A DNA stretch of 64,000 nucleotides, from NCBI GenBank assembly GCA_964106645.2, contig OZ067042.1. One strand, given 5' to 3'. Of the stretch, positions 1 through 64,000 are shown in pieces (the first letter of the stretch is position 1; each line of letters starts with the position of its first letter). Both the position numbers and the translations under genes were made by a program. The notes under the pieces were generated by a model, which was given only the letters and a program-made list of their open reading frames with translations, was not told the DNA's origin and ran no database searches. Origin of the DNA: Podarcis pityusensis. Its lineage: Eukaryota.

Positions 1-427
1 GTGACACACCAGAACGCCTCTCCTCCCTCCAAAATTTGGCGAGAAGGGGATATTCTGCTAGTGGTGGAAGCGATTGGGCAGGCAGGGTGCTGCCTCTGGT
101 TAGGCTAAGAAGATTTTATAGAGCAAATGCTATAATGACAAAATTAGATGCTGACATCTTTGGAACTGATAATAATTTTGAAAGGCTTTTCTGATAAATT
201 CACCATGCAAAACAAAGAAAAGCTGCCTCCTTTTCGTGCTATTTGGGGACACAGGAATTCTGCATTGTAGGACAGAGGTGAAATGTTGGGAGAATATGCC
301 AATGAAGGTGTGTTTCCAGATCATTGATCTTAAAAATGTCAATATCCCAGTGCTTGGTGATCCATGTTATAGTGAAAAGAAATTCTGGATTCTTGATTGA
401 AAAGATTTCTTGTTATTGTTCTTACAG

Positions 428-501
428 TGTTCGCCAGCTCTGAGCCTGTACCTGGATTCCACGGAGAAACCTTACAGTTAGCATTCATCGACCTCAGACA
501 A
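428..501 (+). CDS. EXOC6: Exocyst complex component 6 (Sec15A), internal coding exon (third from last constitutive exon)
   Basis: ttcttacag|TG acceptor and CAA|gtaag donor; 74 nt encoding (L)FASSEPVPGFHGETLQLAFIDLRQ, which matches the vertebrate EXOC6 C-terminal region and joins in frame (phase 0) to 28371. Confidence 0.95.
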
Positions 502-1236
502 GTAAGACATTATTTGTATGCCTGTTAATGGTCACATTTTTTCTGAACACCAAGCCTTTGATTCATAGTCCAAGCAACCCTATGTGTTAGCAGATGACAT
601 GAAGTCCACTCACACAATGACTTGTTGACCCTCCATCCCCGGCTGCATTGCATGCTGCTCTGTAGGTTCGCTAGAGGGTGGCTTGGGAGAAGCAAGATGC
701 CGCTGCAGGAAGCCAGGCTGGGGAAACCCTGGGGCTTCTGAGCCACATCATCAGATGCTTATGCCATAAATGTGTTTGTTGGTCTTGATTTTGTTGCAAC
801 AGACATAGCACGACTACCCCTCTGACATTTTGGGAAATTTGGGGAAATGACTATCCCACTACTTCACGTGTAACAAGCAAAAGGGTATAGCTATTCAGTT
901 GTCAGAATGTGAGGTTGAATTATTATGCATTTGCAGAGTTGTAAATTTGAATGAAAAGGCTGTTTTAATATACGCTGATCTCATAATGAGTACAACCTTG
1001 ACCCATATTTCTGTGTGGTGCTATGTGAAATAGTTAAGTGGTAAGTAAGTTCAAATGATGGCTTTCGTATGGGTTTGTTTGTTTTTTAAACATGTTTAAG
1101 GCTAGAGTTATCATGCATCATCATTAAAAGCAACATTTTATTCTGTAGAATATAATCTCTTGTCGATCTTTTACTTTAGGCTGAAATCATATTTGAGACT
1201 GCATGATTCTAGTAGGGCCTTATGAGGAGAGGAAAA

Positions 1237-1243
<7 letters not shown>

Positions 1244-1284
<41 letters not shown>
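1244..1284. repeat. (AT)n microsatellite
   Basis: ~20 AT units. Confidence 0.95.
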
Positions 1285-1286
<2 letters not shown>

Positions 1287-3829
1287 TCCTTAATTTACCT
1301 TTTGTGGGGTGCACCTTTTGCATTTCCTCACATCATAGGATTTCTAATTTTTATTGTTATTAGTAATCTCTTTTACATAACTAGTCTATTGTTTGCTTTA
1401 AAATCATTACCCAATTCATTTTCACAACTACCCAGTGAAGGTAGGCCATTATGATAAATCGTAGTTTTACGTAAGAAAAAGCTGAACTCAGTTGTGTCTC
1501 TCCTAAGTATGACATAATATTTTCATTAGGTTCCAGGTACACCATTATGTGTTAAAAGTGGAATGCCTTCCAGGTATTTAAGCAACAAGTATTTTAATAC
1601 AATTCATTGCAATCATTTTTGCTTTGCTTCTGAATCCAGAACGTAAATGAAGACCAGTCCCTTTTTGTTTTCTTCCTCATCTACTAGCGGCTCATTGCAG
1701 TGATGTCAATCCTTACAAAGAGCAACATTTAGCTTTTAGTAAGGATTTAACACTCTTCCTCTCCCTTCTATTTATGATCCATTTCTTTCTTAATAGGCCA
1801 AATGACAGTTCTTTTCAAGCATACTTAGAAAGGCAACAGAGCCTTTTTCAGAAAGAGGTCATGCTTCTGTTTTTTAGTTTGAATTCGATACTGTTTCATG
1901 AATTGCAGGATATGAAAGATAAGGAAGTGGGTCCAGTGGTCAGGTTTTACCTGCCCACCCGGACTGTGCCCTGAGGTCAAACTCCTGATATTTGCTGTTT
2001 GGTACAGAGGAGCTGATGACAGGTAGGGGCTGATACAAGGGGGAAAGCTTGAACCATATCAAAGCTAAAAGGCAAGAGAATTGGGACTCAGTGAGAGACT
2101 GTAGCTAAAAGATGGATCAGCAGGGTTGCCCTCTTTTTAAAAAGTAGCTGACCTGTGAGGGAAAAGACTTTATCGTCCTGCCAATCACATGCTTACTAAT
2201 GGAAGCCAGTTATCTCAACAACAGCTTACTCTTTTCTGTGTGATTTCATGGCAACGGGCAAGATTAGTAGGAGCATGGGGTAGCCTTTGCTGGTTATTTC
2301 TGACACAAATTAATAAATGTAGCACGCACTGCAGTTAACTGTATAGTTTTGGTGCTTTGAAGACACATTCAGGGCTGTTTCAGGCTTGATGTAGATAGCA
2401 CTTCTGCGTAGGAAATAGCATGAAACAGCTGATGTATGTGCTGTAACATACATGACTACCTATATCAGCTTTTGCTAACTGGGTGCCCTCCAAGTGTTTT
2501 AGACTACAACTCCCATCAGCACCAGCTAGCACAGCTGGCTGACACTGTTGTTTTGCATGCCATTTTGCATGCTATTTTCATTTTAAAATTTTGTCAGAGT
2601 GGACATGGGCCTCATAGTGGCTGAAAACTGGAGCAAGAATCCAAAAGTGAAAATGGCTGCCTCTAAAGAACCACATGAAACATGTTCCTTTGTTCTCAGC
2701 AACCTGCTGTAATAATAATTTAACTGTTGCACAGAATATATTCCTCCATAGCTGATCTAGAACGACTAAAGTGAGAAGTAGAAATTAATTGGTAATTCCT
2801 TATGGAATGACTATAGCAAAGTTGTTCCAGTTCCAGACATATTCTTGCAGAAATCCACAGATAAAGCCTTCTTGAGCTATTGATTGCAAACTTTTGTATA
2901 TATATGCATCCTAAATAAATACTTTTTCCAGAGTTGTTTGTATGGGTGGTATTAGATGATGGAAAAATCAATTATTCTTTTCTACAACCAAATGGTCCTT
3001 ATTCCTAAGTAAATGTATTTTAGTATCAGGGAGGCAGAAGCAAACACCATTTTGTTCCTGTAGCTATGGCAGCAAGTTTTAAATGAATTTTTATAATGTG
3101 AAACTGCACATACTCAATGTCGTTAATTTGCCAACTCTGTTTTTTTAAAGTGTGCTGCTGTTGTTTTTTTCTGCTGTAAATAGGAATGTCAAAGCAGCTG
3201 GATAGAATGGACTGTTGGTTGTGCGGTGGTAGGGAAAGAAAATTGTATGCTTCAAAACTGGTAACATTCTGGTTATCTAAAGGGGGAATCTCTATAAAAC
3301 CATTAAGTCCAGGGTCTAAAATGATCTAGTGCTGCACAACTGAACCCAGTGCTGACTGACTTGTGATTTATAACTTGATGTACAGAGATGCACAATTCTT
3401 TGTTTTTCAAAGCCTGGTAACTTAAATATCCAAAAGTGACCAAAGGCTATATAGCACATTCAATTGATTTGGTAGGCAGGCCTTCGATTTTAACAGACTG
3501 AAATTTGCAGGAATTGCTTGCCAGGATTGGAAACTGTGATTATGCAAATAGGTATTAGAAGGAGAAGGCTGGTATAATTGTTGTTGGTGCCACACAGACA
3601 CTAAAGCCTAGATGTTCAGAGCTGGAAGGCCACAAATGGACCTACCTGTGACTGTCAAACTCCCGCTCAACTCAAATGTAAAATAGTTAACCTAACATTT
3701 AAAAAAGCATATATTGTCCCATAGATTGGCCTTAATACCTGAAGACTGGGAAGCGCCCAAGGTAACAACATGTTTTAAAAAAAGAGGTGCAGGAAATTAC
3801 TGGCAACCAAAATGATTAGGAGACTGAGG

Positions 3830-4310
3830 CAACTCTTCAGAGATTACAATGGTCAGGACTTTTTAACGTAGAAAAAAGGGAGTAAAAGGTGAGGGGACAT
3901 GAAGTTATCTGTGGTGTGGAAAAACTGGACAGAAACAAGTTTGCCTCCCTCACAATACTAGAAGCCATTGGGATCATCAACTGAAGCTAAAAGAGTGAGG
4001 ATAAACAAAAGGCAAGTGCTACTTAACATAGTTAAACTGTGGAATTTGCTGCCCCACAAGATGTGATGGGGATGGTCCAACTTAGTTGGCTTTAAAAGAG
4101 GTTTAGACTAGTTAATGAAGGATAAAGCTATCAATGAAGCAAATGGCCATCACGACACCTCCAGTATCACAGGCAGAATGCCTCTCAACAGTGGGAGAAA
4201 GCTATTGCCCTCATGCAGTGTTCTTGAGCTTGGCCACTGTGGTAAACCAGATTATGCAGGCTCAGGAGATCTCTTCTTATTTTCTTATGTTCTTACGCAT
4301 CTGCTGTCCT
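3830..4310 (+). mobile_element. CR1-type LINE, degenerate 3' fragment
   Basis: Decayed ORF2 end (gttaaactgtggaatttgctgcc...ggctttaaaagaggtttagac) and 3' UTR-like segment; similar to the copy at 32295-32600. Confidence 0.6.
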
Positions 4311-4689
4311 TCTAGAGTCAGCAGGATTTCCTTAAGTAGCCAGGTATTTGGCATCAAGGACCAATTATTATCCACTTGACCGTACTGGGTTCTAGAAGTT
4401 GTTCAAAACAGCTGCGGTTAAGACCTGTTATCCATTCACTCAGTATGATGTACACTCCTCTTCAGGGTAGCTAATGTGAGAAAAAGGTACAGTGGCTTTG
4501 TGAAATCCAGTCCCAACTGTTTATCAGAGGGCCGAAAGGTTATGAACAAGTGTACATTTTTGTAGGTGCATTCCGTCCTGTAATTCTAATGTTGAATAGA
4601 AATATTAACACATGCTGAAACATGTGAAATAGCTTACTGCCTAAGTGTTCACATGCTTGCCAGATACTGTTGTCTTTGTACTGATAGTC

Positions 4690-4834
4690 AGTGGGTAGCT
4701 CAGTTGGTTAGATCATGGTGCTGATAACACCAAGGTTGCAGGTTCACTCTCCATATGGATATAACTGCATTGCAGGGGGTTGAACTAGATGATCCTCAGG
4801 CTCCCTTCCAACTCTGCAGTTCTATGATTCTATG
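4690..4834 (+). mobile_element. tRNA(Ile)-derived SINE with CR1-like tail
   Basis: TAGCTCAGTTGGTTAGA..GGTGCTGATAACACCAAGGTTGCAGGTTC head; tail CCCTTCCAACTCTGCAGTTCTATGATTCTATG. Confidence 0.75.
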
Positions 4835-6594
4835 TATTGGTTAATGGCTTTGGCTACTGGTTGCTCTGAGGGGGTTTCTGCCTTGGCTTCTAAACTTCAT
4901 GCCCCCCCCCCCCCATTTGCCCATCTTATACTGATATGCTTGTTTTTCAATTTAAGAAGTAATTTGCTGTCGGATACTGTGCTATATACTTTGCTAAAGG
5001 CACAGAAAATAAGATCAACTCTGTTTCCTTTGTCCAATATAAAGTTTGGTCTCTATTTTTGCATTCTTGCTGACTTGCATCTCATTGCTCTTCTATTAAG
5101 CTTGGGAAGCAGCCTAAATCGTAGATACTTCCTGTAATTGGAAGCATTCTAAGCTTACAATTAATGGAACTTGTTCTGTGTAGCTAGACGCACTTTCAAA
5201 TAAATCCAGAATAATGTACAAACTAGAAATACTCAACTGAAAGGAGCTGAAAGTTCAAATGACGTAGAAATTATTCCCAGTAAGCTTAATTTAACTAAGC
5301 CAATAATACACCTTAAACTTCTTTTGAGCTCAAATTACTTTAATGAAGGTGTTAATTACTGAGGGATTAACACTACTTCCAAGTGATAATGGATGGAGTC
5401 CATCAATAGTGGGTTAGAATAATATGGTTTTAGGGAACACAAGAATTTACCAAAGGATTACTTGCCAGGAATGGATGCTATTTCAAAGTAGAGGCAGGTC
5501 ATAAGTGATGTGTGTTTTCCCCCTTAAATCGCAGCAGGCTTGAATGAGGGAAAGAAATTATCTCTCCATTGTGAGGGCAAAATATTTCTCTTTTTGGCAC
5601 AGTTCAACAAAAGCAAAAATAACTGAATTTATCAATCCCTAATAGCTTTAGCTGACAGGATGCCAAAGGCAACTCATTCATGAAGTCAATATTGGAAAGA
5701 TATGGGGAAATTAAAATAATCAACTACCTGTATATGGAAGTGTTATTTACATATTTTGAAAATGTACTGCGTAGGGAAGACAGCAGGTACAGAGTTCTAG
5801 AGTGAAAAGTAGCAATTCAATCTTACAATTTAACCATTTAAAATTTATAGCAATTAAGATTGCATGCTATATTTCAAGCATTTGTTCACCTGAATGTATT
5901 AATGGAACACAGCCGGTCACAACTGTGCTGTGACCTTTTTGTTTCTAAAGGTGGAAGCAAAGAGATTCCCCGGACCTCTTGCATGGTATCTGCAGGGATC
6001 CACCCTATCAATATTTGCTGATGACTCTTCTCCAGACAAAGTTCCTATAGTGACAGTGGTTACCAAGTAACTGAACTGCAATTGTGAGCTGCACAGGAGA
6101 AATCCAACCCAACGCAATCATGAGAAGATGGAAGCCATGTTGGCTGGCAAGCCCTGCTACCTCAGGGAGATTGCAGTTCCCCTCATACTGGGTTACCTTT
6201 CCCTGTCACTCAGGTTCATTGCCTTGGAAGCTGTTGGATCTTAGCACTTCACCCGCCTTCTGGAGAGGCTTTCTGTATCTGCCATAGATTGTAGGAAGAA
6301 CTACAGTGTGTCAAAACATCTGGTTTCAGTGCTTTGGTATATCAGTCAGCACAAGATGCCTCAGAGGAATTGCCAGGACTTACTAAATACCAGATGTGCT
6401 GAATCCCTGTTCTTTCTCAAACCACTCGTACTGGGCTTAATGGCCACTGAACTCAATCTAGTGCCAGCTGGCTACTCATGCTATCAAGTTTTAGTGTTCC
6501 TAATTCGAGGTTTGCTATTAGTGGTGCTGGAAAATAACAGTCTCTACTGCTTATGCTGCTCTACTTACTAAAGTTACTGGAGTCTCAAGTGACT

Positions 6595-7450
6595 TCTGTG
6601 TGGTTGGGAGTGCTTACGACCAGTTTAGGCTGGTTCACCAGCTATGGCTGTTCGTGGACCAGGATAGCCTGGCCCCAGTTGTCCACATTTTGGTGACCTC
6701 CTGTTTCGAGTGCCGAAATGTGCTCTGTGTGGGGCAGCTCTTGAAGGCAACCCAGAGGCAGCAGCTAGTTGCAGAACCTAGCTGGTGGGTTGTTAAGCGG
6801 AGCAGCCTGATAGGACTTTGTGTCACCAGTCCTGAAAGCACAACAAGTGGCTACCAGGTCCAAAACGTTAGTATAGCAACGTTCTGGGGATAGTGCTTAA
6901 AGCTAAAATGGTGTGTAGTCAAAACACAATGGGTGCAATGGCAAGTGGGATTGCAACTTACCGGTACCTAAATGCCTGTAAGTTGCAGGCTTACTGTACC
7001 ATTGTTGTTGTTGTTTAGTCGTTTAGTCGTGTCCGACTCTTCGTGACCCCATGGACCAGAGCACGCCAGGCACTTCTGTCCTCCACTGCCTCCCGCAGTT
7101 TGGACAGACTCATGCTGATAGCTTCGAGAATACCATCCAACCATCTCATCCTCTGTCGTCCCCTTCTCCTTGTGCCCTCCATCTTTCCCAACATCAGGGT
7201 CTTTTCCAGGGAGTCTTCTCTTCTCATGAGGTGACCAAAGTATACTGTTAGCTAAAGGACTCTGGGCCCAAGTTCTTTATAAAGCAGCATCAACCATCTT
7301 GGGCCTTGCAATGAGCAAGGGAGGCACTGTTGGTAGTGTCATCCCTGAGTGCTGCCCAGTTTGCACTGGCCTGTATCTGTCCTTCTCATTATTAATGTTT
7401 AGAAACAACTTACAAACATTCCTGTTTACCTAGGCTTTTGATGGCTGAAT
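6595..7450 (+). mobile_element. L2-clade LINE remnant (RT C-terminal region) interrupted by BovB
   Basis: ORF 6600-6893 (SAYDQFRLVHQLWLFVDQDSLAPVVHILVTSCFECRNVLCVG...) resembles the L2 motif AFYQLRLVRQLRPFLD..LATVVHALVTSRLDYCNALYVG; L2-like end acattcctgtttacctaggcttttga near 7420-7441. Confidence 0.6.
7002..7242 (-). mobile_element. BovB (RTE) LINE, 5'-truncated 3' end
   Basis: - strand translation RREDSLEKTLMLGKMEGTRRRGRQRMRWLD...WRALVHGVTKSRTRLND is the BovB/RTE C-terminus; (CAA)n tail. Confidence 0.9.
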
Positions 7451-8581
7451 GGTAATCTTGAAGTTGTTGACTGTGAGGGTATGTGGTTTGTTTGTGTGCT
7501 TTTTTACATGTTTTGGTTTCATTTTTAATTGTTAGCAGAAGAACTTTGACTAAGTAATAGAGCCATCTACTTTGCTGTAGATGTTCAATCCCTGGCATCT
7601 TCAGGTAGGGCTGGGAGAGTTCATTGGCTGAAACCCTGGAGACCCACTGCCAGTGACTGCCTTTAAAAACAAAAAACACCACATTGATGTTTGCCTCATT
7701 ATGCCAATAAAGGATGAATGAGTGAATAAATAACCGTTTGCTGCCTTGGGCTCCTTTGGAAGAAAGAGCAGGATAGAAATTTAATAAATAAAGAAAACTA
7801 ACTACTATTTGCTATCTTTTTTTTGTTACTATACTGAAGACAGACTGACTAAATGTGGAAAAGTAATAAGAACGATGCATGACCAAAAATAAAAATGTCA
7901 CTGAGCAAACTACAGAGTAAGTTCTGAGGAAAAATAATCCACCCCCACAGATCTGTTGTACTAATTCTTTTGACAATTTTGAGGGTGTTCTCCTAAGAAT
8001 CTGCATGTTGGTGTTATCATTTGTCATTGGTTTCTTCACACACATGCTGAAAAGAAGTTTTTGGTTGCCCCAAAATAATGTGTTTCACCTGAAGAGCACT
8101 ATTCTTGTGAGGAGAGGCTTTATGGTTGAAGAATGATATTGAATGAAAATTCTGTCATGAGAAATCATTTTGTAAATGGTGCATATGCTTAATATTCAGT
8201 AGTTTTTGAGGTATTACCATTAGTCACTTAAGTTTTTAATGCTGCTTGCAAGCCTGCAATCAAATAGGTTTGATCAGAGTGTTAATAATTTGATATATTG
8301 TAGGAACTGCTTCAATAAAACATTGTAGTCTCAAAAGTTACTTTTTTATTATTACTTTATTTCTTTTTATTTATATACTGTGTATATGCCCAAATGTCTT
8401 CTAAGTGGTTTACAACTATATAATAAAATTGTAATGCTGTTGTCCCGTTGCAATTCACATGGCCACCAATAGGCCACAGCAACTCCAGTGTGAGGACCAA
8501 ACATCAGGCATCCATGTCGTGAAAGAAAGCCATTTCTTTCATTAAGTTTTTTACAGGCAAAGTTTATGTTGAGTTGTTGGC

Positions 8582-8628
<47 letters not shown>
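8582..8628. repeat. (TG)n(AG)n compound microsatellite
   Basis: Read directly from the sequence. Confidence 0.95.
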
Positions 8629-8631
<3 letters not shown>

Positions 8632-11600
8632 TTTTACAGTGTAAAACCTATAATGTCTACCTGGAAGTAAGCCCTGTTGAATTCAGTGGGATTTAGTCCC
8701 TGTCAAGTGTCCATACCATTGCAGGCACAATATTCCAAATGAGCATTTGAAGCTTAAACCTGATGTTTTGGGGGCTGGAATCCTACATCTACTTTTACCT
8801 GGGAGTAAATATTGTGGAACTCAATAGGACATCCTTCTAAGTCAACATGTATAGGATTGCACTGTCTGTGGTTTTCCCAGCAATTTGTTTAAACCCCAGT
8901 TTGTTACATTCCCCATTTATTTGTCAAATTAATTTGTTAATTAACAGCAAAGGGATATAAATCGTGTTAATTAACACAAAATTAAATAAAGATGTGACTT
9001 TGCAGCAACATTTCCCCTCCCCAACAGTTGTGGATTATTGCAACTCTTCCGATGAGTGGAGAGTGAAATATGTTTGGAATTTGTCCATGCACTGTTTTAA
9101 ACATTGTGTTGTAAGTTCTGGAAAATGGTGACCTAAAACACTACTAATCCAACCAACTTTTACCTCTAAAATTGTTTTGTTGCTTTGTGCAAAAGGACTC
9201 TGTGTACAGGCTAACGGGCTACACAGAAACAACTTGTCCAGACCCCTTGCCCTTTGAAAACTGTCTGCCAGACGGCTCCTTTTCAAGCTGTAAACTCAAA
9301 AAGACAGTTCTTTTGCCACCGGTCCAGCTTATTCTTTAATGATGAGAAAGGAGGCACTACAATTAAACAATGTTTCTTTGTGTTTGTATTCAGGGTTGCT
9401 ATAGCATAAGTGGTGCCTGCCTTACTCGATTTTATCAACCTTGCGACTTTCTATGACCTTTCTTTAGAAAAAAATAATAATGCTTGACTTCTAAAACAGG
9501 ATTAGCAAAAGTTGTAGCATCAAAATATTTTCTGGGTATTCTAGCAGAGCAACCGCCTTGTTTGCACAATTCCTACCTAACATCCTGCATTCTCCCCCAC
9601 CCCCCACCACTTGCATACGGTCCTTAGTTCATTTGAAGTCCTAAGGAATTAGCAGTATATAATATAACAAGACCAGGCATCTCTCAGAATTTACCTCAAG
9701 GTCTAGATTTAAAGAAAGCACTCTGCCCTTTGGGGGAATTTAGGTTGTTAAGGATTAGTATGAACCCAAATAACTTTTGACTTTTTCAGAGCAGAACAAT
9801 TCCCTGTGGTTCAGCTGTCATAACCCCTGAGTTTATGTATTTATATACACTTACAAATGTGTGAGAGATTATATCCCCATTATAGTGACAGCTAATATCT
9901 TCACTTAAGGATGTCAATTTGAAACAGATGTACATATCTTAAAAGGAAAGTAAGGGCAATCTATTGTTAATGTTCAGACTTTATCCTTCATTGCAGTATC
10001 TAAATAGATTTTACTATTGAATTTTTTTTTTATAAAAATGCATTCCTGTTAATGTGATTGTCCTGTTCTCATATTTATAGCTAATGTACCTCACAGTGTT
10101 TAGTAGACCAGTTTAAGACTCTGTTGACACTTAAGATGAAACTACAAAGTCTGATGAAATATATCTTTGAAAATACATCCCTCCTGATACATTTGACGTA
10201 TCCCACCCCAATTAAAATTGTTTTAGTTGTGCTTTATGCATAGGAACAATTTGTCCTTGTTATAAATTATATATTGTCAGGGAGAATATCTGGATTTTAG
10301 TAAGACTGATGTATCTGAACTTACATAAAGAAACAATGAAGAAACTGGACAGAACACACATACCCCCTTTCTCCCTGTTTCTAAAACATTATCTTCATCA
10401 TTCCATAGACCTGTTCCTTTGGAGAGGGAGGGACTTGTTCCTTTTACTCATTTACATTTCTTGACTGCCCTTCCTTCTAAGGCATGAATGGGGAACCTTT
10501 AGCCCTCCAGAAGTTGTTGAACATCCACCAGCTGCAGCAAGTACAGCCATTGGCCAGGGATGATGGGAGTTTGAGTTCAGCAACATCTGGAGGACCAGAA
10601 GCTCCCCACACCTGTCATAAGGCACTCAGGTTAACAGATGTGTTTTTGCCTAAGCAGGCTACCACAGATTTTCCTCAAGGAGAATGTGAAAATGTACCAG
10701 TGGGTAATATGCCCTGGGGAAGTATCCCAAGGGCCAGATAGAGAGGTTTGGAGAGCCAAATCCCCTGGACCTGAGGTTCCCTTCCCCTGGACTAACATCT
10801 GTCTGCTACAGCAGCCATTTCCTCTGAGATCTGCAGTGACCCAGAGCTTCCAGTGCAGAACAGCAGCTGGAACATCTGAAATCTTATGAATGTCTTTGCC
10901 CCTCTCTAGTAACCCTTTTCTGTTTTGTTGTCAGATGCTTCAAGAACCTTGGTTAGTAAATAGTGTATAAATATTCTGAAACATTTAGCAATCTAAACCT
11001 ACAGGGCTCAACAGGTAGTTGAAAGACTCTTTTACTTGAGTGCTGCTGGTTTCCTTGTTCATTGACTACAGTTTTGAATGGGTTTGTGTTGTGCCGTGTT
11101 TGAGACAGCGGTAATCCCATATTCAGCTCTCTGTCAAATTCTGTATGTAATGGCTCTGAAATGTTTTCTGATTAAATCAGGGATGCTAGTCATATTCGTT
11201 GTTGGCCAAAAAAAAATATAAAATTGTCTTGTATATAAAGACATAAAGTCTCATAGCGAACATAGTTCACAATTGCATATGTTTAGCAGGGGTTACTTTA
11301 GGAGGAAACGTTGGCCAGCCTTTTAGGTTTTTAATTAAGAAGGTCACAATCAATTATAGCTGAATTTCAAAGAATTTAGCAATTAGCTGTAATCTGCAGT
11401 TCCCAGCGGGAGGCTTTCATACTATTAAAAAGAGATTGTTTCCATCTCTGATCAAAGCCAAAATAAAACTAACAAGATTATAAAATATTTTGTGTGTCTT
11501 ATGCAGCACACTATACCGCTGTGTTAGTGATCGGGGTTTTCTTTTATTTTTTAATGCTATCTTTTGGTTTGATTTATTTTTTAACATTTTATGTGTAGAG

Positions 11601-14600
11601 GCCAGTACTTCATGAATGGTGACAACTTATCTGTTCCATTAAGCAAGTGGAGCAATTTGGCCTTTTCCTTTTCCCTTTTTTTAAAAAGAGTATGTGAATA
11701 GCTTTGAATATTTTAAAGTAAATAATAAAAATGCAGTCTACGGTAACCTAAAGTTTTTGACATAAGTATTCATGTCATCGAAGTTAAAGTAAGCTGAACT
11801 GATGGGTTCTTTCAACGATCTAGGGTATGTGCCGAGTTTTGTACTTTTTTTTAAAAAAAAAGTTCTAATTTGCACTTTCCAATGAATTTAAACTTTCTAG
11901 ATTTGTACCTACTTAAAAGAATGTTTGTGACCTTTTGACCCTTTTGTTATCCCTAATTCAGAAAGGCCTTTATTCTGTAAAAGCTTAGGTATTAAAAAAG
12001 AAAGAGAGAAAGAAGAGCGAAAAAGAGAGGGGGGGCGACGTTAATGGCATAACAGTCCTTTCTGGTCATCCTGTGTAAGATGTTTATGCAAAATGTCAAT
12101 AGAAGCAATTGGCCTAACAGTGTGACAACTTACTTTGCTTGGAAATGGGCTAATCTCCTGTTTGGGTTATCCAGAGGTCAGGTAGGGATTTCTTTCCTCG
12201 CTCCCCATAGTGCAGGGCTATACACTTTTACAAGCTTTGTTGGGCTGAGGCCCAAATCTTCCCTACCCTGATGAGTCCCGGTTATCTGCCAAGGAAAAAA
12301 GCATGCTTATCCCTGAGCACCACAAGTAAAGCCCCGTTTATTTTAATGGAGCTTGTTTCCAAATAAAAGTGCACCTTGGGTCTCAACTTTGGTGTGCATT
12401 TAGTTACCCCTGAACGTGCACCCCTCTTTTGCATGCAAAGGATGCATTCACCCCACAACTAATGGGCAATTTTTATCCTCCTTTATTATGTTAAGTTAAG
12501 CGGCAGAAACCCTGTCCCGTTAACAAACTCAGAGGGGAATGGGTGTGCATATTTATACAAGTACCTGAGTTTAGGATTGGAGTGCCAAACATACATGTTT
12601 TCTGCCCCTTGAAAATGGTTCCGCTTTAACATGTGCTTCCTTTGCTTCTAGAGGGGGACTAGCTGATATTATCATCCATTCTTTCAAAGAATTCATTAGA
12701 GGCCTAGTCCTGTCCCTTCCTGAAGTTCATGTGGAAATCCCGCCCCCATCAAACATTGTCGTCCTTCAGAGCTTGCCACCACTGCCCTGTCACAGCAGGC
12801 TGGAACTCAATAAGTGCTCAGGCAAGCATGGAGGGCCGTGAAATAGGCCTTGGCAGGTTGCATGCTGTGAACTCCTGGCTCAGTGAATCAGCTTCTGTGT
12901 GTTTTTATAACAGCCTTTTTTCCCCTCTGTTAATTACGCCCAGAGGCTGTTGAAAGGCAGCATTTACCTGTTGAAACAGACTAAGCAGCAAGTGTTCTGA
13001 CATGTTTATCAGGCAAATTGTATCTGACAAAAGGTAATTACACATGCAATCAGGTCTAGAAGTATCTGATTGATTACAGGTTAATAATAAAACTGTTTAG
13101 CATTGGGTACAATTTTTTGGTTGGAGGAAAGTTGTGTAAATCTGAATAACTAGTACTCAAGGGTATAAATATTTTGGGATGTGGACTTTAACTCATAACC
13201 TTTTTAAACAACAACAGATATTCAACTTACAACTTCTATTGGACAACTTCTTTGTGGACATTTCAGTCCATTTCTGTTAATTAAAATTAATCTGTAAATG
13301 AGCTTCTCGCTGTATATAGAACCTTATCTTCTTTAATTATTTTGGAGTTTGATCATGAATGAATCCAGCACATATGGCATTTCCATTGTTGCTTTTCTTT
13401 CCCAGCCAACTGTCTTGAAGGATCTGTACTCCTCAAAGGACTATCTACAAAGAATACTGTATGGCTTTTATGTGTGGGACTTGAATATACCTGAAAGAGC
13501 AGGCTAGTGGGACATCACTATATGTGGAGTAGCTTACACATGACTGTGTTCCTATATAATGCATCACAGTGAGTTTCTCATTTATACATTAAAAAAATGA
13601 CATTCAGTGCAAGGTCACCTATGTCTGAAGAATAGCTGAAATGTTGGCCAAAATCACTTAAGGACAATGAGAGTTAACAAATAATCTGGATAAAAATTCA
13701 GCCTTCTACCTACAGTCTTCAAACTGAACCTAAAGGAATCTAGTGACAGGAAAGAAAATCCTAAACCACAAAGGTTATTCAAAGCAAGCAACAAATGTCC
13801 TTTTTATCTTGCAACTAAATCGCTGAGTGGTGTATTTGAAGATGTGAATTAGGTTCAAATAGTGGGGCACATAACTTGGGGTCAGCTATAGGAATTCCTC
13901 ACACAAATGTCTTCCCACATATTCTTTTGTTCTTTTGATACTAGTCAGGCTGCAGGGTTCAGCCTTAGCTCTTTGAGGGTTCAAATAGCAGGGAGTTAAC
14001 TCATTACTGGGCAGCCGATACAACAAATGGATTTCCAAGCACCCATATGCTAGAAAGGAACAGAACTTTTAAAAATATAGCTAATTCAAAGACTTCTCTT
14101 GGATCTAGCACTTACCCCCATGCCTTGCACGAAGATGCCTTTTTAATTTATGGGATCAGGTTTACCAGATTGTCTCTTGACCATCCAGTAGCTGAGATAA
14201 CTATTCTTATAATATAGACAGACTAGCAGAATGTCAGTCCTAAGCATATTACAGGGAAACAATTGCCACTGATTTCAACCAGTGCATTGGGAACGAATCA
14301 TTATTAGAAAATATTATTTTAAAATTCAGTTTTGTTCAAATCCTATGTATAAAAGCCATGTACAATTCTTTGTAGATGTTCTCTCATGGAGAGTATTTGA
14401 TTGTATTTTTATTTATTGTTATAAATTAATAGGCACACCAGGACCTTTGCAGTGAATAATACTTACAGTACTAAGCATAATGCAATGAAGACAACAAAAT
14501 GTTTGTTAAAATTTTAATGGTATTAAAATCAGAAACTTTAGAGGAACTTTTATAAAGGAAAAATGATTTTGATCAGATCTAGGGCAAACAAGTTATAAGG

Positions 14601-15695
14601 AGAGATGTATAGAAAATAATAAGTCTTTTAATAGAGGTTTAATGTACTTAGACTTTTGTTAAAAACATTTATTACACTTATTACACTATTTTTTTATACT
14701 TTTTTTATTTAGTTAGTTTATATAGGACCATTGTATTGTAGCACTCAAGGGAACTTGCATTAATCTTTGAAAAACAACAAATCCAATTACAAATGTGGGA
14801 AATTATATTAGGAGCAGATTGAAACAAATCCACCAACTTAAAAACATAAAAACCATGACAATGACCATTTAAAACAATTAAGACACCTGGGTGGCTCCAG
14901 TTAGCCACTGAGAAAATAATACGTTACATTAAAGGCACAATCTTATAATTGAGGTCCACTAGCTGAAGGACTTTACCTGCAGGTACCTACTGTGCTGGCC
15001 AATGGTGCATCTCCATCTTGTGGAACAGTTGTTGGCATAGTGCTCTGTTGGCAGAGCTGGAATAGCTCTGCCAGCAAACTTACACTGGCAGCATAGCTAA
15101 AGACTGGTACAGTCAAATGGTGGAGTCGCTGCTTGCAGGAAGCGCGAAGCTTGCAGGAAGCGAGAGTGGGAGGCGCAAGGCAACAAGGAAGGTGGTGCTG
15201 TGCGAACGCCCTGGTAGAGCCAACATCGTATTGCTGCTGGTATGTTTGCACAGTGCTGACCTCCCTGTCCGCAGAAGGTCAAATAAGAACCACCACCACT
15301 CCCCACCCCACCATTCATTACTTATATATATATATATTTTAATAATTATTTTCCAATATACACCCAATAATAGCCAAATTATAACAATAACAATTAATTC
15401 CTAAATTATATAATTATCAAAATGCCAATCAACTTCCAATTAATACATTTTAGTTAAAGTGACTCTTGTATGATGGTTTGGGTGCATTTCCGATCTTATA
15501 TCACTGTGTTCCATGTCAATTACATTTCAGTTAAAACAATAATCCATTAGTCAACAGCTACATATTTAATGATTTCCATTTGTCATGTTACAATATGTAA
15601 ATCTATAGCTTCAAGAGAGGAACTCAAACTATTATCTTCATTCTCCCCTGTGTGTGAAAACTGTTATGTTCATGGAGATTCTTTCTGTCCACATA

Positions 15696-15920
15696 CAGTG
15701 ATAAGAACAGCTTAGTTTATGAACAACTTGGATTTAGAACGCTGCAAACCCGAAGTAGGTGTTTTGGTTTGTGAACTTTGCCTTGGAATAAGAACATGTT
15801 TCGCTTCCTGTTGAGTGTGTTCCATTTGTAAATTGAGTCCCCCGCTGCAATGGGAAAGCAGGGCTTGGTTTAAGAACGGACTTCCAGTATGGTTTAAGTT
15901 CGTAAACCAAGGTACCACTG
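15696..15920. mobile_element. Tc1/mariner-pogo type MITE (left TIR damaged)
   Basis: TA|CAGTG ... AAACCAAGGTACCACTG|TA; right TIR of the same type as the 51014-51255 element. Confidence 0.65.
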
Positions 15921-18858
15921 TATGGTGTCTCTTTCACTTCCCAGCTGTTGTTTTCTCCAATCATGACTTGGAGAGGAACTGAATCTTGAAGTTTTTCAGA
16001 GGTCTTGTCGCTCCATCCCTTGCTTCAATGTCTCAGAACAGGCGACTATTATAAACCATTCTGTCTCACTAGTAAAACATGTCACAGATCTTTATCATTT
16101 CCCCCTCAGCCTAGGAAAAGGTGGGCAGTTTTTGAACGCACTGAAGATTTAATACTCCTTTCCAACTCCCAGAATCTCTGCAGCATTCTTATCACAGCCC
16201 CCAAATTCTTTTCCTTCAGCTAGAGATTTATGGCCCAATTAAACATTATTTTGGATTGTTTTCCATCAGTAGCACAAACAAATCTCAGTCTCTTTTTCCT
16301 TGTCTTTTGTTTTTAATCGGAGGGGAATTATGCTGTCTTTCCAACAGTCATACTTGAGCTTCCCCTCCTTTCTTCATTTCAGATCACACACAGTTTTCCC
16401 ACAGTTCATATCAATATTACTCCAACGTTCCTTCCTCACTTGTAAATATCTTTTTGTCTTGTATTCTGGAGAGGGTTGCTGAATCCTAAATATATAAAAG
16501 AAACTTGGAATAAACAAACCGTGGGCTTCCCTCTCCCCAACTGACTCTCACACTGAATAGAATCTTATCTCGATTCAAACCTTTGATCCTTTGATCCATG
16601 TAGCCAGCACTTTTTTTCTGGGGGGATGCATACCCCTAAACCTTTTGTGAATCTAAGTTTGCCCTCATTGAGGGGCAGTATTTCAATATGAGTAGGAAAA
16701 TGAGAGTACCCCTAAACATTTTTTTAGAATGTATGTAGCTGATATGTTCCATAATGTGCTGCTGCAACCGTTTTCCATCACACACTGGTACTGTAAAGTC
16801 ATTTAAAAAGTCAATTAAACAGAGAACCTCTGTTCCTTAATGGTGGCATAGGAGGCTTTTCGCCGGGCGAAGTGCTTTTGCACTCAGCACCTCCCACATT
16901 CCATGCCGGAGCAAGAGCCGGGTACCGAGACAAACTGTGAGTGAAGCCCATTCCCCCCAGTCCCTGGGGGGAATTTGCAAGGATGATTTACCCTCTGCCA
17001 TCCTTGCTTTCTGTTCACCAACGATCCCCCGCCCCTGTCATGGGAGCTACCTCCATTAAGGCAGGCGGGACCGGAAGCCCCCACCATCTGCTACTAGTAC
17101 AATCATGGGTGGTGCATGGAAGGAGCTCCCTCTCCCACTGCATATGATCCTCCTCCATTTCATAGCCATGCTTCTGTTGATAGTTCAACTATACTCCAGA
17201 CCTGTTGCAAGAAATTTCCCTCCCATGATACGGTCAAAAGGGATTATTTACAGATGGCGTATCTTTTTCCATAGGAGGAGGCGGTAGCTTGAGTTATTGC
17301 TCTTTTTCCATTTGACATTTATATCGATAGTATAGTAGTCAATTTAGAAGGGCTTCATTTCCTACCTGTTTTCTCTTAGGCTACTTTGAATTCATGCCGA
17401 CGATATGATTGTAGTGTCCCATTCGCCAACAGGCATCAGATGCCTGCTTGGAAGTCTTGGGCACTTCCTTGTGTAGGTGAGCAACTTGTCATAAATTATT
17501 ATTATTATTGAAAGTTCAGTCTGTTTACCTATGCCAAGCTTATGGTGGGGAGGAACAGAATACGGGAGAGGTTAGGGTGGCAGCTGTAAAATGTTGGAAG
17601 CTAATCCCCCTCCCTCCGCTCAGCATTAAAGAGTTCTGCATTTAAGGCGAGAGGGTGGTGAGAATGTCAAACCACTGGAAAGTAAGAGAATGAGTCCCCT
17701 CTCTTCCAAGTATTATACCAGCCTTTTTAGTGAGAGGAGAGGAACTGGACAGGAAACATCCCTGACATCTCCAGGAGGTAGAGCTGGAAGAGACAGTCTC
17801 CTTGTCTGAGGGCTGCTGCCAATCAGTGTGAGCGTAATTGAGCCAAATGGATCAATGAACTGTCTTGGTATATAAGGCAGGTTCTTAAAATGGAAGCAGC
17901 TGCTCATAGCAAAGCTCTGACCATTGGGATTAAGAACATGCCAGGAACTGTTCGCAAGGTTGACAAGCTGTGTTTTGGTGGAGCAAATCCAAAAACAAAA
18001 CAAAAAATAACACCACCAGGATTGCTTAAAAGCTCATGATTATGGCAAGCTTATAAATTCGTTCAGCAAAATTGTTTGCTCTGCTTATGAATAATCCAAG
18101 GGCCGACAGAGAACCCTTCTCCCAAAGCATCAAAGACACAGTAACAAAAGCAGATTTAGCCATAATTTTGTTTCATGCAGACCTGGGACTTTTGGAAGAC
18201 CATTTCAGATGCGGCTGAATGTGAGAGATCTTGAAATCCAGGAAATCTTTTCCTTATTTCGATTTCAGACTCTGAAATCTTCAGTAACTCTAAGACGAAT
18301 GTGGTCAGAGAATGTGTACCTGTGGTTTAGTAATTTAGCCCATTATTTCCTATTCCTTCTACATTATGTAGCATTACCTGCCACTTTTGTTGCATTAAAT
18401 TGGACTTCACACTTCCGTTACCTTTTTGGTGTCTTAAAAGAATAAATGCACGTGAATGTGCCTTTCAGGTTTAGCTAAGCATTGTTTAGGAAAGATGGAC
18501 ATCCTAAAACCTCATTCTTTGATTATGCAAAACATGCCTGCATATAATGCCTTTTAAAGTATGTATAGATTCTCTGTGTTTCCTTTACTATGATATTACT
18601 TGCCCCTCTATTCTTGTCCTTCTCTAGCTGTCTGTTTTGTTAGGTGCAATAAGAAAATGAATCCTGAGAGGACAGATAACATTAATTTCCCATTAATTGT
18701 CTTAATTTCCCCCCATCTTTTCTTTGTCTGAGATACCATTAATGCAGTTGCTTTCCTGAGAAATGCATTGAATTTGAGAGGGGTAATGAAGTTGCAACAG
18801 GCTCCTTCCATCTATGGAAAATGATGATCTTAACCTGCACATCTAGCAAGTCATCAGT

Positions 18859-18959
18859 GGTTGGATCCAGAGGAAGTTAGTCATGCTTTAGTTCTTCCAA
18901 AATCAGTGGGACTCAAGTTGTTATGAGTAGTGCATAACTAACTTCCTCTGGATCCAACC
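18859..18959. mobile_element. Palindromic MITE-like element
   Basis: 28-bp inverted arms GGTTGGATCCAGAGGAAGTTAGTCATGC / GCATAACTAACTTCCTCTGGATCCAACC (1 mismatch). Confidence 0.65.
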
Positions 18960-20163
18960 CAATACATTTAGACAGTTAAGGGCAACCACTTTTTGAAAAA
19001 GCAACTCCAAGTAAATACTTTAAAGTTAACACTGTGTCCCAGAGCCAACATTTGCTAATGTGGAAAGGCTCAAAACTGGGAACTAGTGTAGAGCACAACC
19101 ATGTTAATAGCACCTGTATTCACACCAACTAGATCTGTGTGCCACAGTCTGGGAAACAATTAAGACAAAAGTTCAAAACACTGACATCCCCATAAACAGT
19201 TGTAAGCTGGTGTATATATTTTTGGCAGAGGTATCTGCCTTATGATTGGACTTGCCCTCAAATTCTTTTCCTGTTCCACCTTTATATTAATTACAGGACT
19301 TAAATCTCCTAGGATTATATGCCTCTACTGTTTCAGTGGAAATGATCATGTGCACTCTGTTTCCTCTGATGAATTCTGAGTCACAGTAGCATCTTGAGCC
19401 AAATCAGAAAAGATTACAGGCATTACGTCATGTACATCTTCGAGAACACAACCACACACACACACACACACGGTGTCTAATTTACAAATCTATAAACACA
19501 CACACACTCGTATGCATATTCCCACACATTCTCTCTTACACAAACACTCCTATATTGATGTATGTTTTTGTTATTGCTGGTTTTATAACTTTAAAAAACA
19601 AAAAAAAACTTTGGTTATCTTATTATGGAAACTCGATCGAGTTTTTACCCCCAAAGATGGCCAATAAATATTAATATATATATTTCAATGGCCTCCCCTG
19701 TTCCCTGCCCCTACTGACAGTCTTTTTAAATAGATTGCTATACATATCCAGACATAAGCAAACTGAGTGTGTGACTTTCTAGCATCTTGTATATATAATA
19801 ATAATAATTTATTATTTATACCCCGCCCTTCTGGCGGGGTTTCCCCAGTCACTTGTATAATGGATTACTGTATAGTAGCAATATCAGTCCTGCTGGTTTT
19901 TTAAATTTCTGATACTTAATTCATTCAGATGCAGTATATAGCATACTTACCACTTTAACTTTTCCTTTGTGTTGTTAGATTTAAGCAAATGTTGTCCATA
20001 ACTTGATTTTTTTTAATATATAGGACATTCATTAGCATAGATTGTAATTTAAGTCCGAGTGCTGACCCTCCTGAACAATGTTGAACTAGAGACTATACAC
20101 AATTCTCTCATTTTTATTTTTGTTTTAAGCAAGGTAAAAAGTGAAGCGAGTTAACAACTTGCT

Positions 20164-20470
20164 TTGTTGTTTAGTCGTTTAGTCATGTCAGACTCTTCGT
20201 GACCCCATGGACCAGAGCATGCCAGGCACTCCTGTCTTCCACTGCCTCCCGCAGTTTGGTCAAACTCATGCTGGTAGCTTCGAGAACACTGTCCAGCCAT
20301 CTCGTCCTCTGTCGTCCCCTTCTCCTCCATCTTTCCCAACATCAGAGTCTTTTCCAGGGAGTCTTCTCTTCTCATGAGGTGGCCAAAGTATTGGAGCCTC
20401 AGCTTCACGATCTGTCCTTCCAGTGAGCACTCAGAGCTGATTTTCTTAAGAATGGATAGGATTGATCTTT
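20164..20470 (-). mobile_element. BovB (RTE) LINE, 5'-truncated 3' end
   Basis: SILKKISSECSLEGQIVKLRLQYFGHLMRREDSLEKTLMLGKME; small deletion and frameshift; same family as 7002 and 58723. Confidence 0.9.
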
Positions 20471-22907
20471 TTACTTGGATCCTGTAACCTGGACCTTTCC
20501 ACGGACATAACTGCAACATGTCACACCAATACTAGATCTAACTGTGAAAGCTGCTCATTGAAATGAGAATACTAGATACCCTATATGTATATGCCTATTC
20601 ACTTGTGAGTAAGCTCTATTGAATGTAATGGGACTGACTTCTGATTAAGCATGCATACGATTATACTGGTAAAGTGTATTTTCCCTATTCCATATAGCAA
20701 AGGAATAGAAATAGTTCTGCTTCATTTTCTAAATTAAGTCTATGCATTCGATGAGTGAATCTAGGCTTTATTACACTTGGGTCACACACAATGGTGCCCC
20801 TCTGAAGGATTCACCGGGGCAAAAAAACCCCGGCTAGCACGCCCCCACAGTAGCTGCATTAGAGCCTGATTACAATTCTTTGAAATCCTGCATGCCCAGT
20901 CCCCCTCATCTTAACTCCCAAAACTATCCTTTTAAAGAGATATTTTAATACCTGGGTTTTATTGTGCCTAGGGCTAAAACATATGACATATTTTTAAACC
21001 ACTGTATTTACTATTGACTCTGAAGTCTAATCAGATGACAACTACATAGGAAGTCTGGAAAGCTAATAGCAATTGCAGGTGTCAACCCACATTCCAAGGA
21101 CTTGAGAGTTCAAATGATATATACGTACCAGTAAACCACTTTGATTATCTTCTGCAGCCTTGTGTGGACAAAATAACTAAGGTTACTGCCAGCTGCCTTT
21201 GAAACCTCATACCACAAACAGGAAGGCATGAAATAGTCATGTTAATAGTGAGTAAAGTGGATCAAATCTTTTGTTTGTTTGTTTTTTGAGAAGCTGTGAA
21301 GGATGGTTAATACCCTGTCTTTCTGTGTGTATTAATGTAAGCTGAACTGATGGAAAGGTTCTTCGTATCAGATGCAATTCCCACCGTACGAATGTTCCTT
21401 GAAATGGCTTACAGGCACATATGGGAGTGATGCTGCCTCCTATCCAATTGCTTGTATTGACGGTGCATTGCCTGAGTGCCAAATCATATGCAGGTGACCA
21501 GGACATGGTTGCAAAGACTAGGCCACCAGGCAGCTCTTGCCCACCCACAGCATACAGTATACATGCTGTCAAAGTCCATTACGCACAGCAAGGTGCGAAG
21601 CTGCGAGTGAGACAAAGAATAAGTGTGTAATAGCACCAAGCAGCCATCCTGCTGTCGCTGCAGCTCGCTGTTCTATCTGCACCATCTTCACCCGGGAGTT
21701 GTCCCAACATAACCCCTGAACCTGCCCTCCGGAGGGGAGAGGGAAGTTTATAATTGGACTGCTTATGTAATTTGCTTGTGCGTGTTGGTCTTCCGCAGCA
21801 TGTAAAGCTGTGGCGTTCAGAAAAAAAGAAACTTTCTAGAATTAATGAGGCTGCTGTGCAACCTTTCAGCTGAGCATAGGATGTGATTACATCCTCTGCC
21901 GTCACTTACACTCCTCCTGCTTCTCCTCTTTGAGGCTGGAGCTGATGTGATGGCGTTGAAGGTTGTTCCTGTTCATATAGGATATGTACCAAAAGCAGAA
22001 AATACAGTGGCACATGCATGCCATTCAAGTACATCTATTTTGCTTATCTATCTATGTTTTCAATATTTATATGGTCTGTTTGGTTGTTCTCCACAAAGGG
22101 GAGACGCAGGATGCACACTCGGCACCCTGAGAATTCCCAATTTCCTTTTTCTTTTTAAAGCAATTTCCCCATTTTGTGTGGCTGCAGAAATTTTCTTGAA
22201 AGCATGTGGGGATAATTGGTCTTTTCTGTGGTCCGGGGGCAAAGCTTCAGCGTCCTGCCTAGCTCCCTGCTCTCTCCCATTACGAATGCAAACAGAATTG
22301 TGCAAAAATATGCCCATTTTACAGAATGTGTTCTGCTTCTCTTGATGCAGAATGCGTGTGATTTTTTAAAGGCTGGTTTTTGTATGCCTCTCCTACGTGT
22401 TGTACATTTTACATTCCTAAGAGTGTAAACTCTAAGGAACAGAGGGAGACTTCTGGGTAAACATGCATAGGATCCTCGGTTGTCTTTGAACTGGGTGTGA
22501 AAGTCATTGTCATTTTAAACAGTGGAACTATCTGAAGTATTTTGAGTAGTGCAGCTTTAATGTTTCTTGCATAGATCATGATAAATCTGAGGAGTGGAAC
22601 CCGCATTACTCTTCAAATATCCACCCTGCACAGCCGGCCTGCATTATATCTGAATGGATATGTGTAGTTTTCTTTCAAGAATATCCAAGGATGATACACC
22701 AGGATAGTCTGAAGTGTGACATCCACACCCACACACCAAATTTGATTAATCAGCCTTCTGCAAAACATTTTGCCAATATCTGCTTGGATACTTGCAGAGG
22801 TGGTGCAGTAGCTAACACAACCATAGAGGCATGATAAAGTATATGGGAATATGCTGCATCAGTATCCCAGGAAACGTCACACACTGCGAATGGTACCCTC
22901 TTTGGAT

Positions 22908-23157
22908 GAAGAAGAAGAAGAAGAGTTTGGATTTGATATCCCGCCTTTCACTCCCCTTCAGGAGTCTCAAAGCGGCGAACATTCTCCTTTCCCTTCCTCC
23001 CCCACAACAAGCACTCTGTGAGGTGAGTGGTGCTGAGAGACTTCAGAGAAGTGTGACTGGCCCAAGGTCACCCAGCAGCTGCATGTGGAGGAGCGGAGAC
23101 GTGAACCCGGTTCCCCAGATTACGAGACTACCACTCTTAACCACTACACCACACTGG
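22908..23157 (-). mobile_element. tRNA-derived squamate SINE (Squam3/CORE-like) with (TTC)n tail
   Basis: - strand A box TGGTGTAGTGG, B-box-like GGTTCAC, CORE-like GTGACCTTGGGCCAGTCAC, and (GAA)n run on the + strand at its 3' end. Confidence 0.8.
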
Positions 23158-26100
23158 ATGGGGCTATAACTAGGCAGACAGGGCTACCCCAAGACATTTT
23201 GCTTCTTGAGGCAAAGGGCAAAATGCCCCCCTCCCCACTTTTCCATTTACAGAAGCCAACTGGACTAGCAGTTGTATTTTATTTTGATACTGGCAATGAG
23301 ATGCTGCTCTTTGCCAAACACGAGGGTGCAACAGGCTAGTTATGAGTGCGCAGGGCGCCCATTGCTTCCTGTATCTGCCACCTGATGCAGTTGCCTCATT
23401 TCAGTTATGCCTAGTGGCAGGGATGGCCCTGCAGGGCAGGTTCCGTTTTAATTTTCTCCATTTGAAAACAAAAAGAGCACAGGCACTTCAGTATACCTCA
23501 CCAAAATAAATCTGGTGTTTGGTTGAGCCTGATTAGCTGCACTGTCAGAAGGCGCTCCAGAAAAAAACTGTCGCTGCGCTAATTAGTCTACTATAAAAAC
23601 ACACCAAGAAACACATTAAAGGGTGGGTCAGGCGAATTGGTTGAGGTGCAAGAATGGGTGGCCTGTTGTGCTCTGCTTGTTACCAGATTGTGCATCTCTG
23701 AGACTAGATGAGTAATGTTTTAATTTAGAGATTGTCAAGGGAAGAACTGAAAACAGGGGGGAGTCATTTGCTATGCCAAAGCTTTCCATTATCCAGTACA
23801 CTGATTTGATCTATCTGAATGATGACAAATACAGAAACCCACTACATTAATCAACCTGCATTAGCAAATGGAAACATCTTATTTCGCAGTCTCATACCTG
23901 GATTGCTAAATGGAGAGACTATGAAGTCTGAGATGCATTGCAAGAACAGAAATTTTAATTCCACAGGGATTTTCAGATTTGCTGTTGAATTAATGTTTAC
24001 CTAGGAGTAAGTCATATTGCTTTCCAATGCAGCATGCTCTGAATACGGTTTGTAGGACAGAAACATTGATGCCTGTACGATTTTGCTCTTTATGCTCCTG
24101 CTGTAAGCTTACACAGAAAGTTATTCCAGAACTTTGTACTGTAAACTGAGCCAAATGTATATGAGCAGCATGTGAACCATTTATGTAGGATAGCCTACAT
24201 CAGTTTAAAATTGGAAAGTGATGCTAGAAAAGTGAGCGTCACCAAATTTCAGAAGGGTTTCATGGCTGAGAGTTTTGTATGGAACTTCTGTGGGCAAAAT
24301 ATTGGTTTTGGTGATAGATAAAAAGACGTTACCATAAATTGATTCTTGGACATTTTCATACGGACAAATATTACCGTACTGAGTAAAACTTTCCTTTATT
24401 TCCCCTTTGGGTAGCTTTGGTGAAAAATTGCATGTTAAGTAAGATGTATGCCTCTGAACTTGCTTTCGTCTTCCAAATCCTGAATATGATTTTATTTTAT
24501 TTTTACTGATGTATACCAACAGTTTTCTTGAGGGTTTTTGATTCATCAGCATGCCACGCTTTGCTTCTTCTGGCCATATTGTTTGTTTTTCTTGCTTGTT
24601 TTTCTTTAATTTTAAATAAGAAGATGCACTACCAACAAAAATGAACTCCTGAGTCATAAGCACCTTATTTGGAAGTAAAGACCCATTAATCCCAATGCTC
24701 ACTTCCAAGTCAATGTGCTTACTATCATAGGCTGAGTAGTCCGACCAAGATGAATAGTGTCAAGAAACCTGTTTAGCATGTGGTGAATGATGCTACACTT
24801 ACGGGTCTTGCTGCTCAGCAGAAGAAATGTCCTACACATGAAATTGCTGTTCTGTAGGGTCATGGACGAATCCAGATTAGTCCTGGATTTTGCTCTTCTT
24901 AAAGCAAAATCCAAGGACACCAAACATGATTTATTTACCCCTTCTGACACTTTAACTACACTCTCCTACTTCTGTTTTCTAAGAGTAGAATAGGGGTGCA
25001 ATGATGGGTAAGAATAGTAATGATGGGTAAGAAACCAGGGTCTGTGAATTAGACCAGGTATGTAGCAATCAGACTTAAAGGTTTATTTGGGGTGGTGGAA
25101 TGACATTTCAGAGCTTGCAGTGTTACTGCTCAGGTGTCGGCTTCCCCCTCCTTCTATCATCACCACCTCCCAAGTGCCCACATTCATACCAGTTAAAACA
25201 TGTTTGCATACATGTGTCTTCCCTTCAGACCTTGCAGAAAAGGGTAGGGTTGGCATGCTATGGAAATGCAGGGCTCGTTTTCCCTACAGTTTCTAAAGCC
25301 AAGAGGTTATAGGGTAGGATGGGGGAGGTGATCAGGAATGAGGAGTTGCCCACTGTGGCCAAGAGAATTCAAATGGCTCAAAGAAGGTTGCAGATGGCTC
25401 TGCCCAGCTGAGGTGCTTCCCTATGTTGTCCTCTGACCCCACTCATAATTTGGGACATCTCTTATTTTTATAAATTGGTCTCTGAGGCAGATGTGGGAAA
25501 ACTGCACTGGCTTGAAGTTCCATCTGTCCTACCGCGCAGGGCACAAATAGCAAGAGAGAGATGTGAGACTCTGGCTTTTTAGGTAGTGTCTGCCGGACTG
25601 AAGTGTGACTTGTGACAATAATCTATGGAATGGCCTGTTTTTAGGAAAACATGGAAATAACCGGCCTCCAGTGGGAGATGAGCTGGAAGAGGCTTGTGAA
25701 GTCTCCTCTCCCCTTACTCTGGACCTCATGAGGGATAGGCAGTGCTTTAATTTCTAAGCAAAGGAGAAGCCCGGCCTCAAGTCTAGCTGGAAGCAACCTC
25801 TTGTCCTTCATCCTTGCCATCTATGGTGGACTATAGGAGCCAACTCCTAGGGGCCATGTGGGCTTTGGCCCCCACAATAAAATATTTGAGGGGGCTTGGC
25901 CCCCACAGTTGATGGGCATTCCCATTCAAATGATATGTGTGCACTGCGTCATGTGATCGGTTATGTGTGGTGGGGCTTACCTGGGCCCCCACAATATTTT
26001 ATTCAAATTGGCACCCCTGCAGTGCACTCAGGCTTTGCAGTCAGTGACAAGGGAAGATGGCACCCTAAACAGGTCCCAGGACCGCTTTGACCCACTCCTC

Positions 26101-28370
26101 CTTCATCCCTGCCTGGGCTCCCATGAAACTCCAGGTGTAAATTAAGAAGGAAAGTCCCAGCCTTGGGACTGGAGGCGTGGAAGGAGGAAAGCCTTTGCTA
26201 AGTGTAACGGGATAGGGTCACCTCTAGCCTGCCTCTACCCTTAGCTGTTGGACCACGCTGGCTGGGGCTGATGGGACTTGAGCATCCCTGGTTTAGTGAG
26301 ACAGTTCTAGCGTCAGCCTTCCCACGTCCCCGGCCGCTGTCTGCTTGGCATCCAGCGCCGCTCATCCTTCCCACTCCTCCTCCTCCGGAGGAAACTGGTT
26401 TCGAGTTTAGTGGCTGAAGAAGATTCCGCTCGACTTGGGAGGGCCACCGTGGGAAAACCCGGATGGCCCTTCTCGCTGGGAAGCCGAGAGACCGGAGCTC
26501 CTTGCAAATCTCTCTCTGGGAGTGTCAAAAAGCCCCCGGAGGCGGCGCAAGTGTAGGTGGCTGGGGGGACCCCGCCGTTCCTCCCCTACGCGCGCCTTCC
26601 TTTTGCCCCACGGTCTCCAGGTTAAGGCGAGAAGGAAATGGCAAACCGAGCCCTGATAATGAGCAGATGAATAAACGTGCGAGAAACACCTCTTGGCCAC
26701 CCCGCCACCCCTCCCCACCTTTTCCTTGGCTCCTTCAAAGACGCCAAACAACCTGCTCTCCAGAAACCGCCGGGGCTGGAAGGAAGACGATCCGCGCCCC
26801 AAGTAGCGAGTGAAGGGTTTGGCAGTTTTGAAACAATGAGAAACGTGGATCGGAAGTTGGGTTTAAGTGGCTTAGAGGGGATTAGGGCTTCAAATTGGCG
26901 GTGGGGCCCGGCGCTTTCCTGCGAGAGTCACGCCGCCTTTTAAAAGATTACGCGCAGATTTGACAGCAGCTCCGGCTGGATATTATGAGCCGAGCAAAGG
27001 CAGCTGGAAGGAGCGGGGGTGGAGGTCCCTCCCGAGGGATTTTATTTTATTTTATCCCATTTTATTTTATTTTAACCCGGCTCCTTCTGTTCCTCGCCTC
27101 CAGTTTGCTTGTGCCGGTACTTTTCATAAAGGCTACTTTTGAAGCGTGTTGTGGGAAGAGCAGGGCGTACAGAGGCATTGGAACGAACATTCCTATTCCA
27201 CTCAGACGCGTTTTAATTTTGGTATGAAAAGCATACTCCCGTTAAAACGAGGGAGAGGTGCCCAACAATTTTTCTGATTGACAAGTATTTCGATTGCATT
27301 ATTTGTGGAACTTGAGTGATCACTTTTCCCCGCTTTAAGGTGTAAGAACAGCGTTTGTAAACGGAGGCTTTGTAAGGCGGAGCGCTGAAATGCGCCCTTC
27401 CCCAAACGGGGTACTAAGCTGTGTTCTGTGTTGCAACAAAAAAACACAGCAGTGCCTTGTGGCAAGTAAAAGTACTCAACAAATGAAGATATTTCTTAAT
27501 GGCGCACGAAGGTGTGGGAATCGATCCTACGTGAAAAATGGACATATAAATTTTGAACCGCAAGAGGTCCACAAAATAAGAACCAATTTCTTTCTATTTG
27601 GTGTGATTTTATTGTTGTTCACATTAATGACACAGAGCATAGACAATCTCCCGCCCTCCATGAATAGCTGTGGAAAATACGATGAAATAGAAATAGAGGC
27701 AGAGCCTTACAAACGAAGGTTCTCTGGAAATGCAGCTCATCTCCCCCTGGAAAATGAGGGGTATCCATGCCAGTGGGGTTTTTATTTGTAAAGACGTGTT
27801 TTATAACGTCTCCGTATTTTATCGAAAGTCTGAAGTGCATTTCTGAAGTCTCTCGGCCCCCTCTAGGTCCCGCCTTCGTGCCTGTTTTCTGTGATTGACT
27901 TCCTTCTATGCTCGATTTTGCCTATTTACTTATTTATTTCGCGCCCTTCACCAGGGAGGGTGGGTTATGCGATACATTTTGTGGCATAAACTGCTGTGGG
28001 CCAAAGCCCAGCTCGTTAGCATTAGCGGATGTTACATTTGATGAATCTCATACCATTAGAAATTGGTTCGTCTTTAGGCGGCCCCGAGGGGCTCTCTGCC
28101 TTGAAAAAACGGGGGATTAATTTTTTTTAATGGCTTGCTTTAAAATGACGAAAGAAGCATATTTCCATTTTTTCGTTTGCTGCCTTCCTCGTGTTGTGCA
28201 TCTTGAGCGTGTTGTGCATCTTGAGTACTTCCTAACGCGGGATGAAAGTTGGTGGTCGAAGGAGACGGGGTAAAATCACCACGTCCATTGGGAGCGAGAG
28301 GAAACTCCACACCCCAGAGGCCCTTAACGTCACTTTGTGTGTGTCCCCCTCTCCCTCCTCCCCACTTCAG

Positions 28371-28483
28371 CTTTTGGATCTCTTCATGGTGTGGGATTGG
28401 TCGACTTACCTAGCAGACTACGGGCAGCCCAGCTCCAAGTACCTGCGCGTCAATCCAACCACCGCCTTGGCCCTCCTGGAGAA
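28371..28483 (+). CDS. EXOC6: EXOC6 penultimate constitutive coding exon
   Basis: Pyrimidine tract + cag| acceptor, AA|gtgagt donor; encodes LLDLFMVWDWSTYLADYGQPSSKYLRVNPTTALALLE(K), characteristic of Sec15/EXOC6. Confidence 0.97.
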
Positions 28484-28926
28484 GTGAGTCACACACAGCC
28501 CTCCTCCTCCTCCTCTAGAGATCTGCAGGCGCTATCAGGAGACCAATGCCTTGCAGGAGAGCGAATGCTAGGGCACTCCCCCCCCCCCTCCCAGGACACG
28601 CATAGGGAAAGGTTAGGTTGTAACCCAAATGCGAGCGCTTAGGTGCCGCCTGTCCCTTTGCAAACGGGGAAATGCTTCTTTTAGTTTTAACAGCTCCATC
28701 CCGATCTCTCGTGATTAGGACTGGACACTATCTGCATCTTCCCGCTTAGGAAATTTGCCCATCCTAAATTTCCTCGGACGGACGAGTCCCCTTTCATTGG
28801 CGCCCCCAGAAGAAGCCCACGCAAGATGGCAAAGTGTGGGATGGATCTCGGAGCAATTGGTAAACGTCCTGATTTTCAGGACCTTTTGGTTTAAAGTTAT
28901 TCCAAAAATATGTAGTTACTCTTTTT

Positions 28927-28966
<40 letters not shown>

Positions 28967-29609
28967 GAGAAACCTGCAGCAAAAACGCCCCAAAAAAGGT
29001 GACTAAACTGCAGTATTAAAAATTATTCTTTTCAGTATGGGGTCTTTGCTTGCGTTGCGCTATGCAAAATTCCCATCACCAACCTCCCTGTTCAAGGAGT
29101 CCACGTGCTTTGATTTAACCGGATAGTAGATCAGATTGCTACAAAAAAGTTGATCCATTTGATCCAGTGTGCCCCCCCGCAGTGCAGGCAGGCCTTGGAT
29201 GAGGATCTAACCTTGATCGAGAGAGAGAGAGGGAGAAAGATGGATGCCTCCACAGTCTAGCTGTTCGAAGGATCGCGGCAGCTGCCTTGAAAATGGGAAA
29301 GAGAGGAAGGAAGGTGCAGTCCTGGGCAGGCTTCACCTGGGACTACGTCCCTCTGAGCTGAATGGTACTTACCGGTACGTCTGAGCAAACCTCTTTAGGC
29401 TGAAGCAGCGAGGCTCTCTGGAAGCTTCAGCCTCGCCGCAAATGCGGAGTAGCAAAGAGCGTTTAGGAGTCAAGGCACACCGCTTGCAGCTACACCCTGA
29501 AATGTAAAGGCGTTATAAATATTTAGCTGTGCCTTAAACTACCCCCTTCCTTTCTAACTGTTGATTTGTTTTCTTTCTTTCCCCCTCTCAACGCCCCAAC
29601 GTTTTGCAG

Positions 29610-29621
29610 AGTCCACAGAGG
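29610..29621 (+). CDS. EXOC6: Candidate 12-nt alternative microexon of EXOC6 (inserts VHRG)
   Basis: CTAAC branch-like motif (29554-29558), long pyrimidine tract, ttttgcag|AGTCCACAGAGG|gtatgt; phase 2/2, stop-free: AA+A GTC CAC AGA GG+A gives K-V-H-R-G-M. Confidence 0.7.
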
Positions 29622-30344
29622 GTATGTATTTTTGTACTTTTTTGGTTTTACTTCTACTGTCACTCCGAATTTATTCCTTTTGGTATTAAACCACCCAAGT
29701 TTCCGCTTCGAAGAGATTAATAGGAAGGCTGCCTAAAACAAACAACCAAACAAAGAACAACTCAAGCCAAACTAAAGTGTCTTAATGGTTACAAGAAGTT
29801 GCCCATATACGAATTACAATGAACTGCATTCTGTTCCTTCTACAAGTAACTTAAATAACAACTGATTGTAACAGAATTCCCTTTGCTTCCATGGATACTT
29901 CCACACATCTATAATATTTAGGGTAGCCTCCATCCCCCATTAAAAAAAAAAAAAAGCCCTGTTTGCACTGGAAAATCCTGCTTTGTCATCCCAGCTCAGA
30001 ATTTTCAGATTTGGAAAATGAACTCAGGTCCCGGAAAGTTTATGCCATCCTAAAATATTTTAGCCTTTGAAGTTCACGGGTCTCTCTGTTGTTTTCGCCT
30101 AGACTGCTCTTTCCGCCGTTCCGATTGGAAGAAAATCGGATTAAGCTGGTGCCGTAAACTCGGCTGCTTGAGAACCTCAAAGGTTCCGAGCGCGTCGTTT
30201 TTTGCGCATTTGGGTGGGGTGCTGGGGCATTAAACCCTTTGCGTTGGGAACGAACGCAAATGAGGAGGAAATTTGGGCTTCTTTTGAAAACGAACGAACT
30301 AACTTAAATTCTGTTTCTTTCCTCTTCTCCCGTTCTGCTTTCAG

Positions 30345-30474
30345 AATGAAAGACGTGAAGAAGAACAACATCTTCGCCCAGTTCAGGAAGAACGACCGCG
30401 ACAAGCAGAAGCTCATCGAGACGGTGGTGAGGCAGCTGCGAGGCTTGGTGAACGGGATGTCCCAGCACTCCTGA
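30345..30474 (+). CDS. EXOC6: EXOC6 last coding exon
   Basis: ttctgctttcag|A acceptor; encodes (K)MKDVKKNNIFAQFRKNDRDKQKLIETVVRQLRGLVNGMSQHS-stop, matching the EXOC6 C-terminus. Confidence 0.97.
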
Positions 30475-31575
30475 ACGCCGGGCGTTTCTGGAGACCGGCG
30501 GGCGGAGGCCGAAAACTAAGCCTGCGTCTCCGCGGTTAGGGTCCTTGCTCCATGGACAACTGGAAAAGATGCTGTGAAAGGGACCGGCCTATGGAAACAG
30601 CCGGAGAGAACCTGAGCGTCTGCACTGCTGTCAATTAATGCTATCTTAACAACAACAACTTGTAAAAGGAAAACAAAACAAACCACACACAGACATACAT
30701 TAGTAGGGGTGGAATAGGGCTGTATATTTACCAAGCCAAAATGCCAAATTGTACATGCAACAGTGGGATTGTAAATAACTTTCTTTGCGGTCTGCGGGCA
30801 ATGCCTCAAGATTCCCCCCTCCCCTTTTCCAAATGACTTGGTGGGGGTGAGATTGCCACGCAATCCGCCTCTGCTGCTCCCTACACTAACCCCGAGGTCA
30901 TGTTTCAAGGAACTTTTTCTGTTTCAATAGTTGCCTGTCTCTCTAAATATAAATATAAATATATAATATATATATTTACACACACTCTCCTGTATTATTT
31001 GTAAATTATTAGCCTTAAGTGATCCAACAGGTTTTCTATACCAGATTTTCTTCCTTTCCTTTCTTTTTTTGTAGTGGGGGCAAAAAAGGAGAGGGTTTTC
31101 TTTTTTTTGTAGAAGCCTTTCCAAACTACCTGAATCAAAACTCCGGCCTTGGTGGTCTTTGAACAACTGGACTTTTCTCGGGTATTTGAGCGACGGGACT
31201 TTTATATACAATTCTTAAACCCCCCGCGGCCCCCCCCCCCAGTTTCCTCTGCCTGCGTAAGGGATAAGGCAGCGCGATGCCAATGTTGTGCGTGTAGTTG
31301 TGTAGGTAGGTCTGTGTGTGTGTGTGTGTCCATCTGGGTGTTTCTAGGACTAGCTATTCCCCACCCCACTCCGTTCCCCTCAGTTTTCAACTTCTGCACT
31401 GGAGCAGCCTCGTTCGAAACGCAAAGCGAATGTATCCTAAATTCCAAAAAAACCAAATGAACGAGGGACTTCCATCAAGAATGTATCTTTCTTTCCTTCT
31501 TTTCATGCGCTCCGTGTATTAAGTTATTTGGACAGTCCCGAATACAGTAATATAAACCTTACCCTCCCTTTGGTG
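30475..31575 (+). other. EXOC6: Probable EXOC6 3' UTR (3' end uncertain)
   Basis: Follows the stop codon, AU-rich tracts; variant poly(A) hexamers AATACA/AATATA/TATAAA at 31541-31556 followed by a GU/U-rich stretch. Confidence 0.45.
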
Positions 31576-32294
31576 TGGCTTGTTTCATTTTTTTTCTAAT
31601 GGGGGAATGCTGCGTCTCAGCCTGCTGGACCTTCTCTCATCGGGGTTTCGATCAAACGAATCTCTCCTTCTGACTTCGGCTCAGGCACAGTCGAGATCGT
31701 CCGCGCCCTCGGATCTTCCTTGCCTGTCCAGGCGGCCTATACGGTTTGTGGGAGCAGCAGCCGCGATTTCAAGGAGTGTGCAACGGGGGAAGATTTTTTC
31801 CCCTCCCAGCCAAGTCCACCAGCCTTGGAGATGCGACCGGAAAGTCAGGGCACCTCGGAGCATCTTGCTTATTTTCTCTCTCTCTTTTCTTCCCACTCTT
31901 TTCTCATTAGAGGAGACAAGATTGAAGCTGCATTCAATCGTGCATTGTTTAGGGAGGAACTCTGGGGGTGTTGGGTTGTGCCTTTTTTTTTTTTAAGGAA
32001 GGGATGGGGGCAGCTGCCGGGAGGATCAATCGGAGCCGAAGACAGAGAGCTGTCGCTTCGGGTTTGCTGGCCAAGACCGATGGCCCCCAAAGGGCATGGA
32101 CGGGGCCAGCCTGGCCTCATCCTCGGAGGGTTTGATCTGCCCTGCGATAAGGCCTCTGCAGCCCACCTTTCCTCATGAGGCAGCCGGGTAAGTTCTTTTG
32201 CTTCTTAGCGAGGGAGGTCTGCAGATCTGGCTAAAAAGGGGGCCGGTAGTTTGCTGCTGAAGTTCCAGCAATTGGGGGGCGGAATTGGGAATGA

Positions 32295-32600
32295 GAGGGT
32301 CGAATGGAAGCTATTCAGGGCAGATCAAAGGAAGTGCCTCTTCACGCCGCGCAAGGATGAGCTATGGAACTCGCTTCCACAGGAGGCAGCGGTGACCTCT
32401 ATGGCTTTAAAAGAGGACTAGACAAATTCTAAGTTGCCGATGGCTACTAGCCATGATGGCTGTGCTCTGCGCAATGCTTCTGAATACCAGTTGCTGGAAA
32501 CCATAGGAGGGGAGAGGGTTCTTGTGCTTGCTGGTTTCCCACAGGCATCTGGTTGGCCACTGTGAGAACAGGCTTTCGACCAGGCCCCTAATTGCTCTTA
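32295..32600 (+). mobile_element. CR1-type LINE 3' fragment
   Basis: ctatggaactcgcttccacaggagg...ggctttaaaagaggactagacaaattc plus UTR-like ggttggccactgtgagaacagg; paralogous to 3830-4310. Confidence 0.6.
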
Positions 32601-33552
32601 TATGCTAAGGACGCGCCTGTAACAATTTTGGCTTTACAAAGACTCAACGAGCCAACAGAGCAGCTCAGATCGACGGGAATTTGGCCTTCACAGTCTTGGG
32701 AGACGTGATGAGCGTCCCGCGCGCTTGCTTTGCGCCAAGCCGGGCACCTGGAATCATTTCCCGGTTCTTGACAAATGCCGCAGGGAAACTGGGGTGTAGG
32801 ATAGATGGCTGGAGAGCCAGAGAGTCTCCTTGACATTAAGTGAAACAGGGAAAGGTGTCCTCTGATCTTGACATCCTGCAAGAACTTTGAATGAAGGCGC
32901 AGACCCGGGCTTTATGCATCCACGGGACCTGGCAGGCGCTGCAGCGGGGAAAGAGGCACCACGCACTTATGCGCCTCGGTGGGAAAGTGGTGCAGCTTCA
33001 CTTCTTCAGCCCCCCCGCCCCGCACGCTCCAGCACAAAGGACAGATGCTTCTGTGATCTGGATCTCTAAGGGGCAGCCCTATCTGGGAAGTAGAAAAGAC
33101 GCTATTTTTTTTTTTAAGGACCAGTATTGAGAAAATCCTGTAGCTTTTTCCGCTAATGTCACTCGTTAGCCATTCTTATGGGCACCACTGGGGCTAGGAA
33201 GGTGATTTGAGATAGAGCCTCTTAGCGGGACGAAGCCGGGGTCTAGGTATTCTAAATAAATAAGTGCAAAAAACGGGGGACGGAGAGGACAGAACTCAGC
33301 AAGTTCAGTGAGTATGGAACTGGGCTATTAGGAGAGAGGATGCGGTGTGCGGAATGGACCCGCATGTTTCTGGTCCCGCTTGGATTGAACAGGAAAAGAA
33401 AAACCGACTGTGCCTTAGGGTTCAAAACTAGTCGTTCAGGTCTTTCAGCCTGAGGTTCTTGTCACCGTCTAAGATGGCCTTTCGCTCGTCGCTTGTGGCC
33501 TTCGGGTCTTCTCTCCGCAGGCCATGTCTTTGTGGTCTTTTCGTTGAGGGAC

Positions 33553-33553
<1 letters not shown>

Positions 33554-33591
<38 letters not shown>
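33554..33591. repeat. (AAT)n microsatellite
   Basis: Read directly from the sequence. Confidence 0.95.
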
Positions 33592-33592
<1 letters not shown>

Positions 33593-35629
33593 AACAGCAA
33601 GTGCAATAAACCTCTACAATATGCAGTAAAGGCGAGATACAATGGGGGGGGGGGGTCACCAAGCTGCTTACATGAACTTATCAGCGTTCAATTCCCTCAC
33701 CGCTACTGTTGCCACAAATGCAACCTAAGACCTTCGCCCACGCAAGAGCACGTGTGTCGTGTAATTTCCTAACTTTATGTTCAATAAAGCAGACGCAAAT
33801 TAGCTGGAAGGTGACTTCAAAACGCGGCTTGGAAAGCAGCGGCATTTGCTTCGCTAATCCCTCCAGGATTCCCCTGCCGTTGCCGGTTCCTTGAAGGACT
33901 TTTGCCGGCTGCACCCGAGATAAATTTGCTGAGCAATTGCCGCACATGCGTGGCTTCGGCGTCATCCCACCCAGAACTTGGCTGCAAATGTTTAGGAAAG
34001 CGGCGCAAACCACAGGCATTAGAGAACCTTGCGAACTTCATGGGTGCATATTATTAATATTTGCTAATAAGAATCACTAGCATTCGTTCAGAGCGGTGCA
34101 GAGTTGGTAGTAGAAACTTCCCCCTGTCGAAAGCTGTGTGGATTGGGGCGGGTTGTGTAGTTACTAAGCCTTCCCCGGGACTCACCCTACTCACTACCTC
34201 CAAGCTAAGGTAGCTGGAAGTCCGGCCCGCGTAAATGGAGATGGGGCCGGAATCGACAAGCTGCAATCCGCGTACTAAAGTGAGAGAGAAGAAGCACAGA
34301 TTGCAGGGCAGCTCATGGGCGCCTCGCCCCATTGCTACCTGTGGGTGATATTTGGGAGTTAGCAAGCAAAGGCTTTCATCTCCCTGTCTTCGCCTCTCTC
34401 TTTAATATTGCTTGAAATGGCAGTCCCACCTCTCCTGGAGCGACAGGACCCAACTCCGTCGGACTGAAGTAGCTCTGCGCCGCTGCCCACGGAGGGAACT
34501 TCTACACCCCACCAAAGTGGGCCCAGAGGGGTTATTTCAGGGAGGGACGGGGAGAGACGCGTGGCTTGCCGCCTGCGGCTTCCAATCCACAAAACACCTA
34601 GCCATCCTCTTTGGGGCGGCAGAAGAAACCCAGTTGGTTTATTCCATGTACATCGCGCTTGTCCTCCAAGTAGCTGAGGGGTGATCGATAGAGGCACCCC
34701 ACCCCCGCCTCCCCTCATTTAATCCTCCGAACAACCCTGTAATGTAGCTTTGGGAGAGAATGATTGGCCCAAGGCCACCTAGGGAGCGTCGAGTTGAGTG
34801 TTCCTGCCTGATCTTCTGTAAACCAGATGCTGACAGACTTCAGGCTGGTGGGATCTGCTTAGAGTTTTTAAACCCGGAGATACGCCAACCGGAGCCAGGA
34901 AGCTAGAGGCAACTCTCCACAGCACCTTGGGACGCACTGCTTCTGAAAGTGCAAATTCCTCCCACCAGGTAACAACCTTTGTAGCTTCGTGACGGAACAT
35001 CCGCTTTACAGGTCACGGGTTCAATCCGGGTAGGCCTGGGACTTCTGGCGTTCTGGAGAGCGCCTGCCTGTCAGTGTAGACAATAATGACCTAGATATAC
35101 CAGTGGTCTGGTTTGGTATAAGGCAGATTCCCAGGTTGCTGATTTAGAAAGGGCTGACTGAAGTGAATTAACTGCTTTGTTGTTATCAAGAAGCCTTATT
35201 ACCCACAGATCTTTCTGCGCGCCCCTGCTCTGAATCACTATTACAGAGCTAACCTGTGGCGACCCTAAGCCCGCTTACCTGGGAGTAAGCCCCACTGAAT
35301 TCAAGGGCGGGGGGGGGGAGGCTCATTTCTCATTTCCGAGTAGACCTGTCTAGGATTGCCTTAACCTGCTCAGTAGGGGCAGGGGGCTTATTCCCAGGTC
35401 TCAGCTCTCCTGGCATAAAGTCCTGCATCGCTCCCGGAGCCAGTCCAAGCAGCGCCTTCTGCTTCCAATGAGACGCCTGGTTTTCCAAATCCAGGCGGGG
35501 CGGGTAGGGTCCCAGTGGGCTGCCCTTGGGTTACCTGCGAGGCGAGTCTCCCCCTCCCGAGACAGGAGAGGTCCGTCCCAGCAGCGCTTTCCTCCTCCTC
35601 CTCCCCCCCCCTTTCATCGCGGACCCTCT

Positions 35630-35735
35630 CAGGCGCCAATCGCAGCGCTTTCGGCCCCCCGTTTTAAATATGCAGCGGAGACGTCAGCAGGCGCACCCCC
35701 CAGCGAAGGTGGCTGGCCAATATCTATATAAATCT
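35630..35735 (+). promoter_or_regulatory. CYP26C1: Candidate CYP26C1 core promoter (CCAAT boxes and TATA)
   Basis: CCAAT at 35636 and 35717, TATATAAA at 35725-35732, in CpG-rich sequence ~820 bp upstream of the ATG. Confidence 0.55.
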
Positions 35736-36551
35736 GTGCAAGGCAGAGAATAGTTAAAAGGGGTGTGCGCGAAGGATGCTCCCAAAGGGTGAGAGAAGGA
35801 GCGTCCGAGCGCAGGCGGTTTTTGACAGCTCGGCAGAGAAGGGGAAAGGCGGAGGGGGATGAAGAAGAAGCCTCTTCAGAGTTCTCACCCTATGCGCGAG
35901 CAGCCTGGGCGGGCAAATCCTCTTTGGATTCCTAGGGGCTGACCGTCGAGGATGGGGCTCGTGGTGCTTGCAAGTGGGTCCGAGGGATCCCGATCCCAGC
36001 CACGCCGGTTCTGAGCAGAATGGCCCCCTCTCACTCCCTGGCCGCAAAAGGAAAGGACGGTGCGCTGTAGTTTCCCCGATCCTTTCAAAGTAGGTTGCGA
36101 TTCTTTCAGACGCGCAGTGGAAACGGGAAGAGACCCCCGCCGAGGTGAGAGCAAAGCGGCTGCGCTGTTGGGTTTCCTTTTATGTTTTGTGGGGGGCAGG
36201 GGGAGACACACTAGGAGAGGTGTCTTGGAGGTCTTCTTGACACCTCCCTCCCGGTTTGACTCTCAGGTTTTGCGCGGGCGCACCCGCTTTGGATCGCAAG
36301 CTTTGCGCAAGATTCCTTTGGGGACTTTAATGGACGGGTGGCGAGGAAAAGCATCTTTGAATAAAAAGTGGCATTTTGGGGATGGGTTGGCTTCTTTGCT
36401 TCCTGTATGGTGAGTTGAACCCACCTCTATGGGAATCCTAATCCGGAGTAGGATGCCCTGGCATCTGGTAGCAGATTTTCCCTCTCAAATATTCCCTTTC
36501 TCTATCCCTCTCCAGCTGAAGCCACAGTCGGCCAGTGAATTCCGCCGGGCG

Positions 36552-36788
36552 ATGCTGCCCAGCCCGAGCACGAAGATGCTGCCGCCGGTGGCAACCTCTG
36601 AGGATGCGCTCTCCTGGCTGGAGGCTGCGCTGGCCACCTGCCTGGCGGTGGCCTTCCTGCTGGCGCTGGCGCGGCACCTGTGGGCGCTGCGCTGGAGCCT
36701 GAGCCGAGACCGCGCCAGCGCCCTGCCGCTGCCCAAGGGCTCCATGGGTTGGCCCTTCTTCGGCGAGACGCTGCATTGGCTGGTCCAG
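36552..36788 (+). CDS. CYP26C1: Cytochrome P450 26C1, coding exon 1
   Basis: ATG at 36552 (alternative in-frame ATG at 36576); hydrophobic anchor followed by LPLPKGSMGWPFFGETLHWLVQ, typical of CYP26C1; CAG|gtgagc donor. Confidence 0.93.
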
Positions 36789-37023
36789 GTGAGCACTGGG
36801 GCGGCGGCGGGCGCGGCAGGTGAAGGACGAGCCTCCTGGGCTTAGCGCAGCCAGGACCGCGGACGGGGGCTTAGCCCAGAGGCACTCTGCACATGATCAG
36901 GGCACCGAAAAAGAGTTCTAGAGAGTGTGTCCCGCTCAAAGGAAGGTCCTACCGCTAGTCGCCCATTTCTCAGGATGGGAAAACGAAAGCCCTCGAGCTG
37001 GAGGGGACGCGGGCTGGGCAAAT

Positions 37024-37146
37024 CAGGGGTAGCTCAGTTGGTAGAGCATGAGACTCTTAATCTCCTGGTCGTGGGTTCCGACATTGCAGGGAATCTGACT
37101 ACATGGCCTTCGTGGTCCCTTCCAACTCTACAATTGCATGATTTTA
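37024..37146 (+). mobile_element. tRNA(Lys-CTT)-derived SINE with CR1-like tail in CYP26C1 intron 1
   Basis: TAGCTCAGTTGGTAGAGCATGAGACTCTTAATCTC..GGTCGTGGGTTC head; tail GGTCCCTTCCAACTCTACAATTGCATGATT. Confidence 0.8.
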
Positions 37147-37553
37147 CGACGCATTTGCCAAGCTGTCAGTTCAGTGGGATTTATTCCCAAGCAGGTGCGC
37201 CTAAGGCTGTATCACTTCCAGAGGTGTTCCTCAATGCAGGGAGGAAAGCACTTTTGTGAGGCTCAGAGACACTCTTCACATGTCCCAGGGTTGAAATTTA
37301 GGAATCATAGTAAACCGATTCCCCCTTTGAAAAGGCACTCTGAGTCCCCACGGAGGCGATCTCGGGCCGATGGTGCTCTTTCTGGGGAACCAGGATATGT
37401 TTGACACAAAGCAGCAGCTGCGAGGACTCAGCCCAGTGGGGAAAGCGCTCTTCACTATCTCAGAGACACCGTCGACTTTCTTCGCAAACTGTCTGCGAAG
37501 CTTGAGCCCAGGCCTGGGTCTCCATCCCTCTCTTTATCTGCCTGGCTGTGCAG

Positions 37554-37778
37554 GGTTCCAGCTTCCACAGCTCCCGGCGGCAAAGATACGGCGCCGTGTT
37601 CAAGACGCACCTGCTGGGCAAGCCGGTGATCCGCGTGAGCGGCGCCGACAACGTGCGCAAGATCCTGCTGGGAGAGCACAGCCTGGTGAGCGCCCAGTGG
37701 CCGCTCAGCACCCAGATCCTGCTGGGCTCGCACACCCTCCTCAACGCCAGCGCCGAGGCGCACCGCCAGCGCAGGAAG
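37554..37778 (+). CDS. CYP26C1: CYP26C1 coding exon 2
   Basis: tgcag|GGT ... AAG|gtagga; 225 nt; [42 protein letters not shown]...RRK. Confidence 0.97.
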
Positions 37779-38159
37779 GTAGGAGGCGGAGGGGCGCGTC
37801 GCTGGGGAGGGAACCGAGCCTGAAACCGAGCCGAGGCGCCCTCTGGGGAAGAGAAGGCAGCTCGCTGGCATTCATCTCCCCCTTACAGGTGTTGTTGGGC
37901 CCCCACTCCCATCAGCTTCAACCAGCACGGCCAATGGCGAGGAACCATGAGAGATGCGGTCCAGCAATATCTAGGGGTGGGGAGCCCTATAGCTAAAAGC
38001 TGGCTGTGGAAGTTTGTGCTAGGCGCTGTCGCAGATTCCAGTAGCCACGCAAAGGTTTAGGACCCGCGTCTTACGCAATTCTCTTGGTTGCTGCTAGGAC
38101 TATACCACTTAGGGCTACTGCTGGTGGCCGGGGTTGTAACCCCCCCCCCCATTCTTACA

Positions 38160-38162
<3 letters not shown>

Positions 38163-38206
<44 letters not shown>
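38163..38206. repeat. (TC)n microsatellite
   Basis: Read directly from the sequence. Confidence 0.95.
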
Positions 38207-38211
<5 letters not shown>

Positions 38212-38494
38212 ACTGAACACAGGCAATGTCTCCCTGCTTAGGAAAGTTTCCCCACCCCATAGCTCAGCATTCAAACACGCGCAAAGTGGTATAGTCCGGG
38301 GAAGAATCTCGGCGGTTCTGGTGTTTGTACCGACTGGCCCATTCAAGAGACCAGAATGGGGAAAAGAACTGGGGGACTGGTGAAGGGGAAAAATGGCTTT
38401 GGGGCACGATGTCCCTAGTAGCGACCGCCCCGCTCCCCCAATTAATTTTACATCGCCCGCCGCGATTCTCTCCCTTCTCTTTTCGCCGCGTCAG

Positions 38495-38770
38495 ATCCTG
38501 GTCAGAGTTTTCGGCCGCGCCGCCCTGGAGAGCTACCTGCCCCGCATCCAGAAGGTGGTGTGCTGGGAGCTGCGCGGCTGGTGCCAGCAGCCGGGCCCCG
38601 TCGCCGTCTATTCTTCCGCCAAGACCTTGACCTTCCGCATCGCCGCGCGGATCCTGCTGGGACTCAGCCTGGAGGAGAAGCAGTTCAAGGAGCTGGCTCG
38701 GACCTTTGAGCAGCTGGTGGAGAATCTCTTCTCCTTGCCGCTCAACATCCCCTTCAGCGGGCTGAGGAAG
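38495..38770 (+). CDS. CYP26C1: CYP26C1 coding exon 3
   Basis: tcag|ATC ... AAG|gtaggg; 276 nt; ILVRVFGRAALESYLPRIQ...FEQLVENLFSLPLNIPFSGLRK. Confidence 0.97.
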
Positions 38771-39424
38771 GTAGGGCTGCGTGCGCATGTGTGTGTGTGT
38801 CCCCATCCTCATCGCCATCCAAAGAACCAACTCCGACCATGATCACTTACCCCCATCCGTTCTGAAGTCCCGCTAATGCCACTGATGAGCGCAGAATCCT
38901 AGAACCCCTGGTCTAAAGTGTGTTTATGACTGTATCCCTACCCTTTACATCGGATAGACCTTATTTATTACTATAATTCACATCTTTCTAGGCCGCCTTT
39001 CAAGACTATGGGTATCCCAAGGCGGCTTTCCTCAATACCAAGTATTAAAGTGAGTGAAAGACCCCTTTCTGGCCTATTTGGTGGTCAGAGGTGGGGTGAG
39101 GTTCTGGCTTTGAGCTCTCGGGAGCCCCATCCTCTATTCAGACCAAGCAGCTGGAATAATTTTCTGCTGGAAAGGTATTCTGCACCTGCTCAGAGATGCA
39201 CCTCTTGCGTATTTGTTTGTGTAGGCTATTTTAACCCCCCCTTTCCCCCCCAAGCAGGACGCAATTAAGTTTTATAGCACAAATGAGACAGCAACCAACC
39301 TTTAAAGGCACAAAATCCCAATTAAAACAAAATAACTACCTGCCTATTCTAAAGCCTTTGAAAAGGAAGGGTTTTTTTAAAAAATGGATTTAATATTCAC
39401 CCGCGTTGCAATGTTCAGTTGCAC

Positions 39425-39486
39425 ATTCAGACCTTTCAAACTGAATTTCGCACCGTTCATTCTATATTAGTTTGAAAGGTCTGAAT
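39425..39486. repeat. 18-bp perfect inverted repeat (hairpin)
   Basis: ATTCAGACCTTTCAAACT (39425-39442) and AGTTTGAAAGGTCTGAAT (39469-39486). Confidence 0.9.
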
Positions 39487-40953
39487 TGCCCAAGGTGTCC
39501 AGCTTAAAAGGGACAAACTCCGGCATCTGTCGCATCGTGCTGGAACACTGATCGCAACGCTTAGGGGGCCACCACAAAAAAGGCTCTTTCTGCCTGACAA
39601 GCGGCAGAACCGCAGATTGGTTCTCATTCCCAGATCGGAAAGGTCAGGGGGGAGCGCTGCCTGGACCTGAGCAGAGCCTTGCATTTAGCCCCCAAACGAT
39701 TCGGAACCCAGCGGAGCCCATAAAGAACAGGTGCCAGTTCTAACCTGAGCGACAGGCTACTGGGCAGGCTGAGATCTTTACTGGTCCAGATTCAAAGCCT
39801 GGTCGAAACCACCCGGTTCCTTGCAACCGAGCAGTTTCTGTGGCTTCTGCTCATGACCTTTATTGGCTGTGAAGGGATTTTGGCGGCGCACGTGAACGCG
39901 GGTCGCGCAGTGCCGACCACCTCTCCTCTAAAACGAGGTTCCTTTGAATTCAATGCGTCTTGGTCTCTTTGAATTCACAGGGTCTTACTCCCAGGTAAAC
40001 AGAGATTTATGGCTGCAGCCTAAGGACCCCGTTGAATTCAACAGGACTTACTTCTGAGTAGACCTGCACCAAGTTTCACTGCTCATTGGGGCTTATTTAT
40101 TATTTCCCAGGTCCATAGGATCGCCTAAGGCTCTCTCATCACCCCCCACACCCGAGCGAGTTTCGTAGAAATCCATTGGGTTCTCCCGACAAGTAAAGCA
40201 ATAATCCAAAACAGCATTCTTTGAGTTGGAAGCAAATCCCATTTGAACTCTTTCCTTCGGAGTTAAGACGATCGCATTCGCATTGCACAAAAGGCAGGAA
40301 CAAGTTGCGTCCTGCGGTGTAAAGGCGTCGTCAATGCAGAGTGCCTTTGTACGGTCACGGTGGCTGCCTGGTGGCGGAGGAAAAGGCATTGAGATCTCCT
40401 CGAATATCTTCCCCTTTCTCCTTTTTTTGCTTCCCGAAAGTCGTTCATGCCTGATCCATTTAAACACTGTCTCATCCGTGCTCCCATTGCACCGGCTGCG
40501 ACGCCTTACGATTTAAAGCTTTAAACGATTCCCTTCCTGGTATAATTTGGGATTGTTCACATAAACACACGCAAGTCTAGCGCAAGTTTGGGCCAGGTGT
40601 GGTGCCATTCATCTGGGTTTTTCTTTAGCAACCAGTGGACTTTCAGGATCTCGGATTCCTCCACCCCCACGGCTGGAGTTCCCGGCTTCCTCTTATTGTT
40701 CACCTTTTCAAAATTTGGCAGCTCAGCGGCTGAAGGCTTTGTAGTCCTCGGAATTTCCTTTCTCACTGCACTGATTATGGGTTTCCTTGGGCGGGATTGA
40801 CAGGAACTTTCCCCGTTTCAGCGAAGGAAGAGGATATATTAAGCGCCGCTTCTAATTATAATGAGCTCCTACCTGGAGAAGTACGGTAAAAGATTGCCTG
40901 AACGTTCCAAGCAATAAGCGACTTCTGACTTCTTCGGCCTCCAAAGGGGCTAG

Positions 40954-40955
<2 letters not shown>

Positions 40956-41001
<46 letters not shown>
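40956..41001. repeat. (TG)n microsatellite ~55 nt upstream of the CYP26C1 exon 4 acceptor
   Basis: Read directly from the sequence. Confidence 0.95.
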
Positions 41002-41002
<1 letters not shown>

Positions 41003-41055
41003 TGCGTCTGTGCCTTTCTCCTTAGCCATTGCTGTTTTTTCTCTGAACCCTTCAG

Positions 41056-41211
41056 GGAATAAAGGCCAGGAATCTGCTACACGAGTACATGGAGAAAGCC
41101 ATCTCGGAGAAACTGAAGCAGAAGGATCCTGAGGCTCACAGCGACGCTCTGGATTTCATTATCAACAGTGCCAAGGAGCATGGCAAAGAATTTACCATGC
41201 AGGAGCTGAAG
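41056..41211 (+). CDS. CYP26C1: CYP26C1 coding exon 4
   Basis: ttcag|GGA ... AAG|gtaact; 156 nt; GIKARNLLHEYMEKAISEKLKQKDPEAHSDALDFIINSAKEHGKEFTMQELK (absent from the ORF track, translated by hand). Confidence 0.95.
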
Positions 41212-41992
41212 GTAACTTCCTTTAAGCCGCCTGGAGTGGCCACAGTTGTCCCCTAGCTCACACAACCAAACATGGTCCTTTCCAAAATGACCATGTAAAG
41301 AAGTAATAAAGGTGTAAGTGCCTCTGACCATGTGCAAAGGTCATTTCTGTAGGTGCATCCCACACAGCCTACAAGCAAGACATTATCACAGGACTTCCAA
41401 GCACCTGGTAAGACTCTCTTTCCAAGTTAGTTCCAACCATATTATAGAAATAATAACCACATATGATGAAATAATTATTCCCACTCTGTCTGGCATAATC
41501 TTTGCTCTGCATCTTTTCTGTGGTGTTCAGTTAACTCACATTGACTTTGAACCAGGCATGGATCAGGATCATGCCCATTTGTTAATTATGGTTGTATTAT
41601 GCTTTGCCTTTGGGAAATTTGAAGTGGTTTCTTGGCAGTACACACAAAGCATCCTAGGAATTGTGTTTTTTCACCTTTCACAAAGGTGAAACCCTTGACA
41701 AATTACAGCCTCCAGGATTCTTTGTGAGGGAGAAATGGGTTGCTTAGCTCTAGCACTGTGACAGCATCCTGTTACCTCAAGCTGATGAGTGTCAGTACTG
41801 CACCCAGAAGTCATTGTGGTGACTGCAGTCCTCTCCCACTTGCCACAGGGACAGATGGGTTTCACTGGGTGGGATTGACAGAAGGAGAACTTTCCTAATT
41901 TCAGCTAAGGAAGAGGATATATTGAGTGCTGAATCTGGTGTCTGGAGATCTGATATGGCCTCCTGCACTTATCCTGAATAGAATCCAGGGCT

Positions 41993-42184
41993 TAGGGTTG
42001 CCATATTTCAAAAAGTAAAAACCAGGACACCCCAAGCTTTTTTGACGGCATTTTTGACACAATTTAACCCCCATTGCCAGTTTTCCAGGACATTTGACAG
42101 ATTTCCAAAAAATAATCCAGGACGCAATTTTCGGAGGCAAAATCTGGGACATGTCCTGGAAAATCAGGAGGGATGGCAGCCCTA
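41993..42184. mobile_element. Non-autonomous DNA transposon (hAT-like TIRs)
   Basis: TAGGGTTGCCAT ... ATGGCAGCCCTA terminal inverted repeats with internal CCAGGACA/TGTCCTGG subterminal motifs. Confidence 0.65.
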
Positions 42185-42797
42185 CAAGGCTGGGTGTGGA
42201 GATTTTTGCAGCAAATGGTTTGAAGTGGAGTTTATTTGATTGCTCTACACCAGATCTTGTTCTCCACGTATCATATTGAACTGAATTATTATAAATAGCA
42301 GCCTTCAGCAGAAGCTATTTTTTCTTGAAAATAGGGCCAATTCAGTACAGTCCCAAACACACTTTAGGGGAAGAGGTAAAAAAATCAGTTTCAAAGAAGT
42401 GAGACTTCTTTCTGGGCCTCTGATCACCCATCAGGAACCACATCAATAGGAGTAGTCTTTAAAGGACAGAATACAGTTGGGGATTGTGCTGTTTTTATTT
42501 TAATTTTAAGTCATTCTTGTTTTGACAATTGAAATCGATTGGAATGGTCAGAGTAAGTGTTTCCAGGATCCAAACGATAAACAGAACCACATGAGCTGGT
42601 TGATGGGATTCCATATGACATAAGCAGCTGTCTAAACTAGAAAGGCCTCTTTCCAGACAATGAAGTATGTGCCATGCCATGCTGACTCCGCTGTAATAGG
42701 TGGTGACTTCACTGAAGTCAATGATTACCCATCTGCATGGCTATTTTGGCAAATTGGCTTTGCTAGGATTGTGTGTGAATTGGTCTATTCTGTAAAC

Positions 42798-43065
42798 CAG
42801 AGATGGGGAACCTGCAGCTTCCAGATGTTGTTGGACTCCCATCTTCCCCAGCCAGTGTGTCCAGAGATGCTAGGACAGGCATCCCCAACCTGTGGCCCTC
42901 TATATGTTTTGGCCTACAACTCCCATGATCCCTAGCTAACAGGACCAGTGGTCAGGGATGATGGGAACTGTAGTCCAAAACATCTGGAGGGCCAAAGGTT
43001 GGGAATTCCTGTGATAGGAAGTGTCACCCAGCAACATCTGGAGGGCCACAAGTTCCCCACTTCTG
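42798..43065. mobile_element. Nested palindromic hAT-type MITEs
   Basis: Inner element 42876-43011 (CAGGCATCCCCAACC...GGTTGGGAATTCCTG) flanked by TGCTAGGA/TGATAGGA, inside a related outer element. Confidence 0.75.
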
Positions 43066-43166
43066 TGAGTGCAAAAAGAGATTGATTGGAGCACACATAA
43101 TTTTCATATTTTCTTTTCAGCATAAAGAGAAACTTTTCAACACTTTTCAACATTTGTTGCTTAAAC

Positions 43167-43302
43167 CAGGCTCCCTCAAACTCGGCCCTCCATATGTTTT
43201 TGGCCTACAACTCCCATGATCCCTAGCTAGCAGGACCAGTGGTCAGGGATGATGGGAATTGTAGTCTCAAAACATCTGGAGGGCTGAGTTTGAGGAAGGC
43301 TG
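43167..43302. mobile_element. Palindromic hAT-type MITE
   Basis: CAGGCTCCCTCAAACTC...GAGTTTGAGGAAGGCTG with a perfect 8-bp target-site duplication GCTTAAAC. Confidence 0.85.
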
Positions 43303-44227
43303 GCTTAAACAATGATATAAGAAAGACTGACATGGGGATCTGCTGCCCCTATAGATCCTGTCGCCTGAGGTGGTCAGCTCACCTGGCCTCATGGGTTGTC
43401 TGGCCCTGAACTCAAATTCCCACCAGCCTCAGCCAGGAGGCCAGTGGCCAGGGATTACAGTCATGGATGATGGGAGGTGTAGTCCAACAGTATCCAGAGG
43501 GTCACAGGTTAGACTCTGGATTTAATGGATGGAGAGGGGCTCTTGATTCCGGATTTAATAATCTTATGGAGGTAATGTGCATCCTTAGATGGTACCATCC
43601 TTAGATAGTAACATGCATCAATTCACTTTATTGCTGCTGCTCCCTCCTTCTGCTGAGTGGAGCCCCAAGCCTCTGCCCCAAGGTCCCAGGCCCAGCTGTA
43701 CTACTGCTTGGATGTGTAACAAGTGTGGATTGCACAAGCCTGTAAGGAATGATTCACTGTTGCAATTGGTAGCCCAAGGCAGTTGGGATGAGGAGCCATT
43801 TTTTAATAAGTAATTTAGCCCCTTACTGTAGCTCTGATCATGGGTGTAACTAAGGGGGACAGCTAGATCCTCAAATATTATTATTATTTATTATTTTATT
43901 ATTTCTTTTTTAAAAAATCAACAACTTTGGCTGTCCCACCTCAACAAAAATCCTGGCTATACCCATGGCTTTCACCAAAACTATCACCTCAACAATTTCT
44001 TATGGATGCTCATGTTTTCCAGGCCAGGTTGGAATCAAAAAATGATGTGAGTTTTCTGGTTCCCCACAGCTTGAAAACTCTAACAATGTTATATTTGAAT
44101 TCTAATCACAATGTGTGTACCTGCCTGACTTTGACGCACAAGTGGACTCTGTCTTAAATGGCTTGTGGGTGTCATGCAAAAAAAAAAAAAGGGTATTTAA
44201 TCTCTCTCCCAATGGCTTATCTTGCAG

Positions 44228-44791
44228 GAGTCTGCGATTGAATTGATCTTTGCTGCTTTCTTCACCACTGCCAGTGCTACTACTTCCATGATCCTCCTGT
44301 TGCTGAAACACCCCTTGGTCATAAAAAAGATTCAGCAGGAGCTGGTGTCCCATGATCTCACCGGGCAGTGCCATTGCCTCGCTGCAGGAGATTCTCTGAG
44401 AAACCATCAGTCTTGCCCAGAGACTCTGGTCATCCATGGAAAAGACAACAAAGACAGGGATTCCAATCCACCTCTTCCTCCCAGGCTGGAAGGAGAACTA
44501 GACAGAGAGACAAAGAGGGAAGTCAGAGTCCCTAAGTTGGGTCCCATTGCTACAGCAGCCCAAGGAACTGTCCATGAGACTACAAACTGCCCTTGCTCTG
44601 CAGCCAAACAAGAAGAAGCAAACCAAGTCCTTGGCAAGCTGGAAAGACATGAGCACTATTGTCAGTCTTACTTGACACTGGAGAAGATGAGCCATCTGCG
44701 GTACCTGGATTGCGTCATCAAGGAAGTGCTGCGTTTGCTGCCCCCAGTGTCCGGAGGCTATAGGACAGCCTTACAAACCTTTGAACTGGAT
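44228..44791 (+). CDS. CYP26C1: CYP26C1 coding exon 5 (I-helix, long insertion, K-helix ExxR)
   Basis: ttgcag|GAG ... GAT|gtgagt; 564 nt; [17 protein letters not shown] (I-helix) and [29 protein letters not shown]. Confidence 0.96.
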
Positions 44792-45292
44792 GTGAGTTGT
44801 GGGGCTTGCTGTGTGGGTTGCTTTTGTGGAAGTGCATGGAATTTGGGCTGGGTTGAGTTGGGTTTCACAAGTTTAGTCTGACCACTTCACAGGGGCCATG
44901 GCAGCTACCTTGGGAGCCATGGGAAACACCCTCCTTTCCCAGTGATGCTATGTGTTTATCCTACTTGGGGACAGAAGATGTTGCAAGAAACAACAGGGGC
45001 ACTTGGGGTTCACAAGTTAGAAACCTAATGGCCCCTGGGGTTTGCTGTGGGAAAGTATGATTGATAGAGTGCAGAAACTAGAATTGGGGGGGGGGCAGGG
45101 AAGCATGGGAGAGATACAATGAACAGGAGACCCCGGTAGTGGATAGGTAACTGGGATGGCTTGTGAGAATGAAAGCAGTTGTGAAGAAGGTCCTATTAAG
45201 TTTCAGTGAATAAACCATAGAACCGATTAATGAGACAGGTGCCTCAAGAGATAGACAGCTGGGGATTGGTAGGGTGCAATTGTTCAGGTTTC

Positions 45293-45673
45293 GGGTGGCG
45301 CTGTGGTCTAAAACACTGAGCCTCTTGGGCTTGCCAATCAGAAGGTCGGCGGTTCAAATCCCCATGATGGGGTTCAGCTCCCATTGCTTGGTCCTAGCTC
45401 CTGCCAACCTAGCAGTTCAAAAGCATGCCAAAAGTGCAAGCAGATAAATAGGTACCACTCTGGCAGGAAGGTAAGCGGTGTTTCCGTGCGCTGCTCTGGT
45501 TTTGGTGTTCCGTTGTGCCAGAAGCGGCTTAGTCATGCCGGCCACATGACCCAGAAAAACTGTCTGCGGATAAATGCCGGCTCCCTCGGCCTGTACAGTG
45601 AGATGAGCGCCGCAACCCCAGAGTCGTCTGTGACTGGACTTAACTGTCAGGGGTCCTTTACCTTTACCTTTTA
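45293..45673 (+). mobile_element. Sauria SINE, near full length, in CYP26C1 intron 5
   Basis: GGGTGGCGCTGTGG A box, GGTTCAAATCC B box, GCCAACCTAGCAGTTC body, and (ACCTTT)n tail. Confidence 0.9.
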
Positions 45674-47013
45674 CCAAAATGAATATGGCCACCCTGGATG
45701 TTCATTAGACCAATTAGCAGGATTGCTGCCATTACAAGTATTGCAATTGGAGCATCTATTGTGGAGACTAGTAGTTGGCAATGGAAGCTGTGCTTGGAGA
45801 ATGTTTAAAGATTCATAAGCTGAAGGATTGCTGCAAGTGTGTTCCCCACAAAGTACTTGATTTAACATTAGGGTTAAAAGGGACCTAACTCTCCATAACT
45901 GCAACAAACTCCTCATAGTTATAATTTTCTAGGTGATTTCACCTCAAGCTGTGGCTCACAGAACTACCAAACTGCTCTTTTAATCAGCTCAGATACCATT
46001 TCAAGTAAACTTGATTGAAGGCATGAAAGGGGAAATTGCTCCGTTTACAAAAAACCCCCAAAACATTCATGCCAAAGCAATGACCTCTTGTGCAGGACAT
46101 AGAGTACTAGTCTCATTTATATATTTAAATAAACTCCCAGAAAAGTGTGGGCTCTGGATCAAGCCTCATCTTGTTGTTGTTATAGCATCAAATAGAAGGT
46201 GCCGTCCAGTATGTATTTATTTAGCAAAATGTACATATGACTTGATTGTCACAAAACCTCAAAGCAATAAATAGCACAACATGCTTGTTAAGTTGCTTTT
46301 GGCTGCCTGCATATGTGCTGGTCGGAGAGAAAGTGTGATAATGTGCATCTGAAAGTTGTACACCCCTTGAAAATTAACATAGGCTGTTGACCCATCTAGT
46401 TGGGCCTCAAGCAAAGGTCTTCCCCAGCCCTGCTGCCTGAAATCACTTTTTAGTTATGCCTCACCGATAATGGGAGCTGTCACACTGCATAAGAATTAAA
46501 TTATGTGCCAAATATTGTAAGCATTGCTGCAGAGTAGTCTTTAGGTGCTGTGTCAGCTAGATTTATTCTTGTCTGGCTCTTACACTGTTAGGATTAGCAT
46601 GCTCTCAAGGTGTTGCAAGACCCACACCCTTCATCAAAGATAGAGGTTGATGTGGTGGGGGGAAATTAACAGGTTTTCTGTCAAATATTTGTTGCATACC
46701 CATTTCTATTCGACTGTTAAACGGGATTTTGAATACTTCAGTGTACATTCCCTGAAGTTGTAATTCACACATCACTGAAACCATGGTATTTCTGCACCGC
46801 CCATTATAGGTCTCTTAACATCTTAATAGGCTTGAGCTTCTGCTCAAGGGTAATGGTACGGGGGAGTTGAATTTGTGAGGTTTCCTCAAAGATGGGGGTC
46901 TGTCCTTGTGGATGCTCTAGTATAGAAGTCGCTTCCTTTCTCCTTCCCTTTGCAGGCTGCCCTCTGCAGGCTGCTGTCTCTGGTGCTGATTTTGTTCTGT
47001 CTCCCTCCTGCAG

Positions 47014-47412
47014 GGCTGCCAGATTCCCAAGGGCTGGAGCGTGATGTACAGTATTCGGGACACGCACGAGACCGCCAGCATCTATCAGAGTCCACCAGAC
47101 ATGTTTGACCCCGAGCGGTTTTGGGTGCCACAGGAGGAACGGGAAGAGCACAAAGGAGCTGGCCCCGTCCGCTTTCACTATATCCCCTTTGGTGGGGGAG
47201 TCCGAAATTGCATAGGCAAAGAACTGGCCCAGATGGTCCTCAAGTTGCTTGCTATTGAACTGGTCAGCACAGCCCGCTGGGAGCTGGCCACAGCACACTT
47301 CCCTAAGATGCAAACGGTGCCTATTGTGCACCCGGTGGATGGCTTGCAGCTCTATTTCCATCCTCTGAAGCAGGGAAGAGAAAGCAGCGGAACCAGCAAG
47401 ACAGAGACTTGA
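47014..47412 (+). CDS. CYP26C1: CYP26C1 coding exon 6 (PERF and heme-binding Cys)
   Basis: ctcctgcag|GGC; [20 protein letters not shown]...FDPERF...[15 protein letters not shown] (FxxGxRxCxG); TGA ends at 47412. Confidence 0.97.
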
Positions 47413-49670
47413 GAACCATAAACCTCACACGCAATTCCAGCTGAGGATCGTGGCAGAACATGTTTCCAGGACAAAACATCCGTCCTCTCCCAGTGTAGGT
47501 TTTTTTCAGCTGGTGCAAGCCCATTCCCTGTCTGTTGGTTGTGAGAGGTGAAAGGATGAAGTCCCTGCCTATGGTCCTTAATGGGCTGTGAGTTTCCTAT
47601 TAGCATCCATTCAGAGACATGCATCTTTCTTAGTTGCACTTTTTGTTTTTGTGTGTGTGTGTGTGATGCCACTTTGGGATCTGGTTAGAGAAATCACGGT
47701 CCAAAGTTAGATGTCTCAGAAGGAATCCTAGGAAACATTGTTGTCAGTTTTCTATAAGGAGAAGCAAAGGATGTGTAGGTCAAGTAGGTCTTGTGTAGGT
47801 CAAGTAGAGGGTTTGTTACCTGAGAGTGTTCTGCATTGATAGTAGACCTAACCTGCTCCTGGAAAAGATTCTTCAGAGCTCCTTGCAGCTTAGGATAACA
47901 GCTCCTCTGTTATCACAATGTAGTGGTGGGTCTGTTTCTGATGGAAAGGAAAGTCAATCAACCACTTGCCTGCCAAATAGATCTGCTGTAAGTATATTGC
48001 AAGGCAGGAATGGGAACTGTCACATGAGTGGTGGTGGTAGTGCCTATCAGAGGGCAGGTGAAGGAGAAGATGGTATGTGGATACATATACAGGTCTACTC
48101 AGGTGGAGTTCAATGACACTGACTCCCAGGTTAAGTGTGCCTGGGTTTGCAGCCTGATTCATCTGCCAGACTGCATTGCTATGGGCTGGTCTTAATTTCA
48201 CACCATTTAAAAGTGCAGACTAGTTATGGATTTGGGATGCTAGGCTGTTAGGAGAAATATGGGGAGGATTTCTTAGGTATGGTTTGCATCATTCATAGAT
48301 GTTTTTCGATTTCTTATTTCTTCATACTTCATAGCTGAATGTATGAGCCAACTTCATTGAAAACATTGAGGTGATATATAGATCCTATTTCTGGCATTCT
48401 GACCTGTGATGGCTCCTTGGTAAATTCAAGTCATTAGGCAATGATCATGCACTTAATCAAGCTTCACTTGGTCATTGGTCTGCTCAAGATGCTCTCTAGA
48501 AGCTTACACCAAACTGCCAACAGGGTACAGTTCCCACAATGATGGCACTCTGCCCCCCCCCCAAAACCCCCAGATAAAATAGCAGTGGTTGGGTTTAAAT
48601 TAGTTCCAACTCACAAAGCAACTGGTTTGTAGATTGTGGCTTATGAGTACATACCTTTAATTCTGTACCCCTGTTCATTATAGGCCAATGCTGTGTATTA
48701 TATAAAATCTCTTATTCCTGAGAGGTGTCTCTGAAGTCCAATCTTTTGGCTCAAGAGTGCTTTTAGTGCTCCTCTCCAGCTGATTATGAAAGCACTTCAT
48801 AGAAATGGGAAAAAAATGTGAGTGGGTTATGCTGCTGGTGTGAGCCAAGGAGGAGTGGATAGTGGAATTGTAGAAGCGGTATATGTGGTTAATTTCATCC
48901 TGTGGACAGCTCCCATGCAAATGTCCAAGTGTGTAGGATGCTGCTTTAGTGACATGGGTTGGACAAGATGTCTTGGTAGCTTACAATATTGCAATAGCAT
49001 CTTCCATTTCCGATGGAGATCTGCTTAAAGCTACTGCTAGGAATTGCCATCTCTAGAGGCCCATGGATTGTGGCATTTAGGATGATTTGAGAAGAAGAAA
49101 ACCAGGCTGTTGGCTGTGAATTAGAAACTCAGAAAGAAGATTTTTTTTTTTTTAAGGAAACATGCAGGCGATATGAATCTGTGATGTGCAGGGCTGCAAT
49201 GGGCATTTCTATTACTTGTAGACAGCAAGAAATACTGTCTTGTTAGGGGCTTAGTTCTTGCTGTACACCTGTACACACTTCACATTTCAGGTGGGGGTTA
49301 CTTGATTAAATGCTATTCCATACAAAAACAAAGCAAAGCAAAAAACTGGCATGCCTGATAGAAAGCTAGCCTAGAACGCTTGTTTTTGACATGTCAATTT
49401 TCTGTGCACATGACTTTTTTTGAATTGAGGAACTTTTCATCATGTGGGCTCCCCCTGCCAGCAGTCTGAAGTAGTGCATTCCAGGCACATGTTTGCCACC
49501 TCCTTGAGAACAAGGCCTTCCTTATAAGCAGCACTTCAAAGGTGTCCTTGTAATTCTGTCTTCCCTTAGGATGTATACACCTCAAGTAGCGTAGATGCAT
49601 CAGATGTTGTATAGTGGTGTTGTAGGTTCAACATTGTACTGTGGTGACCACCATGCTGCTACAGACTAGC

Positions 49671-49676
49671 AATAAA
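49671..49676 (+). promoter_or_regulatory. CYP26C1: Candidate CYP26C1 polyadenylation signal
   Basis: First AATAAA I found after the stop codon (~2.26 kb 3' UTR); an ATTAAA also occurs near 49306. Confidence 0.45.
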
Positions 49677-51013
49677 CGTTTGAGGTAACTTTGCTGTAGA
49701 GAACATAGCCCCCAGGTGAAATTCTGTACAAGTTTTCACCAGGGACAAGATCTTTCAGGAATGAACAGTGTCAGAAAGATGTCCTGTCCAGTTTTGTTTA
49801 TTAAAAATGTTTGATATGACACACCGAGTAGTTGAGAGCTGGACTTGCTTTGGAGCATTCTGATAAGAACTTCACCTGGTTTTTGAGCCAGAACACCCAT
49901 TAACCCTGCCAAAATCATGCCTTAGGAAACACAAGAAGAGCCCACCAAAACAGGCCAATGGTTCATCTAGTCCAGCTTCCTGTTCCTAGAGCGGTCAACC
50001 AGATGTATTCCCTTCCCAGGGAAGACCTGAGAAATAATCTCTGTTAACAGTGGCTGACATTCACAAAAAAGGATCCTTGTTGTATACTGACAAAGCAAGA
50101 GGATTTTAGTTTGAATCAAAAGTACTACGAGAAGGAAAGTATGGCTGATCGCCTTCTAGCATAGCAATTATCACTGCAATGCTAACCATGTGTTCTCAGA
50201 AGTAAGTCCTATTGAATTAAATGGGTCTTATGCACAGGTTAGTTGGGGCTGGATTGCAGCCTTAATTCTCAAGAAAGCTATCACTGCAGCAATGACTAAG
50301 GCTGAAAAATTTGGTCTTCTAAAGACCATTGGTGTGATTTATTCTCAACAGAAAACATTTTAAATTATTCTGACAACTATTGAAATTAGTTCAGGTGTTC
50401 ACAGGACAGTCTGTGTTAACAGCAGAAGGGCACATTCTCCCTTATGTGAAATATGAGGAAATGCAGCTTTTAAAATATTGAACCTGTTAGGTTGCATCAG
50501 GGGCACCAAGTCCCACCCACACTCAATCTAACCTTTTTTTCTTTTCTGTATTGAGATCTGAACATCCTGGCCCATCCACCTACACTTGTTGTTGGCAGCA
50601 AAGCTAAAGTTTGGATTGCCCCAAAGTGGAGCTCACCAATTTAAAGTTGTAGGACTAAGCTGGAGGCTTTCCTCCTTATGAAGAGACCATCTACTGAGTA
50701 TATCAGAGATCTTGATAGCTCAGCATTACAACCTTCAAAATACAGAACAGCATGCCTATTAGTGTCCTATGAAAGAAGCCCTCAGGTTGCACTCTTAGAC
50801 ACCCTTACGTGGGAATAAGTCCCATTGAACTCAGTGGGACCTGGAAGTAAGCCAGGAGTGGGGCATCTCCCAACCTGAGGGCCACACTCCTTCATGGCGA
50901 ATATTCTGGGGACCACATGCCAGTGCTGGGTGAGGCAAATGTAGACAGAACAGCAGACATGACCTTTAACTTTGTACAGTAGGCCACAGTCCTCCCTGCA
51001 AAAGCCATGGGTA

Positions 51014-51255
51014 CAGTGGTACCTCGGGTTAAGTACTTAATTTGTTCCGGAGGTCCGTTCTTAACCTGAAACTGTTCTTAACCTGAAGCACCACTTTAGC
51101 TAATGGGGCCTCCTACTGCTGTCGCACCGCTGCTGCACAATTTCTGTTCTCATCCTGAAGCAAAGTTCTTAACCTGAAGCACTATTTCTGGGTTAGTGGA
51201 GTGTGTAACCTGAAGCGTATGTAACCTGAAGCGTATGTAACCCAAGGTACCACTG
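51014..51255. mobile_element. Tc1/mariner-pogo type MITE
   Basis: TA|CAGTGGTACCTCGGGTTA ... TAACCCAAGGTACCACTG|TA TIRs with TA duplication; internal TAACCTGAAGC repeats. Confidence 0.9.
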
Positions 51256-52625
51256 TACTGGGGTAGAATTTTGTTTAATGCACAGCTTGGACACCAATGG
51301 ACGTATGGATGCCCATTTTAATGTCATTTCAGTTCTAAGTAATGGCTACTGATGCTCTTGTTCTTTTGTGCATGAAAGCATCTGTTCCAGATTTTTATTT
51401 GGTTGGATGGCACCTTGTAAGCCTCCTTCCGGCAACTCCTGCAGCCAAGGTGCTGCCAGACATTTTGCTCTGCTTTCCTTTGGACCACATCAGTGAGGCT
51501 GAGAGGGGAGTCTTGCCATATTGGCAGCCCAGAACCTCCATATCCATGTGCTCCATTCTCTCTTGAGACAGACGAATGCCAACTATATACCACAAGTTTC
51601 TCATATATAACAAAACAAGTTAGTACAGACATTACTGGTAATTAGTTCACCCTACTAGTTATATGCACACAACAGAGAGTTATTTCCAGGTAAGAAGCAG
51701 TTGTCAAAGTTAAAATATAGCCATTTTCTCCACCTGGTGGCATTTAAAACAAATTACAACAGAAGGCATCTTTGAGTTCAGTTATTTCTAATCACTTTAA
51801 AGGGGTCTGTGACTGTATAATAACTGGTTGATTGTTTCTAATTGCTCTGTGGTTTGTACAGGAGAGGGTTTTTTTAAGCAGTAAGATTAATAACAAGAGG
51901 AGTCAAAACAAACTTTCTTTGTGATCAATTTTACACCTCTTTGCTTCAGTGGATGGAGAGATGAATCATCCCATCGTTCCCACTCCTGCCAATTTTTACT
52001 GAATACCAGCTTTACACAACCTGGTGCTCTTGAGATATTTTGGACTACAACTTCTATCAGCTCCAGTCCAGTCCAGTCTCAGGTTGGGGAAGGATGCTTG
52101 AGATGATCACTATGTATGAAATTAACTCCTGATTTTAGTTATTATTCCTTCTCTTGCAGCTGAAACAAATTTGGGGAAAACATTGTCCTAACTCAGTTGT
52201 GTTTTACAAAATGTTAGGAATTTGTTTTCTGATCATTTGAATCCACTCACAGAGACAGGTGTGAATACTGTTATGTTTAGGAGGAGGAGTTAAGGAGAAA
52301 AACAAAATTGGCAAATTGATACTGGAAAGTATTGCCTTAAAATTAATAATCAAAGTCAAATGTCAAAGTCAAAAAGTAAACCTTAAATTTTGAAAAAGGC
52401 TGAACTTTGAGTCTGTAAAAAGTTTCATTTCTACCTCCTCCCTGCAGATTTATAAAAATTGCTACCTCCCAGCTTCCAACACTCTTCAATTCACCATGTC
52501 ATCAGGTGGACATGGCACTTTCCTTTGTGCAATTTTTAAAACTGCGAATGGATCCATTATTCTGCCCAGAGCCAGTTTTTAAGGCAATATATTCATGCTT
52601 CTGTTTTGTGGGCCCCAAATACTAG

Positions 52626-53120
52626 TTTGTTTATTTATTTATTTGTCGAATTTATATACCGCCCTATACCTGGAGGTCTCAGGGCAGTTCACAGAACAAG
52701 ATCACAATATATAAAATCAAAATAAGAACAACAACCCAATAACATCTCCCCACAAAAAGAGTCACATTTTAAAAGGGAATAGGATGTCAGTCGGGTCAAC
52801 CAAAGGCTGGTTAAAAAGGAATGTCTTTGCCTGGCACCTAAAGGTGTATAATGAAGGCGCCAGGTGAACTTCCCTGGGGAGAGCATTCCACAGATGGGGA
52901 GCCACTGCAGAGAAGGCCCGTTCTCATGTTGCCACCCTCTGGACCTCTCAGGGAGGAGGCACGTGAAGGAGGGCCTCAGAAGATGATCTCAGGGTCTGGT
53001 TAGGTTTGTATGGAAAGAGGCGGTCCTTGAGGTATTGCAGTCCTGAGCAGTTTAAGGCTTAATGGGTCAAAACCAGCACTTTGAATAGGGCCCAGAAACT
53101 AATTGGTAGCCAGTACAGTC
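52626..53120 (-). mobile_element. L2-clade LINE 3' fragment
   Basis: - strand reads FSAVAPHLWNALPREVHLAPSLYTFRCQAKTFLF (L2 ORF2 end), with an (AAAT)n tail. Confidence 0.8.
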
Positions 53121-54972
53121 GGTTCTCATTATGGTGAGGTCTTGTTAGCAGTTATTATGTTTAAACAGAAACACTATTGCTGCAACCCCTGCCCTAGGTA
53201 AAATTTGCCTAAAGCATTATCTTGGATACTGCCTGTGATGAATTGATAGTGTGTAGTTGTACCATAATATTCCAGTGTTATTGCCAGTAAATGGCTGGCT
53301 TAAAATGGAGTTAGCAGAGGTGAAAGTATCCTCTGCTTTGTTCTTATCACCAGTTAATCAATCATGAAATGAAACAAGCATTTAAACATACAGTTTTCTT
53401 TAAAATATCATCTCTTATATGAGGTTATCTTCTTCTGCTTCCTGCTATGATTGCCGCTGTTTTCACTTACACTGTAAGACACTCAGAACAGAAATTCAGC
53501 AGATGGAGCATTACCTGTATAATCTTTAATGTTTTGGAAACCCACATCTGCAGAATATTTGGTAGTCCTGCAGTCGTTAATCCTGCTTCCTATCAGGGGC
53601 CTCTGGAGTCAAAATACCAGCCCTGATTTCATTTACATTCTGAAAGGAAGATGCCTGTTGGGTTCACTGGACTTTAACCCTGGCCTAAATAAACTTCATT
53701 CATATCTAGTTAAAGTGTCTGATTAAGGGAGTCTTCATGTGCCTGACACCATGGCTTGAAACAGATTTATTGGGAATCAAGTCTCACTGCTATCAGCAGA
53801 ATTTATACTGCCATTCTTAGTGTGACTTTTTATTAATATTCATTGGGGTTGCCCCAGGAATAAAACATTGTAGTTGATTAATTCTATGAGTTCTAGTTGA
53901 TTAAGTCATTGTTCAATCAACTGCATTGTTATAAGTTTGCTTACAGCTAAGTAGTCCAAAACAAACAAACAAACAAACAAACAAACAAAGCATGCAAACA
54001 TGTGACCAAGGCACCCCCTTACAAGACCTGTTTTCTACATGAGAAAGAATAGGGAACAGTTCTCCCAAGCTGTAGGTTTTATTTATATAGTTGTATATCA
54101 CCGCTTTGAGGGTGGTTTTTCCCCCTAAAAGCAAGTGGTATATAAATTTTATGAAATAAACAAATAAATATTAACTCTTCTTTTTTTAAAAAAAAATTCT
54201 GTCTGAGTAACCAGCCACCGTTTCAGTAGACTAAGCTAAATTTCAGATGTAGAAAGTTGAGAAGCTTTAGAAAGTTTGTATGAGTTTTAACTTGTTTCGG
54301 TCTATTCAAACTTTCTGTATGTTTTAAATTATGGTTGCAAATTTTTTTAGTGCTTTTTTTTTTGTTTTATCTTTCTTGTAAACTGCTTTGAGGCTTTTTC
54401 CTACAATCAATTAGTTTAAAAACTTATGAATTAAATAAATTAGATTAAACAATAACTCAAGTAAACATTACAGCCCTCTTCTTCCATCATAAACTGGGAT
54501 CAGAAGAGGGGATAAAAATACTCACCATTGACTTTTTACTCTAACGTGACTTATTAGCCGCCACCAGAAATTCCTATTTTTCAGAAAGAGGTGCTTGACC
54601 TGTCCTCCAAGTATCTCCTTTGGGGAAGAAAGGGCTTCTATGTCTAAAAACATTTTTTTACAGATTTCTGTTCTGTTTCATCCTCATTTTCTTGTGAAAA
54701 ACTCTTGTCTGAAAACAGTGGGGTTGTTAGATAACTGGCACTGGGTGTCTATAGAATACCTTTGGACCTCCATAATATGTCAGAGAGACCATCAGTAGAC
54801 TCACTTACCTGGAGGTACAGAAGCACCAACTGGAAAGCAAGATTTCCGAATTAACTCTCAGGGTGCGGATCCTGTGTAAGATAATTCCCCCTTTGTTTTT
54901 TCTCTCTTCCACCGTCCCCCCCCCCCTCGCGAAGGTTGCCCTTAAATGCTGAGTTAAATGCTGTTGGCAGGC

Positions 54973-54989
54973 TGACCCTCGAGTGAACC
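54973..54989 (-). promoter_or_regulatory. DR5 retinoic acid response element (distal)
   Basis: + strand TGACCC tcgag TGAACC = GGTTCA-n5-GGGTCA on the - strand, a perfect RGKTCA DR5; extra half-site TGACCT at 55007. Confidence 0.65.
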
Positions 54990-56983
54990 TGAAGCCTCTG
55001 CCCTCTTGACCTTGCCTTTTAAGGTGAATCTTTGTGGTAAACTGAGAAAAAAACAACAACAGCCAAATGTCAATGACTAACTTTAATTAGCACAGCTCCC
55101 CTAGACGACCCCCCTTCCAAATGCTACAGATAGAAGTCATGGTGAGATTTCCCTCCTTTAATCAAATGGTTTTGATTAAAATAAAAAATAGAAAAAAACA
55201 ATGGAAAGAAGAAGCGCCGGGACTGTTGGATTTCGTTTTGGAGACCTGTTTCGCACCTACCCCACCGCTTCGGTTGACACCCAGTTCGGTGGTCCTAAAC
55301 GCGGGTGTGGATCGTGTGAAGGGGTTCTTCCACCACGCGTTGACTAACCTGCCGGCAGGAGCGTGGAGGACAGGGAAAGAGCGAATGTCTCCTACCATGA
55401 TCTAGCATGGAGAGGGTATCTATAGATGTTCCTGGTCCAGTTTTCTTTCGTTCTCCTCTCCTCCTCCTCCTCCGGAAAAGCCTGGGAACTTAACTCGGGC
55501 TTTCAGACACAAAATTCATTCTTCTCGCTTTTCCTTCATTCCCCGAATCTTAGCGCTTCCTATTGCAGAGCACTCACTCCTATGACCGTCTGCTGGGAAG
55601 TAAGTCCCGTTGTATTGAATGGGGAACAGCGCACGCAACTGAGGACACAGGTTGCAGTTCTGTACCTTACTTCCTAGGGAGAAAGCCCCACTGGGACTTG
55701 CTTCTGAGGAGACATGCACTGCACACCGCTGTAGTTAGTTAGGCTCTCCAGGGCACACTGCAAGCCTCAGATTCACTGGCCCGAATAAAAAGGAGAAACC
55801 TGCGAGTCTGAAACTGGCGAAGGCGCGAAGGGCACTTGAAGCTGGAATGCAGCCGCTGGTACGTTTCAAAAGCAAGACTGAAAGAGGGATAGATCCGGCT
55901 TTCAAGCTGGTGGACGCGCCAGATTGAAATGAAATTTGGAATGAAAACTGAATCTCTGAAGCCTCTGAAGTGCGCGCGTTGATCTCCGAGAGTCGGGATA
56001 GTGAGAAAGCCGTTTAAAAACCGGATAGCACGGAAGCCTAATGCGCTCTTGATTCCGGTTGACTTACCTCGGAGAATAAACACAAACATAGGATTGGTCA
56101 ACATAAGAAGATCATATATATTTCTTTTGAAATATTTTCGTTTTCTTTTTCAAAAATGCCCTCTTAGTGTGTTGGGGGCGGAAATATTGATTTATTTATC
56201 ATTTATTAAATTTATATAGTGCCCTTCCTCCGAAGATCTCAGGGCAGTTCACAAGACTGAATATATATGTGTGTGAATTCGTACATTCATAAGCACATGA
56301 AGAGTCTCCTGGCACGTTAACGACAAAGGGTGGGTTTATAGCCAAAGGTAGTCAAAGTAGACCTACTGAAAGCAATGGACGGTCAAATTCTAACAAGCTT
56401 CCACGGACCACCACCAGACCTGAGGATTATTTCCCTTCATGCACCTGCTGAAGGGGACTTTGGTAAAGTGGACCCCGAAAGCTCATTCGCAGTCAAACGT
56501 GTTAGTCTTTCGAGGTGCCAAAAACCGCGTGTGATGTTGTTACTGCTGCTTTAAACGGTTTAGCTCGGGGATCGCTGCAGCCTTTAACTCGCCTAAGGTT
56601 GCGCAAGAGTTAATAGGTTTTTTGAGAACAGAAGCCCGGACCTTTCCCCACGGTAGAAGTCCGAACCCCACCCCACTCCGCCCCCGCTTCTTCCCCCTTC
56701 GAAAGTGCAACGTAATGACCGTTAACTTGCCACCCCCACCGCCCCAGTCCCTTCGTATTCGGCTGTTAATTTCTTGACCTTCTTCCAAGATGTCTTTAAT
56801 GATCCCTTTCACTCTCTGACCACTGGAGAATCCCGCCCCCCCCCCCGCAGCCTCGGGATTGACGGCTGCGGAGATAATAAAGGTTTCCTGTGTTAATTAA
56901 CGGTGCTCAGACCACCGTATCTCGTTATTTGGCGGACAGTGAACTTGGCGCAGGAGCTGGCAGGGTTCATTCATCCGGGCGGT

Positions 56984-57000
56984 AGGTCACTGGCAGGTCA
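56984..57000 (+). promoter_or_regulatory. DR5 retinoic acid response element (distal)
   Basis: AGGTCA ctggc AGGTCA, a perfect DR5, with adjacent half-sites TGAACT (56940) and GGTTCA (56964). Confidence 0.75.
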
Positions 57001-58722
57001 TCGCATGGGAACGCGCAAGTGCCCCGGGGTTAGGCCACTGTTCGCGGAGCCGCAGACGCACCACCGGACGGGCATCCGCCCCCATTAGGCGCACACGCAC
57101 GAGGAGGATGCAGGTCCACCCCCCCCCCCCAAGCTCGCCAGGGCCCTGGGCTTATATAGGTCAGGCGAGGGGGCGAGGAGGGAACACAGTGAGCCTTAAA
57201 AAAAAATCTATTAAAAACAAAAGCCAACCGTGGGGGAAAGAACGACACAGGCCAGGAGTCCGTCCTCGCCTCTTCCCCTCCAACATAATTAATATAATCA
57301 GCTCCCATTCCGGCAGGGCTTGTTGACTGGGGGGTCGGGAAGGAAGGAGCCAGGAGGAGCCGGAGGATCGGGACCGACTTCAGCTGCCCTCGAACTGAAC
57401 AACGCACTTTTGTTAACCCCTAGCCAGATTATAATTACGTATAATCATTTGAGTAAGAGACTTGGCCAGTGTTAATGACAGGCTGGGATGACACGCAGCT
57501 TGCAGAGAGAAAGGACCCGAGTCTCCCCACGCGCACCGATTCTCGATTCCGAGAAGAGGGGCTTGCCTCGTCCTTTTCGCACGGCACGCCAAGAATGCTC
57601 GGGTGCGTGTGAACGTTGTTTATGCGAGTTCTCGGGCGCTGCGTTTCCTTCGGCTCCCTGAAAAGAGGACCAAGCTTTTGAGGAGACACGTGTACGATTG
57701 CCCCGCTGTGTATGTGGCTTGCTGCAACTCCTGCAAAAGATCCTGGGCTCGGTGGGCTCGGTCCCATTTTATGCTCCTCAGCCAGAGAACAAAACGAGGA
57801 GCAAAACGCTTCTCCCGGCCTGGCCCATATTACATCCTCACCACAACCCTGTGAGGTAGGCAACAGTTTCGTGGCTGAGTGACATTTGAACATGCTTCTT
57901 CCCAGCTGCACTCTGGCAATGTGCCCGCCCCACCAGACTCACTCCCCAGGATAATGAAATCTGCACACTTAGCCACAAATAGGTGGATCATTCCCTGCAG
58001 AGCAGACTTATTGCTGTCCACGAATTTACTCCAGAGCGACTTGCTCCAAGGGTGCATCCCGATTCTCAAAGTGTAACACTTTCTCCCGTAGTGGTTTGAT
58101 TTTTCTCTCTCCACTCTTAACTGCAGGAGGAATGGAAAGAATTCCAGTTAGACACTTCCACTGCCCTGCGCCTTCCGACCGTCCCCAATAAACCCCTGCA
58201 TTTTTCTAGGTTCACCCTTGTCCCTTCAGCTCAGAGGGATTTCCCTGTAGACCAGCCGCATAATCAGAATGTACAGTACGACATAAATCTATGATCAGCT
58301 ACAAAAAAGACAGCAAGCAAGCGCTGGCTGCTCAAGGCGCTTCTTGAATTCCCTCGCCTTGCAGTGGAATTGAGTGCCCTAATGCATTTACTCGAGTCCT
58401 ACACGAATCCCACCGCCCTCTCCTTGGGAGAAAAAAGGCGGCACCTAGGCCGCATTTCCCCTAGAATAGCCGCAGGCCGATCCCGGTGGCGACTCTGTGA
58501 GCAGCGGGACCACCTCCCTGACCCTTCTTTCGCTCCCGGGCTACGCAAGTGCTATGCGTGTCTGCAGCGCTTGGCGAACACCCAGCGCCCTCTGGCACGA
58601 AAGGGAAATTTCGGCCTGGCTTGGGAAGCCTCTTGGAGAGGGAAAGAAAGGCGGCAGCGGGGCCGTCCCGAGGGTCCCCAGAGAAGCGGCATCTTCTGGT
58701 CTGGTAACCCCACTAAAACTTT

Positions 58723-58962
58723 TTGTTGTTTAGTCGTTTAGTCGTGTCCGCCTCTTCGTGACCCCATGGACCAGAGCACGCCAGGCACTCCTGTCTTCCA
58801 CTGCCTCCCGCAGTTTGGTCAGACTCATGCTGGTAGCTTCGAGAACACTGTCCAACCATCTCGTCCTCTGTCGTCCCCTTCTCCTTGTGCCCTCCATCTT
58901 TCCCAACATCAGGGTCTTTTCCAGGGAGACTTCTCTTCTCATGTGGTGATCAAAGTATTGGA
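58723..58962 (-). mobile_element. BovB (RTE) LINE, 5'-truncated 3' end
   Basis: QYFDHHMRREVSLEKTLMLGKMEGTRRRGRQRTRWLDSVLEATSMSLTKLREAVEDRSAWRALVHGVTKRRTRLND. Confidence 0.9.
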
Positions 58963-58963
58963 A

Positions 58964-58998
<35 letters not shown>
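58964..58998. repeat. (TTA)n microsatellite adjoining a BovB truncation point
   Basis: Read directly from the sequence. Confidence 0.95.
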
Positions 58999-61457
58999 GC
59001 TAAGCGAGGAACACCCCCGCTCCCTCCCCGCCAGTGTGCTCCCAAGCACGATCTGCTGGAGAAACCAATGAATGGAAGATGTCCGCAGGTCACCTCTGAC
59101 GCATAGTCTTACGGGGGTAACAACGCAAATATTCGGGGTATGTCTCAGTGGGGAAGTAAAATGGGGGCGGGGAGTCGACGTCGCAGCCTTGGCCAAGCAG
59201 CGAGAGAGCTTTTATTTTTTATTTTTTCCCCTCAGCGATGTCACTGCCCCCATTGGAGCCCACGGGTCGTACTTCCGAGTAGGCAAGGGTGGTTTGTGCA
59301 AACAGGTGCCTGTCGCCCTCGGCTGGCCTCTTTCCAGGGATCAGGCTGCGGTAGCTACCAAGTTGAACCCAAGGCTAGGGCGCAAAGGTTTCGAGTTGGG
59401 CCTTTAAATCGTAGTTCTTCGCCGGAGTAGGCAGGGGGTGATCCTAAAGGCCAGGCGAACCCCACCCCACGCCATTCTCGGCAGATCGGATAAAAGAGGC
59501 TTTACTCCCCCAAGTCAGTAGGCCGTGAGGATTGTGGAGCTCGAGGTCAGAGTCTATAAAACGGCCTTTGGGGTTCAGAGGTGCCTGGAGTACTATATGT
59601 TCGGGGTACATAATGATAATAATAATAATAATTATTATTTTGCTGCGCCCACCAGAGTGGTTCCCCAGCCACTTTGCGCGGCTCCTACACCTGCACCTTT
59701 CTCTGCCCGAGGCTTTCTTTCGTGTGTGGGGCAGCAGTGGGGAATGGGGTTTATTTCCCTTCCAGGAGAAAGTAGCGCAAGGCAAGTGCACTCAAGCCCC
59801 GTAGCACCCAGAGGGACTTTGGGAACCGGAACGGGGCGCAGCTTTGCGCCCGATGCACGCGCTGGCCGCCTCTTGTCCAACCCTCGCTTCCTTCCGTTCC
59901 AACTTCTCTGGCTGGCCCCAGAGAAACCGACTTGACATTTCTGCAGATTCGGGGTCAAGATGGCTGCGGAGTGAAGCCTGATTCGCCCTCCCCCGCCACG
60001 CAGGTCTGGAGAGAATCCGAGTTCACACCTTCTCCACCCGCCCTCGCAGATCCGGCTGCCCCCCCCCCCCAGGCGACTCTGTGTGTTTATTCTTCGCCCC
60101 AACAACCTCCCTTTCCCTCGCTGACCTGCGTTTGAACCTACGATTCGCCCCGCGCCATCAGCTTGGAGAATTTACTCCGTCTTCTCGCTGCTGCTGCGGA
60201 TTCCTCCTCTCAGGTCCCTTGAACGTAAATATCCAACCCCTGTCGGTGGGGTGAACTGCAGGCCAAGGACTAATTTTAGAGAAAGCGGCCAGGGCTCGGC
60301 CATTCTTCCCCGGGCCGCTGACATCATTTATGGTTTCGAGCCTCGGAAACATCCCGCGCTCCCTTTGCAAGGCAGCGGCTGCTGCGGAGGCAACGCTCGC
60401 GCGGAGCTGGAGAGCCGCGGATTGGGGGCAGGCCCAGGGCTTTCCCACCCTAAATCTTCACGGCCCTTCCAGCCAAAGGGGGCAGAGAGAAGCCGGAGCT
60501 ACAGTGGTTCAGCAACCGGATCGGTTCCTTGTAGTGGGGGGCTCTCCCCGCGCCCCCAAAACCCACCCCCAATGCTTGGCCGCAGAAATTTGTTTCAACC
60601 TTAATGTACGGTTCGGGGACGTTGTTACTCGGTTGATGCTCTGCGGCCCAGCCTAACCTCTCTTACCTGCGAGTAAGGGCCGCTGAATGCAGTCAGCAGT
60701 CCAGGGTCAGGTTTGCGTTCTTATTTTCTTTACAGGCCAAGAGTGCGCTGGGCATTTTATAGAGTATTACGGTTTCTGCCCCGAGGATTTTACAATCTAA
60801 AATTCCACCCAGGGGGAGATAGGACTATCTTTGTGAGAAACACGAAGAAAAGAGCACCTCTGGGCATGTACAGAGGGGCACTTAAGTCACCGCAACTCCA
60901 GCCTCCTCACTATAGAAGGTGCCACCTCCAAACTGGACCCCCCTCATTTGAAGAAGAAATGTGCTCAAGCGATCCTTTAGGAGAAAGGCAATGCTTCTGT
61001 TCTGTTAGGAGCCCAGCTAAAAGAGCGCAAAGAAGTTCGCAAGCTTTGCTGTTCCACAGCGTTCTTCTCCTGCTTGGATGTTAGCAAAAGCAAACAAAAC
61101 AAAGGGTGGGTACCAGCGGTAGTGTGCACTGCGCAGGGTCAAATAGATGATCCCAGGGTCCCCCAAAGTCTTTGAAAAAATCAAGGACCAACTTTGTTAT
61201 TGGATGAGCGGCAGGCAGAAATTTCACAGGTCGAGCTCCCTATCACTGTATTTCTGTTTCAGAGGCAGATTAGAGAACTGACAACCTAATCCGATGACTC
61301 CTTATTCAGAAATAAGTCCCCCAGTACTGTACTCAGTTGTGGTGTGTGTGGCTACTTTGAGGTAAGTGTTTGCAAGGTTGTAGCCTAAATTTATGTATCT
61401 CCTGCAACACACTAACTGGCTGCCTGGAGAGGGAGCAAAATTAAGAAGATAGAAAGT

Positions 61458-61602
61458 AATTCCACCCACCGAACCAATTGCTTACACAATTAAATTCCAT
61501 GGAGCTTTCTAGTTATTTGAGAGAAAGCTTTCTATATACAGTATTTGAGAGAAAGCTCCATGGAATTTAATTGTGTAAGCAATTGGTTCGGTGGGAGGAA
61601 TT
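61458..61602. repeat. 53-bp near-perfect inverted repeat
   Basis: Arms 61458-61510 and 61550-61602 are reverse complements with one mismatch; 39-nt spacer. Confidence 0.95.
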
Positions 61603-63563
61603 GCTAACAGAGGATTAGATCCTCATGGCTCGATCCAATGCATCTTTGCACAGCAGAAAGTCCAACTTTCCCTCGAGTAAGTGCATAAGACTTCTGTCCC
61701 AGGCTGCTATGGCCAGGATACTGACCGAAGTTTCAGTGAAGTCAATGGAAGTTGTAGGGTGCAGGTCGCTCGTGAAATCCAGGTAGGCACCTTGACTTAA
61801 CTACAGTGCGGATCAGCAAGTGCTGGGACTATGGAAGGCCTCTAGAACAGGGAAGTATTTTTTAAAAAGAGAGGAACAGCTGGTATGTGAGGTGGGTGCC
61901 TGCTGCCCACTGATGGGAAAAAGAGTTGATTTTGCCCTGGTACGCACGACTTTCTCTCCACGTTGCTCACGGTGTGACCTTGGGACGATCTCTCAAACAG
62001 CAGCACCCTCAGGTCAAACCCGGGGATGTGTTTGTGTGACCGAGAGATTTTTGGCAGGGAACCAGCGTTGGGCCAGTCGGGATCGCTTCTTGCTGCCTGA
62101 TCCAGATCTGGGCTCCCTGTCTAGTTGTTTTGAAAGTGGGTTTAAGGTAACCTGCCCTTTCTGCCAGATCTACACCGCAGGATTGTTCGGAGAACATGAG
62201 GAGAAGCGAACTGCTTGAGTGTGCGGCATAAAGATATAGCAATAAATCTTTACAAATTAATAAATCCTAGAGAAACAGAAGTTGGCTGTGGTTGCACCGT
62301 CGTAATGAGGAAGCGCCATTTGTCTAGGAATACAAAGCGGTGCCTTAGTACAGAAACCGGATTATTTGTCCGAGTACGGATTGGTGTTTTTTGCAGGGTG
62401 GGCAACTTCAAAGTCTTTATGAATTTACTAGCGGGGGGGACGGGGACTGCAGGGTCACAGCACCGTTTGCGAAGTGGGGCAGCGCTTTAACTATCCGGGA
62501 AAGCCCGATCCTACGCGTGTTTACTCCTCCAGTAAAACAAGGAACAGATAAAGTCCCTCTCTGGGAAGCAGACCTCATGGTTTACTCCGAAGTAAAGATC
62601 GAAGCCAGGCTCCCAAACCATGGAAACGAAGAGAACTACTAGACAAGGCACAGGGGGGAGGGGGTTATCAGTTCATTTTTAATTATGCTTTTATGATGTA
62701 TCTCTCTCTTGTGAACCGCCCTGCGATCTACGGATGAAGGGCGGTATTTTAAAAAATAGTAAATAAATGACACAGGATTGGAGCCCAAGTTTAAAGGCAC
62801 GGGAGGGAGGGGGAGACTCTTAAATGTATTGCAAAACATCGCCGTTGATTGGAGTTGGGAGCACGTCTGAAATGGCTCTTGGATGCACGCGACTGACTTG
62901 CCTTAGGTTGAGTCGCCGGGCCTGTTTTTGCGATGCAGTCCTAAACTATGGAGTGGCTCTTACATCTGCGCAAGTGCGCGCAGGATCTAGCGCAACGTGT
63001 GGCATGCTCACTTCGAAGCGGTGGGTGCGCCGCTGGACCGAAGTTCCACAGGGCTTCCTTCCTTCCTAAAGTGTTGAGCTCCATCACCCGATGATCCGAA
63101 GAGGCATTAGGAGCAACTCACTAACCCTGCTCTTTTCAATGGCCTGAGCGAAACCAACTCGGACCAGAGCAGAGCAACCCAACTGTGTACGCCTACTCTA
63201 GACGGCAGCCTCGTTGCGCGCCTAAGTGTCCACAAACGCTTCCACAGTAGGGCAGGGTCCTTCCTGCTGGCAGCCCCGGAGCATTTGGCTGCCTTTACAG
63301 GAGAATAGACCTTATTGGGAACCCAGCGAAGGTCTCCTTCTGAGCCACTGCGCCTAGGTTCGCCCTAGACGGCTGGTTGACCCAAGCGCACCTGCCTTTC
63401 CCAGTCAAGCTGCTTGCTTGGCTTGGCTTGGAGGACATCTGCGGAGGGAGGAGAGGCGCTCAGCATCCGCTTTGCAACTGTGGCTGGCTCCCAAGTGCTT
63501 TCTGCAGAGCGCAGGAGAGAGGCGGAGACCGGGAAGGCGCAAAGGCAGGCAGAGTGCATCGAC

Positions 63564-63677
63564 GGGGCGGAGCCTGCCGGGCCCGAGGGGCAATTAAGGA
63601 TGAACTTTCGGTGAACTAATTGATCGCACGGCCCAAGGTAAAGTGGGCAGCGACCTGGGCCGAGGATGCCTATAAAA
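63564..63677 (+). promoter_or_regulatory. CYP26A1: CYP26A1 core promoter: GC box, RARE, TATA
   Basis: GGGGCGGAG at 63564-63572; TATAAAA at 63671-63677, 130 bp upstream of the ATG. Confidence 0.9.
63601..63617 (-). promoter_or_regulatory. CYP26A1: Proximal CYP26A1 RARE (R1, DR5)
   Basis: TGAACT ttcgg TGAACT (AGTTCA-n5-AGTTCA on the - strand) flanked by CAATTAA/TAATT, as in the conserved vertebrate CYP26A1 proximal promoter. Confidence 0.95.
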
Positions 63678-63806
63678 GGGGGCCCCCGCCGCGGCGCTGG
63701 GCCCTTGCGCTCACTCGCCAGCCCCCGGGGGAAGTCTGCCAGCCTGCCCGCCCGCCTGACGGCAGGTGCCCGCCCCGCTCGCTGCAGCCCGGCCCCGGCG
63801 GCCAGC

Positions 63807-63998
63807 ATGGGTTTCTCTGCCTTGCTGCCCAGCGCTGTGCTCACCTTCGTGCTGCTGCCGCTGCTCCTCTTCCTGGCCGCAGTGAAGCTGTGGGACTTGT
63901 ACTGCCTGCGCGGCCGCGATCCCAGCTGCCCGCTGCCCCTGCCCCCGGGCACCATGGGGCTGCCCTTTTTCGGGGAGACGCTGCAGTTAGTGTTGCAG
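63807..63998 (+). CDS. CYP26A1: Cytochrome P450 26A1, coding exon 1 (gene continues beyond the window)
   Basis: Kozak-like gccagcATGG; MGFSALLPSAVLTFVLLPLLLFLAAVKLWDLYCLRGRDPSCPLPLPPGTMGLPFFGETLQLVLQ|gt, matching the CYP26A1 N-terminus; synteny with CYP26C1. Confidence 0.97.
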   Translation, partial: MGFSALLPSAVLTFVLLPLLLFLAAVKLWDLYCLRGRDPSCPLPLPPGTMGLPFFGETLQLVLQ

Positions 63999-64000
63999 GT

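What the first reader, a model, noticed from the sequence alone, without database searches (positions are those of the whole stretch)
29545..29630. Hidden 12-nt frame-preserving microexon in the last EXOC6 intron
Seen: TTCTAAC branch-like site, a ~50-nt AG-free pyrimidine-rich stretch, TGC next to the acceptor, then cag|AGTCCACAGAGG|gtatgt. The phase matches both flanking exons and changes LLEK-MKD to LLEK-VHRG-MKD. Established: 3-27 nt microexons with this upstream architecture are typically neural, SRRM3/4-dependent and enriched in vesicle-trafficking genes. Inference: a tissue-specific switch in the Sec15 C-terminal domain. It is invisible to the ORF track; it may already be annotated as an isoform in some vertebrates, which I cannot check.
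Basis: partly seen in the sequence, partly recalled or inferred. Interest (0 to 1): 0.75.

Follow-up and report, generated by a model that had tools for sequence, protein, structure and literature searches.

The report
Known four-residue EXOC6 microexon in lizard
A real 12-base mini-exon adds four amino acids near the end of the vesicle-tethering protein EXOC6 in this lizard; it is conserved from gar to mammals and already annotated, so it is ordinary, though its tissue control likely differs between fish, lizards and humans.

Summary
Confirmed, but already known. The 12-nt exon (29610-29621) has canonical splice sites and matching phase. Spliced contigs join it to both neighbouring exons in 4 of 4 laid runs. 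RefSeq already holds the isoform: the window's last 108 residues with the insert are identical to Podarcis models. V[H/Y/N]RG occurs in lizards, snakes, birds, turtles, mammals, gar and teleosts. It is very likely VastDB's 12-nt EXOC6 event (HsaEX0023471, DreEX0031112).

Zebrafish inclusion is neural (PSI 93) but leaky, and weakly srrm3-dependent. The human exon is retina-specific (PSI 30-39, cortex 1.4). It is switched on by MSI1 (PSI 61 from 0; dPSI 82 by a second method) and hardly by SRRM3/4. The only UGC is the ordinary TGCAG acceptor. The lizard lacks a downstream UAG cluster, and 36 of 40 informative lizard models carry the insert, hinting at broad inclusion. The insert sits right after the Sec15_C domain and is predicted to lengthen a helix. 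Its function is untested. This scan had not noted it before.

The parts
428..501 (+). EXOC6 coding exon, third from last of the constitutive ones; the first EXOC6 exon inside the window
   Evidence: tblastn with P0132, splice sites read, exact protein match
28371..28483 (+). EXOC6 exon upstream of the microexon (113 nt, ends in phase 2)
   Evidence: spliced contigs
28484..29609 (+). Upstream intron (1126 nt, GT..AG)
   Evidence: joint
29552..29558 (+). Branch-point-like heptamer; A at 29557, 52 nt from the acceptor G (predicted, not mapped)
29559..29607 (+). Long pyrimidine tract (78%) within an 83-nt AG-free zone; predicted less paired (0.37) than the two neighbouring acceptor regions (0.60, 0.58)
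29605..29609 (+). TGCAG acceptor; holds the only UGC between branch site and AG
29610..29621 (+). 12-nt microexon, phase 2/2, adds VHRG
   Evidence: joined form in 4 of 4 runs; RefSeq models
29616..29621 (+). Internal CAG that could serve as an in-frame acceptor for a 3-nt exon (29619-29621); no sign of use
   Evidence: no such joint and no one-residue insert at this site among the models tabulated
29622..29661 (+). Donor GTATGT followed by a U-rich stretch (62% T at +7 to +40); no UAG before +100
29622..30344 (+). Downstream intron (723 nt); UAG at +100, +298, +303, +440, +479
30345..30474 (+). Coding part of the last EXOC6 exon, to the stop codon

Best explanation
This is a spliced 12-nt cassette microexon of EXOC6 (Sec15A), conserved across bony vertebrates and already annotated, which adds four residues right after the Sec15_C domain and likely tunes, rather than switches, the exocyst's vesicle-facing tail. 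SHOWN: sequence, splice sites, phase, joined transcripts in lacertid-like runs, and both forms among protein models. INFERRED, splicing: a distant branch site, a long open pyrimidine tract and a U-rich stretch after the donor let the spliceosome recognise so short an exon. In the lizard, inclusion is most likely highest in nervous tissue and eye but substantial elsewhere, more like zebrafish than human, with at most a partial SRRM3/4 boost and little MSI1 input. PREDICTED, protein: the valine takes the place of the conserved hydrophobic residue after LLEK. The second-last helix grows (12 residues in the skip model, 21 in the inclusion model), and the linker to the terminal helix changes. This would shift the terminal helix and modestly change binding or dynamics in ciliary and secretory vesicle traffic. 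My odds: real and the known VastDB event about 0.93; this tissue pattern in lizards about 0.45; a measurable protein effect about 0.5.
For: Joined form in 4 of 4 runs, three organisms, four studies. 108 of 108 residues identical to four Podarcis RefSeq models and 107 of 108 to Zootoca and Lacerta models. 62 of 236 proteins carry the insert, 138 lack it and 36 did not match the pattern. All 104 new proteins from the VHRG-biased search carry V[H/Y/N]RG, including snakes, gar and teleosts. It is the only recurring 4-residue optional segment in the conserved body of 213 models, which links it to the 12-nt VastDB events. Zebrafish PSI: neural 92.7, endocrine pancreas 47.7, muscle 28.1, immune 20.1, liver, testis and ovary 0. 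The lizard has 1 UAG in the first 200 downstream bases against about 2.6 expected from the local background. 36 of 38 distant Sec15 representatives have no insert, with a hydrophobic residue after the LLEK-equivalent; 2 have unrelated inserts. AlphaFold2 models. EXOC6A works with myosin-Va in ciliogenesis (PMC13189621, abstract start and passages).
Against: No tissue label or read-level inclusion value exists for any lizard sample here; the runs are only guessed to be RNA, and no DNA run was laid as control. The match to the VastDB events rests on gene, length and uniqueness, not on human or zebrafish DNA. No primate or rodent model with the insert was among those tabulated (6 of 92 informative placental models carry it). 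srrm3-mutant zebrafish eyes show dPSI +10.5, -1.2 and -8.9 at 48, 60 and 72 h and -32.3 only at 5 days, when photoreceptors are already degenerating, so the SRRM3 boost may be indirect. The two structure models used different alignments and isoforms, and confidence around the insert is moderate (block pLDDT 83 and 71 with the insert; 81 and 63 without). No functional study of this exon was found.
Confidence: 0.62

Rival explanations
1. In lizards the exon has become near-default: it is included in most tissues because its core splice signals are strong, and skipping is the minor form.
For: 36 of 40 informative non-snake lizard models carry it, against 6 of 92 placental, 5 of 31 teleost and 0 of 5 snake models. 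No skipping joint in 4 runs; in X9 one unbroken contig spans the whole upstream exon, the microexon and the start of the last exon. X10 shows an upstream-intron-first intermediate, whereas 58% of SRRM4-dependent microexons are downstream-first (PMC10250204, passages).
Against: Gene models are not independent: they come from about 14 species, and cluster representatives favour long isoforms. The runs were ranked by how much of the stretch, introns included, they hold, which may favour brain or eye. Contigs drop rare variants. Skip models exist for Zootoca, Rhineura and two geckos. The splicing order rests on one contig.
Confidence: 0.25
2. One reading: a strict neural switch driven by SRRM3/4 through the UGC next to the acceptor.
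For: Long branch-to-AG distance (52 nt; chicken neural microexon median 47 against 34 nt, PMC12871342 passages). UGC between branch site and AG. Zebrafish neural dPSI 86 and eMIC-mutant dPSI -32. Inclusion in endocrine pancreas fits SRRM3 targets (10.1101/2024.09.17.613571, abstract start).
Against: The human orthologue does not respond: dPSI 0-1.35 in 7 of 8 tests and 10.6 in one; eMIC overexpression 6.85, classed NO_REG. The only UGC is the common TGCAG acceptor. The fish srrm3 effect is absent before 5 days, and fish muscle PSI is 28.
Confidence: 0.2
3. As in humans, a photoreceptor exon switched on by Musashi binding UAG motifs after the donor, with PTBP1 repressing at the pyrimidine tract.
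For: Human retina PSI 39.1 and 29.6 against cortex 1.4. MSI1 overexpression in HepG2 gives PSI 61.3, and 76.4 with PTBP1 knockdown, from 0. A dPSI of 82 in HepG2 (likely the same data requantified) and 10.8 in HEK293 is listed.
Against: No UAG in the first 99 downstream bases and only 1 in 200 in the lizard. EXOC6 is not in the mouse, chicken or zebrafish retina-microexon sheets (one hit in that file, the human sheet). No Exoc6 splicing row was found in the Musashi mouse supplements searched (some files cut or unread). The many lizard models with the insert fit badly with a retina-only exon.
Confidence: 0.08
4. A chance pseudo-exon or annotation artefact, not used in mRNA.
For: About 1% of simulated introns give such a candidate (22 of 2000). 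The laid runs are not on record as RNA.
Against: Joined contigs in 4 of 4 runs. The peptide is conserved from gar to mammals, and the matching VastDB event has tissue-specific PSI values in two species.
Confidence: 0.02

Closest known systems
RefSeq EXOC6 isoforms with VHRG: Podarcis muralis XP_028585614.1 (P0132), P. raffonei XP_053244713.1 (P0121), Zootoca XP_034994020.1, chicken XP_025007365.1
   Same: Same exon; the window's 108 C-terminal residues are identical to the Podarcis models.
   Different: Nothing found; these are computational models without tissue information.
Human EXOC6 microexon HsaEX0023471 (hg38 chr10:93057906-93057917), a retina microexon in PMC9303857 and an MSI1-induced exon in PMC6952364
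   Same: Same gene and 12-nt length; very likely the orthologue (the only recurring 4-residue optional segment in the conserved body).
   Different: Human inclusion is retina-limited and MSI1-inducible; the lizard lacks a proximal UAG cluster and seems to include it more widely. PMC6952364 lists a 15-nt form starting 3 nt earlier; the lizard has no AG at that position.
Zebrafish exoc6 microexon DreEX0031112 (12 nt), a neural microexon in the PMC12626424 supplements
   Same: Listed there as the orthologue of the human event; otophysan fish models carry VNRG at the same site.
   Different: Second residue differs (N or Y in most fish, H in amniotes). The tissue pattern is measured in fish and unknown in the lizard.
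SRRM3/4-dependent neural microexon programme
   Same: 3-27 nt, frame-preserving, distant branch point, long pyrimidine tract, vesicle-traffic gene, vertebrate conservation.
   Different: No UGC apart from the acceptor; the human orthologue does not respond to SRRM3/4; dependence in fish is late and partial.

Membership tests
Conserved vertebrate cassette microexon | 3-27 nt exon with GT-AG sites | tested here: met
   12 nt, AG and GTATGT
Conserved vertebrate cassette microexon | Spliced into transcripts | tested here: met
   Joined form in 4 of 4 runs; runs are only guessed to be RNA
Conserved vertebrate cassette microexon | Both included and skipped forms exist | tested here: met
   Both forms among models of Zootoca, Rhineura, Pituophis and gar; no skipping joint in the four runs
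Conserved vertebrate cassette microexon | Conserved across distant vertebrates | tested here: met
   Gar, teleosts, squamates, turtles, birds, marsupials, placentals; absent from 9 of 9 amphibian models seen
VastDB event HsaEX0023471 / DreEX0031112 | Same gene and same length | tested here: met
   EXOC6, 12 nt; only recurring 4-residue optional segment in the conserved body of 213 models
VastDB event HsaEX0023471 / DreEX0031112 | Same exon by genomic sequence and position | not testable with these tools
   No human or zebrafish genome held; the metagenome scan found no vertebrate locus
SRRM3/4-dependent neural microexon | Distant branch point and long pyrimidine tract | tested here: met
   52 nt, 78% pyrimidine, 83-nt AG-free zone; branch point predicted only
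SRRM3/4-dependent neural microexon | UGC enhancer between branch point and AG | tested here: inconclusive
   Only the TGCAG acceptor, shared by 3 of 8 ordinary acceptors here; UGC is not strictly required (10.1101/2024.09.17.613571, section 10)
SRRM3/4-dependent neural microexon | Neural-high, non-neural-low inclusion | not testable with these tools
   No tissue labels for lizard runs; published: met in zebrafish, not met in human
SRRM3/4-dependent neural microexon | Response to SRRM3/4 gain or loss | not testable with these tools
   Not testable for the lizard; published: human not met, zebrafish -32 at 5 days only
MSI1-activated photoreceptor exon | UAG cluster within 200 nt after the donor | tested here: not met
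   1 UAG at +100, about 2.6 expected from background
MSI1-activated photoreceptor exon | Retina-limited inclusion and MSI1 response | not testable with these tools
   Published for human only

The most novel reading that the evidence does not exclude
One four-residue exon has been kept since the bony-vertebrate ancestor while its control was rewired: pan-neural and leaky in fish, photoreceptor-only and Musashi-driven in humans, near-default in lizards, minor in snakes, and possibly lost in amphibians. EXOC6 would then be a compact natural test of how a conserved microexon changes regulator and tissue range through its flanking introns alone.
Probability: 0.3. Interest if true: 0.4.

Novelty: already known. 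Interest (0 to 1): 0.2.

Why it matters
As an exon it is not news: it is in RefSeq for lacertids and very likely in VastDB, and it appears in the supplementary tables of three papers. No paper found discusses it in its text. What remains open is modest but testable. First, what four residues at the vesicle-facing end of Sec15A do in photoreceptors and neurons, given EXOC6A's role with myosin-Va in ciliary traffic. Second, whether the same exon really moved between regulators and tissue ranges across vertebrates; the fish-human difference is already visible in published tables, and the lizard part is a hint from this work.

Tried and rejected
Own-genome search: no genome is held for this window, so the EXOC6B paralogue was not examined. 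Run search: no RNA holder listed; 18 of 24 runs were guessed RNA, and tissue labels were not given. Metagenome scan for vertebrate EXOC6 loci, to compare intron motifs: 599 pattern matches, none confirmed. Supplement searches with no EXOC6 row: PMC12626420 (file 13 not searched) and PMC7821500. Only expression or proteomics rows: PMC4991804 (file 11 not searched) and PMC9509328 (file 8 cut, file 5 unread). Files 13-18 of PMC9303857 were not searched, and bioRxiv supplements are closed; these could hold chicken or mouse values. An apparent loss in snakes (0 of 5) was rejected: Crotalus, Pantherophis, Ahaetulla, Pituophis and Liasis models carry VHRG. The 64% tblastn hit at 412-543 looked like a duplicated exon but is the ordinary exon 428-501. 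A 3-nt form through the internal CAG has no support. Solved structures: only Drosophila 2A2F (ends before the insert) and the yeast exocyst. No complex prediction was run, as no specific partner is claimed. Earlier scan findings: none on this exon.

Full report
Observation. The window holds the 3' end of EXOC6 (exons 428-501, 28371-28483 and 30345-30474) followed by CYP26C1. The animal is a lacertid lizard: the last 108 residues encoded here, with the insert, are identical to four Podarcis RefSeq models and differ by one residue from Zootoca and Lacerta models. There is a branch-like heptamer at 29552, a 49-nt tract that is 78% pyrimidine inside an 83-nt AG-free zone, the exon 29610-29621 and the donor GTATGT. 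Both introns are phase 2 and inclusion adds VHRG. A filter built after seeing the site finds only this candidate in 64 kb on both strands, and 22 of 2000 simulated introns give any candidate.

It is spliced. I laid 4 of the 24 runs listed (X1, X5, X9, X10; organisms A, A, B, C; four studies). In X1, X5 and X9 a contig joins 28483 to the last exon with the microexon letters between. In X10 the same form appears as a loose end, and another contig joins the upstream exon to 29610 and continues through the downstream intron, an upstream-first intermediate. No skipping joint was listed. These are assembled contigs of runs only guessed to be RNA, with no tissue label and no DNA control, so they show presence and not level.

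It is conserved and annotated. Of 236 proteins carry the insert (53 VHRG, 5 VYRG, 2 VHKG, 1 IHRG, 1 with four extra residues before VHRG), 138 lack it and 36 did not match the pattern. By group (included/skipped/site absent): non-snake lizards 36/4/7, snakes 0/5/0, birds 8/5/8, turtles 2/1/0, amphibians 0/8/0, marsupials 4/4/1, placentals 6/86/7, teleosts 5/26/4, unnamed 1/2/1; five CYP26C1 proteins were set aside. A search with a VHRG-bearing query, biased by design, added 104 proteins that all carry V[H/Y/N]RG, including five snake genera, gar and many teleosts. A further 45 cluster members gave 14 included, 21 skipped and 10 without the site; Nanorana X1 and a mouse model skip it. Of 150 unnamed distant Sec15 representatives I aligned the 38 whose matches reached the C-terminus: 36 have no insert and 2 have unrelated inserts. 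The skipped form is therefore ancestral, and the exon dates at least to the bony-vertebrate ancestor. Sharks, lampreys and EXOC6B were not examined.

It is very likely a catalogued event. Supplement rows of PMC12626424 list zebrafish exoc6 DreEX0031112, 12 nt, with PSI neural 92.7, endocrine pancreas 47.7, muscle 28.1, immune 20.1 and 0 in liver, testis and ovary. They give dPSI -32.3 on eMIC loss and name the human orthologue HsaEX0023471, classed NO_REG (neural dPSI 13.8, eMIC overexpression 6.85) (passages). Supplement rows of PMC9303857 list HsaEX0023471, 12 nt, as a human retina microexon: retina 39.1, other neural 3.65, others 1.67. Its dPSI is 10.8 (HEK293) and 82.2 (HepG2) with MSI1, 0-1.35 in seven SRRM3/4 tests and 10.6 in SH-SY5Y. 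srrm3-mutant fish eyes give +10.5, -1.2, -8.9 and -32.3 at 48 h, 60 h, 72 h and 5 days. The paper's text says broad changes at 5 days are likely secondary to photoreceptor damage (passages). Supplement file 5 of PMC6952364 gives, for a 15-nt form with the same end: HepG2 control 0, MSI1 61.3, MSI1 plus PTBP1 knockdown 76.4, retina 29.6, cortex 1.4, skeletal muscle 7.4. The HepG2 values in the two papers likely come from the same experiment. I could not compare DNA. The link rests on gene, length, the published orthology, and the fact that VHRG is the only recurring 4-residue optional segment outside the variable N-terminus and acidic linker in 213 models.

Regulation in the lizard. The long branch-to-AG distance fits neural microexons (chicken median 47 against 34 nt; PMC12871342, passages). 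But the only UGC is the acceptor TGCAG, shared by 3 of 8 ordinary acceptors inspected; UGC is also not strictly needed (10.1101/2024.09.17.613571, section 10). The Musashi signature, UAG clusters within 200 nt after the donor (PMC6952364, passages), is missing: one UAG at +100. A U-rich stretch follows the donor; that such stretches help U1 recruitment through TIA1 is recalled, not tested. Most lizard models include the exon and no skipping joint was seen, but both signals are biased. I therefore commit to neural- and eye-high but leaky inclusion, at about 0.45. Near-default inclusion (0.25), a strict SRRM3/4 switch (0.2) and a Musashi photoreceptor exon (0.08) are the rivals.

Effect on the protein. 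Pfam Sec15_C ends at residue 779 of P0132 and the insert is 780-783. The Drosophila crystal 2A2F matches 418-748, so no solved animal structure covers the site. In distant Sec15 proteins a hydrophobic residue follows the LLEK-equivalent, and the insert's valine keeps that pattern. AlphaFold2 ends the helix two residues after the junction in the skip form (helix 746-757 of P0133, then a low-confidence linker) and runs it through the insert in the inclusion form (770-790 of P0132). The two models differ in alignment and isoform, so this is a lead. The Sec15 C-terminal region protrudes from the exocyst and binds myosin V in Aspergillus through an acidic patch about 170 residues from the end (PMC13546919, passages). 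Sec15 faces the vesicle (PMC11555703, passages), and human EXOC6A works with myosin-Va in ciliogenesis (PMC13189621; no mention of isoforms found). A tuning role in ciliary and secretory traffic is inference.

Literature status. Full-text searches for EXOC6 or exocyst with microexon, splicing or photoreceptor terms found no paper that discusses this exon. The three mentions in PMC6952364's text concern Exoc6b. The library lacks most subscription papers, and some supplements were unread (see Tried and rejected). Verdict: real, correctly spotted, already known; interest 0.2. The residual value lies in the apparent change of regulator and tissue range across vertebrates.

Noticed in passing
EXOC6 protein P0132 residues 660-669; gene region upstream of the window: A second optional segment of 10 residues, absent from 116 of 213 models and from Drosophila Sec15; likely a second, 30-nt small exon. 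It sits in a low-confidence loop of the model.
   Followed up: partly
EXOC6 protein P0132 residue 481: One-residue (Q) indel in 11 of 213 models, including isoform pairs of 824 and 825 aa; looks like a tandem NAGNAG acceptor.
   Followed up: no
window 29610-30373, run X10: Contig with upstream exon, microexon and the retained downstream intron: an upstream-intron-first intermediate or intron retention.
   Followed up: partly
P0086 (Balaenoptera ricei X1) and human chr10:93057903: Mammals seem to use extra upstream acceptors: a whale model has four more residues before VHRG, and PMC6952364 lists a 15-nt human form.
   Followed up: no
amphibian models P0064, P0111, P0116, P0118-P0120, P0235, P0236, P0533: 0 of 9 amphibian models carry the insert; possible loss or just low sampling.
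   Followed up: partly
window 36516-47409 (+) and 63879-63998 (+): CYP26C1 follows EXOC6, and a CYP26-like exon begins at the window's end (likely CYP26A1; name recalled from vertebrate synteny).
   Followed up: partly
window 44222-44845: The Podarcis CYP26C1 X1 model (P0124, 631 aa) matches this stretch as one block, whereas the goat protein matches it as two exons (44222-44395, 44660-44791); suggests an in-frame retained intron or much enlarged exon in lacertids.
   Followed up: no
window 502-28370: A 27.9-kb intron precedes the exon upstream of the microexon; the microexon filter found no further candidate in it.
   Followed up: partly
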